Source: Microthyrium microscopicum | Taxonomy: Eukaryota | Reading direction: 5' to 3' | Assembly: GCA_010405405.1 (NCBI GenBank) | Contig: MU004231.1 | Coordinates: 2,123,860 to 2,187,859 of the forward strand | Length of the DNA stretch: 64,000 nt | In this document: positions 1 to 64,000 of the stretch, piece by piece | How positions within the stretch are numbered: position 1 is the stretch's first letter | How the letters are laid out: every line of letters starts with the position of its first letter | Translations under genes and position numbers: made by a program | Notes under the pieces: model-generated | The model's input: the letters and a program-made list of their open reading frames with translations, nothing else | Databases searched by the model: none | Told to the model about the DNA's origin: nothing

Positions 1-1424
1 GGCCAATAACAATCGGGGCACCCTGCGGGTTCCCACGATCAATGGCCTATAGCGCGCTTTATCCAAGAAACTCAGCATAGGCTCGTTTCGCTGTTGGACT
101 ACCTCTCTTAGCCCTAGGGGGTGAGTAAGCACGGACTTCAGTGGCGTTCCTGAGGAGAGTTCACCAGAACCCCGCTTTTGAAGACATGTCTGCATGCACC
201 GAGTTTTGCCCCCAACGTCCGAGAAGGGGCTAGTCTTGATATAGCATGGCCATGCTAATCCGATATGCATGTCGAGATCGTCTTGATGTTATCCTCGTGG
301 TAGTATGCATGCATCGGAGGGGGCCTGAAGACTGTCGGTGTTGTTCTACGGCAGATGCAGATGCAGCTACATCTATGTCTATCTGGTTGAAGATATATCT
401 CGGTGCTTCCAGTACCCAATGGACTGTAGATTTTGACTGTTTGGAAACGATAGACCCTGAGACTGGCGGATCAAAGATGTAAACAAAAAGGTTTTGGAAC
501 AACAAGTGTCAAACAGTCGTTTGGGTTGATCAGCGTGGAAGTCAAGGTCGTTGAGGTCAAAGCTTCCAATTCTAGAAGGAATGTAGTGTGCCAGTTGAGC
601 GTTTTTGTTCTGTGAGATTCTAGACATCAGTCATATTACAATTCAATCATCTCAATCGTGGATTTAGCGGGCAGATGAGTCCAAAACTATGGAGTCACCA
701 TCAATGAGTCCGACGATAGCACAGCTCGAAATGTACTCGAGATCTAAGACATAAAATTAGGAGTGTTTTTGCGCGAGCGAAGCACTATCAAAACCCTTCG
801 AATTCAAACCCAGACTCTGATTTCGAACCCAAGGAATGTTTGAGGTCAACTCCGAAAGTCGAAATGTTGATGATCCGGAGATAAATGACATTTATCGGCT
901 CCGAATTCCACATCAAGATGCTCTAGCAGCGGAAGCCGGCTCTTAGTTTTGGGCGCCACGATTTCTAAGCTTTTCAGTACAAAAGAGTGGATTTGGCTGT
1001 TGACTGAAATGCCCAATCAATCCATGAATTGAGCAGAATCCTGTCAGAATTTAGCGATATTGGGAATGGTCGGAATTTACGCAAAGAGTTTCTCAGCGAG
1101 CCGGTGGTAGCCTGCAGGCTTGACAGCTGCGAGGCTAAACAACAGAAGCTGGTGTATGGATGAAGCAGCAACAGGGGCGTGTGGAGTTCTGGATGTGACG
1201 GATTTTTGGAAAGACGAAAGCGGGCCAAATAATCAACTACGACATCCACGCGGCGTTTGTCTTTCTGATTGTTTTTCTTCTTAAATTCACCTTTCCCACT
1301 CGATTTCGTCTCATTTTCTCCCTGGACTTTATAGATTCTTGCGCGACCAGTTACCCAGAGGAGGACTCCTAATAAGGCTGTACATTGACTTTGTTCGCGG
1401 AACATTTCCACACCCCTTGCCAGT

Positions 1425-3185
1425 ATGGCTTCATCGATAGACGCCCGAACGCGACAGTCTGCTCCCAATCCCGATACTTCCTACGATGACAAGGACAAAC
1501 CAGTAGATAAAGACGAAAACAACAGCTCTACGCGAAGTAGCTTTGGTGGCGCGGCCGTTGATTCAGAGAAAAATGATGTTCCCCATGCAGGTCAACCACA
1601 ACCTACAGCTCTCAACGCCACCGATATCGAACAACAGCAGCCAGTATCTCGTGTTACTAGCAGACGCGGAGCGCATGTCAACGATATAGGATCGGTTCCT
1701 AATGGTGGTTTGACAGCATGGTTACAAGTTGCGGGCGCCTTTACTTTATTCTTTAATACCTGGTACGTGGATTTCACTAACTTAAACCCATGACATGAAC
1801 CATAGTGGGAAGATCTTATTGGGAGATTGATTGCTGTTGTGCAATTAAAGATCTGATTTGTGCTTCGATCTCCATGGTGTGCCCTGTCATACAATGACTG
1901 ACTGGGTATGATTATGATTGTTTCAGCCTTGCTGACATGAACTTCTAGGGGTATCATTAATACATTCGGTGTTTACGAGACCTATTATTCTCTCGACATA
2001 TTGAAGACAGAAACACCATTTAATATCGCATGGATCGGCAGTATTCAAGCATTTCTACTTCTAATTATTGGAGTGATCACGGGTCCCATCTATGTGAGTA
2101 TACTTGATGTCTTTGGACATTTATGTCCAAGCCATGCTAATATGCATTGTAGGATATGGGGTACTTCCGAGAACTACTTCTTGGGGGAAGTTTTCTTGTG
2201 GTTTTTGGACACATGATGCTTAGTCTTTGCCATACATACTGGCAAGTCATGCTTGCGCAGGCACTTTGTATCGGACTGGGCACCGGTGCTCTCTTTATTC
2301 CGTCTGTTGCGATTCTCTCGACCTATTTCACTACTAGATTAGCGCTCGCGACTGGTATCGCAGCCTCTGGAAGTTCTTTGGGTAAGGTTTCGAGCTGCAA
2401 TACAACAATATGTCACTAACAGCCGCATTCCAGGCGGCGTTTTATACCCCATTATCCTTAACCAGCTGGTTCCCAAAATCGGATTCCCATGGGCAGTTCG
2501 TGTCATAGGATTCATCTGCCTTGTTACCTTGTTCGTACCAAATCTCTGCATGAAGGTTCGCGTTCTTCCCTCGGAGCGTCGAAAACTCGTCGACACAACT
2601 GCTTTCACCCACTGGGCATATATGCTCTTCTGCGGTGGATCGTTTGTTGTTTTCTGTGGACTATACATGCCATTTTTCTTCATCCAGTCCTTCGATATCG
2701 CCAAGCACATCACGAGCGAGAATTTTGCATTCTATTTGCTGTCGCTGCTCAATGCTACATCTGTCTTTGGTCGAATCTTCCCCAACTTTCTGGCCGTCAA
2801 GGTTGGGCCAATGAACGTCATCATACCCTGTGTTTTCATCTCGGGCATCTTGATCTTCTGTCTTATCCCAGTAAAGTCGATGGCCGGCCTCATAGTTATC
2901 GTATTGCTATTCGGTTTCTTCTCTGGCAGCCTGGTCTCGCTACCGCCCACTATCGTGGTTCACCTGACGCCAGACAGAAGATTCATCGGCACAAGACTGG
3001 GTATGTGTTTTGCTTGGGTCGCTTTCGGAACGCTGCTTGGCAGTCCCATCGGAGGAATCATAATCGACAGCTATGGATATACGGCTGGCTGGGTTTGGGG
3101 AGGATGTTTTTCGATAGCCGGCGGCGTGTTGATATTGTTGTCAAGGGTAGCGCATGGGGGATGGAAACCAGCTACGAGAGTATGA
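1425..3185 (+). CDS. MFS transporter, monocarboxylate-porter (MCT/Mch-like) family; 4 exons (~1425-1762, 1949-2093, 2153-2381, 2434-3185)
   Basis: ORF pieces join through GT..AG introns with branch sites. Motifs 'VPNGGLTAWLQVAGAF..FFNTWG..N.FGVY', 'AWIGSIQAFLL', 'LALATGIAASGSSLGG' and 'SVFGRIFPNFLA.KVGPMN' are typical of fungal MCT-type MFS; many hydrophobic segments. Confidence 0.9.
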
Positions 3186-5549
3186 TTGTTTGTCGGCTTT
3201 GTTGGGCATTTTACTCTAGTTTTGCATCTTGCATGTTGGGCGTTCGTGGACTGTTGTTTGGAAGATACCTTTTCTCAGAGAGCATCAGCTCATAATTCAG
3301 ATTTTGAAATTGCAGAAACTGAGCCACAATTCGGCTATATCTAGTGACTTGAGAGGGTTGAATGGTTCGATCACAATCCCCCCTGACATAGTTCATCAGG
3401 TACCAGGTCAAGTCAAAGCTCATGATCTCCTTCAATCAGCTGTTTTCACTTTCGCTAAAGCTCTAAAGGCAGTAGTATTACTGGTGTACTAGTACTGGTA
3501 GTCTGGTACTGCATGAATCGAGGTGGCAGGTCGAAAAATGCGCCAGCTTTCTCAATGTCGTTGACAGGGAAAACAAGTCAGCGATGTGTATGATTATCAA
3601 GATGCAAATTGCGCTTGTGGAGAAATCGTGCTTTGTTTTAGAGTTCGTATCTTGAGATGCCCTGCGAAGTGTGCAGGTTCAGCAGAAGTAAGGGGGGTAT
3701 TCCTATTGGATTGAATTGATTACTGGTGTTATCTCCTTTTTATGAGCGATTTTCGGATATAAACAAATCAAGAGCGCCTGGTAATTTTTGGTTTTAGTTG
3801 ATAGAAGCACAAAACAGTCGGCGTATGCTCATCTGTAATAGCGCGTCAACTTCGCAGTGGCGCAAGTAGGTATATGGTACAGGCGACTCAATTCATTACA
3901 CGATGCGACGATGAAGAACATAGAGTGTTTGTTTAAATCAGCACGTTAAGTTCAGGAACTTCAGATAAATATGTGGGTCCCAGACTTCCAGAATACTGGA
4001 AACAATGCCTATCACCAGTTCTTGCTTGTTGATGGCCGATCTTTGCTCTCGTGTGGGTCTTACCGTTTCCAACACAGCGGCCCAACGTCTCCTAACTGGC
4101 GACCGTCCTTCATTTAGCGTGCTTTTTGACCGCATTATTGGGAGTTCAGCCTTAAAGTGAGGTGTTTCATCATTTATCTCCTAGAGCCATTTCCTATTTT
4201 GTATCTTCAAAATTTAGCGAATCGCAAACACACAGTTCCGGTTTCAACCAATGCTTTAATCTTAATGAGCAGGTGAGATTGTTGATGAGATTGGCAGCAC
4301 GCGAGGAACACAAAGCGCCACGCTGCCTCCGCCCGCGTGAATTCATAATTGGATGGGATAGAATGCAGTCCTGCAGCAACCACTTTCTTCCGGGCTCTTC
4401 ATGTAAATTTTGAAGCGAATTGACATCAAGCAGACCAGAGTCGAGACCTCAGCCTTCAGGTGCTTATCCCATGCATGTTGAAGACCCTAGCAAGGCGACA
4501 TCGTCCGACTGCTTACCTACTCCGTACTTGGCGATGACTTGGCTTCCTGGGACCAGTAAGCCTCGGATCATCGAATTCTTGATGGGAGTCGACTCTTCCA
4601 TTTTGGTCAACCTGGTGGGTGGATTCTCCGAAGGTTGGGAGCACAAAAATGCAGCAGGGCTGAGCTGTTGCCATCAGGATGACCTTCTATTCCATCAAGT
4701 AAAAATATAACCATCAAAACTTGATTAGTCGTGACTCAGGAAAGTCTTTTTGGATGAAGTACTGCGCCGGGACGCCTGGCATCTTCCCAGCACAAAATAG
4801 GAAGCGCTTACTCAGGTTTATACCACTCGCGGTTCAGATCATCGTCCTGGAGCTGTGGGATGTGCGTGTTGGTTTGCGACCTGCTTTTCTGGCTTGCATG
4901 ATTTTCGCCTTCTCCGCCTGGCTTCCTGAACCGTGGAATGAGTTCGGTCCTTGAGATGAGAACCATTCCAACAGCCCACGCCAACATTCGGTTGCTTGAA
5001 AATTGAAAAGCAACCACCTGGTTCAATATTGGAGAGCGTGTCTTCTTATTCGCTGACTTTCAGCCATCATGGTCCAGGCCAGCAGCCTGCATCCAGCCAA
5101 CAGTCCTTGAGTTTACCCTGCTGCGGCGCCACCGCCCCCAAAGAGCTTTAGCACCACGCAGGAATGGGCAAGTCAGTCGAGGTTGGGATGCTGGCCCTGC
5201 GAGCCTGCGACCTTCTCCCCTCTGTCTGACAACCAGAAGCGTTGGTCTGCGGTGTTCCCATGGTGCGGCTGAACGCCAACATGCGAGGCTTTGAACAAAA
5301 CCAGGCCTCTCGCTCTGCGCGCTCAAGATTACTTCTCCCCTTCCTCTCTGCCGCGTGCTGTCATTTCTCGCTTGCCAATGTCAATCCAACCGTAGATATC
5401 TGAATTGGAGAGGAGATATCAGGCGTACAGGAATCCTGGTTCATCTTCCAATACACCCTCCATTCATTTCTGCCTCCTCCCAAGCCGCGCCCATCCGTTG
5501 TAACTCTTGCTCGCAACCTCAGCTTCGAAGTTCGAACAAAGGACTCATC

Positions 5550-7763
5550 ATGGTTGGCTCTATCATCTTGTCGCTACTCGCGACGATATCATTTCTGGTC
5601 CAACCTTCGATACAACAAAAAGATCCTTTGAAGGATTTTTGTAGAAGATTTGGGCATCAAACCGCATTGATCGACAACAAGTGATTTTGGCTCTTGGGAT
5701 GGACGCTATCACAAGCTAACAGATCGCAGGTTATTCATTGATGGAGGCCTCATAAACTGGAATCCTCTGGACCAAAACCCAATTAATTACACCAGTCAGT
5801 TTTCAAATACTCATCCCCAACGTCAAGTCTAATCCGAGATAGATACCAACTTACTCTACGCCGATATAACCGTTAACAACCAGGGCATGCCCCAAGAATA
5901 TCAAAACCTAACCAAGCCAGCTCAAGTTCCTTCCGTGTCTGGTGGTACATTATGGCCAGATACAGTGAACAAGAAGTTTTATCTTTACGGAGGAGAGTTC
6001 CAAAGCTCACCAGCTAGTTTCAGCATGTGGTCGTACGATGCCTTATATAACAACTGGACTAGCGTCAACCCGGATCCTACACAAAGCAGTATACAACGAG
6101 CGAGTTTTGGCGCAAGTACCGTTGCTCAAGATCGTGGACTTGGCTATTGGTATGGCGGATGGCTCTCGAATTTGACTGTGCCTGTCTGGGGGCCTCAGCC
6201 TTTGGCACTATCAAACATGCTCACCTACGATATGGTGAACAATGTATGGACTAACTCGAGTGGTCCGGATTCTATTGGTCGCGCAGAGGGTATAATGCTT
6301 GAAATCCCAATTTCCGATGGAGGAATGCTCGTCTACTTTGGAGGTGTACAAACACCGTCGAACAATGGCACCTGGGTTGGGCAACCCCTGGATGTGAGTT
6401 TCGCAAATGTCTGGCTACATTGCATTTCATCATGGCTAATTATCTTTAGACGATATTTCTATACGATATCGCTGGAGGCAAATGGTACACTCAAAAGGCT
6501 ACCGGCGACGTACCAGATATGCGACGTAGATTTTGTGGTGGAGCAGTTTGGGCAGCTGATCAGTCCAGCTACAACATCTATCTCTACGGAGGTGCTTCTA
6601 TGCCGCCCAATACTTCTGGATTTGACGACATTTATATTCTCTCGATACCATCCTTTACCTGGATCAAGTGGTATCCCACAGCACCCGGTGCTGCGTATCC
6701 TCATCATAGCTTGACTTGCAATGTCATTAACGGCGATCAAATGATTGTTATGGGAGGAACGTTCCCGAATGCTTCGACTTGTGATGCCCCTGGTGTCTAT
6801 GGGTTCCATAACATGGATCTGGGCAAGCAGAACCCGGACAATGCCAAATGGTATCAATTTCAGAACAACAAGACTAGTTACCAAGTTCCTTCTGAGATTG
6901 TCGCTGTTGTTGGTGGAGAGTAAGTCTATTTCGAGCCCTCGACTCTAGATATTATACTGACAATTTAAAGTGGAAGCGGTAGTGCGACCAAAAAAGCACC
7001 AGATGCAGGATTTGGAAATCCCGACTTGAGCGTTTATATGACCAGGAAAGCATCTGCTGCATCTACCAGAACTGCAACTCGTGCCATACCAAAGTCAACG
7101 GGTACCTCTAAAGGCGGAAGCTCATCGCATACTGGAGCAATTATCGGTGGCGCTGTTGCTGGCGGTGTCATTGTGCTTGTTCTGGTTTCGCTGCTAGTAT
7201 TCTGCTGCCTCAAACGACGCAAGACGCAAGCACCTCAACAGGAATACCAGCAGAATCCGCAAAACCCACACGAGGCTTATCAACATACGGACCCATACAA
7301 CCCATCTCCCCATCACGGGTATATACCCGTCTACCAACATGGCTCACAACAAAACCCAGTCCAACTGCCTGCTAACGAGCAAACATATATGGCCGCACCA
7401 GCCGAGCTTTCAGCACACGATGATGTGGGAGTGATGCCGAAGCCATATCAAGCCGTACATCAAGAAAAGGAGCCTGAATACTCATATAGCAGTACTTCTC
7501 CCCATCAATCACCGCCACAACAATCGCCGCCCATGGTTACACCACAACAATATTTCCCACCACCATCAAATAGCCCAGCGCCAGCATACAATTCGCCTGG
7601 ACATTCGCCTGGACAAGGGGCCTACCCTCAACAAGCCTCACATTACACAACACCCTCACCACCAAATCAATATGGTCAACCTCACTATACTCCAAATTCA
7701 GCATCCCCTAGTGGCTTTGTGCCCAGTCCTATAGGAAACCCGCCGCAGCAGCATCACTACTAG
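5550..7763 (+). CDS. Kelch-repeat (beta-propeller) type I membrane/cell-surface protein with signal peptide, one TM helix and Pro/Gln-rich cytoplasmic tail; multi-exon
   Basis: N-terminus MVGSIILSLLATISFLVQPS..KDPLKDFCRRFGHQT; repeated Kelch-like 'YLYGG', 'YWYGG', 'VYFGG', 'MIVMGG'; TM segment GAIIGGAVAGGVIVLVLVSLLVFCCL followed by KRRK. Introns near 5681-5729, ~5794-5842, ~6394-6449, ~6920-6970. Confidence 0.8.
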
Positions 7764-8430
7764 GAAATCACCATACTTATCGTCAGTTGCGAGCTGCGTC
7801 CAGGCATAATGGCTTGAGGAACAAAATATATTGGAATTATGCATGGAGTTGGAGGATTCTACAAACGGAAGTTATAGCGACCTTTTTTCTTTACGACATC
7901 TTCTTCTTCTGTTTCCTACAGCCCCCAATGCGGACTATCGTACACCCACCAAAGCAGGTCTGGGTCCTATTACCGTGGGTGGGAATTACCCACTAGTCGT
8001 TATTGTAATTGTTAAATACCGAATATACCCCAATCGTTGAGCGCGTAATCTTTCTATATCATGGTACATTTCTTTGAGCTGCCTGTGTCTGCGGTCGCTA
8101 TCTTTGCATCTCACCGCCTCTGATAGTTCCTTGGCGGCGGCTGATTGTATGATATGCACAGTACCTGTATGATTTCAAGAGGCGTGATAGCTTGATAGGA
8201 CCATTGGATACTTGCAGCAGGCGCAGGGAACATGGGGCAAAAAAAGCTGTGCTGTCTGTGACGTTTTGGACATTGAACGATGAGGGGGGCCTGGTGGGGG
8301 GTTTTGTCTTTGAAGCTTTCGACCATCGCAAACTCCGTCATTTCTTCAATTCCTCAATTTTTGCCGAACTTCCTGAACTCTTCGAATCTTCTCTTCAAAA
8401 ACTCCTGTACATCGATTGTGTCGCGAGATC

Positions 8431-10293
<1,863 letters not shown>

Positions 10294-10447
10294 GCAAAGA
10301 TTCTAAGTGAGAAACACGTTGACGCAAGACTGAGGCGTACAAAAAGCGGCGAATACTGTTGATATGTATCAATGTATAATGATGAAGCAATGATAGATCG
10401 ATTTCTTTATCTCTTGTCTATAAGATGTGATATATCTATATTATACA

Positions 10448-12079
10448 CTAAGCCTTCGTTTCCTTTGATATGCCATGAGACTTTTCATCCTCAACAACAT
10501 CGCTCTTCTTTTCAATATCACTCTCACCATCCTCTCTCTTCCCATCTTCCAATGTTTCTCTGCCTTCTTCCGCTGCAAGTTCTGTCAAAGCCTTGTGCGT
10601 TGTCGTGCCCTCTGCTTTTTCCAAGTCCCCATCCTTCCCTTTATAGAACACCGTTTCCGCAGTCCTTCCATCAGCACTCATCTTATCCTTTTTACGCATA
10701 CTGAATCCTCCATGCCAACCAATCCAGCCTTTCTCCCAAGGCCCTCTCAGCAAAGCAAACAAAATCGCGGCTCCAATGAAGCCTACGCTTGCACTTCCGC
10801 TTAGTCTCCAACCGCCTTGCGCAAAAACATGGTTACCCGCACTCGTGCCCATCAACTGTCCCAAGAACGTGCTCAACATATACGCCACGTTGACGCGGTT
10901 CCTCGCATTTGGCTCAATGCTATATATCGCATTTCGATTCGCGATCTGCGCTGTCTGCATGCCAAAATCATTCAGCACCGCTTGTACCACTGGCCCAGCT
11001 ACACTAAAGGTGCCTGTATACGTGCCTACACAGATACCAGCCAAAGTGGTCACACATCCGACTAGCACGCTGAAGTGCGGGACATATCTGTCGCTGACGA
11101 ACCGTGCATAAAATGGGTTCAGCAACATGCCTGCGATGCCTATCAGCCCGAATAGACCCACAATCAAGGGACTGTAGTTGTATGGCTCGCCTGCTAACAG
11201 GAAAGTAAGCGTTGTCCAGAAGTTAGTGAATGTCGCACTGCTGAAGAAGGCGACGAGACAGGCTTGTACGAGGACAGGGTTTCGAGTGAGGATTGGGAAT
11301 ATACTCCACAGCATGTAGAAGTAGTTCAGGCCGGCTGGGTTCTTGGATGGGTAGTCGGGCATGAAGAGCCAGAGGAGGCCGAATATTAGGTATTGGAGAC
11401 CACAGGAGAGCCAGTATATGGTGCGCCATGGGGTGTAGTTGGTGAGTGTTCCAGAGAGGACGCGCGCAATCAGGATTCCGAGGGCAAAACCGGAGACTAC
11501 TATAGCGAGAGCTGTGGCGCGACGGTTCGGGGGCGCAAGATCACCGACGAGTGGGAGCATGAGTTGGGGAGTGACGGTGGAGATGGCTACGACGAAGGAT
11601 ACGCCTTGGAAAACGCGGAGGGATTTTGTGACGCAGAGAATGATCCTGGTTTGAAGTTAGTGGGAGTCTATATCAATCGGTTTGGGTATTTACCATAAGC
11701 TTGATGTCAAGAAAACTAAAGATAGAACAAATGGTCGTCTTCTCAAGATATCTCCCAGTGGACAGAGTAGGAATAGCCCCAAAGCGTACCCAGCTTGCAT
11801 GAGCGTTGGTATCAAAGAAGCCTCCTCAAATGTAGTGTGGAATTCTGCCGCCAAAACATTCAGGATGGGATGATTATAGTACAGATTGGCGACGGTGAAT
11901 GCTCCAGCAAAGGCGAAGAGTACGTTCAGTGCCATGCTGAACTTTGGTGGATTCTCCGGATCCCATCGACAATTTGGAGGAGTCCATATTATGATCTTCC
12001 AAGCTTTTTGCAATAATACAGGAACTTTTCTCTTGTGAGTCGGTTCCGTCGAATGATTCTGTGGTGTTTGTGAACTCAT
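10448..12079 (-). CDS. MFS transporter (YnfM-like/uncharacterised fungal MFS); 2 exons, intron ~11646-11693
   Basis: 'FTVANLYYNHPIL', 'QAGYA.GL..LCPLGD...RR', 'PL.GDLAPP.RRA.AL.IV.SG...GIL.AR..SG' and 'ARNRVN..YM' motifs; many TM segments; two ORFs joined by a GT-AG intron. Confidence 0.88.
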
Positions 12080-13593
12080 TGTAGCGATTGAGTTCGGAGA
12101 TCACCCAGACTAGTAAAGTCGATGTTGTTTCCCAACAAGAACGAAGTCCCAGCGTACTGACATTGCTGAAAAGTGAGATCTATCGGATTTAAAGAGAAAT
12201 GTTTCTGAAATCCACAAGTCGGACTTGAGTCGTTGACGATACCGGCTTGATGATTGACGGCAGGATCTTGGCGTGTTATTCCCGAAGAGGTTGGACTCGA
12301 TTTGCCAGGCAGACTAAAATTATGCAGGTGGAATAGGTTAGATGTAGGTAGCTGTTAGTTATGCCCGTGAGTAGACTAAGCAAGCAGAAGATGTAAAGAA
12401 GTCATGCAATTGTTGGTTTGATCGGTTTCTAGGTACTGTGTTGCAAATCGCTATTCCCATTTTCAGCCTTATGCTAGCCAGGTTCAGCCTTGTCAAACCC
12501 AGACCGACCTTTGTTTCGTAAATCCCATCAATACAACGCGAACCTGGAAAACCTAAATCCGGGAGAATCTCTTGACATTCCCTTCGAGTATAGCTTCGTC
12601 AAAGTCTAAAATTCATCTAGACCATCTCGATACCTCACCTCGAAGGTAAACACGAGTCCAGAGGGCAGACAGTAACGGCTTACACTTTTCTCTTTCTAAT
12701 TCGTATCTCCCTCAAGCAAATGCGCTTTGTAATAGCATATGTGACTCCCAGATGATTGGGGTTCCTAGGCCGGGAACTCGGGTTTTTCGGCAGTTCCCAC
12801 ATTTCATGGTCGGACTGATGTGTTACTCGTTCAGGAGGCCACGATTACGCCCTGGGTCACTGCTTTAATGCGTTATAACGCCTAGCCATAAAACTTATCT
12901 CAACTTCTGAACTTGGAATTGACCCTGCTCTTAACTTGACGCACAATGCTATTTATATCTCAGGAATGATGCCAGCACTCTACGAAGGTGAAAATATCCG
13001 TGTCTGCTCCATCAATGGAATTTCAAGCATTGACATACAATCACAAAAATTCAACTCTATTTCCAAACATGTTTGATATGGTACTTCTAACTTACGCACC
13101 AGATAGGAATGCAAGCACTTCATCCTGGAGCATCGTTAGCAGACAATGTAGTTTCCGGACATATCCACAAGCCAAAAAAGGATGGACAAAAGATAGAATG
13201 CTCTGCCAGTTTAGCCGAGTTGAAAGAGTGGTGGCTATCACCATTATTTTAATCCAGAGATTACAATTCTAACCAAAAAATTCCCGTTTTGAGACGCTTT
13301 TGAAATCGAGTGCTGTAAATCTCCCTTATAGCATAGAACCGCTGATTTGCCATCGAATGCGCTGGAAATTGAAGCACTCTCTCCTTATAGAGTGCGATGG
13401 GAGACATAGTGATTGATGGGAGCGCGCCATCTACCATACTTTTTCCAATGTATTAGAGCGTCGGCAGATATGATACGTACCTGAAAAGGTACAGTACTGC
13501 AACGTTCAGAACGCAGCTTGGGCACTTGGAGGGGCAAAAAAAGGCCACACAGGCTCCAATACCACCCTGAACTTTGGGACATATCAGAACAGC

Positions 13594-13599
13594 AAAAAA
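13594..13599 (-). terminator. Putative RNA polymerase III terminator (T6) 17 nt downstream of the tRNA-Gln
   Basis: Run of six A on the plus strand, i.e. TTTTTT on the tRNA strand, shortly after the discriminator base. Confidence 0.6.
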
Positions 13600-13615
13600 G
13601 AATGAAATTGATTTT

Positions 13616-13751
13616 AGGTCGTGCCCGGATTCGGACCGGGGTTACCGGAATATGCCTTTGAAATCAAAATCCGGTGTGATAACCACTACACTCTGTTAAG
13701 AGTTAGCAAGCGCAAAGTTTAGGATGTTTGGGGAAAAACTTGCACACAACC
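13616..13751 (-). tRNA. tRNA-Gln(TTG) gene interrupted twice: canonical 13-nt intron after position 37 (13651-13663) and a 51-nt spliceosomal-type GC-AG insertion between positions 8 and 9 (13693-13743); T-loop has U55->C; functional status unknown
   Basis: Minus strand: GGTTGTGT|[51 nt]|AGTGTAGTGGTTATCACA-CCGGA-TT-TTG-A-[TTTCAAAGGCATA]-T-TCCGG-TAAC-CCCGG-TCCGAAT-CCGGG-CACGACC-T. Acceptor GGTTGTG/CACGACC, D stem GTG/CAC, anticodon stem CCGGA/TCCGG and T stem CCCGG/CCGGG all pair. Confidence 0.85.
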
Positions 13752-14254
13752 ACACGGACGTAACGTCCAAACTTAGCTCCCAAAGGAGTTAGTTGTTTTG
13801 TCATTAATGACAAATCTGGTGAAAGATTTGGGTTACATTTGGATGACTTTTGATGAATTTGCAGCATTAAATTGCACCAAAATGCAATATATTCCAGCTG
13901 CATATCTTCGCCTCCACGCAACCCGTTACTTCGATAAACCTTCTTTGTCTATTTGTTTTAAAGCACTTGATGAAAGAACCTAGCTACTGGGAGCTAACGA
14001 GGCTGATGGATGGGAGTGCGTCAATTATTTTGCCATGCCGTTGGACATGGAGAGCCAATCTATTCAGTGATTTGATGAGAAGCTACGCAAACTGCCTAAT
14101 TATGGTAGAAATAGCCCCCGGATGATAGAGCGAAGTATCTGTCAAACATCGCAGTCGGTGGTAGCAAATAAGTGACTTTGTCCATCGGCATTAAAAATTT
14201 ATGGTGGTCTTATTTCAACAAGCGCAAATCTTGATTCTATCTAATCAGCAAATT

Positions 14255-16261
14255 CTACTTGCCCAAGTCTAGCTTCTTTTCCGTATCTGCGGCCAGTTTC
14301 GCCGCTTCCTTCTTGAGACGTTTCTTCTCCTTCTCCCGCTCCTTAGATGCCTTCTTTGCTGCAGCTTTGGCAGCCTCCTCCGCCTTGGCCTTCTTTAGTT
14401 CTTCTCCACCATATGCCAGTTTCCATTCCTCTAGCTTCTCTACCGGGATTACTTTGAATAGAGGTGCAGGTGTTCCGAGTGTATGGCCTGGTTTGAGTTC
14501 GTTTGATTCCCAGGTATCTGGAATATGTGCTTTCGGTTCGAGACCAAGCTGTTGAAAGATGGCCTCGGCAGTGCTAGGCATGTATGGGTAGAGAACGCCG
14601 GCAAGGAGTTTTATTAGATTGAGTGCCTGGCCGATAACAGCAGCGCATCGATCAGGCTCTTCGGAGAATAGACGATTGTCCAGTTTGTTGTCTTGTAGAA
14701 GCTTATTGCCACATGATGAGATGTGCAGAATGTCTGCAATAGCTAGTCGAAGTTTGATTGCTTCCATGTGCTTGATGTAAGTGGTTAGATGGGCGTTGAC
14801 CTCTTTCTTAGACTCATCCAAGCTGGCATCTGTAAATTTGGTGTAGTCAGGAACAGTACCATCCATTTTGGCGTGACAGAATTTGGTCACTCGCAGAACC
14901 AAGTTGCCGATGTTTTTGAGCAACTCATTGTTGTTGGTGCTGATAAACTCTTCCCATTTGAATTCGGTGTCACCGCTTTCTGGCCTTCTTGAGAGAAGAT
15001 AGAATCGCCAGATATCGGGGTCGATACCAGTGTCTTTTGCGTTCGTGCCAAAGACGCCAACGCCTTTGGACTTGCTGAACTTGCCACCTTCGTAGTTGAG
15101 ATAATCCGTAGCAGACAGCTTGTGGACCTTGACCCAGTTATCACCAGTGCCAAGCTGGGAACCAGGGAAGATGATGGTATGGAATGGTACGTTGTCCTTT
15201 CCCATGAACTGGTATAGAGAAACATTATCAGGGTCCTTCCACCACTTTTCCCAGTTCTTGCCGCCAAGGTCTCCCGCATCAGTATAGTTGTTGGTGATAG
15301 AGACGTAACCAATGCAAGCATCGAACCATACGTAGAACACCTTGTTCTTGTACTCTTCTTCGTCAAGTCCTTTAATACCGGTCGGTATTGGTACACCCCA
15401 CTTGAGATCTCGAGTGATAGCGCGAGGCTTTAAGCCCTTGTCAATCCATGATTGTGTAATGGCAATGCAGTTTGCGCTCCATTCACCCTCCTTGCTCGCC
15501 TTGGAGTACCAATCGGCAATGTTGTCCTTGAGTGAATCGAGTTTAAGGTATAGATGCTTGGTACTTCGTCTCACTGGCGTAGTTCCGTCTACTTTGCAGT
15601 GTGGATTTATCAGCCAACCAGTAGCTTTCTCAGCAGGATCTTGGTCTTGGTCGTCGTCTCCAGCTCGGCGTTCGGGCTCAAATGGATCAAGAAGATTTCC
15701 ACACTTGTCGCATTGATCTCCACGGGCACCAAGATCATGACATATACTGCACTCTCCTTCCACAAATCGATCGGCCAGGAAAGTGTTATGCGCTTCGACT
15801 GGGCAGAAAGGTTGTATGGTCTCGCGTTCTTCGATGAAGCCGTTGTCCCATAGTGAACGGAATATGCTTTGGACGATTTGGGTTTGATGGGGAGTTGGAG
15901 TTTGACCGAATATGTCGAAATCTAATCGAAACCAGTCGTAGATCTCTTTGTGAATTGCGTGGTATTTTGCGCATAGGTCCGTTGGGGTCAACCCCTCCTC
16001 GAGAGCTTTCGTTTCGGTCGCTGTGCCATATTGATCCTAGATTTCGTTAGAGGACGTACCACGCAAAAGAGAATAGACTATACTCACTGATCCGCAGACA
16101 AAGAGGGTAGGAATGCCTCTAGCCTTACAAAATCGAGAGAAGACGTCGGCAGAGAGCACGCTCCCGATCAGATTGCCTAGATGTGGGACGTTGTTGACGT
16201 AGGGAAGAGCGCTGGTGATGAGTATGTTGCGCTGACCTGGGATAGGCAGCAATGGAGCCAT
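14255..16261 (-). CDS. MES1: Cytosolic-type methionyl-tRNA synthetase; 2 exons, intron 16037-16087
   Basis: [16 protein letters not shown] (HIGH-like), [11 protein letters not shown] across the intron, Zn-knuckle Cys pairs, [22 protein letters not shown] (KMSKS-like), Lys/Ala-rich C-terminal tail. Confidence 0.96.
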
Positions 16262-16962
16262 GACCTATTCTTCTTTCTTGTTTGGGGAAAATCAGCTATC
16301 GGATGCCTCTCAAACTTGCTCATGTATCAAAGTTGGGTGTGAGTCCACGGGGGCAGTGGAGTCAGAGCATCGAAATTCCGAGGCCCTGGGAACGCGGGGT
16401 GTGGCGCAGGTGGTCCCACAAGCCACATATCTCCTTTTCCTGCTTGACAACATTACGACGACTCCTTATCCAATGCTACACTACTCCATCTCCCGTGTTT
16501 CCAGCCTCGTCGTCCTGAAATGTACGTGTCCTGAAAAACTGGGCAGAGAGTATTGTAATGGCCCACTTCTCATAGCTATGGTTCTGATCATGTCGACATG
16601 ATACATCGAAAGCCCCTGAACGATGAGCTGCCATACTGAGAGAGAGAGAGCTTGATAAGTAAGAGAGTATGGGTTCAGTCAATGAGGCGACCAAGGCCTC
16701 CGTCAATGTGATCAAATTCGTCAACTCACAGTATCGAATGACGATGAGTGATCTATTCTGGTAGGTAGCTTAACTCGTACTCGATCTTGACTCATGTTGC
16801 TTCGTATTGAGAGCATGGGTGCCCTTCAGTCAAGGCAGCACGATATTTCCTAAGGCGAAGAGGTGCTGTCAGCTATACCAGGATAAAGGCACTTCTGCGC
16901 TGATTGATCTCTTCGAACAGCTCTCTGAAGTCTTCCGTCAACAATACAAACATAGTGTCCAA

Positions 16963-17752
16963 ATGGCAGTAGTAGGACAATCAAGCTTTATCCCTTTGAC
17001 TACAACCTTCACTCCTCCTTCAACATGTACTGAGACGCTTACACTGGTTCTCTTTGCATCCTCCAAATCAGGGACTGTCACATTACCATCAACGAGCATT
17101 TCTACTAGCATCTCTGGATTCTTATCAGATTGCTATCCATCAGACTTGCCGATAATTGAATACTACTCTCCTGGAATCTGTCCAAAAGGCTATACTCGAT
17201 TCTCGGAAACGACAAGGACAACTTCACTAGATAATCGTGAGCTGGCGGAAACCGCAGCATTGTGCTGCCCGAATGGATACACAGGCCAGTCGCAAGCTAC
17301 CGGCTTTCCAACAGCCCACGAGCTTTGCTCTTCTACTGTCAACAACATCGAAAACGCCACAGTGATAGAAATGTTTGACGTGAACAATGATCTTACCAGC
17401 AATATTCCCGATAGCATTCATTTCACTCCTTACCCGTCCTCTATATCTCAAGGTACGGTGACTGCAAGCGGGATCCAGGTTCGATGGAAGAGCGACGATT
17501 TCAACACTACGAGTACCACTAGTAGCAGTGTCAGCACAGCTCCTATAGCTACTACTAGTAGTAGTGGCTCTACCAGCCCAACACTTGTCGGTATGTCTCT
17601 TGTTTGCACTTTTTGACCCACAATTCTACCTATATTTTCCGCAATTGCGTTTGAGAAAGACTGAGGGACTGATTGATGTAGATGGCTCAAGGCCCTGTTT
17701 GATTACAGCTGCTACAGCTTTTCTAACGACTTTTCTGGTTTCTATTTTATGA
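16963..17752 (+). CDS. Hypothetical Cys-containing Ser/Thr-rich protein with hydrophobic C-terminal (GPI/TM-like) tail; intron 17591-17681
   Basis: 'PLTTTFTPPSTC', 'CYPS..YYSPGICP.GY', 'ALCCPNGY', 'IQVRWKSDD' pattern seen in uncharacterised fungal surface-type proteins. Splicing gives an in-frame tail DGSRPCLITAATAFLTTFLVSIL*. Confidence 0.7.
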
Positions 17753-17941
17753 AAGGAGCTCATTCATTTATTTCATCGTAGATGAGTTATTTACGTTACG
17801 AAACAATCTCGAGTCCTCGTCAATATGTACAAGAGATTAGGCTCAGATATCTATCCTATTTGTCCAAGTCGATCATTACTTCCATCAAGCCCGCCCATAG
17901 AATCCCAGCTTTACCCGTCTCTACAAAACGAACACTGATGT

Positions 17942-19005
17942 TCAAACCAAAACCCTTCCCCGAAAGATTTCAAAACTCCCAGCACTCCTAACAACACTTC
18001 TTCCCTGCGTAGCCTGCGCAGTATCACCACCTTCTTCCATCCTCTCCCCCCTGACAACCGCTCCCTCCGGCCTCTTCGGCTCATAATCTGGCGGCGCCTC
18101 TCCCCACTCCCCCCTTTGCATCCCATAACTCGGCCACTCGTTCGTCACATTTACCCTCCCACTTCTCCAATGCTCCTCATAAGCCGGCAACCCCTGATCA
18201 TAGCTATCCCTCCTTACCGTCATCCCACTCGCTCTCCTCCGTTCCCTTACATGTCGTCTGCGTAAAACTAGCGCCACCATTGCGGCGGACACCAGGAAGG
18301 CGACGATGAGAATGGGGTAAATGAAGATGCTTGGAAAGTGGCCTGGCGGTCCTGTATCATCATCTACGCGTGCGCCGGCGCGCGCGGGATCGGTGGCGCC
18401 ATAGGGAAGGGATTTACAATTGGAAGAGACATCGCTGGAAAGATAGTAGGATGCGCGGGTGGATGAGTTGGTTGCGGGACAGAGGGTTTGGCCGAGGGGA
18501 CCCCAAAGATCAGAGGCGTGTTGCGCGGAGGTACAGGACGGATCGGTGGTGCAGGCTAGAAAGTCGCCGCGGTCTAGGGTATAGATGGCTGATGCGGTGC
18601 AATCTGTGGTTGGGAGAAAGCCGGTTGTTTGGGTGGACTTTTGGGTATCTGGTGAACTTGTTAGTTTGGGTATGGTATGGAACTGATTATACTCTAGGGA
18701 AACGAACAGCAGGAAATTGGATTGAAGGGACATTGTTTCCAGTCTGTACTTGTGCATGATGGTAGTTGAACGTAGGCGGCTGCTTGACGGACTGGATGAT
18801 TTGGTTCATAGGATATGCCTGATGTGGTGGTGACGGTTTGAGTATCTGGTATCATGCAGAGGCCATTTTCCATGCATTGGTAGTTTGAAGGACAGCACAG
18901 TGCGGCATTCTGTGGTGTTGTTGGACCGCAAGGAATTTGACTTGGTGTTGGTTCTTGAAATATATTGTAGCAGGTTTGCGAGAATACATGAGATGAGCCG
19001 TCCAT
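17942..19005 (-). CDS. Hypothetical Cys-rich single-pass membrane protein with cytoplasmic PY-like motifs; one intron (~18649-18705); start codon uncertain
   Basis: Cys-rich N-part (CC..NYQCMENGLC, SCTSTDWKQCP) splices via GTTCGT..CTAAC..CAG into the 17942 ORF, which has TM IFIYPILIVAFLVSAAMVALVL-RRR plus LPAY and PPDY motifs. Confidence 0.65.
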
Positions 19006-19882
19006 TTTGATCAATTGAGTTTGAACCACTGTCGCAAAGAAGGGAAACCAAACTCCAACCAAGTCAGGTCGGACTGGTGTAAGCTTAAGTCTGTTCGCTC
19101 CATCTTGTTTATCAAAGCCTGTGTGCTATTCCCAATTGACGGGAAATTTCACGAGTCGTGGATGTATCTCAGGAGGTTCATTGCTAGGAGACACACCTTC
19201 CTTGCTTGGAGTGACAGGAGTCGTTGGCATTCCCTGTCTTATAACGTTGATCCTTGTGCAGATAGGGGGTTAACAACGAATCAGCGATTGAAGGAAGCCC
19301 TTATTATAGATTTGTACATTCCCAGTCAAGTTACTGGATTCATAAGGAGTAACTGTAAAAGTTCTTTCTCAAGGATTTCGACTGATTTGGCAACTTGATG
19401 GATTAGCTTGAATGATGATAGCAGAGGTTGGACAGACTTAGTGAAACAGAAGGGGCACGAATGACTTGTTCCTACTTAAGTCAATGATTTGTGTCCAGGT
19501 TTTAAGATTCAAGTTTGAAATCGATAGACGTTCCGGAGATTTTGTCTTTCATGGCGAGTTGAAGTCTAAAACAGATCGACTATCAGCTTACCTTGTAGAT
19601 CGCTTCGCGCCTTTGTTGAAAATATCGCTGTGTGATCGACTCTGGGTAACCGTCTCGCAAGAAAAACTGCTGTAGTCGAGTTCGTTAGTAGTCACAAAAT
19701 CTGAAATAGCATACAGAAAAGACAACCGTTGAATTTATGATGGGCTGAATGACCCAGGCTGAATATAATGTGTCGTAAAGTTTGGCAAACTGCTAACTTT
19801 TCATCTCATGGGTGTTATGATGAACAACAACGTCAAGAAAGTGAGCAAGTGTCATATGAAAGGTTGACGAATGATGTGAAGC

Positions 19883-20491
19883 CTAGTAGCCGAGATCTTT
19901 GAGATATTTTGCCAACTTTTCCACCACGTCCACACATTGTGGTGTCATGACTGTCTCTGGGTGATGGGCGAGGATGAGAGCTTGGGTGGTTTTTGCGACA
20001 ACGAAACCTTCCTTTCCCTATCACATTGTTAGTCACTTCACTAAACAGCTTTGCTAGAGATGCTTACACTTCGACCCATCAATACACCTGGGTTTGTTTC
20101 ACTATCAGGGGTGCTAATGGCCATGTACTTGACGGCATTGACCTTGAATCCACCAGCTAGAACATCAGAGGACTTGGTGAATGAGCCAACGATGACTTGC
20201 ATCTCTTCAGGAGAGATCTGACAGCAGTCAGTATCCATATGTTGTACCCTCGTTGTCTGTTGTATAACGGACCTTGAAGTTGGTGGCGTGTGCCCAATCA
20301 TCCTTGCCGTCGACGCTGAAAATGGCGGCACTGTCAATGTAACCGGTGCCAACAAGGCTGGAATGCGTCAGTTTATAGAAGGGTAAGGAATTCGCCGAAC
20401 AGGCAGACGGACCTGGAGTCGATATATGCTAAGAAGTGATTAGTTCAGTGCTCAAACGATGATGCGAAAGCTACTCACCTTGCCACGACAT
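19883..20491 (-). CDS. PFY1: Profilin; 5 exons including 13-nt and 16-nt micro-exons
   Basis: Spliced product MSWQAYIDSSLVGTGYIDSAAIFSVDGKDDWA...ISPEEM...GKEGFVVAKTTQALILAHHPE...VVEKLAKYLKDLGY*, the classic profilin N- and C-termini. Confidence 0.95.
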
Positions 20492-21064
20492 GATGTAAGA
20501 GCTAGTATGCTAGAGAAAGCGCTTGCGAAAGTAAGAGAGCTGGGAGAAAACAGTAAGGAGAGTATAAAGAGGAGTCGAGAATTGGAGAAGGTGTAGACGG
20601 TAGGCAGAAGAAACAGTGTTTTAGATGAGCTTCTTCTTCATCATCCATCGGTTGCCCAGGCAAGAAATCAGACCAGGCAAGCCACCTCAAGCACGCGGGG
20701 CACCACCCCACCTTGTTCCAGACCATTCGCCTGCATCACCACCAATTCTGGTCAAGGTCCATAATATCTTCTTGAAACTTTTGTATGTACATAAGTCAAA
20801 CTGTTTTAAACTTTCTTTCTGCCAATTTCGCTCAATGGCGTCTCCACAGTCGATATCAAAAGTTTGGTTTGCAGCAAACTCCGGCATTACATCATCGCAG
20901 TGGTTGATGGCTGACTAATGTAAAGATAAGATCTTTGACTTGGACATCAGATCTCCATCTCGGACAAACTCCAAGCATCGTGAAGGAAGCCTCGGATCCC
21001 TTTTCCCTCACAAAAACCTCTCCATTCGTACTCTGCAATCCTTCAGTACATCTCAGTCTGCACC

Positions 21065-21787
21065 ATGTCCATAAGAACGCCCTTCGTATGCGCGCGATGT
21101 CTTCAAACAACCCGCCAATCGCGCCCATCCATTCATGGCCTCACTCAAGCATTCACCCGACAATCTAGATCAAGTCTAAGATCATACTCAAAGATCCAAA
21201 TAACATCCTCTATCCGATCGATCCCCTCTAAAGCCTTATACTCGTCAAATCGGGTCGTAAAATCATACTCAACAGCAACAACACCCACCACAAGCGCTTC
21301 GCCACCACCACCGCCTCCATCTCAAGCACAACCACAAACGCTCCCCATCCTCAATCCCCAATTCGCCGAAGACACCAAGAAACCATACCTCATATCCATC
21401 ACTCCTCGAGCTGCGCACCGTCTGACGACCATAATGGCGAAAGACGCTGATCCAGCTCTTGTGTTACGCATCACTGTCGAGTCAGGCGGATGTCACGGAT
21501 TTCAATATCTAATGAGTTTGGAAGACACGACGAAGGTTGACGCTGAAGATGACACCTTGTTCGTATATGACAAGACTGGATCATTGGGGGAGACGGATGA
21601 AGGTCTGGTAGAGACCATGGGCAGTGCATTACCAAAAGTGGTGATGGACTCGTCAAGTCTGGAACTATTGGAAGGCAGCAAAGTCGATTATACGATGGAG
21701 TTGATTGGGAGTCAGTTCAAGATTGTGGATAATCCGCGAGCGACGAGTAGTTGTGGATGTGGGACGAGTTTTGATGTGAAGATCTGA
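21065..21787 (+). CDS. ISA2: Mitochondrial iron-sulfur cluster assembly A-type carrier (Isa2/IscA2, HesB family)
   Basis: Arg/Ser-rich presequence; LRITVESGGCHGFQY, SKVDYTMELIGSQF and SSCGCGTSF motifs. Confidence 0.95.
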   Translation: MSIRTPFVCARCLQTTRQSRPSIHGLTQAFTRQSRSSLRSYSKIQITSSIRSIPSKALYSSNRVVKSYSTATTPTTSASPPPPPPSQAQPQTLPILNPQFAEDTKKPYLISITPRAAHRLTTIMAKDADPALVLRITVESGGCHGFQYLMSLEDTTKVDAEDDTLFVYDKTGSLGETDEGLVETMGSALPKVVMDSSSLELLEGSKVDYTMELIGSQFKIVDNPRATSSCGCGTSFDVKI

Positions 21788-21975
21788 CGAGAAATAGGCA
21801 CATGAAGATGAGTATGATACCCTTACACTAGAATCATGAAAGCGGATTGCAAGCGTCTTTTCAATACTTATGACGAAGATATATATTTTAGTGCAACCCC
21901 ATCATCATCTTTTTCAACTAAAAGTCGTAAAATGCGTCTCAATTTTGGCCAAATCTATCCCAAAATAGCAAAAAT

Positions 21976-23191
21976 TTATCCTTGGACCTTCTTGACGACC
22001 TCGAGAACATCCTTGTATAGAGCATCGCTCTCCTTCAATCCGGTGACCTTGTCAACGACAGCAGCGGCATCGTTCTCTTTGAGGATCTTGGCGAGCTCAA
22101 CGGACTCTTCATCACCCTCGACATTTTGGAATCGGAATGCGGCCTCGATGGTAGCCAGTAGCGCAACTGGCTTGTAACCATCCTTGGCGAGCTCAGCAGC
22201 AGGTGCGACTAGACGCTCACCACGGCTGAGCTTTCGGAGTGGCTGGCGACCGACACGGTCGACTTTGTCGAGAAGAGCTTTGTTGGAGAAGCGCTTGATG
22301 ATCTTTTCCACATAGGCGTTCTGCTCGTCTTCTGCGATTCCGTGCTTCGAGACAATGAGCTTGGCAGTCTCTTTGAGTGTCGCATCGACCTTTGAGCGGA
22401 TATCAGCATCAGCCAAAGCCTCATGGATCCACTCCTTGCCAGCGAGCTTGGCAAAGTAGGCAGTGGTAGCGTGGCCAGTGTTGACGGTGAAGAGCTTGCG
22501 CTCAATGTATGGGCTCAAATCCTCAACGTAGTGAATAGCGCTGACTTTTGGCTCCTCCATTCCCTTGAATGGTGGTAGCTCAACACACCATTCCCAGAAA
22601 GACTCGATCTTGACGTTCATGCCGGCATCAGCATCCTGGTGTGGCACGATACGGTCGACGGCTGAGTTGGCGAAACGTGCAACTTCGTCAATCTTGCCCT
22701 TAGTCTCGTCTGTGAGATCCTTGAAGATGAACTCTTTGAGCGTGTTGGTAGCCATGACTGCGTTTTCGCATGCAATGACTGCGGCAGGAGTGGATGCTTT
22801 GCGGGCATTGAGACCTTTGGCGATGACTGGTGCAATGAACTTGAGAATGTTTGGGCCGACGGCACAGGTGACGGTGTCGGCGGTGGCAATCTCTGAGATC
22901 ACATCTGCTTCGTGGGTTTTGCTGTTGAGGGCGCGGTAGTTGTCGACTTTGGTGGTCTTAGTGCCTTCCTCGCCGACTTCGGTGACGGTGTAGGTTGGGG
23001 TGGCATTTAGTTTGTCGATGAGGGCGTCGACTACATCAACGAAGACGACTTCATAGCCTGCTTGGTGGAGAAATTCGGCGACGAAGCCTCTATGAGTTGT
23101 TTATCAGTTATTGCCCCGCGTTGAGACTGATGTAGGTCACTGACCGGCCAATGTTCCCACCGCCGAAATGGATTGCTTTCTTTCCGGTCAT
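21976..23191 (-). CDS. mpdA: Mannitol-1-phosphate 5-dehydrogenase; 2 exons, intron ~23090-23144
   Basis: [35 protein letters not shown]ossmann motif; [44 protein letters not shown]. Confidence 0.96.
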
Positions 23192-25619
23192 TGTGATGTT
23201 TTAGTGTATGGATATCGAAATTTGAAAGAATTGAGAGAAAAGTTGAAGAATTGAAAGTGGTGGGGTAGAAAATGGGGGGAGCGATGAGCTGTTATGAGGC
23301 TGCGGGACGAAGAGCTAGATCAATGTATGACTTTTGTCACACCGCCAAATCCCACGTGTACAACAATTAATGCAGAAAACTTTTGGATAGAAAGCTAGAG
23401 CTCGTGAATTCAGATTGAACAAGTTTTCAGATGAGAGAATTTTGCAGGACGCAAAGGTTTGACCCCAAATAAAGGGTCATGAAAGTTTATATAAAAAGTC
23501 CACGTCAATTGATCAACCCCGCGCTCGGAGTCGCAGCAACAAGGACAATCCCCCATGCATTTTTTACAGTCTTGTCCAATGCGTTGCGATACCTTCCGTT
23601 CCCTGTGAAGGCCAAGTCTAGTGCTATCAGACACGATGGTAGGTATGTGGCATATTGAAATCTAATGCCTCACCGAGTAATAACCTGTCGCTAAACGCTT
23701 CATCCCACTCAGCCCAGCCATGCAGTGTCAGTCACGCCCTGCTCACGGTTTTTACGCCTCAATCGTCCTCTCAGATGTCGAGGAATTGTGTCTTTGGTTC
23801 ATCCATTTTCTCAAACTCGACGATCAGCAACTAACATCATCACGTCACTGACTGGGATGGTGCATTCGGGCGACCTTCTGCGACTGGGATAAGCAATTGT
23901 TAAATAGTGCCAGTGGTACTCCACCCATTTGCGCTTCCGGAGCTACAGTGCTAGCTATCTTAATCCTCTCAAGCGCCAATCGCGTGGTAGGAGTGTTTTG
24001 GTAGCCTTATGTTACGGCATCAAGCTACTCAAAATGATGGGTTACAATAGCCAAATCACAGATAAGCACTCAGGTAGGGGTCAGGAAGGCTCGTTCGAGG
24101 CTATATAGGGGCTACCTATAACTTATAGGGCTAGAGATTATGATATAAGGGTTAAAGCTTCAAAATGTAATAACTACTAACTAAGTAAGGGTTCAAAAAA
24201 ATTTTATAACTTTACTAAGATATAGGCTTATAAATTAAATAAGGCTTTAAATATTTTTAAAGGCATTTATTATATTATAGACTAAGTCGTATAGTAGAAT
24301 TCATTTTCTAAAGAAGTCTACTTATTATAATTAACCTACTAACTAAGAATAGGTTATAAGATACTTTACTAAATTAATTTTAATAGATTTTAATATATTT
24401 TTAAAATATTTTAAGAATAATATAAATACTACCCTATATAAGGAAGGATTTATAAAGTATAATACTTTATAAAATAGATATACTTAAATTTACTTAAAGG
24501 CCCTTAGGAGCCTACTTCTACGTTATAGCCTTAAGTATAAAAAGCCTACTAGCTTAGAGAAGGCTTTAATATATAAATAAGCTTATACGCATAAAGTAGA
24601 TTATACGTACAAAAAATAAATCTAGCTAGATCTAGATTAAGTAGATTAGCTTATATACTAATTTATCTACTTAATTAGCTAATTTAATTAGATTACTTAC
24701 GTATAGCTTACTTAATTAGTTATTAAAATATAAAATATTTATTACTATTAATTAATAATATCTATTACTATATATAGCTTACTATTATTATTATCTAGAC
24801 TAGCCACTACTATACTTATATATACCTTATATTCTTCTTAAGACCTACTATAGCTTATTATAGCCTTTACTATATTAACTATATAGCCTAGAATTATAGT
24901 AGAAGCTTAAAGGTCTCTACTTCTAGTATTTAACTACTTAACGTAGTATAATAGCTTTAAGAACTAGTTATAGTTAGCATATCTTTAAAGAGTAGTAATA
25001 GGTAACTACTAACTAGTATAGCCTAGGCATAGGCTTAGGTTACCTATATAATTAGAATAGAGTAGGTATAGTAGCTTAGGCAATATAGTAGACAATTCTA
25101 TAAGTAAGGAAAAATACTTTAAGAGAGGCAGTTTATATATATTACTAAATCTATATTAGTAGGTAATTTTAATAGTATAATAATATTAAACTTATACCTC
25201 TATATTTAAGCTATATAATATATAACTAACTATAGTAAATTATAGTAATTCTATTCTACTATATTTAGCTTAAATAATAAAGTTATTTAAATAAAGTATA
25301 TTACAAATAGCTACTCTTAATAAATATACTTATTAATAGAGGTAGAATTAAGTTAAGATATTAGTATTACTAAGATAATATATATAATATAGAAAAGGAA
25401 AAGAGAATAAAGATTATGCCTAGTATTATATATAACTCTAGTTTAAAGTTATAAGCTAAATAAGGTTATTTAATAAAATATTAGTAGTAAATTATAGCAA
25501 AAGAAATAATAGATTCTAAGGACATTATATTAGGGTTCTAAGGCCTTAGTTTATCTCCTATATCTCCTAATATAATTTCTAGCTCTATCCTTTTATTATT
25601 TATTATCTAGTCATTCTAA

Positions 25620-25710
25620 AGCTAGAGCTAGAGCTAGAGCTAGAGCTAGTACTAGTACTAGTACTAGTACTAGTACTAGAGCTAGTACTAGAGCTAGTAC
25701 TAGTACTAAG
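25620..25710 (+). repeat. Hexamer tandem array (GCTAGA/GCTAGT/ACTAGT)n, about 15 units
   Basis: gctagagctagagctagagctagagctagtactagtactagt... read directly. Confidence 0.9.
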
Positions 25711-26847
25711 GCTATATATAGTAGAGTTCCTAGAGTATCTTTCTATTATCTAATTATATAGTCTTAGTATTAGTATTATAAGAAGTTACTATTAATATAT
25801 AAAGAAATTAATATAGTAAAGTATAGTCTATATTACCTAAATAGTAGTTAGTAGTAAATTCTTCTATAGTATAAGGGCAAGAAAGCTTATATTTAAATAA
25901 TAAAAGAGGTATATATATTATAGCTATAATAACTAGTAGTTAGCAATAGCTTATACTATATAGAGGTAGTTATACTTACTATAAATTAATAAGAAGGATT
26001 TAGCGTTACTATAAGATAAGTAAGAGTAGTTAAGAATAGCTTCTTAATAATAGGGAGATAAGTAAGCTTACTTTTAATTAATTAATAGGCATAGAACCTA
26101 TTAAGTATAGAGTACCTTAAAAAGTTAAATAGTAATTAGCCTATATATTAGATATAATAATAAGCTACTAGATATTAGAACTAACTTATAACGTATAGTA
26201 TAGAGATAATAAGAGTTAGAAACTATAAGCTAGAAACTAGAAACTAGAAACTAGAAACTAGGAACTAATAGCTAGATATTAGAAGCTAGAAGCTAAAAAC
26301 TAGAAGCCTATATAAAAGACTAGAAGCTACCTTAGTCTAATTATAAAAGGTACTTAGATATAGCTAGAGCTCTTAATTTAATAGTCTTATTCTAGTTTAA
26401 GAAGTCTAATAGTATAGATATAGGTTAAGATAAAGGTTATAAACGTATATTCTAATAAAAGATACTAGTTATATATAAGATAGTACTAACCTTCTACTTA
26501 CCTTTAGTAGAATATATATATTTGTATTAAATACTAAAGTATAACATAACTATATTATAGTTAGTATATTAAGTCTAAGCATAGTAACTTATGCTAATAC
26601 TTATATTAGTTAATCTAAGATAGGCTTATATATATATATATTATATTTATAGATACTAAGATTAGATATATAACATTTAATATTATTAAATAAGAGATCC
26701 TAGCTAATAACTAGCTACTCTATTATATTATAAAAGTTAAAAGTATAATTAAGCTATCTAAGATAATATATTCCTATATACCTATAATAGATAAACGTTT
26801 AATATTATTACACTAGAATCTTTTTAGTAACTAAAGTTAATTATTTA

Positions 26848-27135
26848 GAAGATCTTCTAAGGTTATAATTAGAAGAATAGCCTATAGTATTTAAGGATCT
26901 AGGCTATTACTCTACTAAGATAAGAAGATACTAGATAAGAAATCTTCTAAGGCTATAATTAGAAGAATAGCTATAGCATTTAGGAAATCTAGGCTATTAC
27001 CCTACTAAGATAAAAAGATACTAGATAGAAGATTTTCTAAGGCTATAATTAGAAGGATAGCTATAGCATTTAGGGAATCTAGGCTATTACTCTACTAAGA
27101 TAAGATAAGAAGATACTAGATAGGAGGTTTTCTAA
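26848..27135 (+). repeat. ~90-bp tandem repeat, 3+ copies; related dispersed copies at ~29430-29910
   Basis: Unit 'tcttctaaggctataattagaagaatagctatagcatttagg..atctaggctattac.ctactaagataa' recurs at ~26851, 26941 and 27031. Confidence 0.85.
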
Positions 27136-28139
27136 AGCTTTATTTAATAGGTCGCGTTAAGGAAGCTTCTAATATAATAGTCTATAATTAGTAATATAAT
27201 AGTATATAATTATAGAGTTTAAAGTATAAAGTTAAGTATAGTAGTTTTAAGATATAGATAGTTATTTAGTAGTATAATTAGTAAATCTAGTAAAATAAGC
27301 TTGTCTAAACGTAGATTAATAAACTAGTATATAAATATAGCAATTTTAAGATATAGATAGTTATCTAGTAGTATAATTAACAAATCTAGTAGAATAGACT
27401 TATCTAGACGTAGATTAATAGACTACATATAGTATATAAGCATAGTAGTTTTAAGATATAGGTAGTTATCTAGTAGTATTATTAGCAATTCTAATAGAAT
27501 AGGTTTATCTATACTAGATATAGTATCTTTAGTAGTTTAGGTAGAATAGGCTTATTTATATATAGATTAATAAATTTATAGATATACTAACTATTACCTC
27601 TACTAGGAAGCTAAATACTATAACCCTTTAGTTTAGTAATAGTAGTAATATTTAAGGTAGTAATAAGAATAATAGGTAGTTTAGTAATAGTAGTAATATT
27701 TAGAGTAGTAATAGGAATAATAAGTAGTTTAGTAAGTTAGCTTAAGCTCTTTAAGATAGTAGTATCAATAGTCTCCTCGTATTATTAAAAGACTTAGAGG
27801 AGCTAAGAACGTATAGTTAATCTAGATGTAGTATTATTAGTAACTTAGGTAGAATAAGCTTATCTATACCTAAATTAATAAATTCCTAGATTAAGAATAG
27901 ATATATAGTATTTAATATTATTAATTTAAATATAATATTATTAGCAATTTAGGTATAATAAGCTTATTTATACCTAGATTAATAAATTCCTAAATACTAA
28001 GAATAGAAGCTTAACGTTTAATATTATTAATCTAGATATCCTAGTTAGTATGTATTTTTAAAATATAGCTAGCCTAGGCTTAGATTATTAGTATTAAGGT
28101 CCCTTTCTAGTACTAGTATGCCTAGTAACTATAGTAGCA

Positions 28140-28630
28140 ATACTATAGCTTTAGAAGATATATAATATTTAATATTATTATCCTAGATATCCTAGTCTGC
28201 TTATTTCTTAAGAAAATAGGTAAATCTAGCTAGCTTCCTAAATAGTATAGATAGGCTTAGCTTATCTATATTAAGGTCTATTCCTAGTACTAGTATATTT
28301 AGCAGATGCTATAGCTTTAGGAGATACGTAACGTTTAATATTATTAATCTAAATATCCTAGTCTACTTATTTCTTAAGAAAATAGGCAAATCTAGCTAGC
28401 TTCCTAAATAGTATAGATAAGCTTAGCTTATCTATATTAAGGTCTATTCCTAGTACTAGTATATTTAGTAGATGCTATAGCTTTAGGAAATACGTAATAT
28501 TTAATATTATTAATCTAGATATCCTAGTTTACTTATTTCTTAAGAAAATAGGTAGATTTAGCTAGCTTCCTAAATAGTATAGATAGACTTAGCTTATCTC
28601 TATTAAGGTCTATTCCTAGCACTAGTATAC
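28140..28630 (+). repeat. 166-bp tandem repeat, 3 near-identical copies
   Basis: 'ttatttcttaagaaaatagg' recurs at 28201, 28367 and 28533. Confidence 0.9.
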
Positions 28631-30789
28631 TAGCGTGCTTAGTAAATATAGAGAAGAAGCTATGCTATACCTACTATAAAAGTTATTAGAAAACTATATA
28701 GCTAGTAAGGAGAATATATAACTTAAATTATTAATTTATTAGTATTAAGGTCTATTCCTAGTACTAGTATATTTAGCAAATATAGTAGTAATGCTATAGT
28801 TTTAGCTAATAGATAAGAGTTATTAAAAAATTAGCCTAGACTATTAAGGTTTATTCCTAGCACTAGTATTCTTAATAAATAAGGAAAAACTATTACTATT
28901 AACTTACTTCTTTAGTAGTAATAGATATAAACTTATTAGTTTCTATTAAGCTAGTATTCCTTAAGAAACACGTATTTACTTCCTTAGATTCTCTATAACT
29001 TACGTATTATTAAATAAATTAATAAAAGAGTCTACTTTAGATCTAATAGATATTCTAGCTTTTATAGAATAGAGTAGTCTCTACTCTTCTAAGAATACTA
29101 AATCTAGTATATTCTATAGTTAGAGTTAAAATAGTAGCGCTAATTAGATCCTATAGTAATAAAGAAATTAACAATTATAGCGTATTAATATCTATAGTTA
29201 CTAGTATACTATAGTTTATTAATAACTTATCCTAATCCTATTATTAAGTACTTCTAATTACCTTTATTAGCTAGTTATATTTAGTATTACGCTAGCTTTT
29301 AAACTTTATATTAGGTAGTAATCTACTATTAATATAGATAAGGGTAATAATTATATTATAAAGCCTAACGTATTTACTCTTAGGTATTCTTATTTATACT
29401 TTAAGAGGACTAAGGGCCCTTAGAGATATCTTTTAAGGCTATGATTAAAAGGATAGCTATAGTATTTAGAGGGTCTAGCCTATTGCCCTACTTATTTAGG
29501 TTAAGCTACTAGTTTAGTTAGTAGAAGTAATAATAAATAGAAGAGAGAGAAAGACTTACTATTATTTACTTTTAGTAGCTTTATTAAATATATCTTCTAA
29601 TACTGCGATTAGAAGGGTAGCTATAGTATTTAGAGGATCTAAGCTATTACCCTACTAGTTAGGTTAATAGATATAATAATAAATAATAAAGAGAAGCTTA
29701 CTATTATTTTATTACTATTAGCATTAACGTCTAAGGTATCTTTTAATACTATAATTAGAAGAATAGCTATAGTATTTAAAGGATCTAGTCTATTGCCTAA
29801 CTAGTTTAGTTAGAAAAAATAGTAAATAAATAAATAGTAAAGGCAACTTACTATTAATAGAGGTAGCTTTTAATACTATAATTAGAAGAATAGCTATAGC
29901 ATTTAGAGGTAATTTAGTTAGCAATACTAGTTAGGTTAGTAGAAGTAATAATAAATAGTAAGAAGAAGCTTACTATTATCTAATTATCTATATAGTCTTC
30001 TAATATAGTAATTAATTTTTATTATAACTTAATTATATAGTATACTAGTAATATAGTAGCTTAAACTTTCTATAGCTATAAATCTTTATTAATAATTCTA
30101 AGTTTTATTAGACGCTAAGAAATCTTAGCATTTATAAAGTAGATAACGTTAGCTTTTAGGTCTAGGCCTCTATATTAATTAGAAGAGAAGTAGCCTTATC
30201 CCTTTACTCTACTAGTTTATTAGTAACGATAGTAATAAAGGGTAGTAAAAGGCCTACTATAATTTAACTACTAATTAGTTTTATTAAATTTTAGAGAAAT
30301 ATCTAGTCCTAGTAGTCACTAAGAGAGACTTAAAGCCTTATAGACTTTAGTATACTCTAAAGAAAACCTAAAATATAATTAGCTAGCAAAAAGGTTAAGT
30401 TAGATAATTAGCTTAAGAGGCACTAGCTAATCTATAGCTTTACTAACTATAAATAATTTAATACTATCTAAAAAACAAAAGTCTAAGTTTAGTTAAGTTT
30501 AATAATATAGAGTATTACCTTATTATATACCTAGCTTTTTATATAAAGCTAACCTAGTTTAAAAGAGTTAATAATCTTCTAAAGAAGCAATTAAAAAATA
30601 GTACTAAGGCTACTATATAATAGATAAATAGCCTTATATTAGTTAGCTATAATTAGAAATATATAGTATTTAATAAAGCTTTACTAAAATTAACTACTAG
30701 TAACTAGACTAAATAAAGATAATAGAAGTTAAGAACAAAGAGAAGACTTTACTTAGCATTGCTTATAATAACTACTAAAAGTACAATTA

Positions 30790-31100
30790 AGCGTTATACT
30801 CTAGTCGTTAGTTATTATTATTATTAATTACTACCTAGTGCTTCTAAATATAGTTTATAGTAATAACTAGTAAGGAAGCTTAGATATCTACTAAGGGTAT
30901 AGTTAGGCATTATACTCTAGTTATTAGTCATTATAGATTTATTATCATTATTAATTACCACTTAGCGCTTCTAAACGTAGTTTATAGTAGCGGCTAGTAA
31001 GGAAGCTTAGATATCTACTAAGGGTACAGTTAGGCATTATACTCTAGTCATTAGTTATTATTATTATTAATTACTACCTAGCGCTTCTAAACATAGTCTA
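30790..31100 (+). repeat. ~120-bp tandem repeat, about 2.6 copies
   Basis: 'ttatactctagt' at 30794, 30910 and 31037; copies differ by transitions (taataactag vs tagcggctag). Confidence 0.85.
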
Positions 31101-32749
31101 TAATAAATCTAAAGCTTATTAGATTATCTATAAGCCTAAAATTAGTAAGAAAAAGTATAAAAAGGGATATAAGTAGATTAAAGCAACTTATAAGTAGTTA
31201 GAGGCTATAATAGTAAAGTATTATATACTTTAGTAGTAACGTAAAACTTAAGCCTTCTTTAGTAATTTTAGTCTTTAAGAGTTACTTATATACCTAAAGT
31301 TTAAAAGGCTAGTAAGGCTAGTTAGTAAAATCCTAAAGTTTAATGTTAGTTACTTTAATATCCTATATTATTTATTAAGGTATATAGTATACATATCTCT
31401 TTTATATATAAGCTATAAAGTATAATATCCTTACTCTTTAAATATTTTACTAATAATATAATAGTAATCTTAATTACTTATGCCTTTATCTAAATTAGTA
31501 TTAATAAATTTTTAGATATAAATAAGATAGTATAGACTATTAAGAGTAAAGAGACTTACTAAGTATATATACTAGACTTATTATTATTATTTTTCTAGTT
31601 TATATAATCTTTCCTTACTAGTATTTCTTAATTTATTATAAAGTTAAAGTAGTCTAGTAGGACTAGCGTACTATTATTATACTAATTATAATAACTTAGA
31701 TATAAATTATTAATATAGTTATTATTATAATTATTATTATAGTTAATATTACAATAGTAATTTATATAATTATAGTAATTTATATACTCTAATTCCCTAA
31801 GTTATAGTCTTAATACTAAAAGGTTATAATATAATATAAGTCTTATATTACTTAAGAGTTTAGAAAGATATAAAGATAAGAGAGAGTAGTAAGAGAGAGA
31901 AAGAAAGATAGAGTTAAAGCTAAAATAATAATAAGAGGTACTATTCTACACTATAGCCTAATAATTACTAAAAATTTTATTCTTACCTATATCTAAATTA
32001 AAGCTTATAATTTTAGGAAGTTATGCTTACTCCTTATAATAATATAAGGCTATCTAGTATACTATTATAACCTAAAATAGAAAGTTTAGTTTATTTTACG
32101 CGTTTATTCTTTTACTATTATAAATAGTTAAGATTTCTAAGGCAAGCTACTTTAGTATATTTAATTTATAAACCTAAGAAGAATATAGCATCTACTTTAA
32201 TATTTAAATATTAAAATATTAAGTATTAGAAAAAGTTAATAGTAAATATAGGTTATATAGAAATATTTAATATTTAGTATTTATAAATCTAGGGTACATA
32301 TATATAGAAAGGAAATATTTCTAACCTAGACTATAGCTTTTATTATTCTAGTTAAAGCCTTTAAAGACAAATTAAGTAAGCTTAGCAAAATAGCTATATT
32401 TACTATATCTTATAGCGATTCCTAAGTACTATAATAGTTATATTAAATATTATATATTAAGTCCTTTATCCCTATGCCCTTAATATAAGATATAGTATAT
32501 ATAGCTATCTAATTATCTAAATTATAAAGAAAGTAGATATATAATACTTAAGTAACGTTATAGTACTTAAGTGCTATATAAATAACTAACAAGAAAGTTT
32601 AATTAAATAATAAGCTTAGGGAGTACTAGCTAATTAATTAACTTACTAATTATAAAAAGATCTAGGTAGTCTAATATAATATAATCTATATTTAGTTAAG
32701 AATAAGATAGTAAGTATATAAAGTTATATAGTTATGCTTCTTAATATAT

Positions 32750-33745
32750 TAGTAAAGCTAATCTTATTATAGCTAGAGAGAATCTACTATATAGTTTAAA
32801 TGTAGTTATTAATAGTACTATTAGTAGAGATTTTAACCATCTAAACAAAGTTAGTAGTAGCTTACTTAGTAAAGCTAATTAGCTTTAAAGGGTAGTCTTT
32901 AGCCTTATTATAGCTAGAGAGAATCTACTATATAAATTAAACGTAGTTATTAATAGTACTATTAGTAGAGATTTTGACTATTTAAACAAAGTTAGTAGTA
33001 ACCTACGCTTAGTAAAGCTAATTAGTTCTAAAGGGGTAGTTTTTAGCCTTATTATAGCTAGAAAGAATCTACTATATAGATTAAACGTAGATATTAATAG
33101 TGCTATTAGTAAAGGTTTTAACTATCTAAGCAAAGTCAGCAGTAGCTTATAGCAAACAGCCTAGCTTATCGTAAGACTATTACTATTTATAATAAGTTAT
33201 AAAGATATATATATTAGTTATTAATAGATCTAGATAGTCTAATATAGTATAGTCTATATTTAGTTAAGGTTAGTAAGTATATAATATTATATAGTTATAC
33301 TTCTTAATATATTAGTAAAGCTAATTAGCTTTAAAGGAGCTAGTAATTAATAGCTAGGTAGAATTCTTAGCCTTATTATAGCTAAGGAGAATCTACTATA
33401 CAATTATGCTTCTTAACATTTTAGTAAAGCTAATTAGCTTTAAAGGAGCTAGTAATTAATAGCTAGGTATAATTTTTAGCCTTATTATAGCTAGAGAGAA
33501 CCTAATGCACAGTATAAAGGATAAATAGGCGTTATTTTAGTAAAGCTTAACTACTTAGCTTTAAGGGAGCTAATAATTAATAGCTAAGTATAATTTTTAG
33601 CCTTATTATAGCTAGAGAGAATCCACTATACGATGTAAAGAATAAATAAGCATCATTATAGTAAAGCTAATTAGCTTTGCAAGGCTCCTAGGTAGAATTT
33701 TTAGCCTTATTATAGCTAAACATGCTAGAGAGAATCCACTATATA
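32750..33745 (+). repeat. Degenerate ~110-130-bp repeat array, about 8 partial copies
   Basis: Recurrent 'agtaaagctaattagctttaaagg...tagccttattatagctagagagaatctacta'. Confidence 0.85.
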
Positions 33746-35623
33746 TACTATATATTAAAGGCTAATTACGCTTCTTAAAACGTAGAGATACCTAGTACTA
33801 GGTATACGTAAGAGTTAGTAGCTATAACTAAGGTAGTACGCAAGAAACTACTTTATATAAGTAAGTAAATATTATAAAATTAAGAGCTAGACATAATATA
33901 CTTACTACTAACTAAATTATAATAATAAACATAAACCTAATCTTAGCTTAAGGGTTATTATCGCTCTAATTCTATATATAAGTACCTAATAAGGAATACA
34001 ATACTACTATACGCGCTATAGTATATTATATTCTAATTATGCTATTAACTAACCTCTAAGTCCTTAGCAATAATAAGGAGTTACTATTTAGAGCTAATCT
34101 AGCTTCTACTTCTCTATTAACAAACTTAGCATATTAGGTACTATATATAGTATAATATTTAAAATCTACTATATATATATATAAGTCTTTTATATAGCAT
34201 AAGTAGCAACTTCTAATATATACTATAAGCAATTAATTATAAAGTATAGTTACATAAGAAGGAATAATAAAGTATAGTACTATAATATAGTAAAGAACTT
34301 AGATAGTACAAGGCCTAGATAGTAGAAAGAAAACATTAAACTTTAAAAAAGATAAAATTCTTTACTAAGGCTAACTACTACTTTAGACTTCCTAAAATAG
34401 TAAGTCTAGAAATAATCTATATACATAGACCTAGAAGGGCTAAGCTTAGGTCTTTAGCTTTTGCTATAAACCCTATATATAAGCTATATATAAGAGACGC
34501 TTTAGAAATTAATATAACTATAATACCTATAAGGATATAAAAATTATATAACGCCTTTTTCTTTAGTAGCTACTTTTCTATCTAGTATAATAATACGCTT
34601 TCTACTAAGCTTATTTAAGTAGTTAAAAGATAATAGCCTAGTCCTAAACTTGTGCTATTAAGCCTTAAGGCTTATAGGTATTAATAACATAGGTAGACTA
34701 ACTATAAATATACTAAGACTAGTAGCCCTAGATAGGTACTATTATACCTATAGTAATATAGATAGTAATAATACAAGTATAAGGACAAGATAATAACAAA
34801 ATACTAGTAATAGTAATAATACTAATATAACTTAACTACCCTCTTACCCTAATATCTATACAAATTACTATAATATATAATAACTTATATATAGAAGATC
34901 TTCTAACGCAATATAAGCAATCTATTACTCTTTATAGAATCGTAATAGAGTTCTAAACTATTAAAGTAGTAAGTAGTAATTACCTTAGTTGCCTTATTAG
35001 TAATCTTATAAATATATAGTTTATATTAAAAAGGAACTATATATATAGATTTAGGCTAGATAGTAGATAAACTAACAAATATACGTTTTATTAAGTCCTT
35101 CTTAATTTTATATATAAAGTAGTTAAGGAACTTATTAGTCTCTAGTGCTTTAATAGTTAGATTAATAAGCACGAAGAGATATATCTTACCTATATCTTCT
35201 AAAAACTTGTACTCTAAGATTTAATCTATATAACTAACGTTACTATTGCTACTATACTAGATAAAGGCGTTATAATTAATAATAAAGCAATTTTTAGTAT
35301 TTTTAGTAATATATTAGCGCTATAGTATATATATAATTAGAATAATAATAACTTACTTATTAGTAAATAAAAAGGATTTATACTACTTTATAATATTAGA
35401 ACTAAGCATAGTTACGCTAACGTTATAGTACTAGCAAAGAGTAGTATAAAGATTATATATAAAATTATTAGTATAGGTAAAATCCTTACTACTATAATAG
35501 ATTAGTAACTATAAGGTCTTTTTATAGTACTTAACCTTAATACGTTACTAAGTATAAACCTAAGTATAATCTCTAAAGTCTAATAATAAAGTACTTATAA
35601 TAACTATATAGTTATTATTATTA

Positions 35624-35913
35624 NNNNNNNNNNNNNNNNNNNNNNNNNNNNNNNNNNNNNNNNNNNNNNNNNNNNNNNNNNNNNNNNNNNNNNNNNNNNN
35701 NNNNNNNNNNNNNNNNNNNNNNNNNNNNNNNNNNNNNNNNNNNNNNNNNNNNNNNNNNNNNNNNNNNNNNNNNNNNNNNNNNNNNNNNNNNNNNNNNNNN
35801 NNNNNNNNNNNNNNNNNNNNNNNNNNNNNNNNNNNNNNNNNNNNNNNNNNNNNNNNNNNNNNNNNNNNNNNNNNNNNNNNNNNNNNNNNNNNNNNNNNNN
35901 NNNNNNNNNNNNN
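35624..35913. other. Assembly gap (N run)
   Basis: Run of N. Confidence 1.
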
Positions 35914-37049
35914 ATATTATTAATATCTTTAAAGTTATCTATATCTATAAAGCTATCTAGTTAAGTTAAGCCTATTACTTAAGTTATTTTTATTATCTAG
36001 TTATAGAGCGTATTAAATATAATATTTATAGTTAGGATAGTATAACGTAGAATAACTACTAGAGTAATACCTTTGCTTTTTATATTTAAGTAAGTAGTAA
36101 GAGTAGTAGCTTTATATAAATATTACTAACTAATATAAGCATTAGTAACGTAATAATTAAATATATTATAATTATTAATACTTAGCTTCTTAGATATTAA
36201 TATAAGGTTAGATTATATTATTAGGTTATAGAGAATAATTAGTATCTAAATTAGCCTATATAGACTCTTATTAGCCTATTTAGACTCTAGATCCTTTTTA
36301 AATTTACGCTAAATAACTATAAAGAATTATAATTAAATATAATTAGATTAAAGCTAAATACGTAAGAGAGTTAGGAATATAATAGACTATTAGGTATATT
36401 CTTATATACTATAGCTCTTAAGATAGGTTATAGGATTAGTTAAAGCACTAAAGCTAGTAGGAAATAGGAAAGACTATAAAATACTAGCGTATTTAAGTTT
36501 AGTAGCTAGTTATAAAACTCTCTTAAGAAAGAGTAAATATACTATCTTAGTAATTCTATTTAGATTCTAGTATATAGAATTAGATAGCTAAGTTAGAATT
36601 ATATTTAACGTAGGCATAAGATAGGGAATTAAGTTATTAGGACTTATATTAATATAGGTAGTATATATCTCTTTTACTACGCTAGATAGTAAAGTATTTA
36701 TAAAATCTTATATATATATAACTTTATAATAGAATTATTTATAATAAATTATATTAAAATAAGGATTAGTTTATTCTAATAAAGAGACTATATAATAATA
36801 ATAACTATAATTTACTTAATATAAGCGTATACTAGAATTCTTTTACTAAGTAAGTATATTACTAATAAAGTAAAATATAAATACGTAGAAAAACGTCTTT
36901 TTACCTTTAATAGTAATTATAATACTAGTATTAAGTTTACGTATTAGACCTTTAATAGTATTAACTATGTCTTTTATCTTACTTCTATAGGGTCCTAAAG
37001 TAACTAGTAGGATATTATAGACCTATATATATTTAGTAACTAGTAAGCT

Positions 37050-37389
37050 NNNNNNNNNNNNNNNNNNNNNNNNNNNNNNNNNNNNNNNNNNNNNNNNNNN
37101 NNNNNNNNNNNNNNNNNNNNNNNNNNNNNNNNNNNNNNNNNNNNNNNNNNNNNNNNNNNNNNNNNNNNNNNNNNNNNNNNNNNNNNNNNNNNNNNNNNNN
37201 NNNNNNNNNNNNNNNNNNNNNNNNNNNNNNNNNNNNNNNNNNNNNNNNNNNNNNNNNNNNNNNNNNNNNNNNNNNNNNNNNNNNNNNNNNNNNNNNNNNN
37301 NNNNNNNNNNNNNNNNNNNNNNNNNNNNNNNNNNNNNNNNNNNNNNNNNNNNNNNNNNNNNNNNNNNNNNNNNNNNNNNNNNNNNNNNN
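37050..37389. other. Assembly gap (N run)
   Basis: Run of N. Confidence 1.
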
Positions 37390-40300
37390 AAGCTTAGTTT
37401 TTAGAGATATAATTAACCTAATCCTTATATAAAACTAGTTCCTAACTCTTAATTATAAGAGAAGCTTTTAGATAGCTAAGTTAAATTAGTTTCTTCTTCT
37501 TATTAAATAGTATAAGTAGTAGGCTAGTCTTAGATAGTAACTTCTCCTTATTCTTACTATAGTAGTAACCTTTTTAAGCTTTAGTATATTATTTTTCTTT
37601 AAGCTTAGTAATTACCTTTTTATAAGTATTATTTATAGCTTTATACTTAGGAAATAAGTTAAACATACTAGAATTAAGGTTTTAATAATAACTATAGCGC
37701 TATACCTTAAGCATAACTAATCCTTTAGGGCTACTATACTTATACTTTTTATAGTAATTCTAACTAACTCTAATAATACGTCTAATATATAAAAACTTAG
37801 AAGTAGTATAATTTCTAAAGATATACTAGTTATATTACTTCTAAGGATTAGTATTATACTATTTATTATATTAGTAAAAGATAAATTTACTAAGTAAGAT
37901 TAGAGTTAGTAATACTTCTAGATATATAGAGTCTATAATATAAGTAAATTTACTAAATATTACTTAAATAGAAGTAGCCTAAGTATTACTATACTAAATC
38001 TTAGAAGGCTTATTATAGAATTCTACTATGCCTAGATAAAGATTACCTTTAAGCTATAGATAAGAAATAAAGTTAGTTAGAATTTAGATTAAGTTAAGGA
38101 TATAGACTTACTTAACTAGCTTTTTACCTAAGCTTTTCTCTCCTTCTAGTAAGGTTAGTACTTACGTAGAATTAAGAGTAATAGTTTACTTTTAGAATTA
38201 TAGATAATAAAAGTATTAGTTAAACTTTTACTTAAGAGTTACTAATAAAGTAGAAAAATCTTAAATATCTTTTAGTTTAGGATTAATAGAAAAGAGGATA
38301 CTATAAAAGACTTTATACTACTTTTAGAAGATAGATACAAATTAGTAAAATAAGGCTATTTTTAGTTAAAATAATAGTATAGTAATATTTCCTTTAGGTT
38401 ATAAGAGAGGCTTAGACTTATTATCTAGATTAAGAGTATTAAGTACTATACTTTAGTTAATATCTATAGTAATATCTAATAGTTTACTAGTACTAATATT
38501 AGTATTATCTTTAGAATTATTATTATTATTATCTATTTCTAGTATATTATCTACTTTAGGAAGTATATTTTAGATTACGTAGTTAGCTATCTAGGTAAGA
38601 GAGTTTATCTAATCTATATCTATTATATTTACGTTTTCTTCCTTATTTATATATTAGAGATTAGCTAGCTATAAAGTAAGCTCTTCTAAATCCTATATTC
38701 TATTAGGTACTATAAAGAATTAGATAGAGAGAGATACTTACTAACTTAATAATAAGAGGGCTTTTATCTTTAAATATAAAAGGTTTACCTTTATCTTAAG
38801 TAGATAGGCTAGCTTCTTCTTTATTACTAGAAGCAATACGTTAATATTTAACTAAAGAATAGGTTTACCTAAGTTAAAATAGTAGCTATATTAGATAAGT
38901 TAGTTAAACTATTAGAGGACGTTAAATACCTATATATTTAGATAATACCTAGCGTCCTTTAGAAGGATCCTTAAGCGCTATAGTATAAAGTAAAAAAGAT
39001 TATTTTATAATATAGGATTAGATTTAGAATTATAGATAGAATATAATTAAAGAAAAGTATAGTAGAGGGTAATAAAGGAAGAATAAAGGAGAAGAGGAAT
39101 AGGTTAAAAGGTTAAGTAGAAGCAAATTTATTTCTAAGCAACCTTAAAATAGTAAAATTTTACTTATACGTAGTATATATAGTACCTTATAACTATATAA
39201 AGTAATTCTAGGTAGTTATAATATAGGTATTTATCTTAGAAGGTTAGAAAATAATATCTTCGTAATAATATAATTACGTTAGTAGCTAAAGGTAAGGTAG
39301 TATCTAGTAAGTAAGCCTAATATTAGTAGGTATTAACCTAAGTAGTAATTACTATATAGTATATTATTTAAAGTCTATAGAAAGTAAGAGAATAATATAA
39401 GAATAAGGTATTATAATTATTAAGGTACTATAATTATTTAGGTACTACAATAATTATATTATTAGTATTATAAATAAGTATTAATTACTAATAGTAGATA
39501 CTAACCATAAGGTCTAAAAGGATATTAACTATAGGCAAGATGCTAATAAAATAATATTATACGTTATAATAGAGTCTATTAAAGAAAAAGGTTAATATAA
39601 ATAGAAGAGGTTAAAAGTATAAAAAATTATATTAAATACTATATAAATTTAACTATGTCTACCTTATAAGCTAAGCTTAATTATCTATAAATAGTATTAG
39701 TATAATAATCTAATATATAATAAGATATAAACTAGACTTAGTCTAACGTATAGTCTATAAAGAGCGTTAAGACAAAAACTATGTACTATAGCTATATAAA
39801 TATTATCTTTAGGATATTATTATAGGCTTAGGTAAGAATTATACTAAAGTAACTAAATATTAGTAAAAGCTTTAAATATATATACTAATTTATAAGTATA
39901 AGATATTACGTTATAAAGAAAAAGAAAGAGATAGAAAATAGAACGTAATATTAAATAGTAAGAGTATCTTAAGCTATTAACTTTATAACGCCTAGAATAA
40001 ATCTATAGTTTCCTAAAATAATTAATATACTATTTTTATTAATAATAGTCTTAAGTATTTATAGATAGATATAATAGGTATATTATTATACTTTAAATAA
40101 GAGTAGTATTAGTTTATAATACTTCTACTTTATACTAGCTACTATATACCTTAATTAGTCTTTAGTATATAGAATTTAAGCATACTAAGGTATATACTAT
40201 TAATATCTATATACTAAATAATAAGAAAATTATAGTTAAATAGAGTAATAGTAGTAAGTAGCTAGTAAGTAGACTAGTAATACTAGTAAGTTTAAAGCGC

Positions 40301-42814
40301 GTAGCTATAAAGGATACCTTTTAGTATTATTAATAGCGCTAGTTTTAGTAACGTAGTTACTAAACGTAAGCTTTATTATACTAATAAGAGTAAGTAAAAT
40401 ATATAGGACGCCTAAAGTCTTCTATAGGTTATTACTTAGTTATACGTAAGAGAGGATTATAGTAAATAAGTAAAGCTAGATAAATCTTACTATATAAGTT
40501 TAGGACGCAAATAAAGTTAAAGTAATAGAGCCTTATAGTATAAATATAGACTAATGCTTATTAACTATAATAGATAGGTTATTATAGTATATCTATAATT
40601 ATTTACCTAAATAAGAAATTAATACTTATCTTTATATATATAGTATAGCCTTATAGAGTTTAATTGCTAGACTAGTCTTTAAAAAATAGTCTTTAAGGCT
40701 AATATATATAATATATATAATATTAGTTTATATAAGTAGTAGTATATATTTTTAGATTTAGTTCTAATTATAAGTTATCTTTATAGAAGAACGTAACTAT
40801 TACTCTATATTATTTACTAAAGAAATAGTAGTAAAATTAAAGTAAGAAGCATCTAGCATAGGACTATTATATAAATGCTTATATATATATAGTATTAAAT
40901 TAATGCTATAATAGTAGAGTTACTTAATAGTAGTTTACTATTAATAAGCTTAAGGCTAATATTAGTTAGTTATTTAGTAACTAAAGATATATTAAGATAT
41001 TAGATTAAACCTATTAAAATAAACGTATAATAAATAGACTAAAGGCTAATAATAAGATAATAATCTAGTAATAAAATAAAGATATATATCTTTATCTAGG
41101 TTATATTTCTAGTCTTAAGATTAATAGAGGCTATAATACGTATAAGATAAAAGCAGATTATAGTAGTAAAAGTCTTTAGTAGGCCTTTATTATTACTAAT
41201 ATATTTCTTATGCTTAATAAAATAAATAAAGAGTAGAGTAGGGTAATGCCTAATAAAGGTATACTTTTAATAGGTATTATTAAGGCTTCTAAGCTTATTA
41301 TTTAATTAAACCTCTTTACTAGTTAATTATACTTTAACTCCTTTATAAATTATACTAAAGTTTATAAAACTCTAGGATTATTATAGTAAGCACCTATAAG
41401 TAGAGATATTACTATATAACTTAATAGATTTATTCTAAATAAATCTAGAACCTTTAAAAAGAGTCTAATTAAATTTCTCTCTATCCTAATAATAAAAGTC
41501 TATTATAATAGTAATAATACTAAAAAAATATATATAAGTAAGATACTAGATAGAGAGTTATTAGAGTAGTACAAATTTTTTAAAGAGTAAGTACTAAGGC
41601 TTATAAGAGAAGTAGATATATTAAGTTTACTACTAAAGTAAGTAGTAAAGTAGATATAATACTTAAAGTAAAGAAGATTATAGTAATATAAGCCTTCTAA
41701 TAGCTATTATTATTACTTATACTATATATTCTTAATAATATATAGAGAGTAAAGTAACTTAGCGCTTAGATAAGATTATAATAATTCTAGTACTATTAGA
41801 GTTTAGAGTATAGTAATAATATAGTATATAATAAGAGAAAGATATAATGCTAGTAGTAATATATAGTAGATTATAGTAATATAATATTTTAATAGCTATT
41901 TAAGTTGCCTTTATTCTTAATAAGATTTATAAGGGTAAATTAATAGACTTATAATAAAGTGGTATAAGTCTTCTATTAGTAGGTAGTAGTAGTAGTACTA
42001 ATAGTCTTCTTACTTAAATAGGTAGCAAGAGAAAAATATAATACTAATAGTAAAGTAGATTATAGTATTATAAGTCTTCTAATAGTCTTTAGTATTACTC
42101 TAACTTTTAATAGGTTATTTAAGAGTAGACTAAAAGAAAGGTTAGGTAGAAGTAGTATAAGTTTTTTATTAGTATATAGTAGTACTATTTTATATACTAA
42201 GAGAATATAAGTAGAAAGTACTAGCTATAAAAGAAAGCTAACTTTATAGTAAAGAGAAGTAATTAACTTCTTTAATAGTTAGAGTTATTAGCCTTAGTAC
42301 TAAACTAATATAGTATAGTAATAATAGAAAAGTAGGATAAGTATTAGTAAGCTTAAGTAGTAATCTTAGTATTAGAGGAATACTTATAAGATTAAGGCAA
42401 TATAATAAAAAAGTAAAGTAGTAGTATATATCTTTCTTTAAGCCCTTATTATTACTCTAAATACTTAGAGAATATAATTAAGAGTAAGGTAATGCTATAG
42501 CCTATAGTACTCTACTAGTAGGCTTATATAACTAAATATAGAAGGAGTATATCTATCTAAGACGTATTATTAATATATTAATATTATTTTAGTAGAGTAA
42601 GTAAGAAGTAACGTTTCTTACTTAATATCTTACTATATTAGAATATATAATAAGGAGATTACTAAGAGTAGCTAGCTATTAAGCTACTAAATTAAGAGAG
42701 CAATTAAAGAGTAGTATTATCTAACTATAAAAATAATAGATAGTAATAAGAGTAAATATAACTTAATTTACATAATAGATAAGTCTATAAATAAGAAGAA
42801 GCTAAGAAAGCCTA

Positions 42815-42940
42815 AGAAGCTACTAACTTAATATTATAAAGAAGCTAGAGAAGCTAAAGAGACTAAAGAAGCTAAAGAAGCTAAAGAGACTAAAGAAGCT
42901 AGAGAAGCTAAAAAAGCTAGAGAAGCTAAAGAAGCTAACT
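42815..42940 (+). repeat. 9-bp tandem array (GAAGCTAAA/GAAGCTAGA/GAGACTAAA)n
   Basis: gaagctagagaagctaaagagactaaagaagctaaagaagctaaa... read directly. Confidence 0.85.
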
Positions 42941-43269
42941 TTATTATAAAGAGAGTAAAAAAACTAGAAAGATAAAGATGCTAGCAAGTTTAATAGCATT
43001 ATAAAGATAAGAATACTACTAAATACGTTACTAAAGACGCTACTAGTAATGCTAATAATATAAAGAAATAAGTATTATATAAAGTAAAGTAGCTAAACTT
43101 AATAGCATAATAAAAGCTAAAGACGCTATTAATATAAAGAAATAAATATTATATAAAGTAAAGCTAGAGATACTATTAGAAAAGCTAATAGCCTAAAGAT
43201 ACTAATACTTTAATTAAAGAGAGAGAGAGAGATTAAAGATAGCTTAATAGAATAAGCTAAGAATATATA

Positions 43270-44040
43270 CTAAGCCTAAGCCTAACCTAACTACCTTACC
43301 TATTTTTAGAAATAATACTAACTTATTTTTATAGCAAGGTCTAATTATAAACTTTTTAGTATAGTTAAACTAATTTTTAGAAATTTTACTAACTCTTTTC
43401 TATAGTAAAGTCTAACTATAAACTTTTTAGTATAGTTAAATTAATTTTTAGAGAATTCTACTAACTTATTTTTATAATAAGGTTTAACTATAAACTTTTT
43501 AATATAGTTAAACTAATTTTTAGAGAATTCTACTATAAGAATATTAAGAACTAATGCTATAATACTATATATTAAGATATTAAAGAAAATAAAAGTAAAG
43601 AGTATTAGTAACCTAAGCTTAACTTAGCTACCTAATCTCTTTTTAGAAAGGTTACTAATTTTTAGAAATATCTACTATAGAAGATATTAAGAATTAATAC
43701 TATAATACTAAGATATTAAGAGTAAAGAAAATAAAAAAATAGCGTAATAAAGTAAAAAAGTATTAAGAACTTAAGTCTACCTAACTACTTAACTTATTTT
43801 TAGAAATAATACTAATTTTTAGATAATTCTACTAACTTATTTCTATAATAAGTTCTAACTATATTAAGGAGTAATACTAGGATACTAATATATTAAATTA
43901 AAAAAGATAAAAGATAATATAATAGAAGTAAAAAGTATTAAAGACCTAAGCTTACCTAACTACTTAACTTATTTTTAGAAATAATACTAATTTTTAAATA
44001 ATTCTACTAACTCTTTTTTATAGTAAGTTCTAATTATATT
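43270..44040 (+). repeat. Nested degenerate tandem repeats (~70-bp and ~170-bp units)
   Basis: Recurrent 'actaatttttaga.aattctactaac' and 'tatttttagaaataatactaa' segments. Confidence 0.75.
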
Positions 44041-47000
44041 AAAATAAAAGAAATAGTAGTAATAATAGAGAAAAGAAGAGAAAAAGAAGAAGAAAAAAAA
44101 AAGTAAACTAATAGTCTAAGTTACTAATATTAATAATCTTAGCGTTAGCTTTTTTATAGTTTTAAATCTTTAGAGTAACTTAACTACCCTTAAGGCAAGA
44201 GATTAGCTCTTTAAAATAATACTTATCTAAGTACTAAAAATATATAGAGCTAGTTCTAACTATAAAATAACGATATATCTAAATAATTATATTTAATTAA
44301 TCTTTATAACTTATTACTTTAGCTAGTATAGTATTATATAATATTTTATATTATACTATAAGGTTAATAAAATAATCTATAATATTATATATTATATTAG
44401 TATAAATTAAACTAAGATTATATTATTACGTTTTCTTATAAGCTACTTATCTCTAGCTAAGCTTAAAGGACTTTTTTAAGTCTACGTATTTTACTATAAA
44501 GTAGAAAACCTAAAAGAAGTTATAGATAGAATATGCTTTTTTTATAGCCTTAGTAATATTAGCTACTATTTTTAAGAGTTTATTAGCTAACTTATTCTTA
44601 GAATTAGAGGCTTAAGCCTCTACTTACGTTTATTATTATATTAGTTTATAGTTACTATAGTATAACGTAGTATAAATTAATAAGCTAAAATAAGTTTAAA
44701 AATCTAATAGTTAAAATTAGAGAAAGAATATAAGAGGAGAATATAAGGTTAGTTATAATAATAGTAAAGTATATAGAATAATAAAAAATAAATATATCTT
44801 TATAAGAGTATAAGTATTAAACTTATACTAACTAATTTATTAAAGAAAAGCTATATAAGCTATTATTTTTTAAGAGTAAGTAAGCCTAAAAATTGCTATT
44901 AAATACTCTTCTTCTATTAACTTCTCTAAAAAAACTTATAAGTAATATAAGAATATATACTATTATAAAGCTTAATCTAAATTTAAATTAGTAATATTCT
45001 TCTCTTTAGCTAAGAAGAGCATCTTCTAAACTTAAGTGCTATTATTACTTAACTTAGTAGAGTTAAGCTTAGTAGATTAAGCTAAAGGTTCTTAATTCTT
45101 AGCCTTTATAAGTACTACTACTAACTAAAATTTAAAGAGTAGAGTAGTATAGTCTTTTATCTATTTCTTTATAAGCTTTTTATATTTATTATTCTACTCC
45201 TTCTTCTACTTATAGTAACGCTTTATAGTACTTTAGATAATAAACTCTTTTCTATTAAAAAAGTCTATAATTTAACTTTTATAATCTTATAAATATAAAT
45301 TAGTATATGTTTATATAATAGTTTATAGTATATATATTAAGCCTAATCTATAATAATCTATTAAATTAGACTTAAAGCAAAGTAAAAATAATTAATTAAT
45401 TAGCTAGTATAGTTTATATATAAAAGTAACTTTTTTTAAAGCTAAGATCTCCTTAGGAGAGAATCTAAAGAGCTTCTTAAGCTTTTTAGCCTCCTTATTA
45501 GTAGCTAGATAAGGGTTAGTAGCAAGTAAAGAGGCATAAAAGTTATCTCTAGGTATAATAAAGTAAATTTTTTAAAAAAAAAATTAAAAAAAAAACGTAA
45601 AAAAAGGAAGCATAAAAATATTTAAAAAAATAAAGCATAAAAATATTTAAAAATAGGCAAGTAGTAGTAGTAAACATAATAATAAAGTAACTTCTTATAC
45701 TTAAAGAAGAAGAGAAAAAAAGAATTACTAAGTCTTAATTTTAATTAAGTAGAAGATAATACATAAGGCATATTCTAAGTTTAAGCGCTTTTACTATATA
45801 TTTCTAATATATAGTAAGAATAATAATATATTAGTAGAGAAGAGTATATAGCGCCTTCTTTATTCTAGTATTCTTAGTCTTTTCTTATTTATACTAACTA
45901 ACTTTTAGGAAAAAGTAAGTAATACTTTACTATAAAAATAAGTACGCTTCTTAATACTACTAATATAATAAGATCTATTATAGCATATATTACTCTATAT
46001 ATTCTAGTAATTTAAGAAAGTATTAAGAAGTATAAAAGTATAGATTTATCTTTATTAAAAAAGGTACTTCTAAGTAACTTTAATATATAAGCGTTATAGA
46101 TAGAAGTATTTAACTTTTATATAAAGAATTAAAAGTAGTATAAAGTTATATAAGAAAGTATATCTTAGCGTATAGAGTTAATAAACGCTAAAGACTTTAT
46201 AGAATTAGTAAAATTATCTAGAAATTAACTTAGAGAACTAAAAAGGAAAGAATAAATTATTATAAAGTAGAAGAGTAAAAATAATAAGAAGAATAAACTA
46301 GTAAAGAAGAAGACTAATAAGAAAGAATAGAACCTACTAAAAGGTAAAAATACTAGTAGTAAAAATAAATTAAGAAGAAATAAAGAAAGAAGGAAAGAAA
46401 TAACGTTAAAAGAAAATAAGAATAATATTTAAAAGTTATAGAGTACTATAAAGTAGGTTAAGGTAGCTTTTAAGAAAGACTTAATAAAACTTAATACTAT
46501 AAAATTTAGAACAATATAAGTTTATAATAGTTACTTAGCTAAGAAACTATTATATATAAAAAAATTTTACTAGTTAATAAGAGAATAAATTCTATAAGTA
46601 GTTAAGTTAGGAAGCCTCTATTAAGCCTTAAGGCTAAAGGAAATATTCTTACTAATAAGACTTTACCTAACCTAAGATCTACCCCTATAGATATACTTAT
46701 AGTAGCCTTAGATATAGATAGTATATCTATTATATAAAAGGATAATTATTTTATAGACTTAATTATATATAAGCTTCTTTATAATATTAAGTAAATTCTA
46801 ACCTCTCTATATAGTAAAACTATACTAAGCTTATATATATTTTTAGTATAAGGCATCTTATAAATATTTAGTACTATTTAATACTTTCTTTATCTTAAGT
46901 CTAGTATCTATTATAAAAGATAATATATAAAGTCTCTATAGCGCCTTATTAAAAATATATTACTTTACTTTTATTAACCTATCTCTAATATATATATATT

Positions 47001-47621
47001 AATTAGGAGAAAGCCTAATCTAGCCTTTATATAAATTTAAGGTATTAAAAACTTAAAGTTCTTTTATATATATTACCTTTATACCTATAAAAGTAGAAAC
47101 GAAGCTAATCTATATTAAATCCTTTATTATATCTATATAATTTACTAAAAGCTTACTTAGTATAAAGCCCTACTAAAATTATATAAACTTCCTATTTTAA
47201 AGCCTCTATATAACATTTACGTTTTAAAGCCTCTTATAATTAGTAGGAGGCTAAAATGCATAATCTACTAACTATATTAGGCTCTAAGGGGCCTTCGCCC
47301 CTATGAAGCACGGAACGCGTATAACCAGCCTACCCCCTAGTCCCCTACTGCAGTGTTAGTCGTCCAGTAGTCTCGAGAGCAGAGCTGTGGAGATCCATAG
47401 AGCTCCCCACCTTTGCTACTGTCATCTTGTGATAGAAGTCGTACGGAACATGTACTTTTAGAATGATAACTAATCGCAGCTTCCTTTTACCCGTTTGAGG
47501 TACTTTGTCAATCACATCAATGATCTTCACAAACTCTCTTGTCCCATTACATACTACATACTACACAGGTATCAGAAACTAGTACTCCAGCTTTCACGCA
47601 TCGAAGCCATATATCGACATC

Positions 47622-49401
47622 ATGGCCCCAAATCTACCATTCAAGGTACATTATTATATGATATAGCTCCATTGCCTCCCAGAAGACAACTAACCTCAAC
47701 AGCTAAACAACCCCGAGTTATTTCGAGACAAGTCCTACGTCGATGGCCAATGGGTCGAATCGACCAGCGGCCAACGATTTGATATCGTTGGTACGAATTC
47801 CATAGAACACCAACCCTCTGACCATCCATCTAACAATATCCCCAGATCCAGGCAACGGCAAAGTCTTCGCCTCCTGCCCAACTAACACAGCAGACGATGT
47901 CGATAAGACAGTCAACGCCGCCCACGCCGCCTTCCTCAAATACCGCACCCTCAACCCCCGCAAACGCGCCCAACTCCTCTACAAATGGGACGCCCTCATC
48001 CGCGAAAACGTCTCCGACATCTGCCAAATCCTCACCCACGAGACCGGTAAACCCCTCGCCGAATCCCGCGGCGAACTAGACTATTCCCTTGGATTCACCT
48101 GGTGGTTTGCCGGCGAAGCAGAGCGCATACGTGGAACGGTAGCAACACCAGCGATTGATGGGAGGCGAGTGTTTACGGTGAAGCAGCCGATTGGTGTGGC
48201 TGCTGCGCTGGTGCCATGGAATTTCCCTGTGGCTATGATATTGAGAAAGTGTGGAGCGGCGTTTGCGGCGGGGTGTAGTATCGTTATTAAACCGAGTCCG
48301 GAGACGCCGTTGACTGTGTTGGCGTTAGCAGCATTGGCGGAAAAGGCGGGGTTTGAGGGGGGAGTTATGAATGTGTTGACGACGGATTTGGAGAATACGC
48401 CGGGGTTGAGTGAGGCGTTGTGTAGACATGAGCATGTTAAGAAGGTTTCGTTTACGGGATCGGTAAGTGGATGGAGAAGCTTTGTTGCAAGATTACGGCA
48501 CTGACCGACATAGACACGGGTAGGAAAGCTGATAGCCAAGATATGTGCTGATGGACTCAAGAAGGTTACGCTTGAGCTCGGAGGTAACTGTCCAGTACTG
48601 GTCTTTGACGATGCAAATTTGGATCAAGCGGCCGATGCTATCTCTGCTCTGAAGTGGCGGCATGCTGGACAAGCATGTATCACAGTAAACCGGATCTTCG
48701 TACAGAAAGGAGTATATGAGAAGTTTATCAACATTATGCTAGAAAGAGCAAAGAAACTCAAAGTCGGCCATGGAGCGAAAGACGACACTACAATGGGTCC
48801 AGTAACTACACCTCGCAGTATCGACAAAGCTCTTAGCCTGGTTGAAGACGCAAAGAAGAACGGGAGTCGCATTCTTATCGGAGGGAACAAGTTGGAGATT
48901 GATGGAGGTTATTTCTTCGAGCCTACTGTCATTGCGGATGCTAAAGACGACTTGATGCTGGCCCAGGAAGAGCAGTTTGCTCCAATTGCCGCCTTCTTTG
49001 TGTTTGACACTGAAGAAGAGGCTGTCGAGAGAGCCAATAACACGAGTGTAAGATTATGCTTTGACACAGTGATCAATGTTTCTAACACAAACCAGATGGG
49101 ACTTGCAAGCTACTTCTTCACCAAGAATGTGGACCGGACCTGGAGGCTACTGGAGAACTTGGAGGCTGGTATGATGTAAGTGTAGCGTAGTAACTCTATC
49201 GTGGCCTAGTGGTTATGCTACAATACTTTGATTATACTAACAAGCGTTGACAGAGGCATGAATACAGGAAACCAATCGGCAGCAGAAAGCCCGTTTGGAG
49301 GTATTAAGCAGTCCGGATATGGAAAAGAGTCTGGAAAGGACGTGGCCATTGACGAATACCTCATCACCAAGACTGGAACAATGACGGTTGAAGGTCTATA
49401 A
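47622..49401 (+). CDS. UGA2: Succinate-semialdehyde dehydrogenase (NAD(P)+; UGA2/GabD-like ALDH); about 6 exons
   Basis: MAPNLPFK|LNNP..., ETGKPLAESRGE, KQPIGV...PWNFP, KPSPETP, SFTGS, LELGGNCP, AGQACI (catalytic Cys), EEQFAP, ESPFGGIKQSGYGKE; GT-AG introns restore the frame. Confidence 0.93.
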
Positions 49402-50222
49402 AATACCGGACGTACAATAATATAGAGGTCCCGATCTAATTTTCCCTCCCGATGTGCTTGATCTCACAGACGTTCTGGATAAGAATCGTTTTATGTATGC
49501 TACTGGCAGCTGTTTTCTTTCTGTTATACCTCTGACTTCAAATCGGACTCTGGAGGTGAGGCGAGCTGAGCAGCCTGTCGGTAGCTTGTACAATAAAGGA
49601 TAGATGAGGTTGACCGGCTAGCATTGAAGAGCTGTCAATCGTGGCTCAGGAGATTACCTAAGGCCCGCAAGTTTGTGATGTTGGATGGGTTTTGCAGAGA
49701 GTCAAGCACATATCAAGATGAACAGAAGCCCAGATAGGATTAAATTGGCAAGAAACATCCAGTTTTGCCGCATTGATGATTGTCAGAGAAGAATAATACA
49801 AGCACCGGATCAATACCACTAGCTGCGCGAGGTCCAACTGACAATAGGATGAATAAGAAAGCTCACCTACGAGCAGGAACTAGACCTCTATGAACGACTC
49901 GGTTCTCGCCAACTCCTTTGCACCGTCTTTTCTCCCACTGTTTAGCCTTTCTCAATCTTCAATCCTACACAGCACTTTCATCACTTACTAGCACATCAGT
50001 ACTTTCCGCAACTTCAGATCATCACCAAGGCCTTTCCCAATTGCAACACGCCAACTGACAACAAGCTTCAACCTAACACTTCAATCAGTCTTCAGCGTCA
50101 TAGCAGGAGCGTTCCTTAAGCTAGTCGTGTGCTTATCCTGCCTCTCGTCTACATATCTCTCACCTTTCCTCGACATCACGAACAGCATTCTCAGTACCAC
50201 TACCTACACCAACACCAACACA

Positions 50223-51071
50223 ATGGCACCATCCCGAACAAGCAAGCGCGCCGCGACCGAAGACGCTGAGGGCGCTCAGCCTGCCAAACGCATCCGAAAA
50301 CTAACTTGGAAGGCAAAGGAGGCAGCGGCGGTCAAAACCGCAGCTATCAAAAACAGACAGCGTGCAGTGCCCAAAAAGCTGAAGGTAGCAGCTCCAGCCA
50401 TTACTTCGGCTTCGTCCTCTCTTCTTACACCCATCGCTTCCTCTAATTCTTCTACTTCTTCTCCTCTGCCACCTTCGGCAACCCGCAAGGGTCAAGCTGA
50501 AGAGCCTCTCAACCTCCATCCAGCAAAACCGTCACTACCAAAACCGGCAGCTCAAGTGGGAGCTACTGGCAAGCCCCTTCGATGGGCAACAAAGTCCAAG
50601 GAACTCGCCAGCCTACGTAAGGCCAAGCGCCGTGTCAAGTGGCAGACAGCCAACCGGCGCTTGCAAACTGTATTCGAAACGGAATTCACGTTAGACGGCG
50701 TCAATGCCATAATCAGAGCAGCACGTAAGAAGCGAGAGGCATGTGAGGAGCAAAACGCTGTAGGGAGCAGTCAAAACGCTGCCACACCACCCTCACCATC
50801 GTCAACACCACCAGCGGAAGTAGTAGATACAGCACCCAAACGGTCGGTACGAATCGCCCAGAAAGGAAGTCAGGCCCCGCCCCAGCCTGACCCAGTCACA
50901 GCCCCGCCAAATCAACAACTTTCTCCACGACGTTCTGGCCGCAACCATCCTACACCGCAACATCCTCGACCACAACTAAAACCATCATCCAAAGCTGGAA
51001 AGAAGCCAGCAGGCGTGACCAAAGCTTCGTCAAGACGAAAACCAAAGGCTCGCACTACGAACATTCAATAA
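50223..51071 (+). CDS. Basic, low-complexity (Lys/Arg/Ala/Pro/Ser-rich) ORF; possibly the N-terminal tail of the downstream RCC1-like ORF
   Basis: 282-codon ORF MAPSRTSKRAA...QPAKRIRK with NLS-like clusters; same frame as the RCC1 ORF that starts 9 nt after its TAA. Confidence 0.55.
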   Translation: MAPSRTSKRAATEDAEGAQPAKRIRKLTWKAKEAAAVKTAAIKNRQRAVPKKLKVAAPAITSASSSLLTPIASSNSSTSSPLPPSATRKGQAEEPLNLHPAKPSLPKPAAQVGATGKPLRWATKSKELASLRKAKRRVKWQTANRRLQTVFETEFTLDGVNAIIRAARKKREACEEQNAVGSSQNAATPPSPSSTPPAEVVDTAPKRSVRIAQKGSQAPPQPDPVTAPPNQQLSPRRSGRNHPTPQHPRPQLKPSSKAGKKPAGVTKASSRRKPKARTTNIQ

Positions 51072-51080
51072 GACTTCAAC

Positions 51081-52388
51081 ATGAAGCCAAAGACTAAGCC
51101 ACCGCGTATTCTCAACAAACTTCCTACTGAAGTGTATAAACTTCTAGTTTGTGGTACTGGAGAGTCTGGAGAGCTTGGATTGGGACCCAATGAATCGAAA
51201 ATCATAACTCGGCCTCGAGAAATTCCCACCACTGGCATCATTCACCTTTCCTCCGGACCTGTCCATACCACTGTTGTGACTCAGAACGGTCAAATCATGA
51301 ACTGGGGTATCAATGACGACTCCGCTCTTGGCCGCAACACATCATTCTCACCATCCCTTTCCGAAAGCACTGAGTCTGATGCTACTGACTCACTTAACCC
51401 ACACGAATCTGTCCCAACTCTAATTCCTGATGCTTCATTCCCGCAGAACACCATATTCGTCCAGTCTACTTCAGGACAGAGCTGTACTTTCGCACTTACT
51501 ACCACCGGTCTTGTCTACGGATGGGGCACTTTCCACGATAATGCTGGTACACTCAGCTTCACCATCGATGCCGATGACAAAGTAGTGACCAAAGCTCAAC
51601 GACCAATCCTGATCCAACACCTCAAGAACATCGTTTCAATTTCAGCTGGCAACAATTTCTGCTTGGCTTTGGACGAGAAGGGAGCAGTCTTTGGCTGGGG
51701 AATTGGCCAGCAATCACAACTGGGCAAGCGCCTTATTGGCCGCCGTGTCGAACAGTCACTTATTCCGTCTCGAATTCCACTACCGCCAAGCAAGAAGATG
51801 AGATCAATTCATACCACTAGCAACACAGCTTTTGCGATTGATCGAGACGGTAGCATTTGGGCATGGGGCCTAAACAATACTTGCCAAACAGGTATTGCAC
51901 CCGGAACAGGAGAACACGAGGTTGTTGCGCCCACCAAAGTCTCAGCCCTGGCAAACCTGAATATAGTGTCGATAGCTGGCGGTGCAAATCATACTATTGG
52001 AATGACTCGAGCTGGTGAGGCCTATGTGTGGGGTGCTTTTGCTCATGGTCAAACTGGCCTGGAAGCGTCGTCATTACTTCAAGAAGACTCTCAGGCTATA
52101 GGACGCAACGAGGATGGCAAACCTACCTATCATACGCCCAAGAAACTCGATCTCGCCGGTGTCATCGGCGTGGCAGCGGGTTCCAATCATACTATGGCTT
52201 TTACTCAGGATGGTCGCCTCTACACGTGGGGCTTGAACGATTCTCGTCAATGTGGACTTGGCCCACTCGCTTCAAATCGGATCGATCGACCAACTCGTAT
52301 TGCGAACACTGCGGTCAGCTCTTTGGAAGTCGTTGCTGGTAGTGCTGGTGGTCATTTCAGCGTCTTCCTTGGGCGAAACATGTCATAA
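51081..52388 (+). CDS. RCC1/BLIP-II beta-propeller protein (Pim1/Prp20-like Ran GEF homologue, divergent)
   Basis: RCC1 repeats: CGTGESGELGLG, WGINDDSALGR, VYGWGTF, FGWGIGQQSQLG, WAWGLNNTCQTG, IAGGANHT, YTWGLNDSRQCGLG, SAGGHFS. Confidence 0.9.
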   Translation: MKPKTKPPRILNKLPTEVYKLLVCGTGESGELGLGPNESKIITRPREIPTTGIIHLSSGPVHTTVVTQNGQIMNWGINDDSALGRNTSFSPSLSESTESDATDSLNPHESVPTLIPDASFPQNTIFVQSTSGQSCTFALTTTGLVYGWGTFHDNAGTLSFTIDADDKVVTKAQRPILIQHLKNIVSISAGNNFCLALDEKGAVFGWGIGQQSQLGKRLIGRRVEQSLIPSRIPLPPSKKMRSIHTTSNTAFAIDRDGSIWAWGLNNTCQTGIAPGTGEHEVVAPTKVSALANLNIVSIAGGANHTIGMTRAGEAYVWGAFAHGQTGLEASSLLQEDSQAIGRNEDGKPTYHTPKKLDLAGVIGVAAGSNHTMAFTQDGRLYTWGLNDSRQCGLGPLASNRIDRPTRIANTAVSSLEVVAGSAGGHFSVFLGRNMS

Positions 52389-52922
52389 GCCTGGTGTGAA
52401 TGTCAAAATGGCTTCGAAATACCGGATGAGTTCGTCTTGGCTGCTGGTTTGCGGCTTGAATTCGCGGGTCATTGGTCAACTGGTCTGGACCCCTTTGGTC
52501 TTCCTTTTTTCCGTCTCATCGTCTCCTTGATGTACCTGTACTCTTGTGGGCGTTGGCTTGGATACGAACTTCGATGTTCCTTGTTATGTATGAGCTTTTA
52601 GTACTGAAAGTGTAGCATTAGCGTTCGTGCCAATACCCACAATGCATTTCGATTATTTTTCGTATCGGTGTCTTCTTTCCTCATCATTTTCATTATCGTA
52701 GCTTTTGAATTAAATCGAGCTCTCCGCCGGACTGAAGGTCGAAAAAGTATGAAGTGATGTTGCGCGTGTTCACGTGGAGACGCGATTTGGAACTTTTGAG
52801 GGACACGGTTTCTCATCTTCAACCACACATCTTCAAGATCAGGTTTTTCACTCTTGATGGCCATCCCGGCTTGATCCAATGCGTAGAGTTGTAAAATACT
52901 CTCTCGCAGTGCTTCTAACAAA

Positions 52923-53762
52923 ATGCTATTCTCCACCATCCCAGCCTCCATCCTCCTCATCCTCCTCACCACCCTAATCATCCTAACAACCCGCCTACTC
53001 CTCATCCTCCCACCATACCGCGGCCCACCTTTACCACGCAAACGGGGCTCTCCTACCCATCTGCTCGTCGTCCTAGGCTCTGGTGGACATACCGCCGAAA
53101 TGCTTACCATGCTCGGTGGCCTGGACACCAAAGCATACACGCACCGCACGTACATCGTCAGCGCCGGCGACCCCATCAGCGCCACCAAGGCCGCCGCTTT
53201 CGAAACTACACTTGTCCAAAGAGCCCTACAGAGCAATCCGAAGGCTAGTGCGGGAGAGCTACGCGCGCTGCAGGGTACATATACAATCGCGACAGTCCCA
53301 CGCGCACGTAAAGTCCATCAAAGCTTTCTCACAGCGCCATACACCTGTCTGCTCACTCTGCTCGCCACACTCCGTCTACTTCATGCGCCACCGCTCGTTG
53401 AACCAGGCAAACAGGGTAGTGCGCCAGGCGCGCCGGACTTGATTCTGACGAATGGGCCAGCGACTTCGGCGATTGTGGTGTATGCAAGTCTGTTGTTGCG
53501 CTTTCTTGGGGCCCGTGGGCATGTGGACACGCGGATCATATATGTGGAGAGTTTTGCGCGCATTGAGAGTCTGAGTTTGACGGCGCGGTGTTTGGGTTGG
53601 GCTGTGGATCGGCTGATTGTGCAATGGGGAGAACTGGCGGGCAAGATGGGTGGGAAGGCGGAGTATGGCGGGTTGCTTGTTATGGCTGCTTTGGAGAGAG
53701 GGAAAAGTGAGAAGAGCAGGAAGTTTGGGAATAATGAGAAGGACATGAGTAATACAAGCTGA
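52923..53762 (+). CDS. ALG14: UDP-GlcNAc transferase subunit Alg14
   Basis: N-terminal TM; VVLGSGGHTAEM, VPRARKVHQS, PDLILTNGPAT, IYVESFARI..LSLT, LIVQW. Confidence 0.95.
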   Translation: MLFSTIPASILLILLTTLIILTTRLLLILPPYRGPPLPRKRGSPTHLLVVLGSGGHTAEMLTMLGGLDTKAYTHRTYIVSAGDPISATKAAAFETTLVQRALQSNPKASAGELRALQGTYTIATVPRARKVHQSFLTAPYTCLLTLLATLRLLHAPPLVEPGKQGSAPGAPDLILTNGPATSAIVVYASLLLRFLGARGHVDTRIIYVESFARIESLSLTARCLGWAVDRLIVQWGELAGKMGGKAEYGGLLVMAALERGKSEKSRKFGNNEKDMSNTS

Positions 53763-54720
53763 ATGTGAGGCTATGTGTTGACTCAAACATTTTGCACGGC
53801 TCTATCAAGCATAACAAATGTACGGAGGGCGTACCATATATTTGAGCAGACAGGATGACGCTGGTAAGTTCACGATGGACTCAAGTGTAGAGTACTCCGT
53901 ATGGCTACTGACTGACTCAATGCTAGCGCTGTAGGCACTCCATTAGTCTCGAAGAGCCACCAGTCTCCATGAGCATGTTCAGCAACAGTAGTCCAATGAG
54001 TCCAATGACTCCTATGGTTTATATGGCGACTACAAAGTCCCGCCTCCGTATATTTCCGCTAGACGACAAATTTTGGCGATTTATCGAATCTCACAAGCAG
54101 CACTCGCAGCTGAATATGACCGGCGTCTGCTCCATCATGGAACATGGAAAGTGATATTCAGCTAAGCTATTTAACAGACATCATATTGCCTTTTGGCATC
54201 GTTATCATTTATTGATATTATAATAGGAGGCATTCGCGTTTTTCTCGAATCTCGAAAGCAATGTTCGATATTGGACCTACATGTAGCTTGAAGCTCCCAC
54301 GTGATGGTCTTGAGGAGAAGTGTCAGTACCAAGTTCCACGTCGGCGGAAGAGCTTTTGAGCTTACTCTACAATAGCTTCAACTCTACCTTGGACAGTTCG
54401 GTGTCCTACTCACTGGGACCTTGTTGAAAGGTAACCTATCACTTGGCTTTTCTGGTATTTGAGAGTATGCATTACATATTGTATCGACTTGCTGCCCCAC
54501 GGTGACCAACAAGCTGGTAAGATCTTCCCATAAAAACATGTTTTTAGGACGACATTCGATCAGACCAAAGCTTTCCATGGCTCCCACCACACTCGATGGT
54601 TCCCATAGCATGCTATGGCCGCAATGACGCATAAGTCATATCAGCGCGTTTTGGCTTTTACAACGTGTTTTTATACTTCAATACTGACGAATATCAAGAG
54701 AACCATCCTCCTAAGGTCAA

Positions 54721-57700
54721 ATGGCCGACCCTATAACCATTGTGGGCTTGGTAGCGAGTGTTGTTCAGCTTATCGACAGCACAATCAAGATCGTTAACTT
54801 TGCCAAAGATGTCAAAAACGCCACGAAGGAGCAGAGGGAGCTTGCTCTCGAAGCTAGTAGTCTGCTATCACTGCTCATGACTCTACGTTATGACCTAGAG
54901 CAAATGAAGAAAGATGATGAGAAGTGGTTCACTGCGCTTCAGCTAATTGGTGCCCCTGACGGCCCATTAAAGCAGCTCGAGCAGGCACTTGGAGAACTCG
55001 CGAGGAAAGTTGTGCCTCGAAGGAAGCAGCTCGGTAAGAGCCTGCTTTGGCCGATCGACAAAAAACAAGTCACTACTACAATGGACAAGATCGAGAGAAT
55101 CAAGATGTTGATAGCTCTTGCCTATGAAAGAGATACTTTGTAAGACCAATGCGTCGTTCCTCCGGCTTCCGAACGATCGAGCCTTATGGATGCTGTTCCC
55201 ATCAACTACGCTATCTACCATAACACTTCCTGGTATTTATCGAATACGATGGCAATTGGAGGATTCCTTATTTGAGAAGTGCTATGGTAGATATCGAAGT
55301 CGATGGAATATCGCCCAAACAGCTCAATGGTTCTTGACCCTAATCATTCGACCTCCTATCGATTGCTCACCATCGATAGTGCCTTATCCCTTGCCATCAA
55401 AGCCAACCTAGACGACGTATCGAGAAAAGTTGTAGGAACCGACCAAGCTGTTCAAGTCCTGCAATCACATGTATCGAAACAGGAGAGGGACGAGATTTTG
55501 TCCTGGCTCTCGCCTTTGGTATACGGTAGTAAACAGAGCGATATCGTCCAAAGATACCAGGAAGGAACAGGCAAATGGCTCTTTGAAGCTAGCCAGTATC
55601 TGAAATGGATATCTGGCAGCGGAAAGATCCTTTGGTGCCCTGGCATGCCCGGTGCTGGCAAAACCACATTGGCTTCGCATATCATCAGCGAGTTCCAACG
55701 CAATCTTGCTGCCCATCCAGAAGTAGAACTTGCATACGCTTTCTGCAGTTATAACGCACAGGATCAAACAGCGACCAATCTTCTCGCCGGGCTCTTGAGA
55801 CAATTATTGCACAACAGGGATTCTCTACCAACCTGCGTCACAAGCCTGTATGAATCTCACCGCAATAAAGGAATAGGTACTCGACCCAATCTGTCTGAGA
55901 TCTCGCAATGTCTTGTTGAGATATTCGGGCTATTCTCAAGAGTCATCATCATAGTCGATGCTTTAGATGAATACGATGAGGGTGACGGAGTGCGAGATGT
56001 CCTGGGTCGTGAGCTTTTGAAGCTGAGCTCTATACACAATGCCCATGTTCTTGTCACGTCTCGGTGGATAACCAGTATTGAGAACCTTTTTGAAGGCTGT
56101 CTGAGATTAGAGATCAGGGCCACAGATCAAGATATCGCCAGGTATCTGGAGACAAGAATGGAAGGATCTTCACGATTACAGAGAATTATCAAGGAAGACC
56201 CTCAAATCAAAGAAAGCATCGTAACAACTATCGTGGAGCGATGCGAAGGAATGTATGACAAAAGATTCTTTCCTCTTTTACAGTTCACCAGTTACCTAAT
56301 GTTTTATCACTGAGATCAGGCTACAAATCAGGAAGGCTAACTTGCTCTTTACTATCAGGTTTTTACTGGCGCAGCTTCACATGGATTCGCTGCAGACGAA
56401 AGCAAACGTCAAAGCCATAGGGAACGCCCTTCAAACTATTCCTAGAAAACTAGATGATACTTATGACCTTGTAATGGACAGAATCGAGAGCCAGAACGAA
56501 GACGATGTACTACTGGCGAGGCAGATGTTAGCCTGGTTAACCTACTCTATTGGGACGATGACAGTGGTCGAACTCCAGCATGCTTTGGCGGTGCATTTCA
56601 ATGGAAAGGAGTTTGACCAAGCCTTGATCGACAAGGAGACGATGCTCTCAATTTGTGCCGGAATTGTGACTGTTGAGGAAGAAAGCAACAAAATCAGGTT
56701 CATACATTATACAACACAAGAAGTAAGGTTCCCCCACTTCCGTGATACCAGAATGCTTAAAGACGATCGACAACAACAAGATATGCGGTGGATGTCATCG
56801 CAGAGGATTGCTTTCTATAGACTGCGTTCATGATCGGATGTTGTAGTTCCCCTCGAGGACGATGGCTCCTATGTAGTGTGATGAGATGTTACCACGAACC
56901 GACTCCGGCTCACATTAACTCTGATTGTCGATTTATGCTGACAAATTTCAGTATTTCCGGCGAATTCGCAAAACAATTTTTCCGCAAGCAGAGCATGACA
57001 TATGTAAAGTTTGCATGACCTACCTTCACAGAGATGAAGTTGCAAAGATAGACAGCAAAGATATCGAGATATTCAAGCTACGAATGAGATCACATCCACT
57101 GCTCGAATATGCTGCAAGCTACTGGGGGCTTCATGCCAGAGGAGAGGTCGCAACATCACTGGAAACAAGCATTATCAGCTTTCTCAAGGACGATTCAGCA
57201 GTTCAGACGGCAACACGAATGATGTTTTACGACAGAACTCGATCAGATGCTAAGCGCACAACAAGGGGTATTCATATTGCAGCATATTTTGGACTCGAGC
57301 ATATAGTATCACGTCTTATAGAAGATGGGATCGATGTTGATCGCAAAGATATGCATGGCCAGGTAAGATTCTTTATGCGAACACAATTTTCAAGGAATGG
57401 TCCCGAAAGCTCGTGCGTATATTCGACTGCTATTGCGGCTGTCAAATGCTATGGGTCCCATCAAAGGGGGTGGTATCCCTTAGAAGTGATGGTTCTCATA
57501 GGACATGACGGATTTTTAAACAAAGCTCAATTTCCCTGACTGGGCTATATGAATCTATATCGCTTGGGAATTGCTTTCGCGCTCGAAGGCTCCCATAGTA
57601 CGCCACAGCAATTATCTCGGATGAGGCAAATACACTTTTCAGCGCGTGTTGGTATCAACTTATGACATTGCACTAACATATACCAGACTCCATTGCACTT

Positions 57701-58979
57701 TGTTGCATCAAAAACCCCGAGCCCTGTTCAACAGCGTATTGTAGAGTTACTTCTGGATGCTGATCATACTTACAGTCAGACTGCCAATCCGGTAGCGCAG
57801 CAAGATAACCAAAGAGGCAGTAATAGTCCTTCAAATCGTGCCAAAAGTTTGAGAGCGTGGACCTTACTTCATCTCTCGGCAATTTATGGCAATCCCAACT
57901 TCGCACAGCAGGCTGTTAGACGAACAGTCGTCTTACTTGAAGATGATCCCATTGCGAAAGACACCCGTGGCTGGAGCGCACTCCATAGAGCTGCCTTCCA
58001 TGGGCAGGAAGAAGCGGTTGAAGTCCTAGTAGAAGCAGGACTTGACATTGATTCCACGGATATCCACGGCAATACAGCTCTGCACATAGCTACGAGAAGA
58101 GGCAAGATATCTGTCATCGAAAAGCTGGCAAAACACCAAGCAAACATGAACCCAAAGAACCAACACGGCGAAAGTCCTCTTCACTACGCAGCCCTGCCGC
58201 GTGGCAACACTACCGACTTCTCATTCGTGCCCATTGCGGAGCTACTTCTGAAGCTCGGAGCAGACGTCAACTCGGCAGATAATAAAGGTAGAACGCCCTT
58301 GTATTGGGTCTGCCTTCCAGAAGATTCTGATAACGAGGCAACGGAATTTCTACTTAGTAAAGGTGCTAAACTGAACATCGATGCAAATAATGTTACCCTG
58401 CTAAAATGGTCAAATGTTGCACAATCACTACCAGATGAGGCAATCTGGCAGAGCCATGATATCAGCCCAGTGGACGCCCACAATTGGATTCCTTCGGACT
58501 TGACTTCCTGGAATATACAGGGAAAGGCTAGATTGATGTCCAGTGCCTTGGACGGATACTGGATACTGGAGCAAGGCGTCGATCTTGACGAGGATGACAA
58601 TTGTGACTTTTCTCATTCCTCGATCATGGGCGACGTCTATCGAAAAATAGAAGTTGCTATTGAACTTGATGATACTTGGTGAGCAGAAGACATTAACATC
58701 TACTTTTATCTTTCTAACAGATGTCAACACAGGCTCCAAAAAGATATCAGAGGGATGTGGAGGCTCGCCGTCGAGTTTACTGAGGGAAGTACGGGTCCCC
58801 AGCTGCTTTATGACACTGCTTGGAGACTAAAGACTGCCGCGGAAACGATTGAAGACGGAGTAGATGAGAAACGCCTCTTGGAATTGATGAAGGAGGTCGA
58901 TGAAACACTACGGGAGATTCACCTCATTATGGAGAATGTAAGAGCAGGAGTAGAAGCATACTATGATTTTCGAGTATGA
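54721..58979 (+). CDS. Fungal NLR-like STAND protein: N-terminal HeLo-like/SesA-type domain, NACHT, winged helix, ankyrin repeats, unassigned C-terminal region; 6 exons (54721-55139, 55380-56252, 56359-56722, 56952-57362, 57687-58678, 58733-58979)
   Basis: MADPITIVGLVASVVQL N-terminus; GTGKW, Walker A GMPGAGKT, Walker B IIVDALDE, LVTSR, GMFLLAQLHM, RFIHYTTQEYF; ankyrin motifs GWSALHRAA, GNTALHIA, GESPLHYAA, GRTPLYW. All five introns restore the frame. Confidence 0.9.
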
Positions 58980-59631
58980 TATTTCACTTCTCTCTGCTCC
59001 GCCCTCATTATCAAGCTTTCACATGCCGGTGCACTTTGTGCAATATGCACCAGTTCTTGACAAGCCAATTTTCGACAAGCACGAACACTGCTTCCCAATA
59101 TCAAAATTCAGGTGGTTTTCAAGGTTCTGTCTACCAAAGACCGGAACGATTGTCTATCATGATAAAGCGCATAAACTGAAGTCTATGTTCAAAACACCAA
59201 GAACCTAAACTCTGATCGTTTTCTTCTCAACTTCAGCCTACCCCTGAGAGATCATGTGAATCCGCGCGGTTTCTTTTGATCCCATTGTTTTATATGTTTG
59301 TGCTGACATTGTCCCATTGTATCACGAAACGCAGTGCCTCACCACTTCTCGCCCACGACGGCCTTCCAGAGCTCTTCAGCAAAGACCAATGCGCACGCTT
59401 CGCCGACACTCTCTGCGCTTCTTGGCGTGATCGCCTGACACCATCTTTGCAATTCTCGCACCAATGACTGCTTAGCCTCCTTTTTGGACTTGTACGAATG
59501 AATCATGGCCCCTAACGCGATGAAATCCGCCTGTAGAAATTCGATGCGGGTTGTGCTTAGAGCATTGGTGAACTTCTAATCGGACAATACCCCTTTGTTT
59601 TCTTTTCGTTCGGCGTGATGGCAGTACTTGT

Positions 59632-60672
59632 TTAACTCGCCGTAGATACGCTGGATATTTGAGAGAGGGCGGAGGAGGGTGGAAGTTCTGCGGTATTGGC
59701 ATTGAGGTACTGGTTCATCGATTCCCAGCTTTCGTGAATGGACATGATGAACTTGTCAATGGTCATAATGCTGTTGTCAAGGCCTGCTGTCCAGTTGATG
59801 GTGAAGTGGAAGAAATGACAAGAACGTATATAGTATCCTGGTAGACTTCTGAAGACCACGTGTTTGAGGTTGGGAAACATGAACTGTAGATCGTGCAGAC
59901 AAAAATTATATGTCTCGCACTGGCACTCTGTAGTAGGTATAACATATTCTGAAATGTCAAAGATAATCTTCCGAATATTTTGCGCCATATTGATGTCGAA
60001 CGGGAATGGAACTCCAAATGGTCTATAAGCAATCAATCAGATGTGTTACGGGGGAATGATGAAGAATGCAAGCCTGCAAGAAAACAAGAGGTCTGAAGGC
60101 AGCTGAAGTGATGTTCGAAGGCTACTGACACAGCGGAAGGATCGAAGACATTATTAAAGTTCTAGATTATGTCAGTGTACTAGTAGGATATCTTGTTCGA
60201 AAAAAGGTCTCACCGTGCAGTGGTTATCGGTAGGATCCTGCCGACGACCGAGTCTCATGATGCGAATCAGGCCTCTTCCAAGGTCTGGTCTTCCGCCCTT
60301 GGTATTCAGTTCAAACTGAGCGTACTTAAGTACTAGCCAATGGTACTTCTCGAAAGCTATGAACTCGGCCACCTCTCCTCGGACGCTGTGCGATGTAACC
60401 TTTAGAGCATTTAGAGACTCGGGTAAGGTGAAGTTATACACCATACGACGAAGCTCCAATGGTACTCGAAGGAAGGGAAATCCATTATCAGATTTCCGGA
60501 CGACGAGGTTGAAGTTTTCCTGCATTTGGGTTAGTAAGATGTTGTAACGTGTAAATCGAGAACTTTTGACTCCGCAGAATGTACGCACCATCTCTCGATT
60601 CAAGGCATATTGTTGTCCCAGGTCGGTGAGGAGAAAGCTCTCTGGCACATCATATCTCGCCATTGATGCCAT
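59632..60672 (-). CDS. Hypothetical protein with 2EXR/F-box-like motif; probably 3 exons
   Basis: 'FPFLRVPLELRRMVY' motif; later 'NIRKIIFDI' and 'MFPNLKHVVF'. Introns GTGAGA..TAG (~60213-60162) and GTCAGT..TAG (~60129-60023) restore the frame. Confidence 0.6.
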
Positions 60673-61790
60673 GCTAAGAGAAGCGGATGATGCTCACTGT
60701 ATCTTTCAAGCAGCACACAATGTGGGAAAGGGAAGTAATAGAAGAATGAGTAAGTGGGCTGAGTCTGGCAGTGCAATATTACAAAGATGTAAGATGAAGG
60801 ATGACATACATCTGGAGCACAAGCTAGCTCAGATATAGGACAATTCGGCTTAACAAAGTGAATGTTCTAAAGTCACCGCGGACATCCTCAGAAGTTCAGC
60901 ACACTTATGTCTTTCCAGGAGCTGCAAGGTTGTGCCTAGGTCAGAATCTTGTGTGATCTTTCACTTGATGAGACATCTGCAATTGAAAGCACTTCAGCCG
61001 GTTTTGGTAGGACAAGACCTGTTGCTACTTGCTTGATATGGAAAAAGCTTTCAGCTACCGGTAGAGACTAAAATCAACAGACAGTAGTGCTGCATATTTC
61101 TTATTTAGTCGACTATAGTAAGCTGAGAAGTTGAGACCATATCTGCCCAAACTAAGCACAAAAAAGCATATCTCTAAGGTGAGGTTTGGACTCTGTAATG
61201 GAGGAGGACGGGAAGTCATGGGATGCATCAAGTCTCGACATACTTGTACATTAGAGATTCTTGTCAGTGTTGAAGCAGTATTTGATTAGGCTGTACCTTT
61301 CTCTAAGCACCTCACTGGCTGATGAGCTGGAACATCGGTCTTCAAAGGCTGTATTGCCTCGTATCGTCCATCAGCTTGATGATAGCTTGAAAAAGAGCAA
61401 CATGAGAACTTCAGAGTGATATTCAACGATATCTGTCGGCGAGGCTGCGACTGCCAAACGACGAGAGAGGCAAAACTACGAGCGCCACACTACTCCACAA
61501 GTCGGAATCTGGATCTGGCCCGCCCCTAGCTTCAACCTTAAACCCTTAGCTCAGTTTTGAAGGCCAATCAAGAAATTCAGCCTTGCCCTCTCCATGTTTA
61601 TCTCAAATACCCGACTTCTAATTCGTCAACTTTCTGCTGCCTCGTGGGTTCGCGCTCGGCTCGCACACTTGTGAGCCCGAGCGGCCGAATCGCCACCCGA
61701 TTTTGGGTCCTCAAGGCTGCGACCAAAACACCATTATGGCCGCGCGGCTGTCACTTCGTACCGATTACTGATTCTGCTGCCTTCCTGGCC

Positions 61791-61938
61791 CTTCTAGAAT
61801 CTCTGAAAGCGCATTTTGATTGGCAGGCGTTTGTCTTGGTAAGTTCACAGGCGGCAATTTAGCACTCGTCAGCACTTTTCGCAGGGGTGATGTTTTTATA
61901 TGGCTGCCTATTAGATTCCGAAGTGATTTGTATATAAA
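61791..61938 (+). promoter_or_regulatory. Putative heat-shock promoter of the Hsp20 gene: HSE-like cTTCtaGAAtc (61791-61801), STRE AGGGG (~61883) and TATATAAA (61931-61938)
   Basis: Motifs seen directly, 85-230 bp upstream of a small heat-shock protein ATG. Confidence 0.55.
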
Positions 61939-62021
61939 CCCAATGCCATCCAATTTACCTCCTTCTTGACATCATCATCACCACCTCTCCCATCATACAA
62001 TCAATCATACCATACATCACA

Positions 62022-62987
62022 ATGGCACCAAACATCCGATACATCAACCAATCCGCCCCATTCTGGGACTGGATCGCCACCTTTGAAGACTCGGCCGCCG
62101 AGCACCCATTCTTCAACAATAACAACAATCAAAACCAATCTGGCCCCTCCGGCCCACCACCAGCAGCAGATGCCTCCCATCCACAAGGTCCACCACCTGC
62201 CGGCCCATGGGGCTGGGGCGGTCCCTGGGGCGGTCGCCGTGGCCACGGTCCACGCTGGCACCACCACATGAACGCCATGAACCTGCCATTCCATGCAGGC
62301 CCACCTGGTCAACCAGGTGCTGAGGGCGAAGCATCTGGCTCTGAAGAAGCCGAGACAGTACGCGACGAGAAGCGCGCTGGCGAAACAGGCGATGAGAATC
62401 CCGCCGATCCACCAGAGGACACTCCCGAGCCACCACGAGGCGGCTGCCGTGGACGACGTGGACGACATGGAGAGCGCGGAGAGCGAAGAGGACACGGACG
62501 TGGATTCCATGGTCATGGAGGACATGGCGGACACGGACATCCGTATGCACGCGGAGGATGGGGTTTCCCAGGCGCACGTGGAGGCATGGGAATGCTCTCG
62601 GAGCTATTCGGCCCAAACCAGACGAATGACGGCGACTGGAAGCCTGAGGCGGATGTATTTGACACGGAAGCGGCTTATGTGGTGCATTTGAGTGTACCGG
62701 GCGTGCATAAGGAGGATGTGGGTGTTAGCTGGGATCCAGAGAAGAGCGAGTTGAGCGTTGCTGGTGTGGTACATCGACCGGGCGATGAGGCTTTCATCAA
62801 GACGTTGGCTTTGGATGAGCGACGGGTCGGTGCATTCGAGCGCAAGATCAGACTTGGAACGAGAGCGAGTCCCGCATCAGTCGATGTCGATGGCATCACC
62901 GCCAAGTTGGAGAATGGTATCTTGTTCGTCGAGGTGCCCAAGCTGAACGGCGAATTCGTGGAGATCAAGAAGGTTGATATTGAATAG
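62022..62987 (+). CDS. Small heat-shock protein (Hsp20/alpha-crystallin domain) with long Gly/His/Arg/Pro-rich N-terminal region
   Basis: C-terminal ACD: PEADVFDT..AYVVHLSVPGV.KEDV.V, ERRVGAFERKI, ITAKLENGILFVEVPK, IXI-like KKVDIE. Confidence 0.9.
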   Translation: MAPNIRYINQSAPFWDWIATFEDSAAEHPFFNNNNNQNQSGPSGPPPAADASHPQGPPPAGPWGWGGPWGGRRGHGPRWHHHMNAMNLPFHAGPPGQPGAEGEASGSEEAETVRDEKRAGETGDENPADPPEDTPEPPRGGCRGRRGRHGERGERRGHGRGFHGHGGHGGHGHPYARGGWGFPGARGGMGMLSELFGPNQTNDGDWKPEADVFDTEAAYVVHLSVPGVHKEDVGVSWDPEKSELSVAGVVHRPGDEAFIKTLALDERRVGAFERKIRLGTRASPASVDVDGITAKLENGILFVEVPKLNGEFVEIKKVDIE

Positions 62988-63164
62988 ACCATAGGTCTTT
63001 GGGAACAGTCTTTCTTTTAGCTAGGGAATTTCGGAAATGGCGATTAGGCGTCGAATAATATAGGACAGGAAATCTGAAACTTTGCCATTGCAACTTTGTG
63101 CTTTTTGAACGTGATGTGATTTATCAGTAAATCCAGATTGGATCCTGAATATGGTTGTCGATTA

Positions 63165-64000
63165 CTAGTCCCACTCATCTCCCCATCCCTCGTCCTCCTC
63201 TTCTGCTTTCTTCGGTTCCTCTTTCTTCTTTGCCGGGGCCGCGACTGTTTTCTTTGGCACTGCAGTGCCAGTGGAGTTTGCCTTTGATAGATGTGGTTTT
63301 GCCGTTTTGGTTAAGCCTTTAGGCAGTGGCTTTTTGCTTGGAAGCTTAGATTTGGATTGTGCACTTAGCCAACCCTCGAAATCAGGCTCCCCTTTATCAT
63401 CGTACGATGCAAAAGATGCTGGAGCCTTCTCAGTCGAAGCAGGTGCCCACGGATCCACGTCATTGTCCGCGTCACCACCATCTCCCCATGCGTTTTCAGC
63501 GTCATCCCATCCATTGTCGAGATCATCATCTGGTTCAGATGCCTTCTCAGGAGCTGCACTGATCGCAAAGGGGTTGGGTTTGCTCGATTTCATTACTGCT
63601 GGCCCGGATTGAAGACTCTTGAGCGAGGTCGTTGACGGTGGTGGACGTTGTGCGTTGCTAAGTGGAGGTACAGAACTAGGCCGATCGTCCGTTGCGCCAT
63701 TGGGAGCATCTTGCATTTGCCCGCTGACAGAAGCGATCTTGTTGGTGAATGATGAAATGGCCCATCCAGTCCATCCGGCTCCTTCGGCTTGAGCAGCGCC
63801 CATGCGAGGTTGGTTTGCTTGGGTGTTTGCTGCTGCTCCTGGTGGAGGTGAAATGGTATCGGGTAAAGTTTGAGCATATTTGCGCACTCTATGCATGAAG
63901 ATTTCCATGGTTTTACTGGTTTGATCCCTGATCATCTTTTCTTTATCTATGAGTGATGGACACAAGCCGGGTAATATCTTGGTGGCGCATTCCTCGTCAG
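63165..64000 (-). CDS. CEX1: C-terminal part of SCY1-like pseudokinase (Cex1/SCYL1); 5' end lies outside the window
   Basis: ECATKILPGLCPSLIDKEKMIRDQ (end of HEAT region), 'GWTGWAISSFTNK', 'DDKGEPDFEGWL' and acidic GWGDEWD C-terminus typical of fungal Cex1. Confidence 0.85.
   Translation of the reverse strand, partial: DEECATKILPGLCPSLIDKEKMIRDQTSKTMEIFMHRVRKYAQTLPDTISPPPGAAANTQANQPRMGAAQAEGAGWTGWAISSFTNKIASVSGQMQDAPNGATDDRPSSVPPLSNAQRPPPSTTSLKSLQSGPAVMKSSKPNPFAISAAPEKASEPDDDLDNGWDDAENAWGDGGDADNDVDPWAPASTEKAPASFASYDDKGEPDFEGWLSAQSKSKLPSKKPLPKGLTKTAKPHLSKANSTGTAVPKKTVAAPAKKKEEPKKAEEEDEGWGDEWD

Follow-up and report, generated by a model that had tools for sequence, protein, structure and literature searches.

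A tRNA-Gln(UUG) gene copy of Microthyrium microscopicum, most likely disabled, with a spliced insert between nucleotides 8 and 9

In a stretch of 64,000 nucleotides from contig MU004231.1 of Microthyrium microscopicum (the window), a tRNA-Gln(UUG) gene on the minus strand is interrupted between nucleotides 8 and 9 by a 51-nt insert with the signals of a spliceosomal intron. Assembled RNA shows that splicing does remove the insert in vivo, and that among long RNAs the dominant event is the removal of 53 nt, the insert plus the last two nucleotides of the preceding tRNA piece. The gene copy is most likely young and disabled. The reading that we favor, with a probability of roughly 0.58, is that of a disabled tRNA-Gln(UUG) gene copy that carries a genuine spliceosomal-type intron at 8/9, is transcribed as part of a low-level, intergenic, non-coding Pol II RNA and loses 53 nt by GT-AG splicing.

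Anatomy of the split tRNA-Gln(UUG) gene

The gene consists of three pieces, all present on the minus strand and laid out as an earlier sequence-only reading had described them. The displaced 5' acceptor strand (nt 1-7) together with U8, GGTTGTGT, occupies 13751-13744. The 51-nt insert follows at 13743-13693, between U8 and A9. The body of the tRNA, nt 9-73, extends over 13692-13616 and includes a canonical 13-nt tRNA intron in the anticodon loop (13663-13651), where the sequence-only reading had also placed one. The body was recognized with the Rfam tRNA model RF00005, with ARAGORN and by arm-by-arm reading, and the 13-nt intron with the latter two; the acceptor strand was recognized by its pairing and by the cloverleaf that ARAGORN draws after removal of the insert.

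Nucleotides 1-7 of GGTTGTGT pair at 7/7 positions, one of them G-U, with the 3' acceptor strand CACGACC (13623-13617), which is followed by T as the discriminator. The D arm is GTGTAGTGGTTATCAC; the anticodon stem is CCGGA/TCCGG, with TTG as the anticodon; the variable loop has 4 nt, and the T stem CCCGG/CCGGG encloses the T loop TCCGAAT. By eye, the conserved positions U8, A14, G18-G19, U33, C56 and A58 are all present. One departure was found: position 55 (13634, minus strand) is C, a mismatch column in the Rfam alignment, where the consensus has a conserved U and where the T-loop/B box has the invariant U54-U55-C56. Two T-runs on the minus strand are of concern for transcription by Pol III. 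A T6 run 17 nt past the discriminator (13599-13594) is the expected Pol III terminator, and a terminator-like T5 run lies within the insert itself (13738-13734).

In its genomic form the gene is missed by a standard finder, as the sequence-only reading had expected. ARAGORN called no tRNA in the 64-kb window and none in the genomic form of the split locus, and the Rfam match was restricted to 13624-13692 (model positions 9-63), with 30.9 bits, slightly above the gathering score of 29 bits. When the 51 nt were removed in silico, ARAGORN called a 72-nt tRNA-Gln(ttg) with the 13-nt intron and a 7/7 acceptor stem. In this form all four stems are paired and the canonical intron is intact.

The match of the displaced acceptor strand was evaluated by counting. 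On both strands of the window, 7-mers that pair fully with CACGACC (G-U allowed) occur at 8 of 128,000 positions, and only one of the 8 sites, that at 13751-13744, has T as the next letter. In a 200-nt upstream stretch, the chance of such a match is about 0.012 for the 7-mer and about 0.002 with U8 included, with adjacency to GCAAGT not yet required. The runner-up within 500 nt upstream, GGTTGCGT at 13923-13916 (minus strand), pairs at 6/7 positions, which is roughly the chance level. The displaced acceptor strand is a non-chance match, and we conclude that 51 nt were inserted into a once-contiguous tRNA-Gln gene, precisely between U8 and A9. As a separate observation, GGTTGCGT resembles an imperfect second copy of the 5' acceptor strand plus U8, located 172 nt farther upstream than the real one, at a distance of 2 nt from the end (13925) of an RNA contig of the neighboring methionyl-tRNA synthetase (MetRS) gene; no donor-like sequence follows it, and it is probably due to chance.

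The claim that only this register restores the cloverleaf stood in part. By pair counting, removal of 51 nt is the sole removal that rebuilds the 7/7 acceptor stem. However, when 3257 alternative deletions were built by joining other upstream end-points to 13697-13687, ARAGORN reported a tRNA for 38 of these constructs. The program is too permissive for a test of register, so the uniqueness of the register rests on the direct pair count.

The sequence-only reading had pointed to a donor-like GCAAGT, a CTAAC branch motif and a CAG end of the insert, and all three are in place. GCAAGT (13743-13738) agrees at 5/6 letters with the GTAAGT/GTGAGT type of donor; a random insert would start with it at a rate of roughly 2/4096. 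CTAAC lies at insert nt 38-42, and its branch A stands 10 nt from the 3' end. The same spacing is found in an intron of the MetRS gene, confirmed here at 16037-16087 (minus strand) with the length of 51 nt given for it earlier. This GT-AG intron, which is skipped in the RNA run described below, has a GTGAGT donor, CTAAC at the 10-nt spacing and a TAG acceptor. The identity of its host gene was established by a Pfam match to PF09334 at 2.2e-113, with profile positions 1-45 in the exon before the intron and 46-390 in the one after it. Further likely introns in the window, of 50-78 nt, have GTGAGT or GTAAGT as their first letters; they come from a loose regular-expression census, which gave 42 hits versus a mean of 41.1 in 20 shuffles, that is, no excess, and are kept as examples only. 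The insert and the MetRS intron are dissimilar in sequence (global alignment score -11). A BLAST search of the insert against the 64-kb window returned the insert itself and one 13-nt match at E = 0.05, and no further copies in the window; for an introner-like element one would look for numerous almost identical intron copies throughout the genome. The insert thus shows a set of U2-type features: a donor of the local type, a branch motif with a YAG acceptor and, as described below, removal from RNA with GT..AG ends.

Splicing of the insert from a long transcript

The RNA evidence consists of Logan contigs of one public run (X1) from one study, which were mapped on 12000-17000. Run X1 contains 88% of the sampled words of 12800-16100, and its library type is recorded only as 'RNA?'. 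Over the 5 kb the depth varies from 0 to about 1700. The contigs join across the MetRS intron, and the PF09334 match becomes continuous in the joined sequence; because these joins restore a continuous PF09334, we treated the run as cDNA. Cover is absent at 13842-13924 and 12668-12834, and no inference was drawn from these gaps.

One X1 contig skips the insert. It passes from 13746 directly to 13692, so that a 53-nt GT-AG intron (13745-13693, minus strand) is missing, with a donor GT formed by tRNA nt 7-8 (G7-U8). The ends of the skipped segment read CT..AC on the plus strand, i.e. GT..AG on the minus strand. The joint is carried by this 1 contig at a depth of 21.1; its shorter side measures 96 letters, and its position is unambiguous. 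The prediction that a spliced intron resides in the tRNA gene was therefore borne out as far as removal from RNA and the acceptor AG at 13693 are concerned, whereas the donor is the GT at 13745 and not the GC at 13743. Likewise, the search for a splice junction that had been proposed did yield one in a contig, but this junction reflects the loss of 53 nt, lacks tRNA nt 7-8 and gives no cloverleaf.

The spliced contig is 889 nt long (865 nt on the window) and overlaps the tRNA gene, covering 12924-13692 and 13746-13841; the minus strand was assigned to this transcript from the splice dinucleotides. The contig begins at least 90 nt upstream of tRNA nt 1 and runs about 690 nt beyond the tRNA. Its end at 13841 is no proof of an RNA start, which contigs cannot show, and the loose letters at that end resemble what we take to be sequencing adapter. 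The 13-nt tRNA intron is retained. Five T-runs (T6, T7, T6, T6 and T5), including the T6 expected to serve as the terminator, are read through. No ORF longer than 66 aa was found in the transcript, and none of its four longest small ORFs matched a Pfam family. The 12924-13841 RNA looks like a low-level, apparently non-coding Pol II transcript and not like a Pol III pre-tRNA; the Pol II origin is judged from the read-through of the T-runs only.

The two registers differ in the RNA that they give. With the 51 nt removed in silico, a cloverleaf with a 7-bp acceptor stem is obtained, and the RNA is predicted to fold as a pre-tRNA; with the 53 nt removed as observed in RNA, it is not obtained. ARAGORN found no tRNA in the 53-nt-spliced product (the construct a13746_b13692 is absent from the 38 called), and the predicted fold of this product has a shortened acceptor helix and no proper 8-9 linker.

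Among the X1 contigs, which drop minor variants, no 51-nt GC..AG junction (13744 to 13692) was found. The depth of the bin 13670-13836 is 14.4, which is exactly 21.1 x 114/167, so no further mapped contig, unspliced or with 51 nt skipped, contributes there. Contigs keep the dominant path, and a 51-nt isoform of low share would be invisible in them. There may also be a survivorship bias. RNA spliced in the 51-nt register should be a substrate of RNase P and RNase Z and would, once cleaved, be missing from long contigs; given its pre-tRNA-like folding, long contigs that span the tRNA would be biased toward forms that do not fold.

Several observations were made on the neighborhood. Downstream on the same strand lies a gene for an MFS transporter (PF07690; 10451-12374, minus strand), with an X1 depth of 1058, and the transcript across the tRNA could belong to this gene as an upstream form with a long leader. 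In the 3' region of the MetRS gene (14004-14170) the summed X1 depth reaches 1712, versus 735 for the MetRS contig. Two X1 contigs diverge there at 14043/14044, continuing in unrelated letters; of the 10 mapped records, 5 are only 90-95% alike. These signs suggest that the MetRS 3' UTR contains a short element, repeated or shared. Farther away, a block of about 23 kb (24000-47500) has a G+C content of 0.18-0.31, versus 0.43-0.54 in its flanks. Such a composition would suit an AT-rich isochore, a graveyard of repeats or a region resembling a centromere; AT-rich blocks of such a kind occur in fungi with repeat-induced point mutation.

Status of the gene copy and origin of the insert

Type 2 Pol III promoters are internal, and it is the internal promoter that places the start of transcription. 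At the tRNA-Gln locus such a start would be expected to fall inside the insert. A T5 run resembles a stop signal for Pol III and may act as one in this organism. The locus does not have the layout of a Pol III unit: 51 nt separate exon 1 from the A-box region downstream of it, and T5 lies inside the insert. Because of these two features and of C55 in the B-box region, Pol III would hardly make the full precursor. Instead, the locus appears to be covered by the low-abundance, Pol II-type transcript between the MetRS and MFS-transporter genes.

The donor that would restore the tRNA is a GC, and the site actually used by the spliceosome is the obligatory GU two bases upstream, G7-U8. Probably the spliceosome docks on the near-consensus GCAAGT; it cuts at this GU, so that 53 nt are lost and the product is unable to fold as a tRNA. 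The formerly contiguous nuclear tRNA-Gln(UUG) gene would have gained, besides its 13-nt intron, a 51-nt intron of the spliceosomal type between U8 and A9. Most likely the insert was already an intron when it came, through intron transposition or reverse splicing, and not random DNA, because the tRNA structure fixes its borders independently, and these borders are exactly intron-like. A simple history would be that an intron with a GT donor arrived, that a T-to-C change at +2 moved cleavage to the upstream GU, and that a T-to-C change occurred at position 55. If the gene is dead, its death was recent, because every stem of the tRNA is still perfect. Two properties of the locus speak against disablement. 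The rest of the tRNA is flawless, as would be expected of a very young pseudogene as well as of a gene still under selection, and a near-perfect donor stands exactly in the tRNA-restoring register, where a dead gene has no need of one.

The same two properties could mean that the gene works. A functional gene would be transcribed by Pol II and spliced in the 51-nt GC-AG register, its ends would be trimmed by RNase P and RNase Z, and the endonuclease would remove the 13-nt intron; the 53-nt product would be a dead-end by-product, accumulating because it is unprocessable. We regard this as rather improbable. Removal of 51 nt alone gives the 7/7 acceptor stem and a standard cloverleaf, GCAAGT resembles the local donor type more closely (5/6 letters) than GTGCAA, the sequence at the donor used in RNA (from 13745; 3/6 letters), the tRNA body is otherwise intact, transcription extends across exon 1, and splicing removes the insert efficiently. 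Minor isoforms are invisible in contigs, and correctly spliced RNA would presumably be cleaved from long transcripts. However, the 53-nt junction is the sole one assembled, and no other mapped contig adds depth at the insert; C55 stands at a near-invariant position; a GC donor 2 nt after an obligatory GU would be a poor design under selection; and neither the 51-nt junction nor a mature tRNA carrying C55 was seen in the RNA contigs of run X1. The boldest form of this proposal is that of a eukaryotic tRNA made by Pol II, dependent on two unrelated splicing machines, the spliceosome at 8/9 and the tRNA endonuclease at 37/38, and then set free by RNase P and RNase Z. The 53-nt GT-AG product would then be a by-product or an off-switch; this, too, we consider unlikely, to about the same degree.

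That the intron formed in place seems about as improbable as a functional gene. A random 51-nt insertion would have killed the tRNA gene, and splice signals would have drifted into it later (a protointron), with the GT borrowed from G7-U8. The donor in use is indeed the tRNA's own GU within the non-consensus GTGCAA, which lacks G5; such sites have been reported for protointrons in non-coding transcripts (in the available parts of PMC6726248), and the host transcript is of low depth and without a long ORF. Against this, the first letters of the insert are exactly GCAAGT, rarely expected by chance as calculated above, its last ones, exactly at the border with the tRNA, are CAG, and its CTAAC keeps the distance seen in the local MetRS intron. 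Moreover, the spliced form alone was assembled, versus a splicing of typically about 1% in protointrons (same parts of PMC6726248). Random DNA drifting into an intron is hence a less likely origin than arrival as an intron, and on its own an unlikely one. Cleavage by the tRNA splicing endonuclease, with the insert as a tRNA-type intron at 8/9 recognized through a bulge-helix-bulge (BHB) motif, is very improbable. The gene does have two interruptions, as do some algal and archaeal tRNA genes (PMC4090602 and PMC3978253, in the parts available), and the unspliced RNA can still pair its acceptor stem across the insert. In the minimum-energy and centroid folds of 13760-13610, however, the junctions do not lie in 3-nt bulges around a 4-bp helix, and the segment removed from RNA has GT..AG ends 2 nt off the tRNA boundary, which endonuclease plus ligase would not predict. 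The BHB intron was rejected on the fold and on the position of this GT..AG junction. Equally improbable is a coincidence, in which a tRNA fragment truncated at its 5' end would happen to adjoin the ordinary intron of some overlapping RNA, with an 8-mer match arising by chance. The sequence-only reading had itself named such a combination, with an mRNA as the overlapping RNA, as a finding that would speak against it. In favor of a coincidence, the intron seen in the RNA is of the ordinary GT-AG kind and belongs to a long transcript that overlaps the gene. A second match of 6/7 also exists 172 nt further upstream. Chance, on the other hand, is disfavored by the pair count. A 7/7 complement followed by T occurs at 1 site in 128,000 positions (8 sites irrespective of the T), and the estimate of about 0.002 per 200 nt precedes any demand that the donor abut it; the chance acceptor match was rejected on this count.

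Comparison with known systems

The statements below about published systems refer to the available parts of the cited papers. A spliceosomal intron inside a tRNA gene was not described in the literature that we searched (most subscription journals lay outside the scope of the search), and the exact phrase 'spliceosomal introns in tRNA' was absent from it. In their available parts, neither PMC12530127 ('A eukaryote without tRNA introns') nor the review PMC10275265 holds anything on spliceosomal introns in tRNA genes.

Relatives of the interrupted gene were sought with the 19-mer made of AG and tRNA nt 9-25. It gave 0 matches in prokaryote genome contigs and 3 loci in metagenomes; ARAGORN called a tRNA in none of the 3, and Rfam none in L001 and L003, the two on which it was run, L002 being near-identical to L001. 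At 2001-2035 of L001/L002, in AT-rich DNA, a tRNA-Gln-like fragment composed of a D arm and an anticodon stem-loop follows a CAGGTGAG-like stretch. This fragment may be a tRNA-derived piece of an unrelated eukaryote.

Interruption outside 37/38, and two interruptions in one gene, are shared with tRNA genes of Cyanidioschyzon merolae, of cryptomonad and chlorarachniophyte nucleomorphs and of archaea, whose introns occupy odd positions (PMC4090602, PMC3978253). Those introns are cut by the endonuclease, mostly at a BHB, and the nucleomorph ones are 3-24 nt long. The tRNA-Gln insert, in contrast, has no BHB, carries spliceosomal signals and leaves a GT-AG junction in RNA.

Protointrons are defined by inefficient splicing, absence of conservation and absence of a role in expression (PMC6726248). 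Those of Saccharomyces resemble the present case in that splicing takes place in a low-abundance Pol II ncRNA from a 5' splice site without G5. They differ in three respects: the tRNA-Gln locus was assembled as the spliced form alone (among contigs of one run), which speaks against the inefficiency of the definition; its signals are near consensus; and its borders coincide with those of the insertion into the tRNA.

The nearest parallel is offered by mRNA-type introns in the fungal snRNA genes for U6 (a Pol III gene), U2, U5 and U1 and in rRNA genes of some ascomycetes (PMC5855946). They, too, are short introns with pre-mRNA signals in conserved genes for structured ncRNAs, and reverse splicing into an abundant RNA has been proposed as their origin; intron transposition in general is discussed in PMC11146597. 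The host is different, since tRNA is not listed as one in the available parts of PMC5855946. So is the outcome: the splice seen at the tRNA-Gln locus does not restore the host RNA, and its substrate is a long transcript that reads through T-runs and not a Pol III product.

Spliceosomal introns in U6, U2, U5, U1 and rRNA genes are the classic natural hints that introns spread by reverse splicing. Even if dead, the tRNA-Gln locus would be a clean case from nature of a tRNA gene that has gained an intron, because the borders are set independently by tRNA structure and splicing is proven by RNA. It also shows the spliceosome picking a GU two bases from the best donor match. Should the 51-nt pathway operate, it would constitute a new mode of tRNA maturation, and annotation would be missing a class of tRNA genes. 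Should two splicing machines indeed be needed, a tRNA gene invisible to standard finders would reveal a new route of tRNA biogenesis and regulation.

For a disabled gene copy, the comparison to be made is with eukaryotic tRNA pseudogenes. When one of many synonymous copies of a eukaryotic tRNA gene has an insertion at an odd position, it is usually taken for a pseudogene (PMC4090602), and the tRNA-Gln locus is like such pseudogenes in combining a single-copy insertion at an odd position with a departure from an invariant residue, C55. It differs from them in that its insertion is a working substrate for splicing, with exact intron-like borders.

Follow-up and report, generated by a model that had tools for sequence, protein, structure and literature searches.

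A spliceosomal intron between positions 8 and 9 of a tRNA-Gln(UUG) gene in Microthyrium microscopicum

A split tRNA-Gln(UUG) gene downstream of the MetRS gene

The window, that is, the whole 64-kb stretch of DNA that was analysed, contains genes for methionyl-tRNA synthetase (MetRS), phosphoglucomutase, an MFS transporter and mannitol dehydrogenase, and introns of about 50 nt with CTAAC branch sites. The MetRS gene (14255..16261, minus strand), recognized by its matches to Pfam families PF09334 and PF19303, lies upstream of the locus described here and on the same strand, and the protein-atlas cluster nearest to its ORF is commonest in Ascomycota; the window was therefore taken to be nuclear DNA from a fungus of ascomycete type. 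Its 51-nt intron (16087-16037, minus strand; GTGAGT...CTAAC...TAG, with the branch A 10 nt from the end) was verified by the continuity of the Pfam profile, the exon 16261-16088 matching positions 1-45 of PF09334 and the ORF from 16036 downward matching positions 46-390. Elsewhere in the window, a block of ~22 kb (24000-47000) has a G+C content of ~18-26% between flanks of ~46-51% and holds two runs of N (35624-35913 and 37050-37389); this block has the look of an AT-rich isochore, of degenerate repeats or of a centromere-like fungal chromosome region.

A split tRNA-Gln(UUG) gene occupies 13616..13751 on the minus strand, with G1 at 13751 and the discriminator T73 at 13616. An initial annotation had pointed to 13625..13743 of a tRNA-Gln; the tRNA-Gln is indeed there, but the gene extends beyond that interval. 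In the raw window, ARAGORN reported no tRNA, with or without intron options, and Rfam RF00005 gave a partial match at 13692-13624 that covered only model positions 9-63, without the acceptor stem, at 30.9 bits against a gathering score of 29. Once the 51 nt from 13743 to 13693 were excised in silico, ARAGORN at its default setting returned the cloverleaf of a 72-nt tRNA-Gln(UUG) with a 13-nt anticodon-loop intron. The gene is therefore not a contiguous cloverleaf interrupted at most at position 37/38, since a 51-nt insertion separates positions 8 and 9, and the locus shows why tRNA finders miss such genes in annotation. No other tRNA-like element was found by Rfam in the 64-kb window at E<=1.

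The 5' exon (13744..13751, minus strand) consists of the 5' strand of the acceptor stem, GGTTGTG (13751-13745), which pairs at 7/7 positions with CACGACC, and of T8 (13744). Beyond the insertion, A9 (13692), the D arm (13691-13676) and A26 form a segment at 13675..13692 (minus strand) that was delimited by Rfam and ARAGORN and contains the remnant of the A-box without T8. The anticodon arm (13645..13674, minus strand), called by ARAGORN and read from the sequence, carries the anticodon TTG at 13667-13665 and is interrupted by a canonical 13-nt 37/38 intron (13663-13651, minus strand; ARAGORN intron call and sequence), in which CAAA is able to pair with UUUG of the anticodon loop. The T arm, CCCGG-TCCGAAT-CCGGG (13624..13640, minus strand; Rfam alignment), is followed by a segment at 13616..13623 (minus strand; ARAGORN) made up of the acceptor 3' strand CACGACC (13623-13617) and the discriminator T (13616). 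Read from the sequence, a T6 run on the minus strand (13594..13599), taken as the relic of a Pol III terminator, lies 16 nt past the discriminator, and a T7 run on the same strand (13542-13536) lies further downstream.

In the ARAGORN drawing, the acceptor stem forms all 7 of its pairs, one of them U-G, and the anticodon and T stems are complete (5/5 each), whereas the D stem has three pairs and a U13-U22 mismatch; the earlier statement that every stem pairs is thus nearly correct. U33, A37, G18-G19, the pairing between anticodon and intron and the discriminator are all intact. With all four stems kept, the sole lesions of the tRNA are the insertion and a C at position 55. The motif GGTYGTGT, corresponding to the 5' acceptor strand plus T8, occurs once on both strands of the 64-kb window, exactly at 13751-13744, where 1.06 occurrences per window are expected, and by our own arithmetic the probability that a copy on the correct strand falls by chance in the 60 nt upstream is ~5e-4. 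Because the motif is unique in the window and lies precisely at this place, a chance origin of the acceptor half is very unlikely.

In tRNA genes, the A-box consensus is TRGCNNAGTGG, starting at position 8, and the B-box consensus is GGTTCGANTCC. Both boxes are altered here, as the initial annotation had noticed, and the gene has no intact internal promoter. The B-box reads GGTCCGAATCC (13637-13627), with a C instead of the invariant T-loop U at tRNA position 55 (13634); in the Rfam tRNA alignment, the conserved block GGUUCgAaUCC is matched at every other position. In the A-box, which is G-AGTGTAGTGG, A9 (13692) follows the G of CAG, and T8 sits 51 nt away, on the other side of the insert. U55 is important for tRNA folding whichever polymerase transcribes the gene. 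From the usual placement of TFIIIC and TFIIIB, an A-box-directed Pol III start would fall within the insert, downstream of the 5' exon. The two T runs that had been pointed out were also found: the T6 run is present downstream (13599-13594), but a T5 run (13734..13738, minus strand), a potential Pol III terminator by its sequence, also lies within the insert and hence between the exons (13738-13734).

A sequencing error at C55, which the initial annotation had named among the observations that would undo its argument, was ruled out by comparing contigs over 13300-14600, Logan contigs being such that minor variants are dropped. X1 and X3, both DNA runs of the source sample, showed zero differing letters over this interval. 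X5, a run of a different study with another organism label and 0.90 of the sampled words, which a tool labelled 'RNA?' as a guess and in which DNA is possible, yielded a contig with no differing letters over 13300-13692 and 13746-13841, C55 included. None of the runs listed is on record as RNA. Since X1, X3 and the separate-study X5 all carry C55, it is neither an assembly nor a sequencing error. X1 and X3 had no further contig on 13431-13958, which is no evidence on copy number. A further run, X6 (organism C), was set aside as it gave short pieces only, among them an 88-nt contig that aligns to 13616-13651 with 3 differences and has a loose end resembling a tRNA-Gln(CUG)-type anticodon arm; it is uninformative for the tRNA-Gln(UUG) locus.

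The locus is flanked by two diverged copies of a dispersed repeat of ~85 nt (13345-13430 and 13959-14044), in direct orientation and 594 nt apart, the second copy lying within the MetRS 3' region. Their shared core is GATKGATGGGAGYGCGYCA, and many other source-sample and X5 contigs align to these copies at ~85% identity.

The insertion as a spliceosomal intron

Measured against the cloverleaf, the insertion (13693..13743, minus strand; GCAAGT...CTAAC...CAG) is 51 nt long, and a perfect tRNA results when it is excised as a GC-AG intron. It is placed exactly between T8 and A9, without target duplication, and is preceded by the tRNA's own GT, so that the intron may be read as starting with GCAAGT or with GTGCAAGT and as 51-53 nt long. 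A CTAAC branch-site motif (13702..13706, minus strand) was recognized from the sequence, with the branch A at 13703, 10 nt before the 3' splice-site G, and the insert ends in CAG. The features expected of a U2-type intron, namely GT (or GC) and AG ends, a branch motif at the distance usual in this window and the local intron length, were thus all found.

Precise removal of this sequence was observed in one X5 contig, a contig and not raw reads, from a run that is RNA by inference. This 889-nt transcript-type contig has its placed part at 13300..13841, with letters 377-769 on 13300-13692 directly joined to letters 770-865 on 13746-13841 and nothing between; the minus strand was assigned from the GT..AG ends. 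It skips 13693-13745 (53 nt), which reads CT..AC on the plus strand and GT..AG on the minus strand (side 96, both 0). As joined out at 13692->13746, the intron (13693..13745, minus strand) therefore comprises 53 nt and includes G7 and T8, and the boundaries of the insert and of the intron agree within 0 and 2 nt. Of the remaining letters of the contig, 376 extend past 13300 and 24 past 13841; these were unplaced.

The insertion is thus a real spliceosomal intron, because its length, its CTAAC branch site and its 10-nt distance from branch to end match those of the verified MetRS intron and because the X5 contig joins the sequences on either side. An ectopic tRNA intron of the endonuclease type was rejected: no helix with 3-nt bulges at the junctions was present in the MFE or centroid fold of 13755-13612, both single-sequence folds, in which the insert pairs with itself, and a donor, a branch site and a CAG are present instead of a bulge-helix-bulge (BHB) or relaxed hBH motif. 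The internal hairpin of the insert is modest (-7.8 kcal/mol, equalled by 6 of 200 shuffles). An origin from an introner or repeat was also discarded, the insert being unique in the 64-kb window, where a second copy was searched for and not found; that none of the other source-sample contigs aligned over it is weak evidence in the same direction. A regex scan picked out a second intron-like stretch (13480-13431, GTACGT..TAG), but it was not skipped in the X5 contig and was dismissed.

The insert (13725-13737) and the MetRS 5' leader (16279-16291) have an identical 13-nt word in common, TTTTCCCCAAACA (minus strand). With its low complexity and an E value of 0.033, this best other match in the window is probably due to chance.

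The X5 contig runs on through both the T6 (13599-13594) and the T7 (13542-13536) runs. Because of its length and of this read-through, the transcript appears to be a long, Pol II-type one and not a Pol III product, and we infer both its strand (minus) and its polymerase. The nature of X5 itself was deduced from its uneven coverage: word depth was 734.9 for the MetRS contig and 21.1 for the tRNA-spanning contig, a 35-fold change between adjacent stretches, whereas the DNA runs X1 and X3 had flat depths (101.2 and 948.5) and a single contig across the whole stretch. X5 also comprises 28.4 million contig letters, compared with 44.3 million in DNA run X1. These results suggest that X5 is RNA. It was without cover over 13696-13739 and 13872-13915, blanks that are no evidence of silence or of transcript ends. 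The X5 contig of the MetRS message stops at 13925, ~330 nt past the stop codon. A coding role was looked for in the 10 small ORFs of 12076-14125, and none matched a Pfam family at E<=0.01; the best match, to Utp12, was at chance level (E 0.064, 13.8 bits for a cut-off of 31.5).

The position of the join has consequences for the product. The observed junction, 13746|13692, removes G7 and T8 together with the 51-nt insert and leaves GGTTGT|AGTG, and this GT-AG product gave no ARAGORN tRNA at the default setting, being accepted only at a lowered threshold (-ps90). Only a GC-AG splice, with the donor 2 nt downstream (join 13744|13692), would rebuild the cloverleaf, and its product passes ARAGORN at default; the splice that was seen does not restore a functional RNA. 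Among the contigs, which drop rare variants, none had the 51-nt skip of the GC-AG form, and the only junction was the 53-nt GT-AG one. The usual donor consensus is GURAGU, to which the donor used (GUGCAA) is a poorer match than the GC donor (GCAAGU).

Origin and fate of the split gene

Two outcomes had been put forward in the initial annotation: a move to Pol II transcription, with which spliceosomal processing would agree, or a tRNA-like RNA that is decaying or has taken on a new role. The first is borne out as far as a long contig lacks 53 nt with GT..AG ends and continues past T6 and T7, but its join loses G7 and T8 and yields no tRNA at the ARAGORN default. For the second, the loss of G7 and T8 and the reality of C55 tip the balance towards a disabled copy, while repurposing survives only as a rival. 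The intact stems, which had been held to argue against long neutral decay, carry little weight, as a young pseudogene would look alike.

The explanation that we prefer, and to which we give an even chance, is that the locus is a recently disabled copy of a tRNA-Gln gene that has newly gained an intron, which is removed from a long Pol II-type transcript by splicing. Its ancestor would have been an ordinary Pol III tRNA-Gln(UUG) gene with the canonical 13-nt 37/38 intron and the T6 terminator, in which a 51-nt spliceosomal-type intron would have inserted exactly between U8 and A9. This insertion would have parted T8 from the A-box, left the 5' exon upstream of the A-box-directed Pol III start and put a T5 run between the exons. 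As the start would lie inside the insert, the B-box carries C55 and the T5 run precedes the second exon, Pol III would no longer be able to make the full precursor. The locus may now be covered by a long same-strand Pol II-type transcript, for which read-through from MetRS is one possibility, and the only RNA seen with both exons is indeed the long spliced Pol II-type one. The spliceosome would use the GU of the tRNA's own G7-U8 and so remove a 53-nt GU..AG intron, leaving unused the consensus-like GC donor 2 nt downstream; the spliced RNA, deprived of positions 7 and 8, would have neither a normal acceptor stem nor the U8 tertiary contact. Because positions 7 and 8 are lost and the T loop has C55, the copy is most likely a young non-functional pseudogene, which implies a loss of tRNA function.

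The insert would also seem to have been an intron already on arrival, since its boundaries coincide with those of the intron within 0/2 nt and since full splice signals would be unselected in a dead gene. It may have entered by reverse splicing into a nuclear pre-tRNA from which the 37/38 intron had not yet been removed, with reverse transcription and recombination as the later steps. Each base of the sequence before insertion is given by the tRNA fold, so that the exact insert is known (51 nt), and the locus also shows a host sequence supplying a competing donor. It is thus a clean natural example for testing mechanisms of intron gain.

Several points, however, speak against a disabled copy. 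The scarcity of lesions, none besides C55 and the insertion, fits selection as well as youth, and the GC donor that would restore the tRNA (GCAAGT) matches the consensus better than the donor seen (GUGCAA). RNase P and RNase Z would clear correctly spliced molecules from the pool of long RNA, and a minor productive isoform is therefore possible. The identification of X5 as RNA rests on a tool's guess and on the inference from depth, and the pseudogene reading would fail if this were the sole tRNA-Gln(UUG) gene of the genome.

A functional tRNA with two introns is a possibility that we consider unlikely. The gene would be transcribed by Pol II, the spliceosome would remove 51 nt at the GC donor, and RNase P, RNase Z, the tRNA splicing endonuclease (acting on the 13-nt intron) and the CCA-adding enzyme would produce a working C55 tRNA-Gln(UUG), while the GT-AG form would be an unproductive isoform that persists as a poor substrate of RNase P/Z. 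The perfect 72-nt cloverleaf that ARAGORN finds at default after GC-AG removal, the consensus-type GC donor GCAAGT, the intact stems and a long spliced transcript that spans both exons are all consistent with this scheme; the loss of the A-box and B-box would be irrelevant under Pol II, and a rare productive form could have dropped out of the contigs. However, the sole junction seen is the 53-nt GT-AG one, no contig has the 51-nt skip, the U55 that matters for folding is a C here, the depth of the contig concerned is low (21.1), and there is no such case in the literature searched. That the gene would be the first tRNA to require the spliceosome, i.e., a Pol III-incompetent, two-intron tRNA-Gln(UUG) with a GC-AG splice at 8/9 and endonuclease removal of the 37/38 intron, is a stronger claim that we regard as improbable. 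If it were true, the amount of tRNA made would depend on which donor is chosen, given that the GU donor 2 nt upstream gives a dead product. A minor productive isoform, were it real, would contradict the rule that Pol III makes the cytosolic tRNAs and that their only introns are of the endonuclease type.

It is likewise rather doubtful that the element has been exapted, i.e., kept as a structured tRNA-like module in a non-coding or UTR transcript, either as a signal for cleavage by RNase P/Z like MALAT1 mascRNA or as a switch in which the choice between GU and GC donors decides whether the transcript is cleaved. Such a role would agree with a tRNA-like fold lying inside a long spliced transcript whose small ORFs are without a Pfam match at E<=0.01, with donors 2 nt apart that give one foldable and one non-foldable product, and with stems that stayed intact though the promoter boxes were lost. 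RNase P is described, in the available part of the source, as cleaving the tRNA-like structure of the Pol II lncRNA MALAT1 (PMC4824109). The X5 contig nevertheless passes uncut through the element, and nothing is left to explain beyond a young pseudogene.

The 53-nt gap in the X5 contig could also be a deletion polymorphism in the DNA of another strain, with X5 being a DNA run, in line with a label 'RNA?' that is only a guess and with the possible presence of DNA. We consider this very improbable, as the gap begins with GT, ends with AG and contains a CTAAC at the 10-nt distance found in the verified MetRS intron, the X5 depths vary 35-fold and change abruptly where the MetRS 3' region ends, in contrast to those of flat DNA runs, and X5 has 28.4 million contig letters when DNA run X1 has 44.3. 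Finally, it is scarcely credible that the 5' acceptor half is a chance match beside a 5'-truncated tRNA fragment and an unrelated intron, as the Rfam alignment limited to positions 9-63 and the blank raw ARAGORN search might suggest, because the 128 kb of strand that were searched hold a single GGTYGTGT, which adjoins the intron donor, and the insert and intron boundaries coincide within 0 and 2 nt.

Comparison with known systems

A search of metagenomes for AG followed by the D-arm (AGAGTGTAGTGGTTATCAC) gave 3 loci, none of them relatives of the split gene and none with an Rfam match at E<=1. Two of these (L001 and L002, 401-440 in each) are near-identical AT-rich contigs in which a fragment resembling the D arm and anticodon arm of a tRNA-Gln, without a T arm, directly follows AGGTGAG; this fragment is perhaps a tRNA-derived repeat from some other eukaryote. 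The third, L003, was rejected as a relative, being unrelated coding-looking DNA.

Ectopic and multiple introns of the BHB type, cut by the endonuclease, have been described in nuclear tRNA genes of Cyanidioschyzon merolae and in Archaea (PMC3728597, PMC3978253). As far as the accessible parts of these sources go, the tRNA-Gln gene resembles those cases in that, besides its canonical intron, it is interrupted once more in its 5' part, away from 37/38. It differs from them in that its MFE fold contains no BHB, and a donor, a CTAAC, a CAG and a GT..AG join are found instead.

The portion of PMC4824109 that is available also allows a comparison with MALAT1 mascRNA, which likewise has the shape of a tRNA and forms part of a long Pol II-type RNA. 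No cleavage was seen at the tRNA-Gln element, through which the contig passes, and, unlike mascRNA, this element is a former bona fide tRNA gene with an anticodon, a canonical intron and a Pol III terminator. The apparently recent gain of a short intron with a modest hairpin recalls fungal introner-like elements and other recent gains, within what the available text of PMC3609843 and PMC5647799 covers; in contrast to introner-like elements, the insert has no second copy in the window and has the length of a regular intron, not the longer one of those elements.

Spliceosomal introns are known in other genes for stable RNAs, such as U6 of Schizosaccharomyces pombe and of other fungi, the U2, U5 and U1 snRNA genes of Rhodotorula hasegawae and the rDNA of ascomycetes, according to the accessible parts of PMC5855946 and PMC2586383. 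For the U6 introns, an origin by reverse splicing, reverse transcription and recombination has been proposed in the part of PMC5855946 that is available. The part of a tRNA review that could be consulted in PMC10275265 describes only Pol III transcription and endonuclease introns at 37/38, and no report of a spliceosomal intron in a tRNA gene was found in the literature searched, which consisted of open full texts, with subscription journals outside it. Within this literature, a tRNA gene is thus a new class of host for spliceosomal introns in stable-RNA genes, here with a splice that does not restore the RNA.

In common with the introns of U6, U2, U5, U1 and rDNA, the tRNA-Gln insert is a GT-AG intron with a branch site inside the gene of a structured stable RNA that as a rule lacks spliceosomal introns, U6 being moreover a Pol III gene. 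It is unlike them in its host, as tRNA genes are not listed there, and in that the splice seen is 2 nt off and leaves the RNA unrestored; it also parts the internal promoter from the 5' exon, and the spliced transcript looks like a long Pol II one. The introns in U6, U2, U5, U1 and rDNA have been used as evidence for spread by reverse splicing into abundant nuclear RNAs, and the same origin would fit the tRNA-Gln insert.
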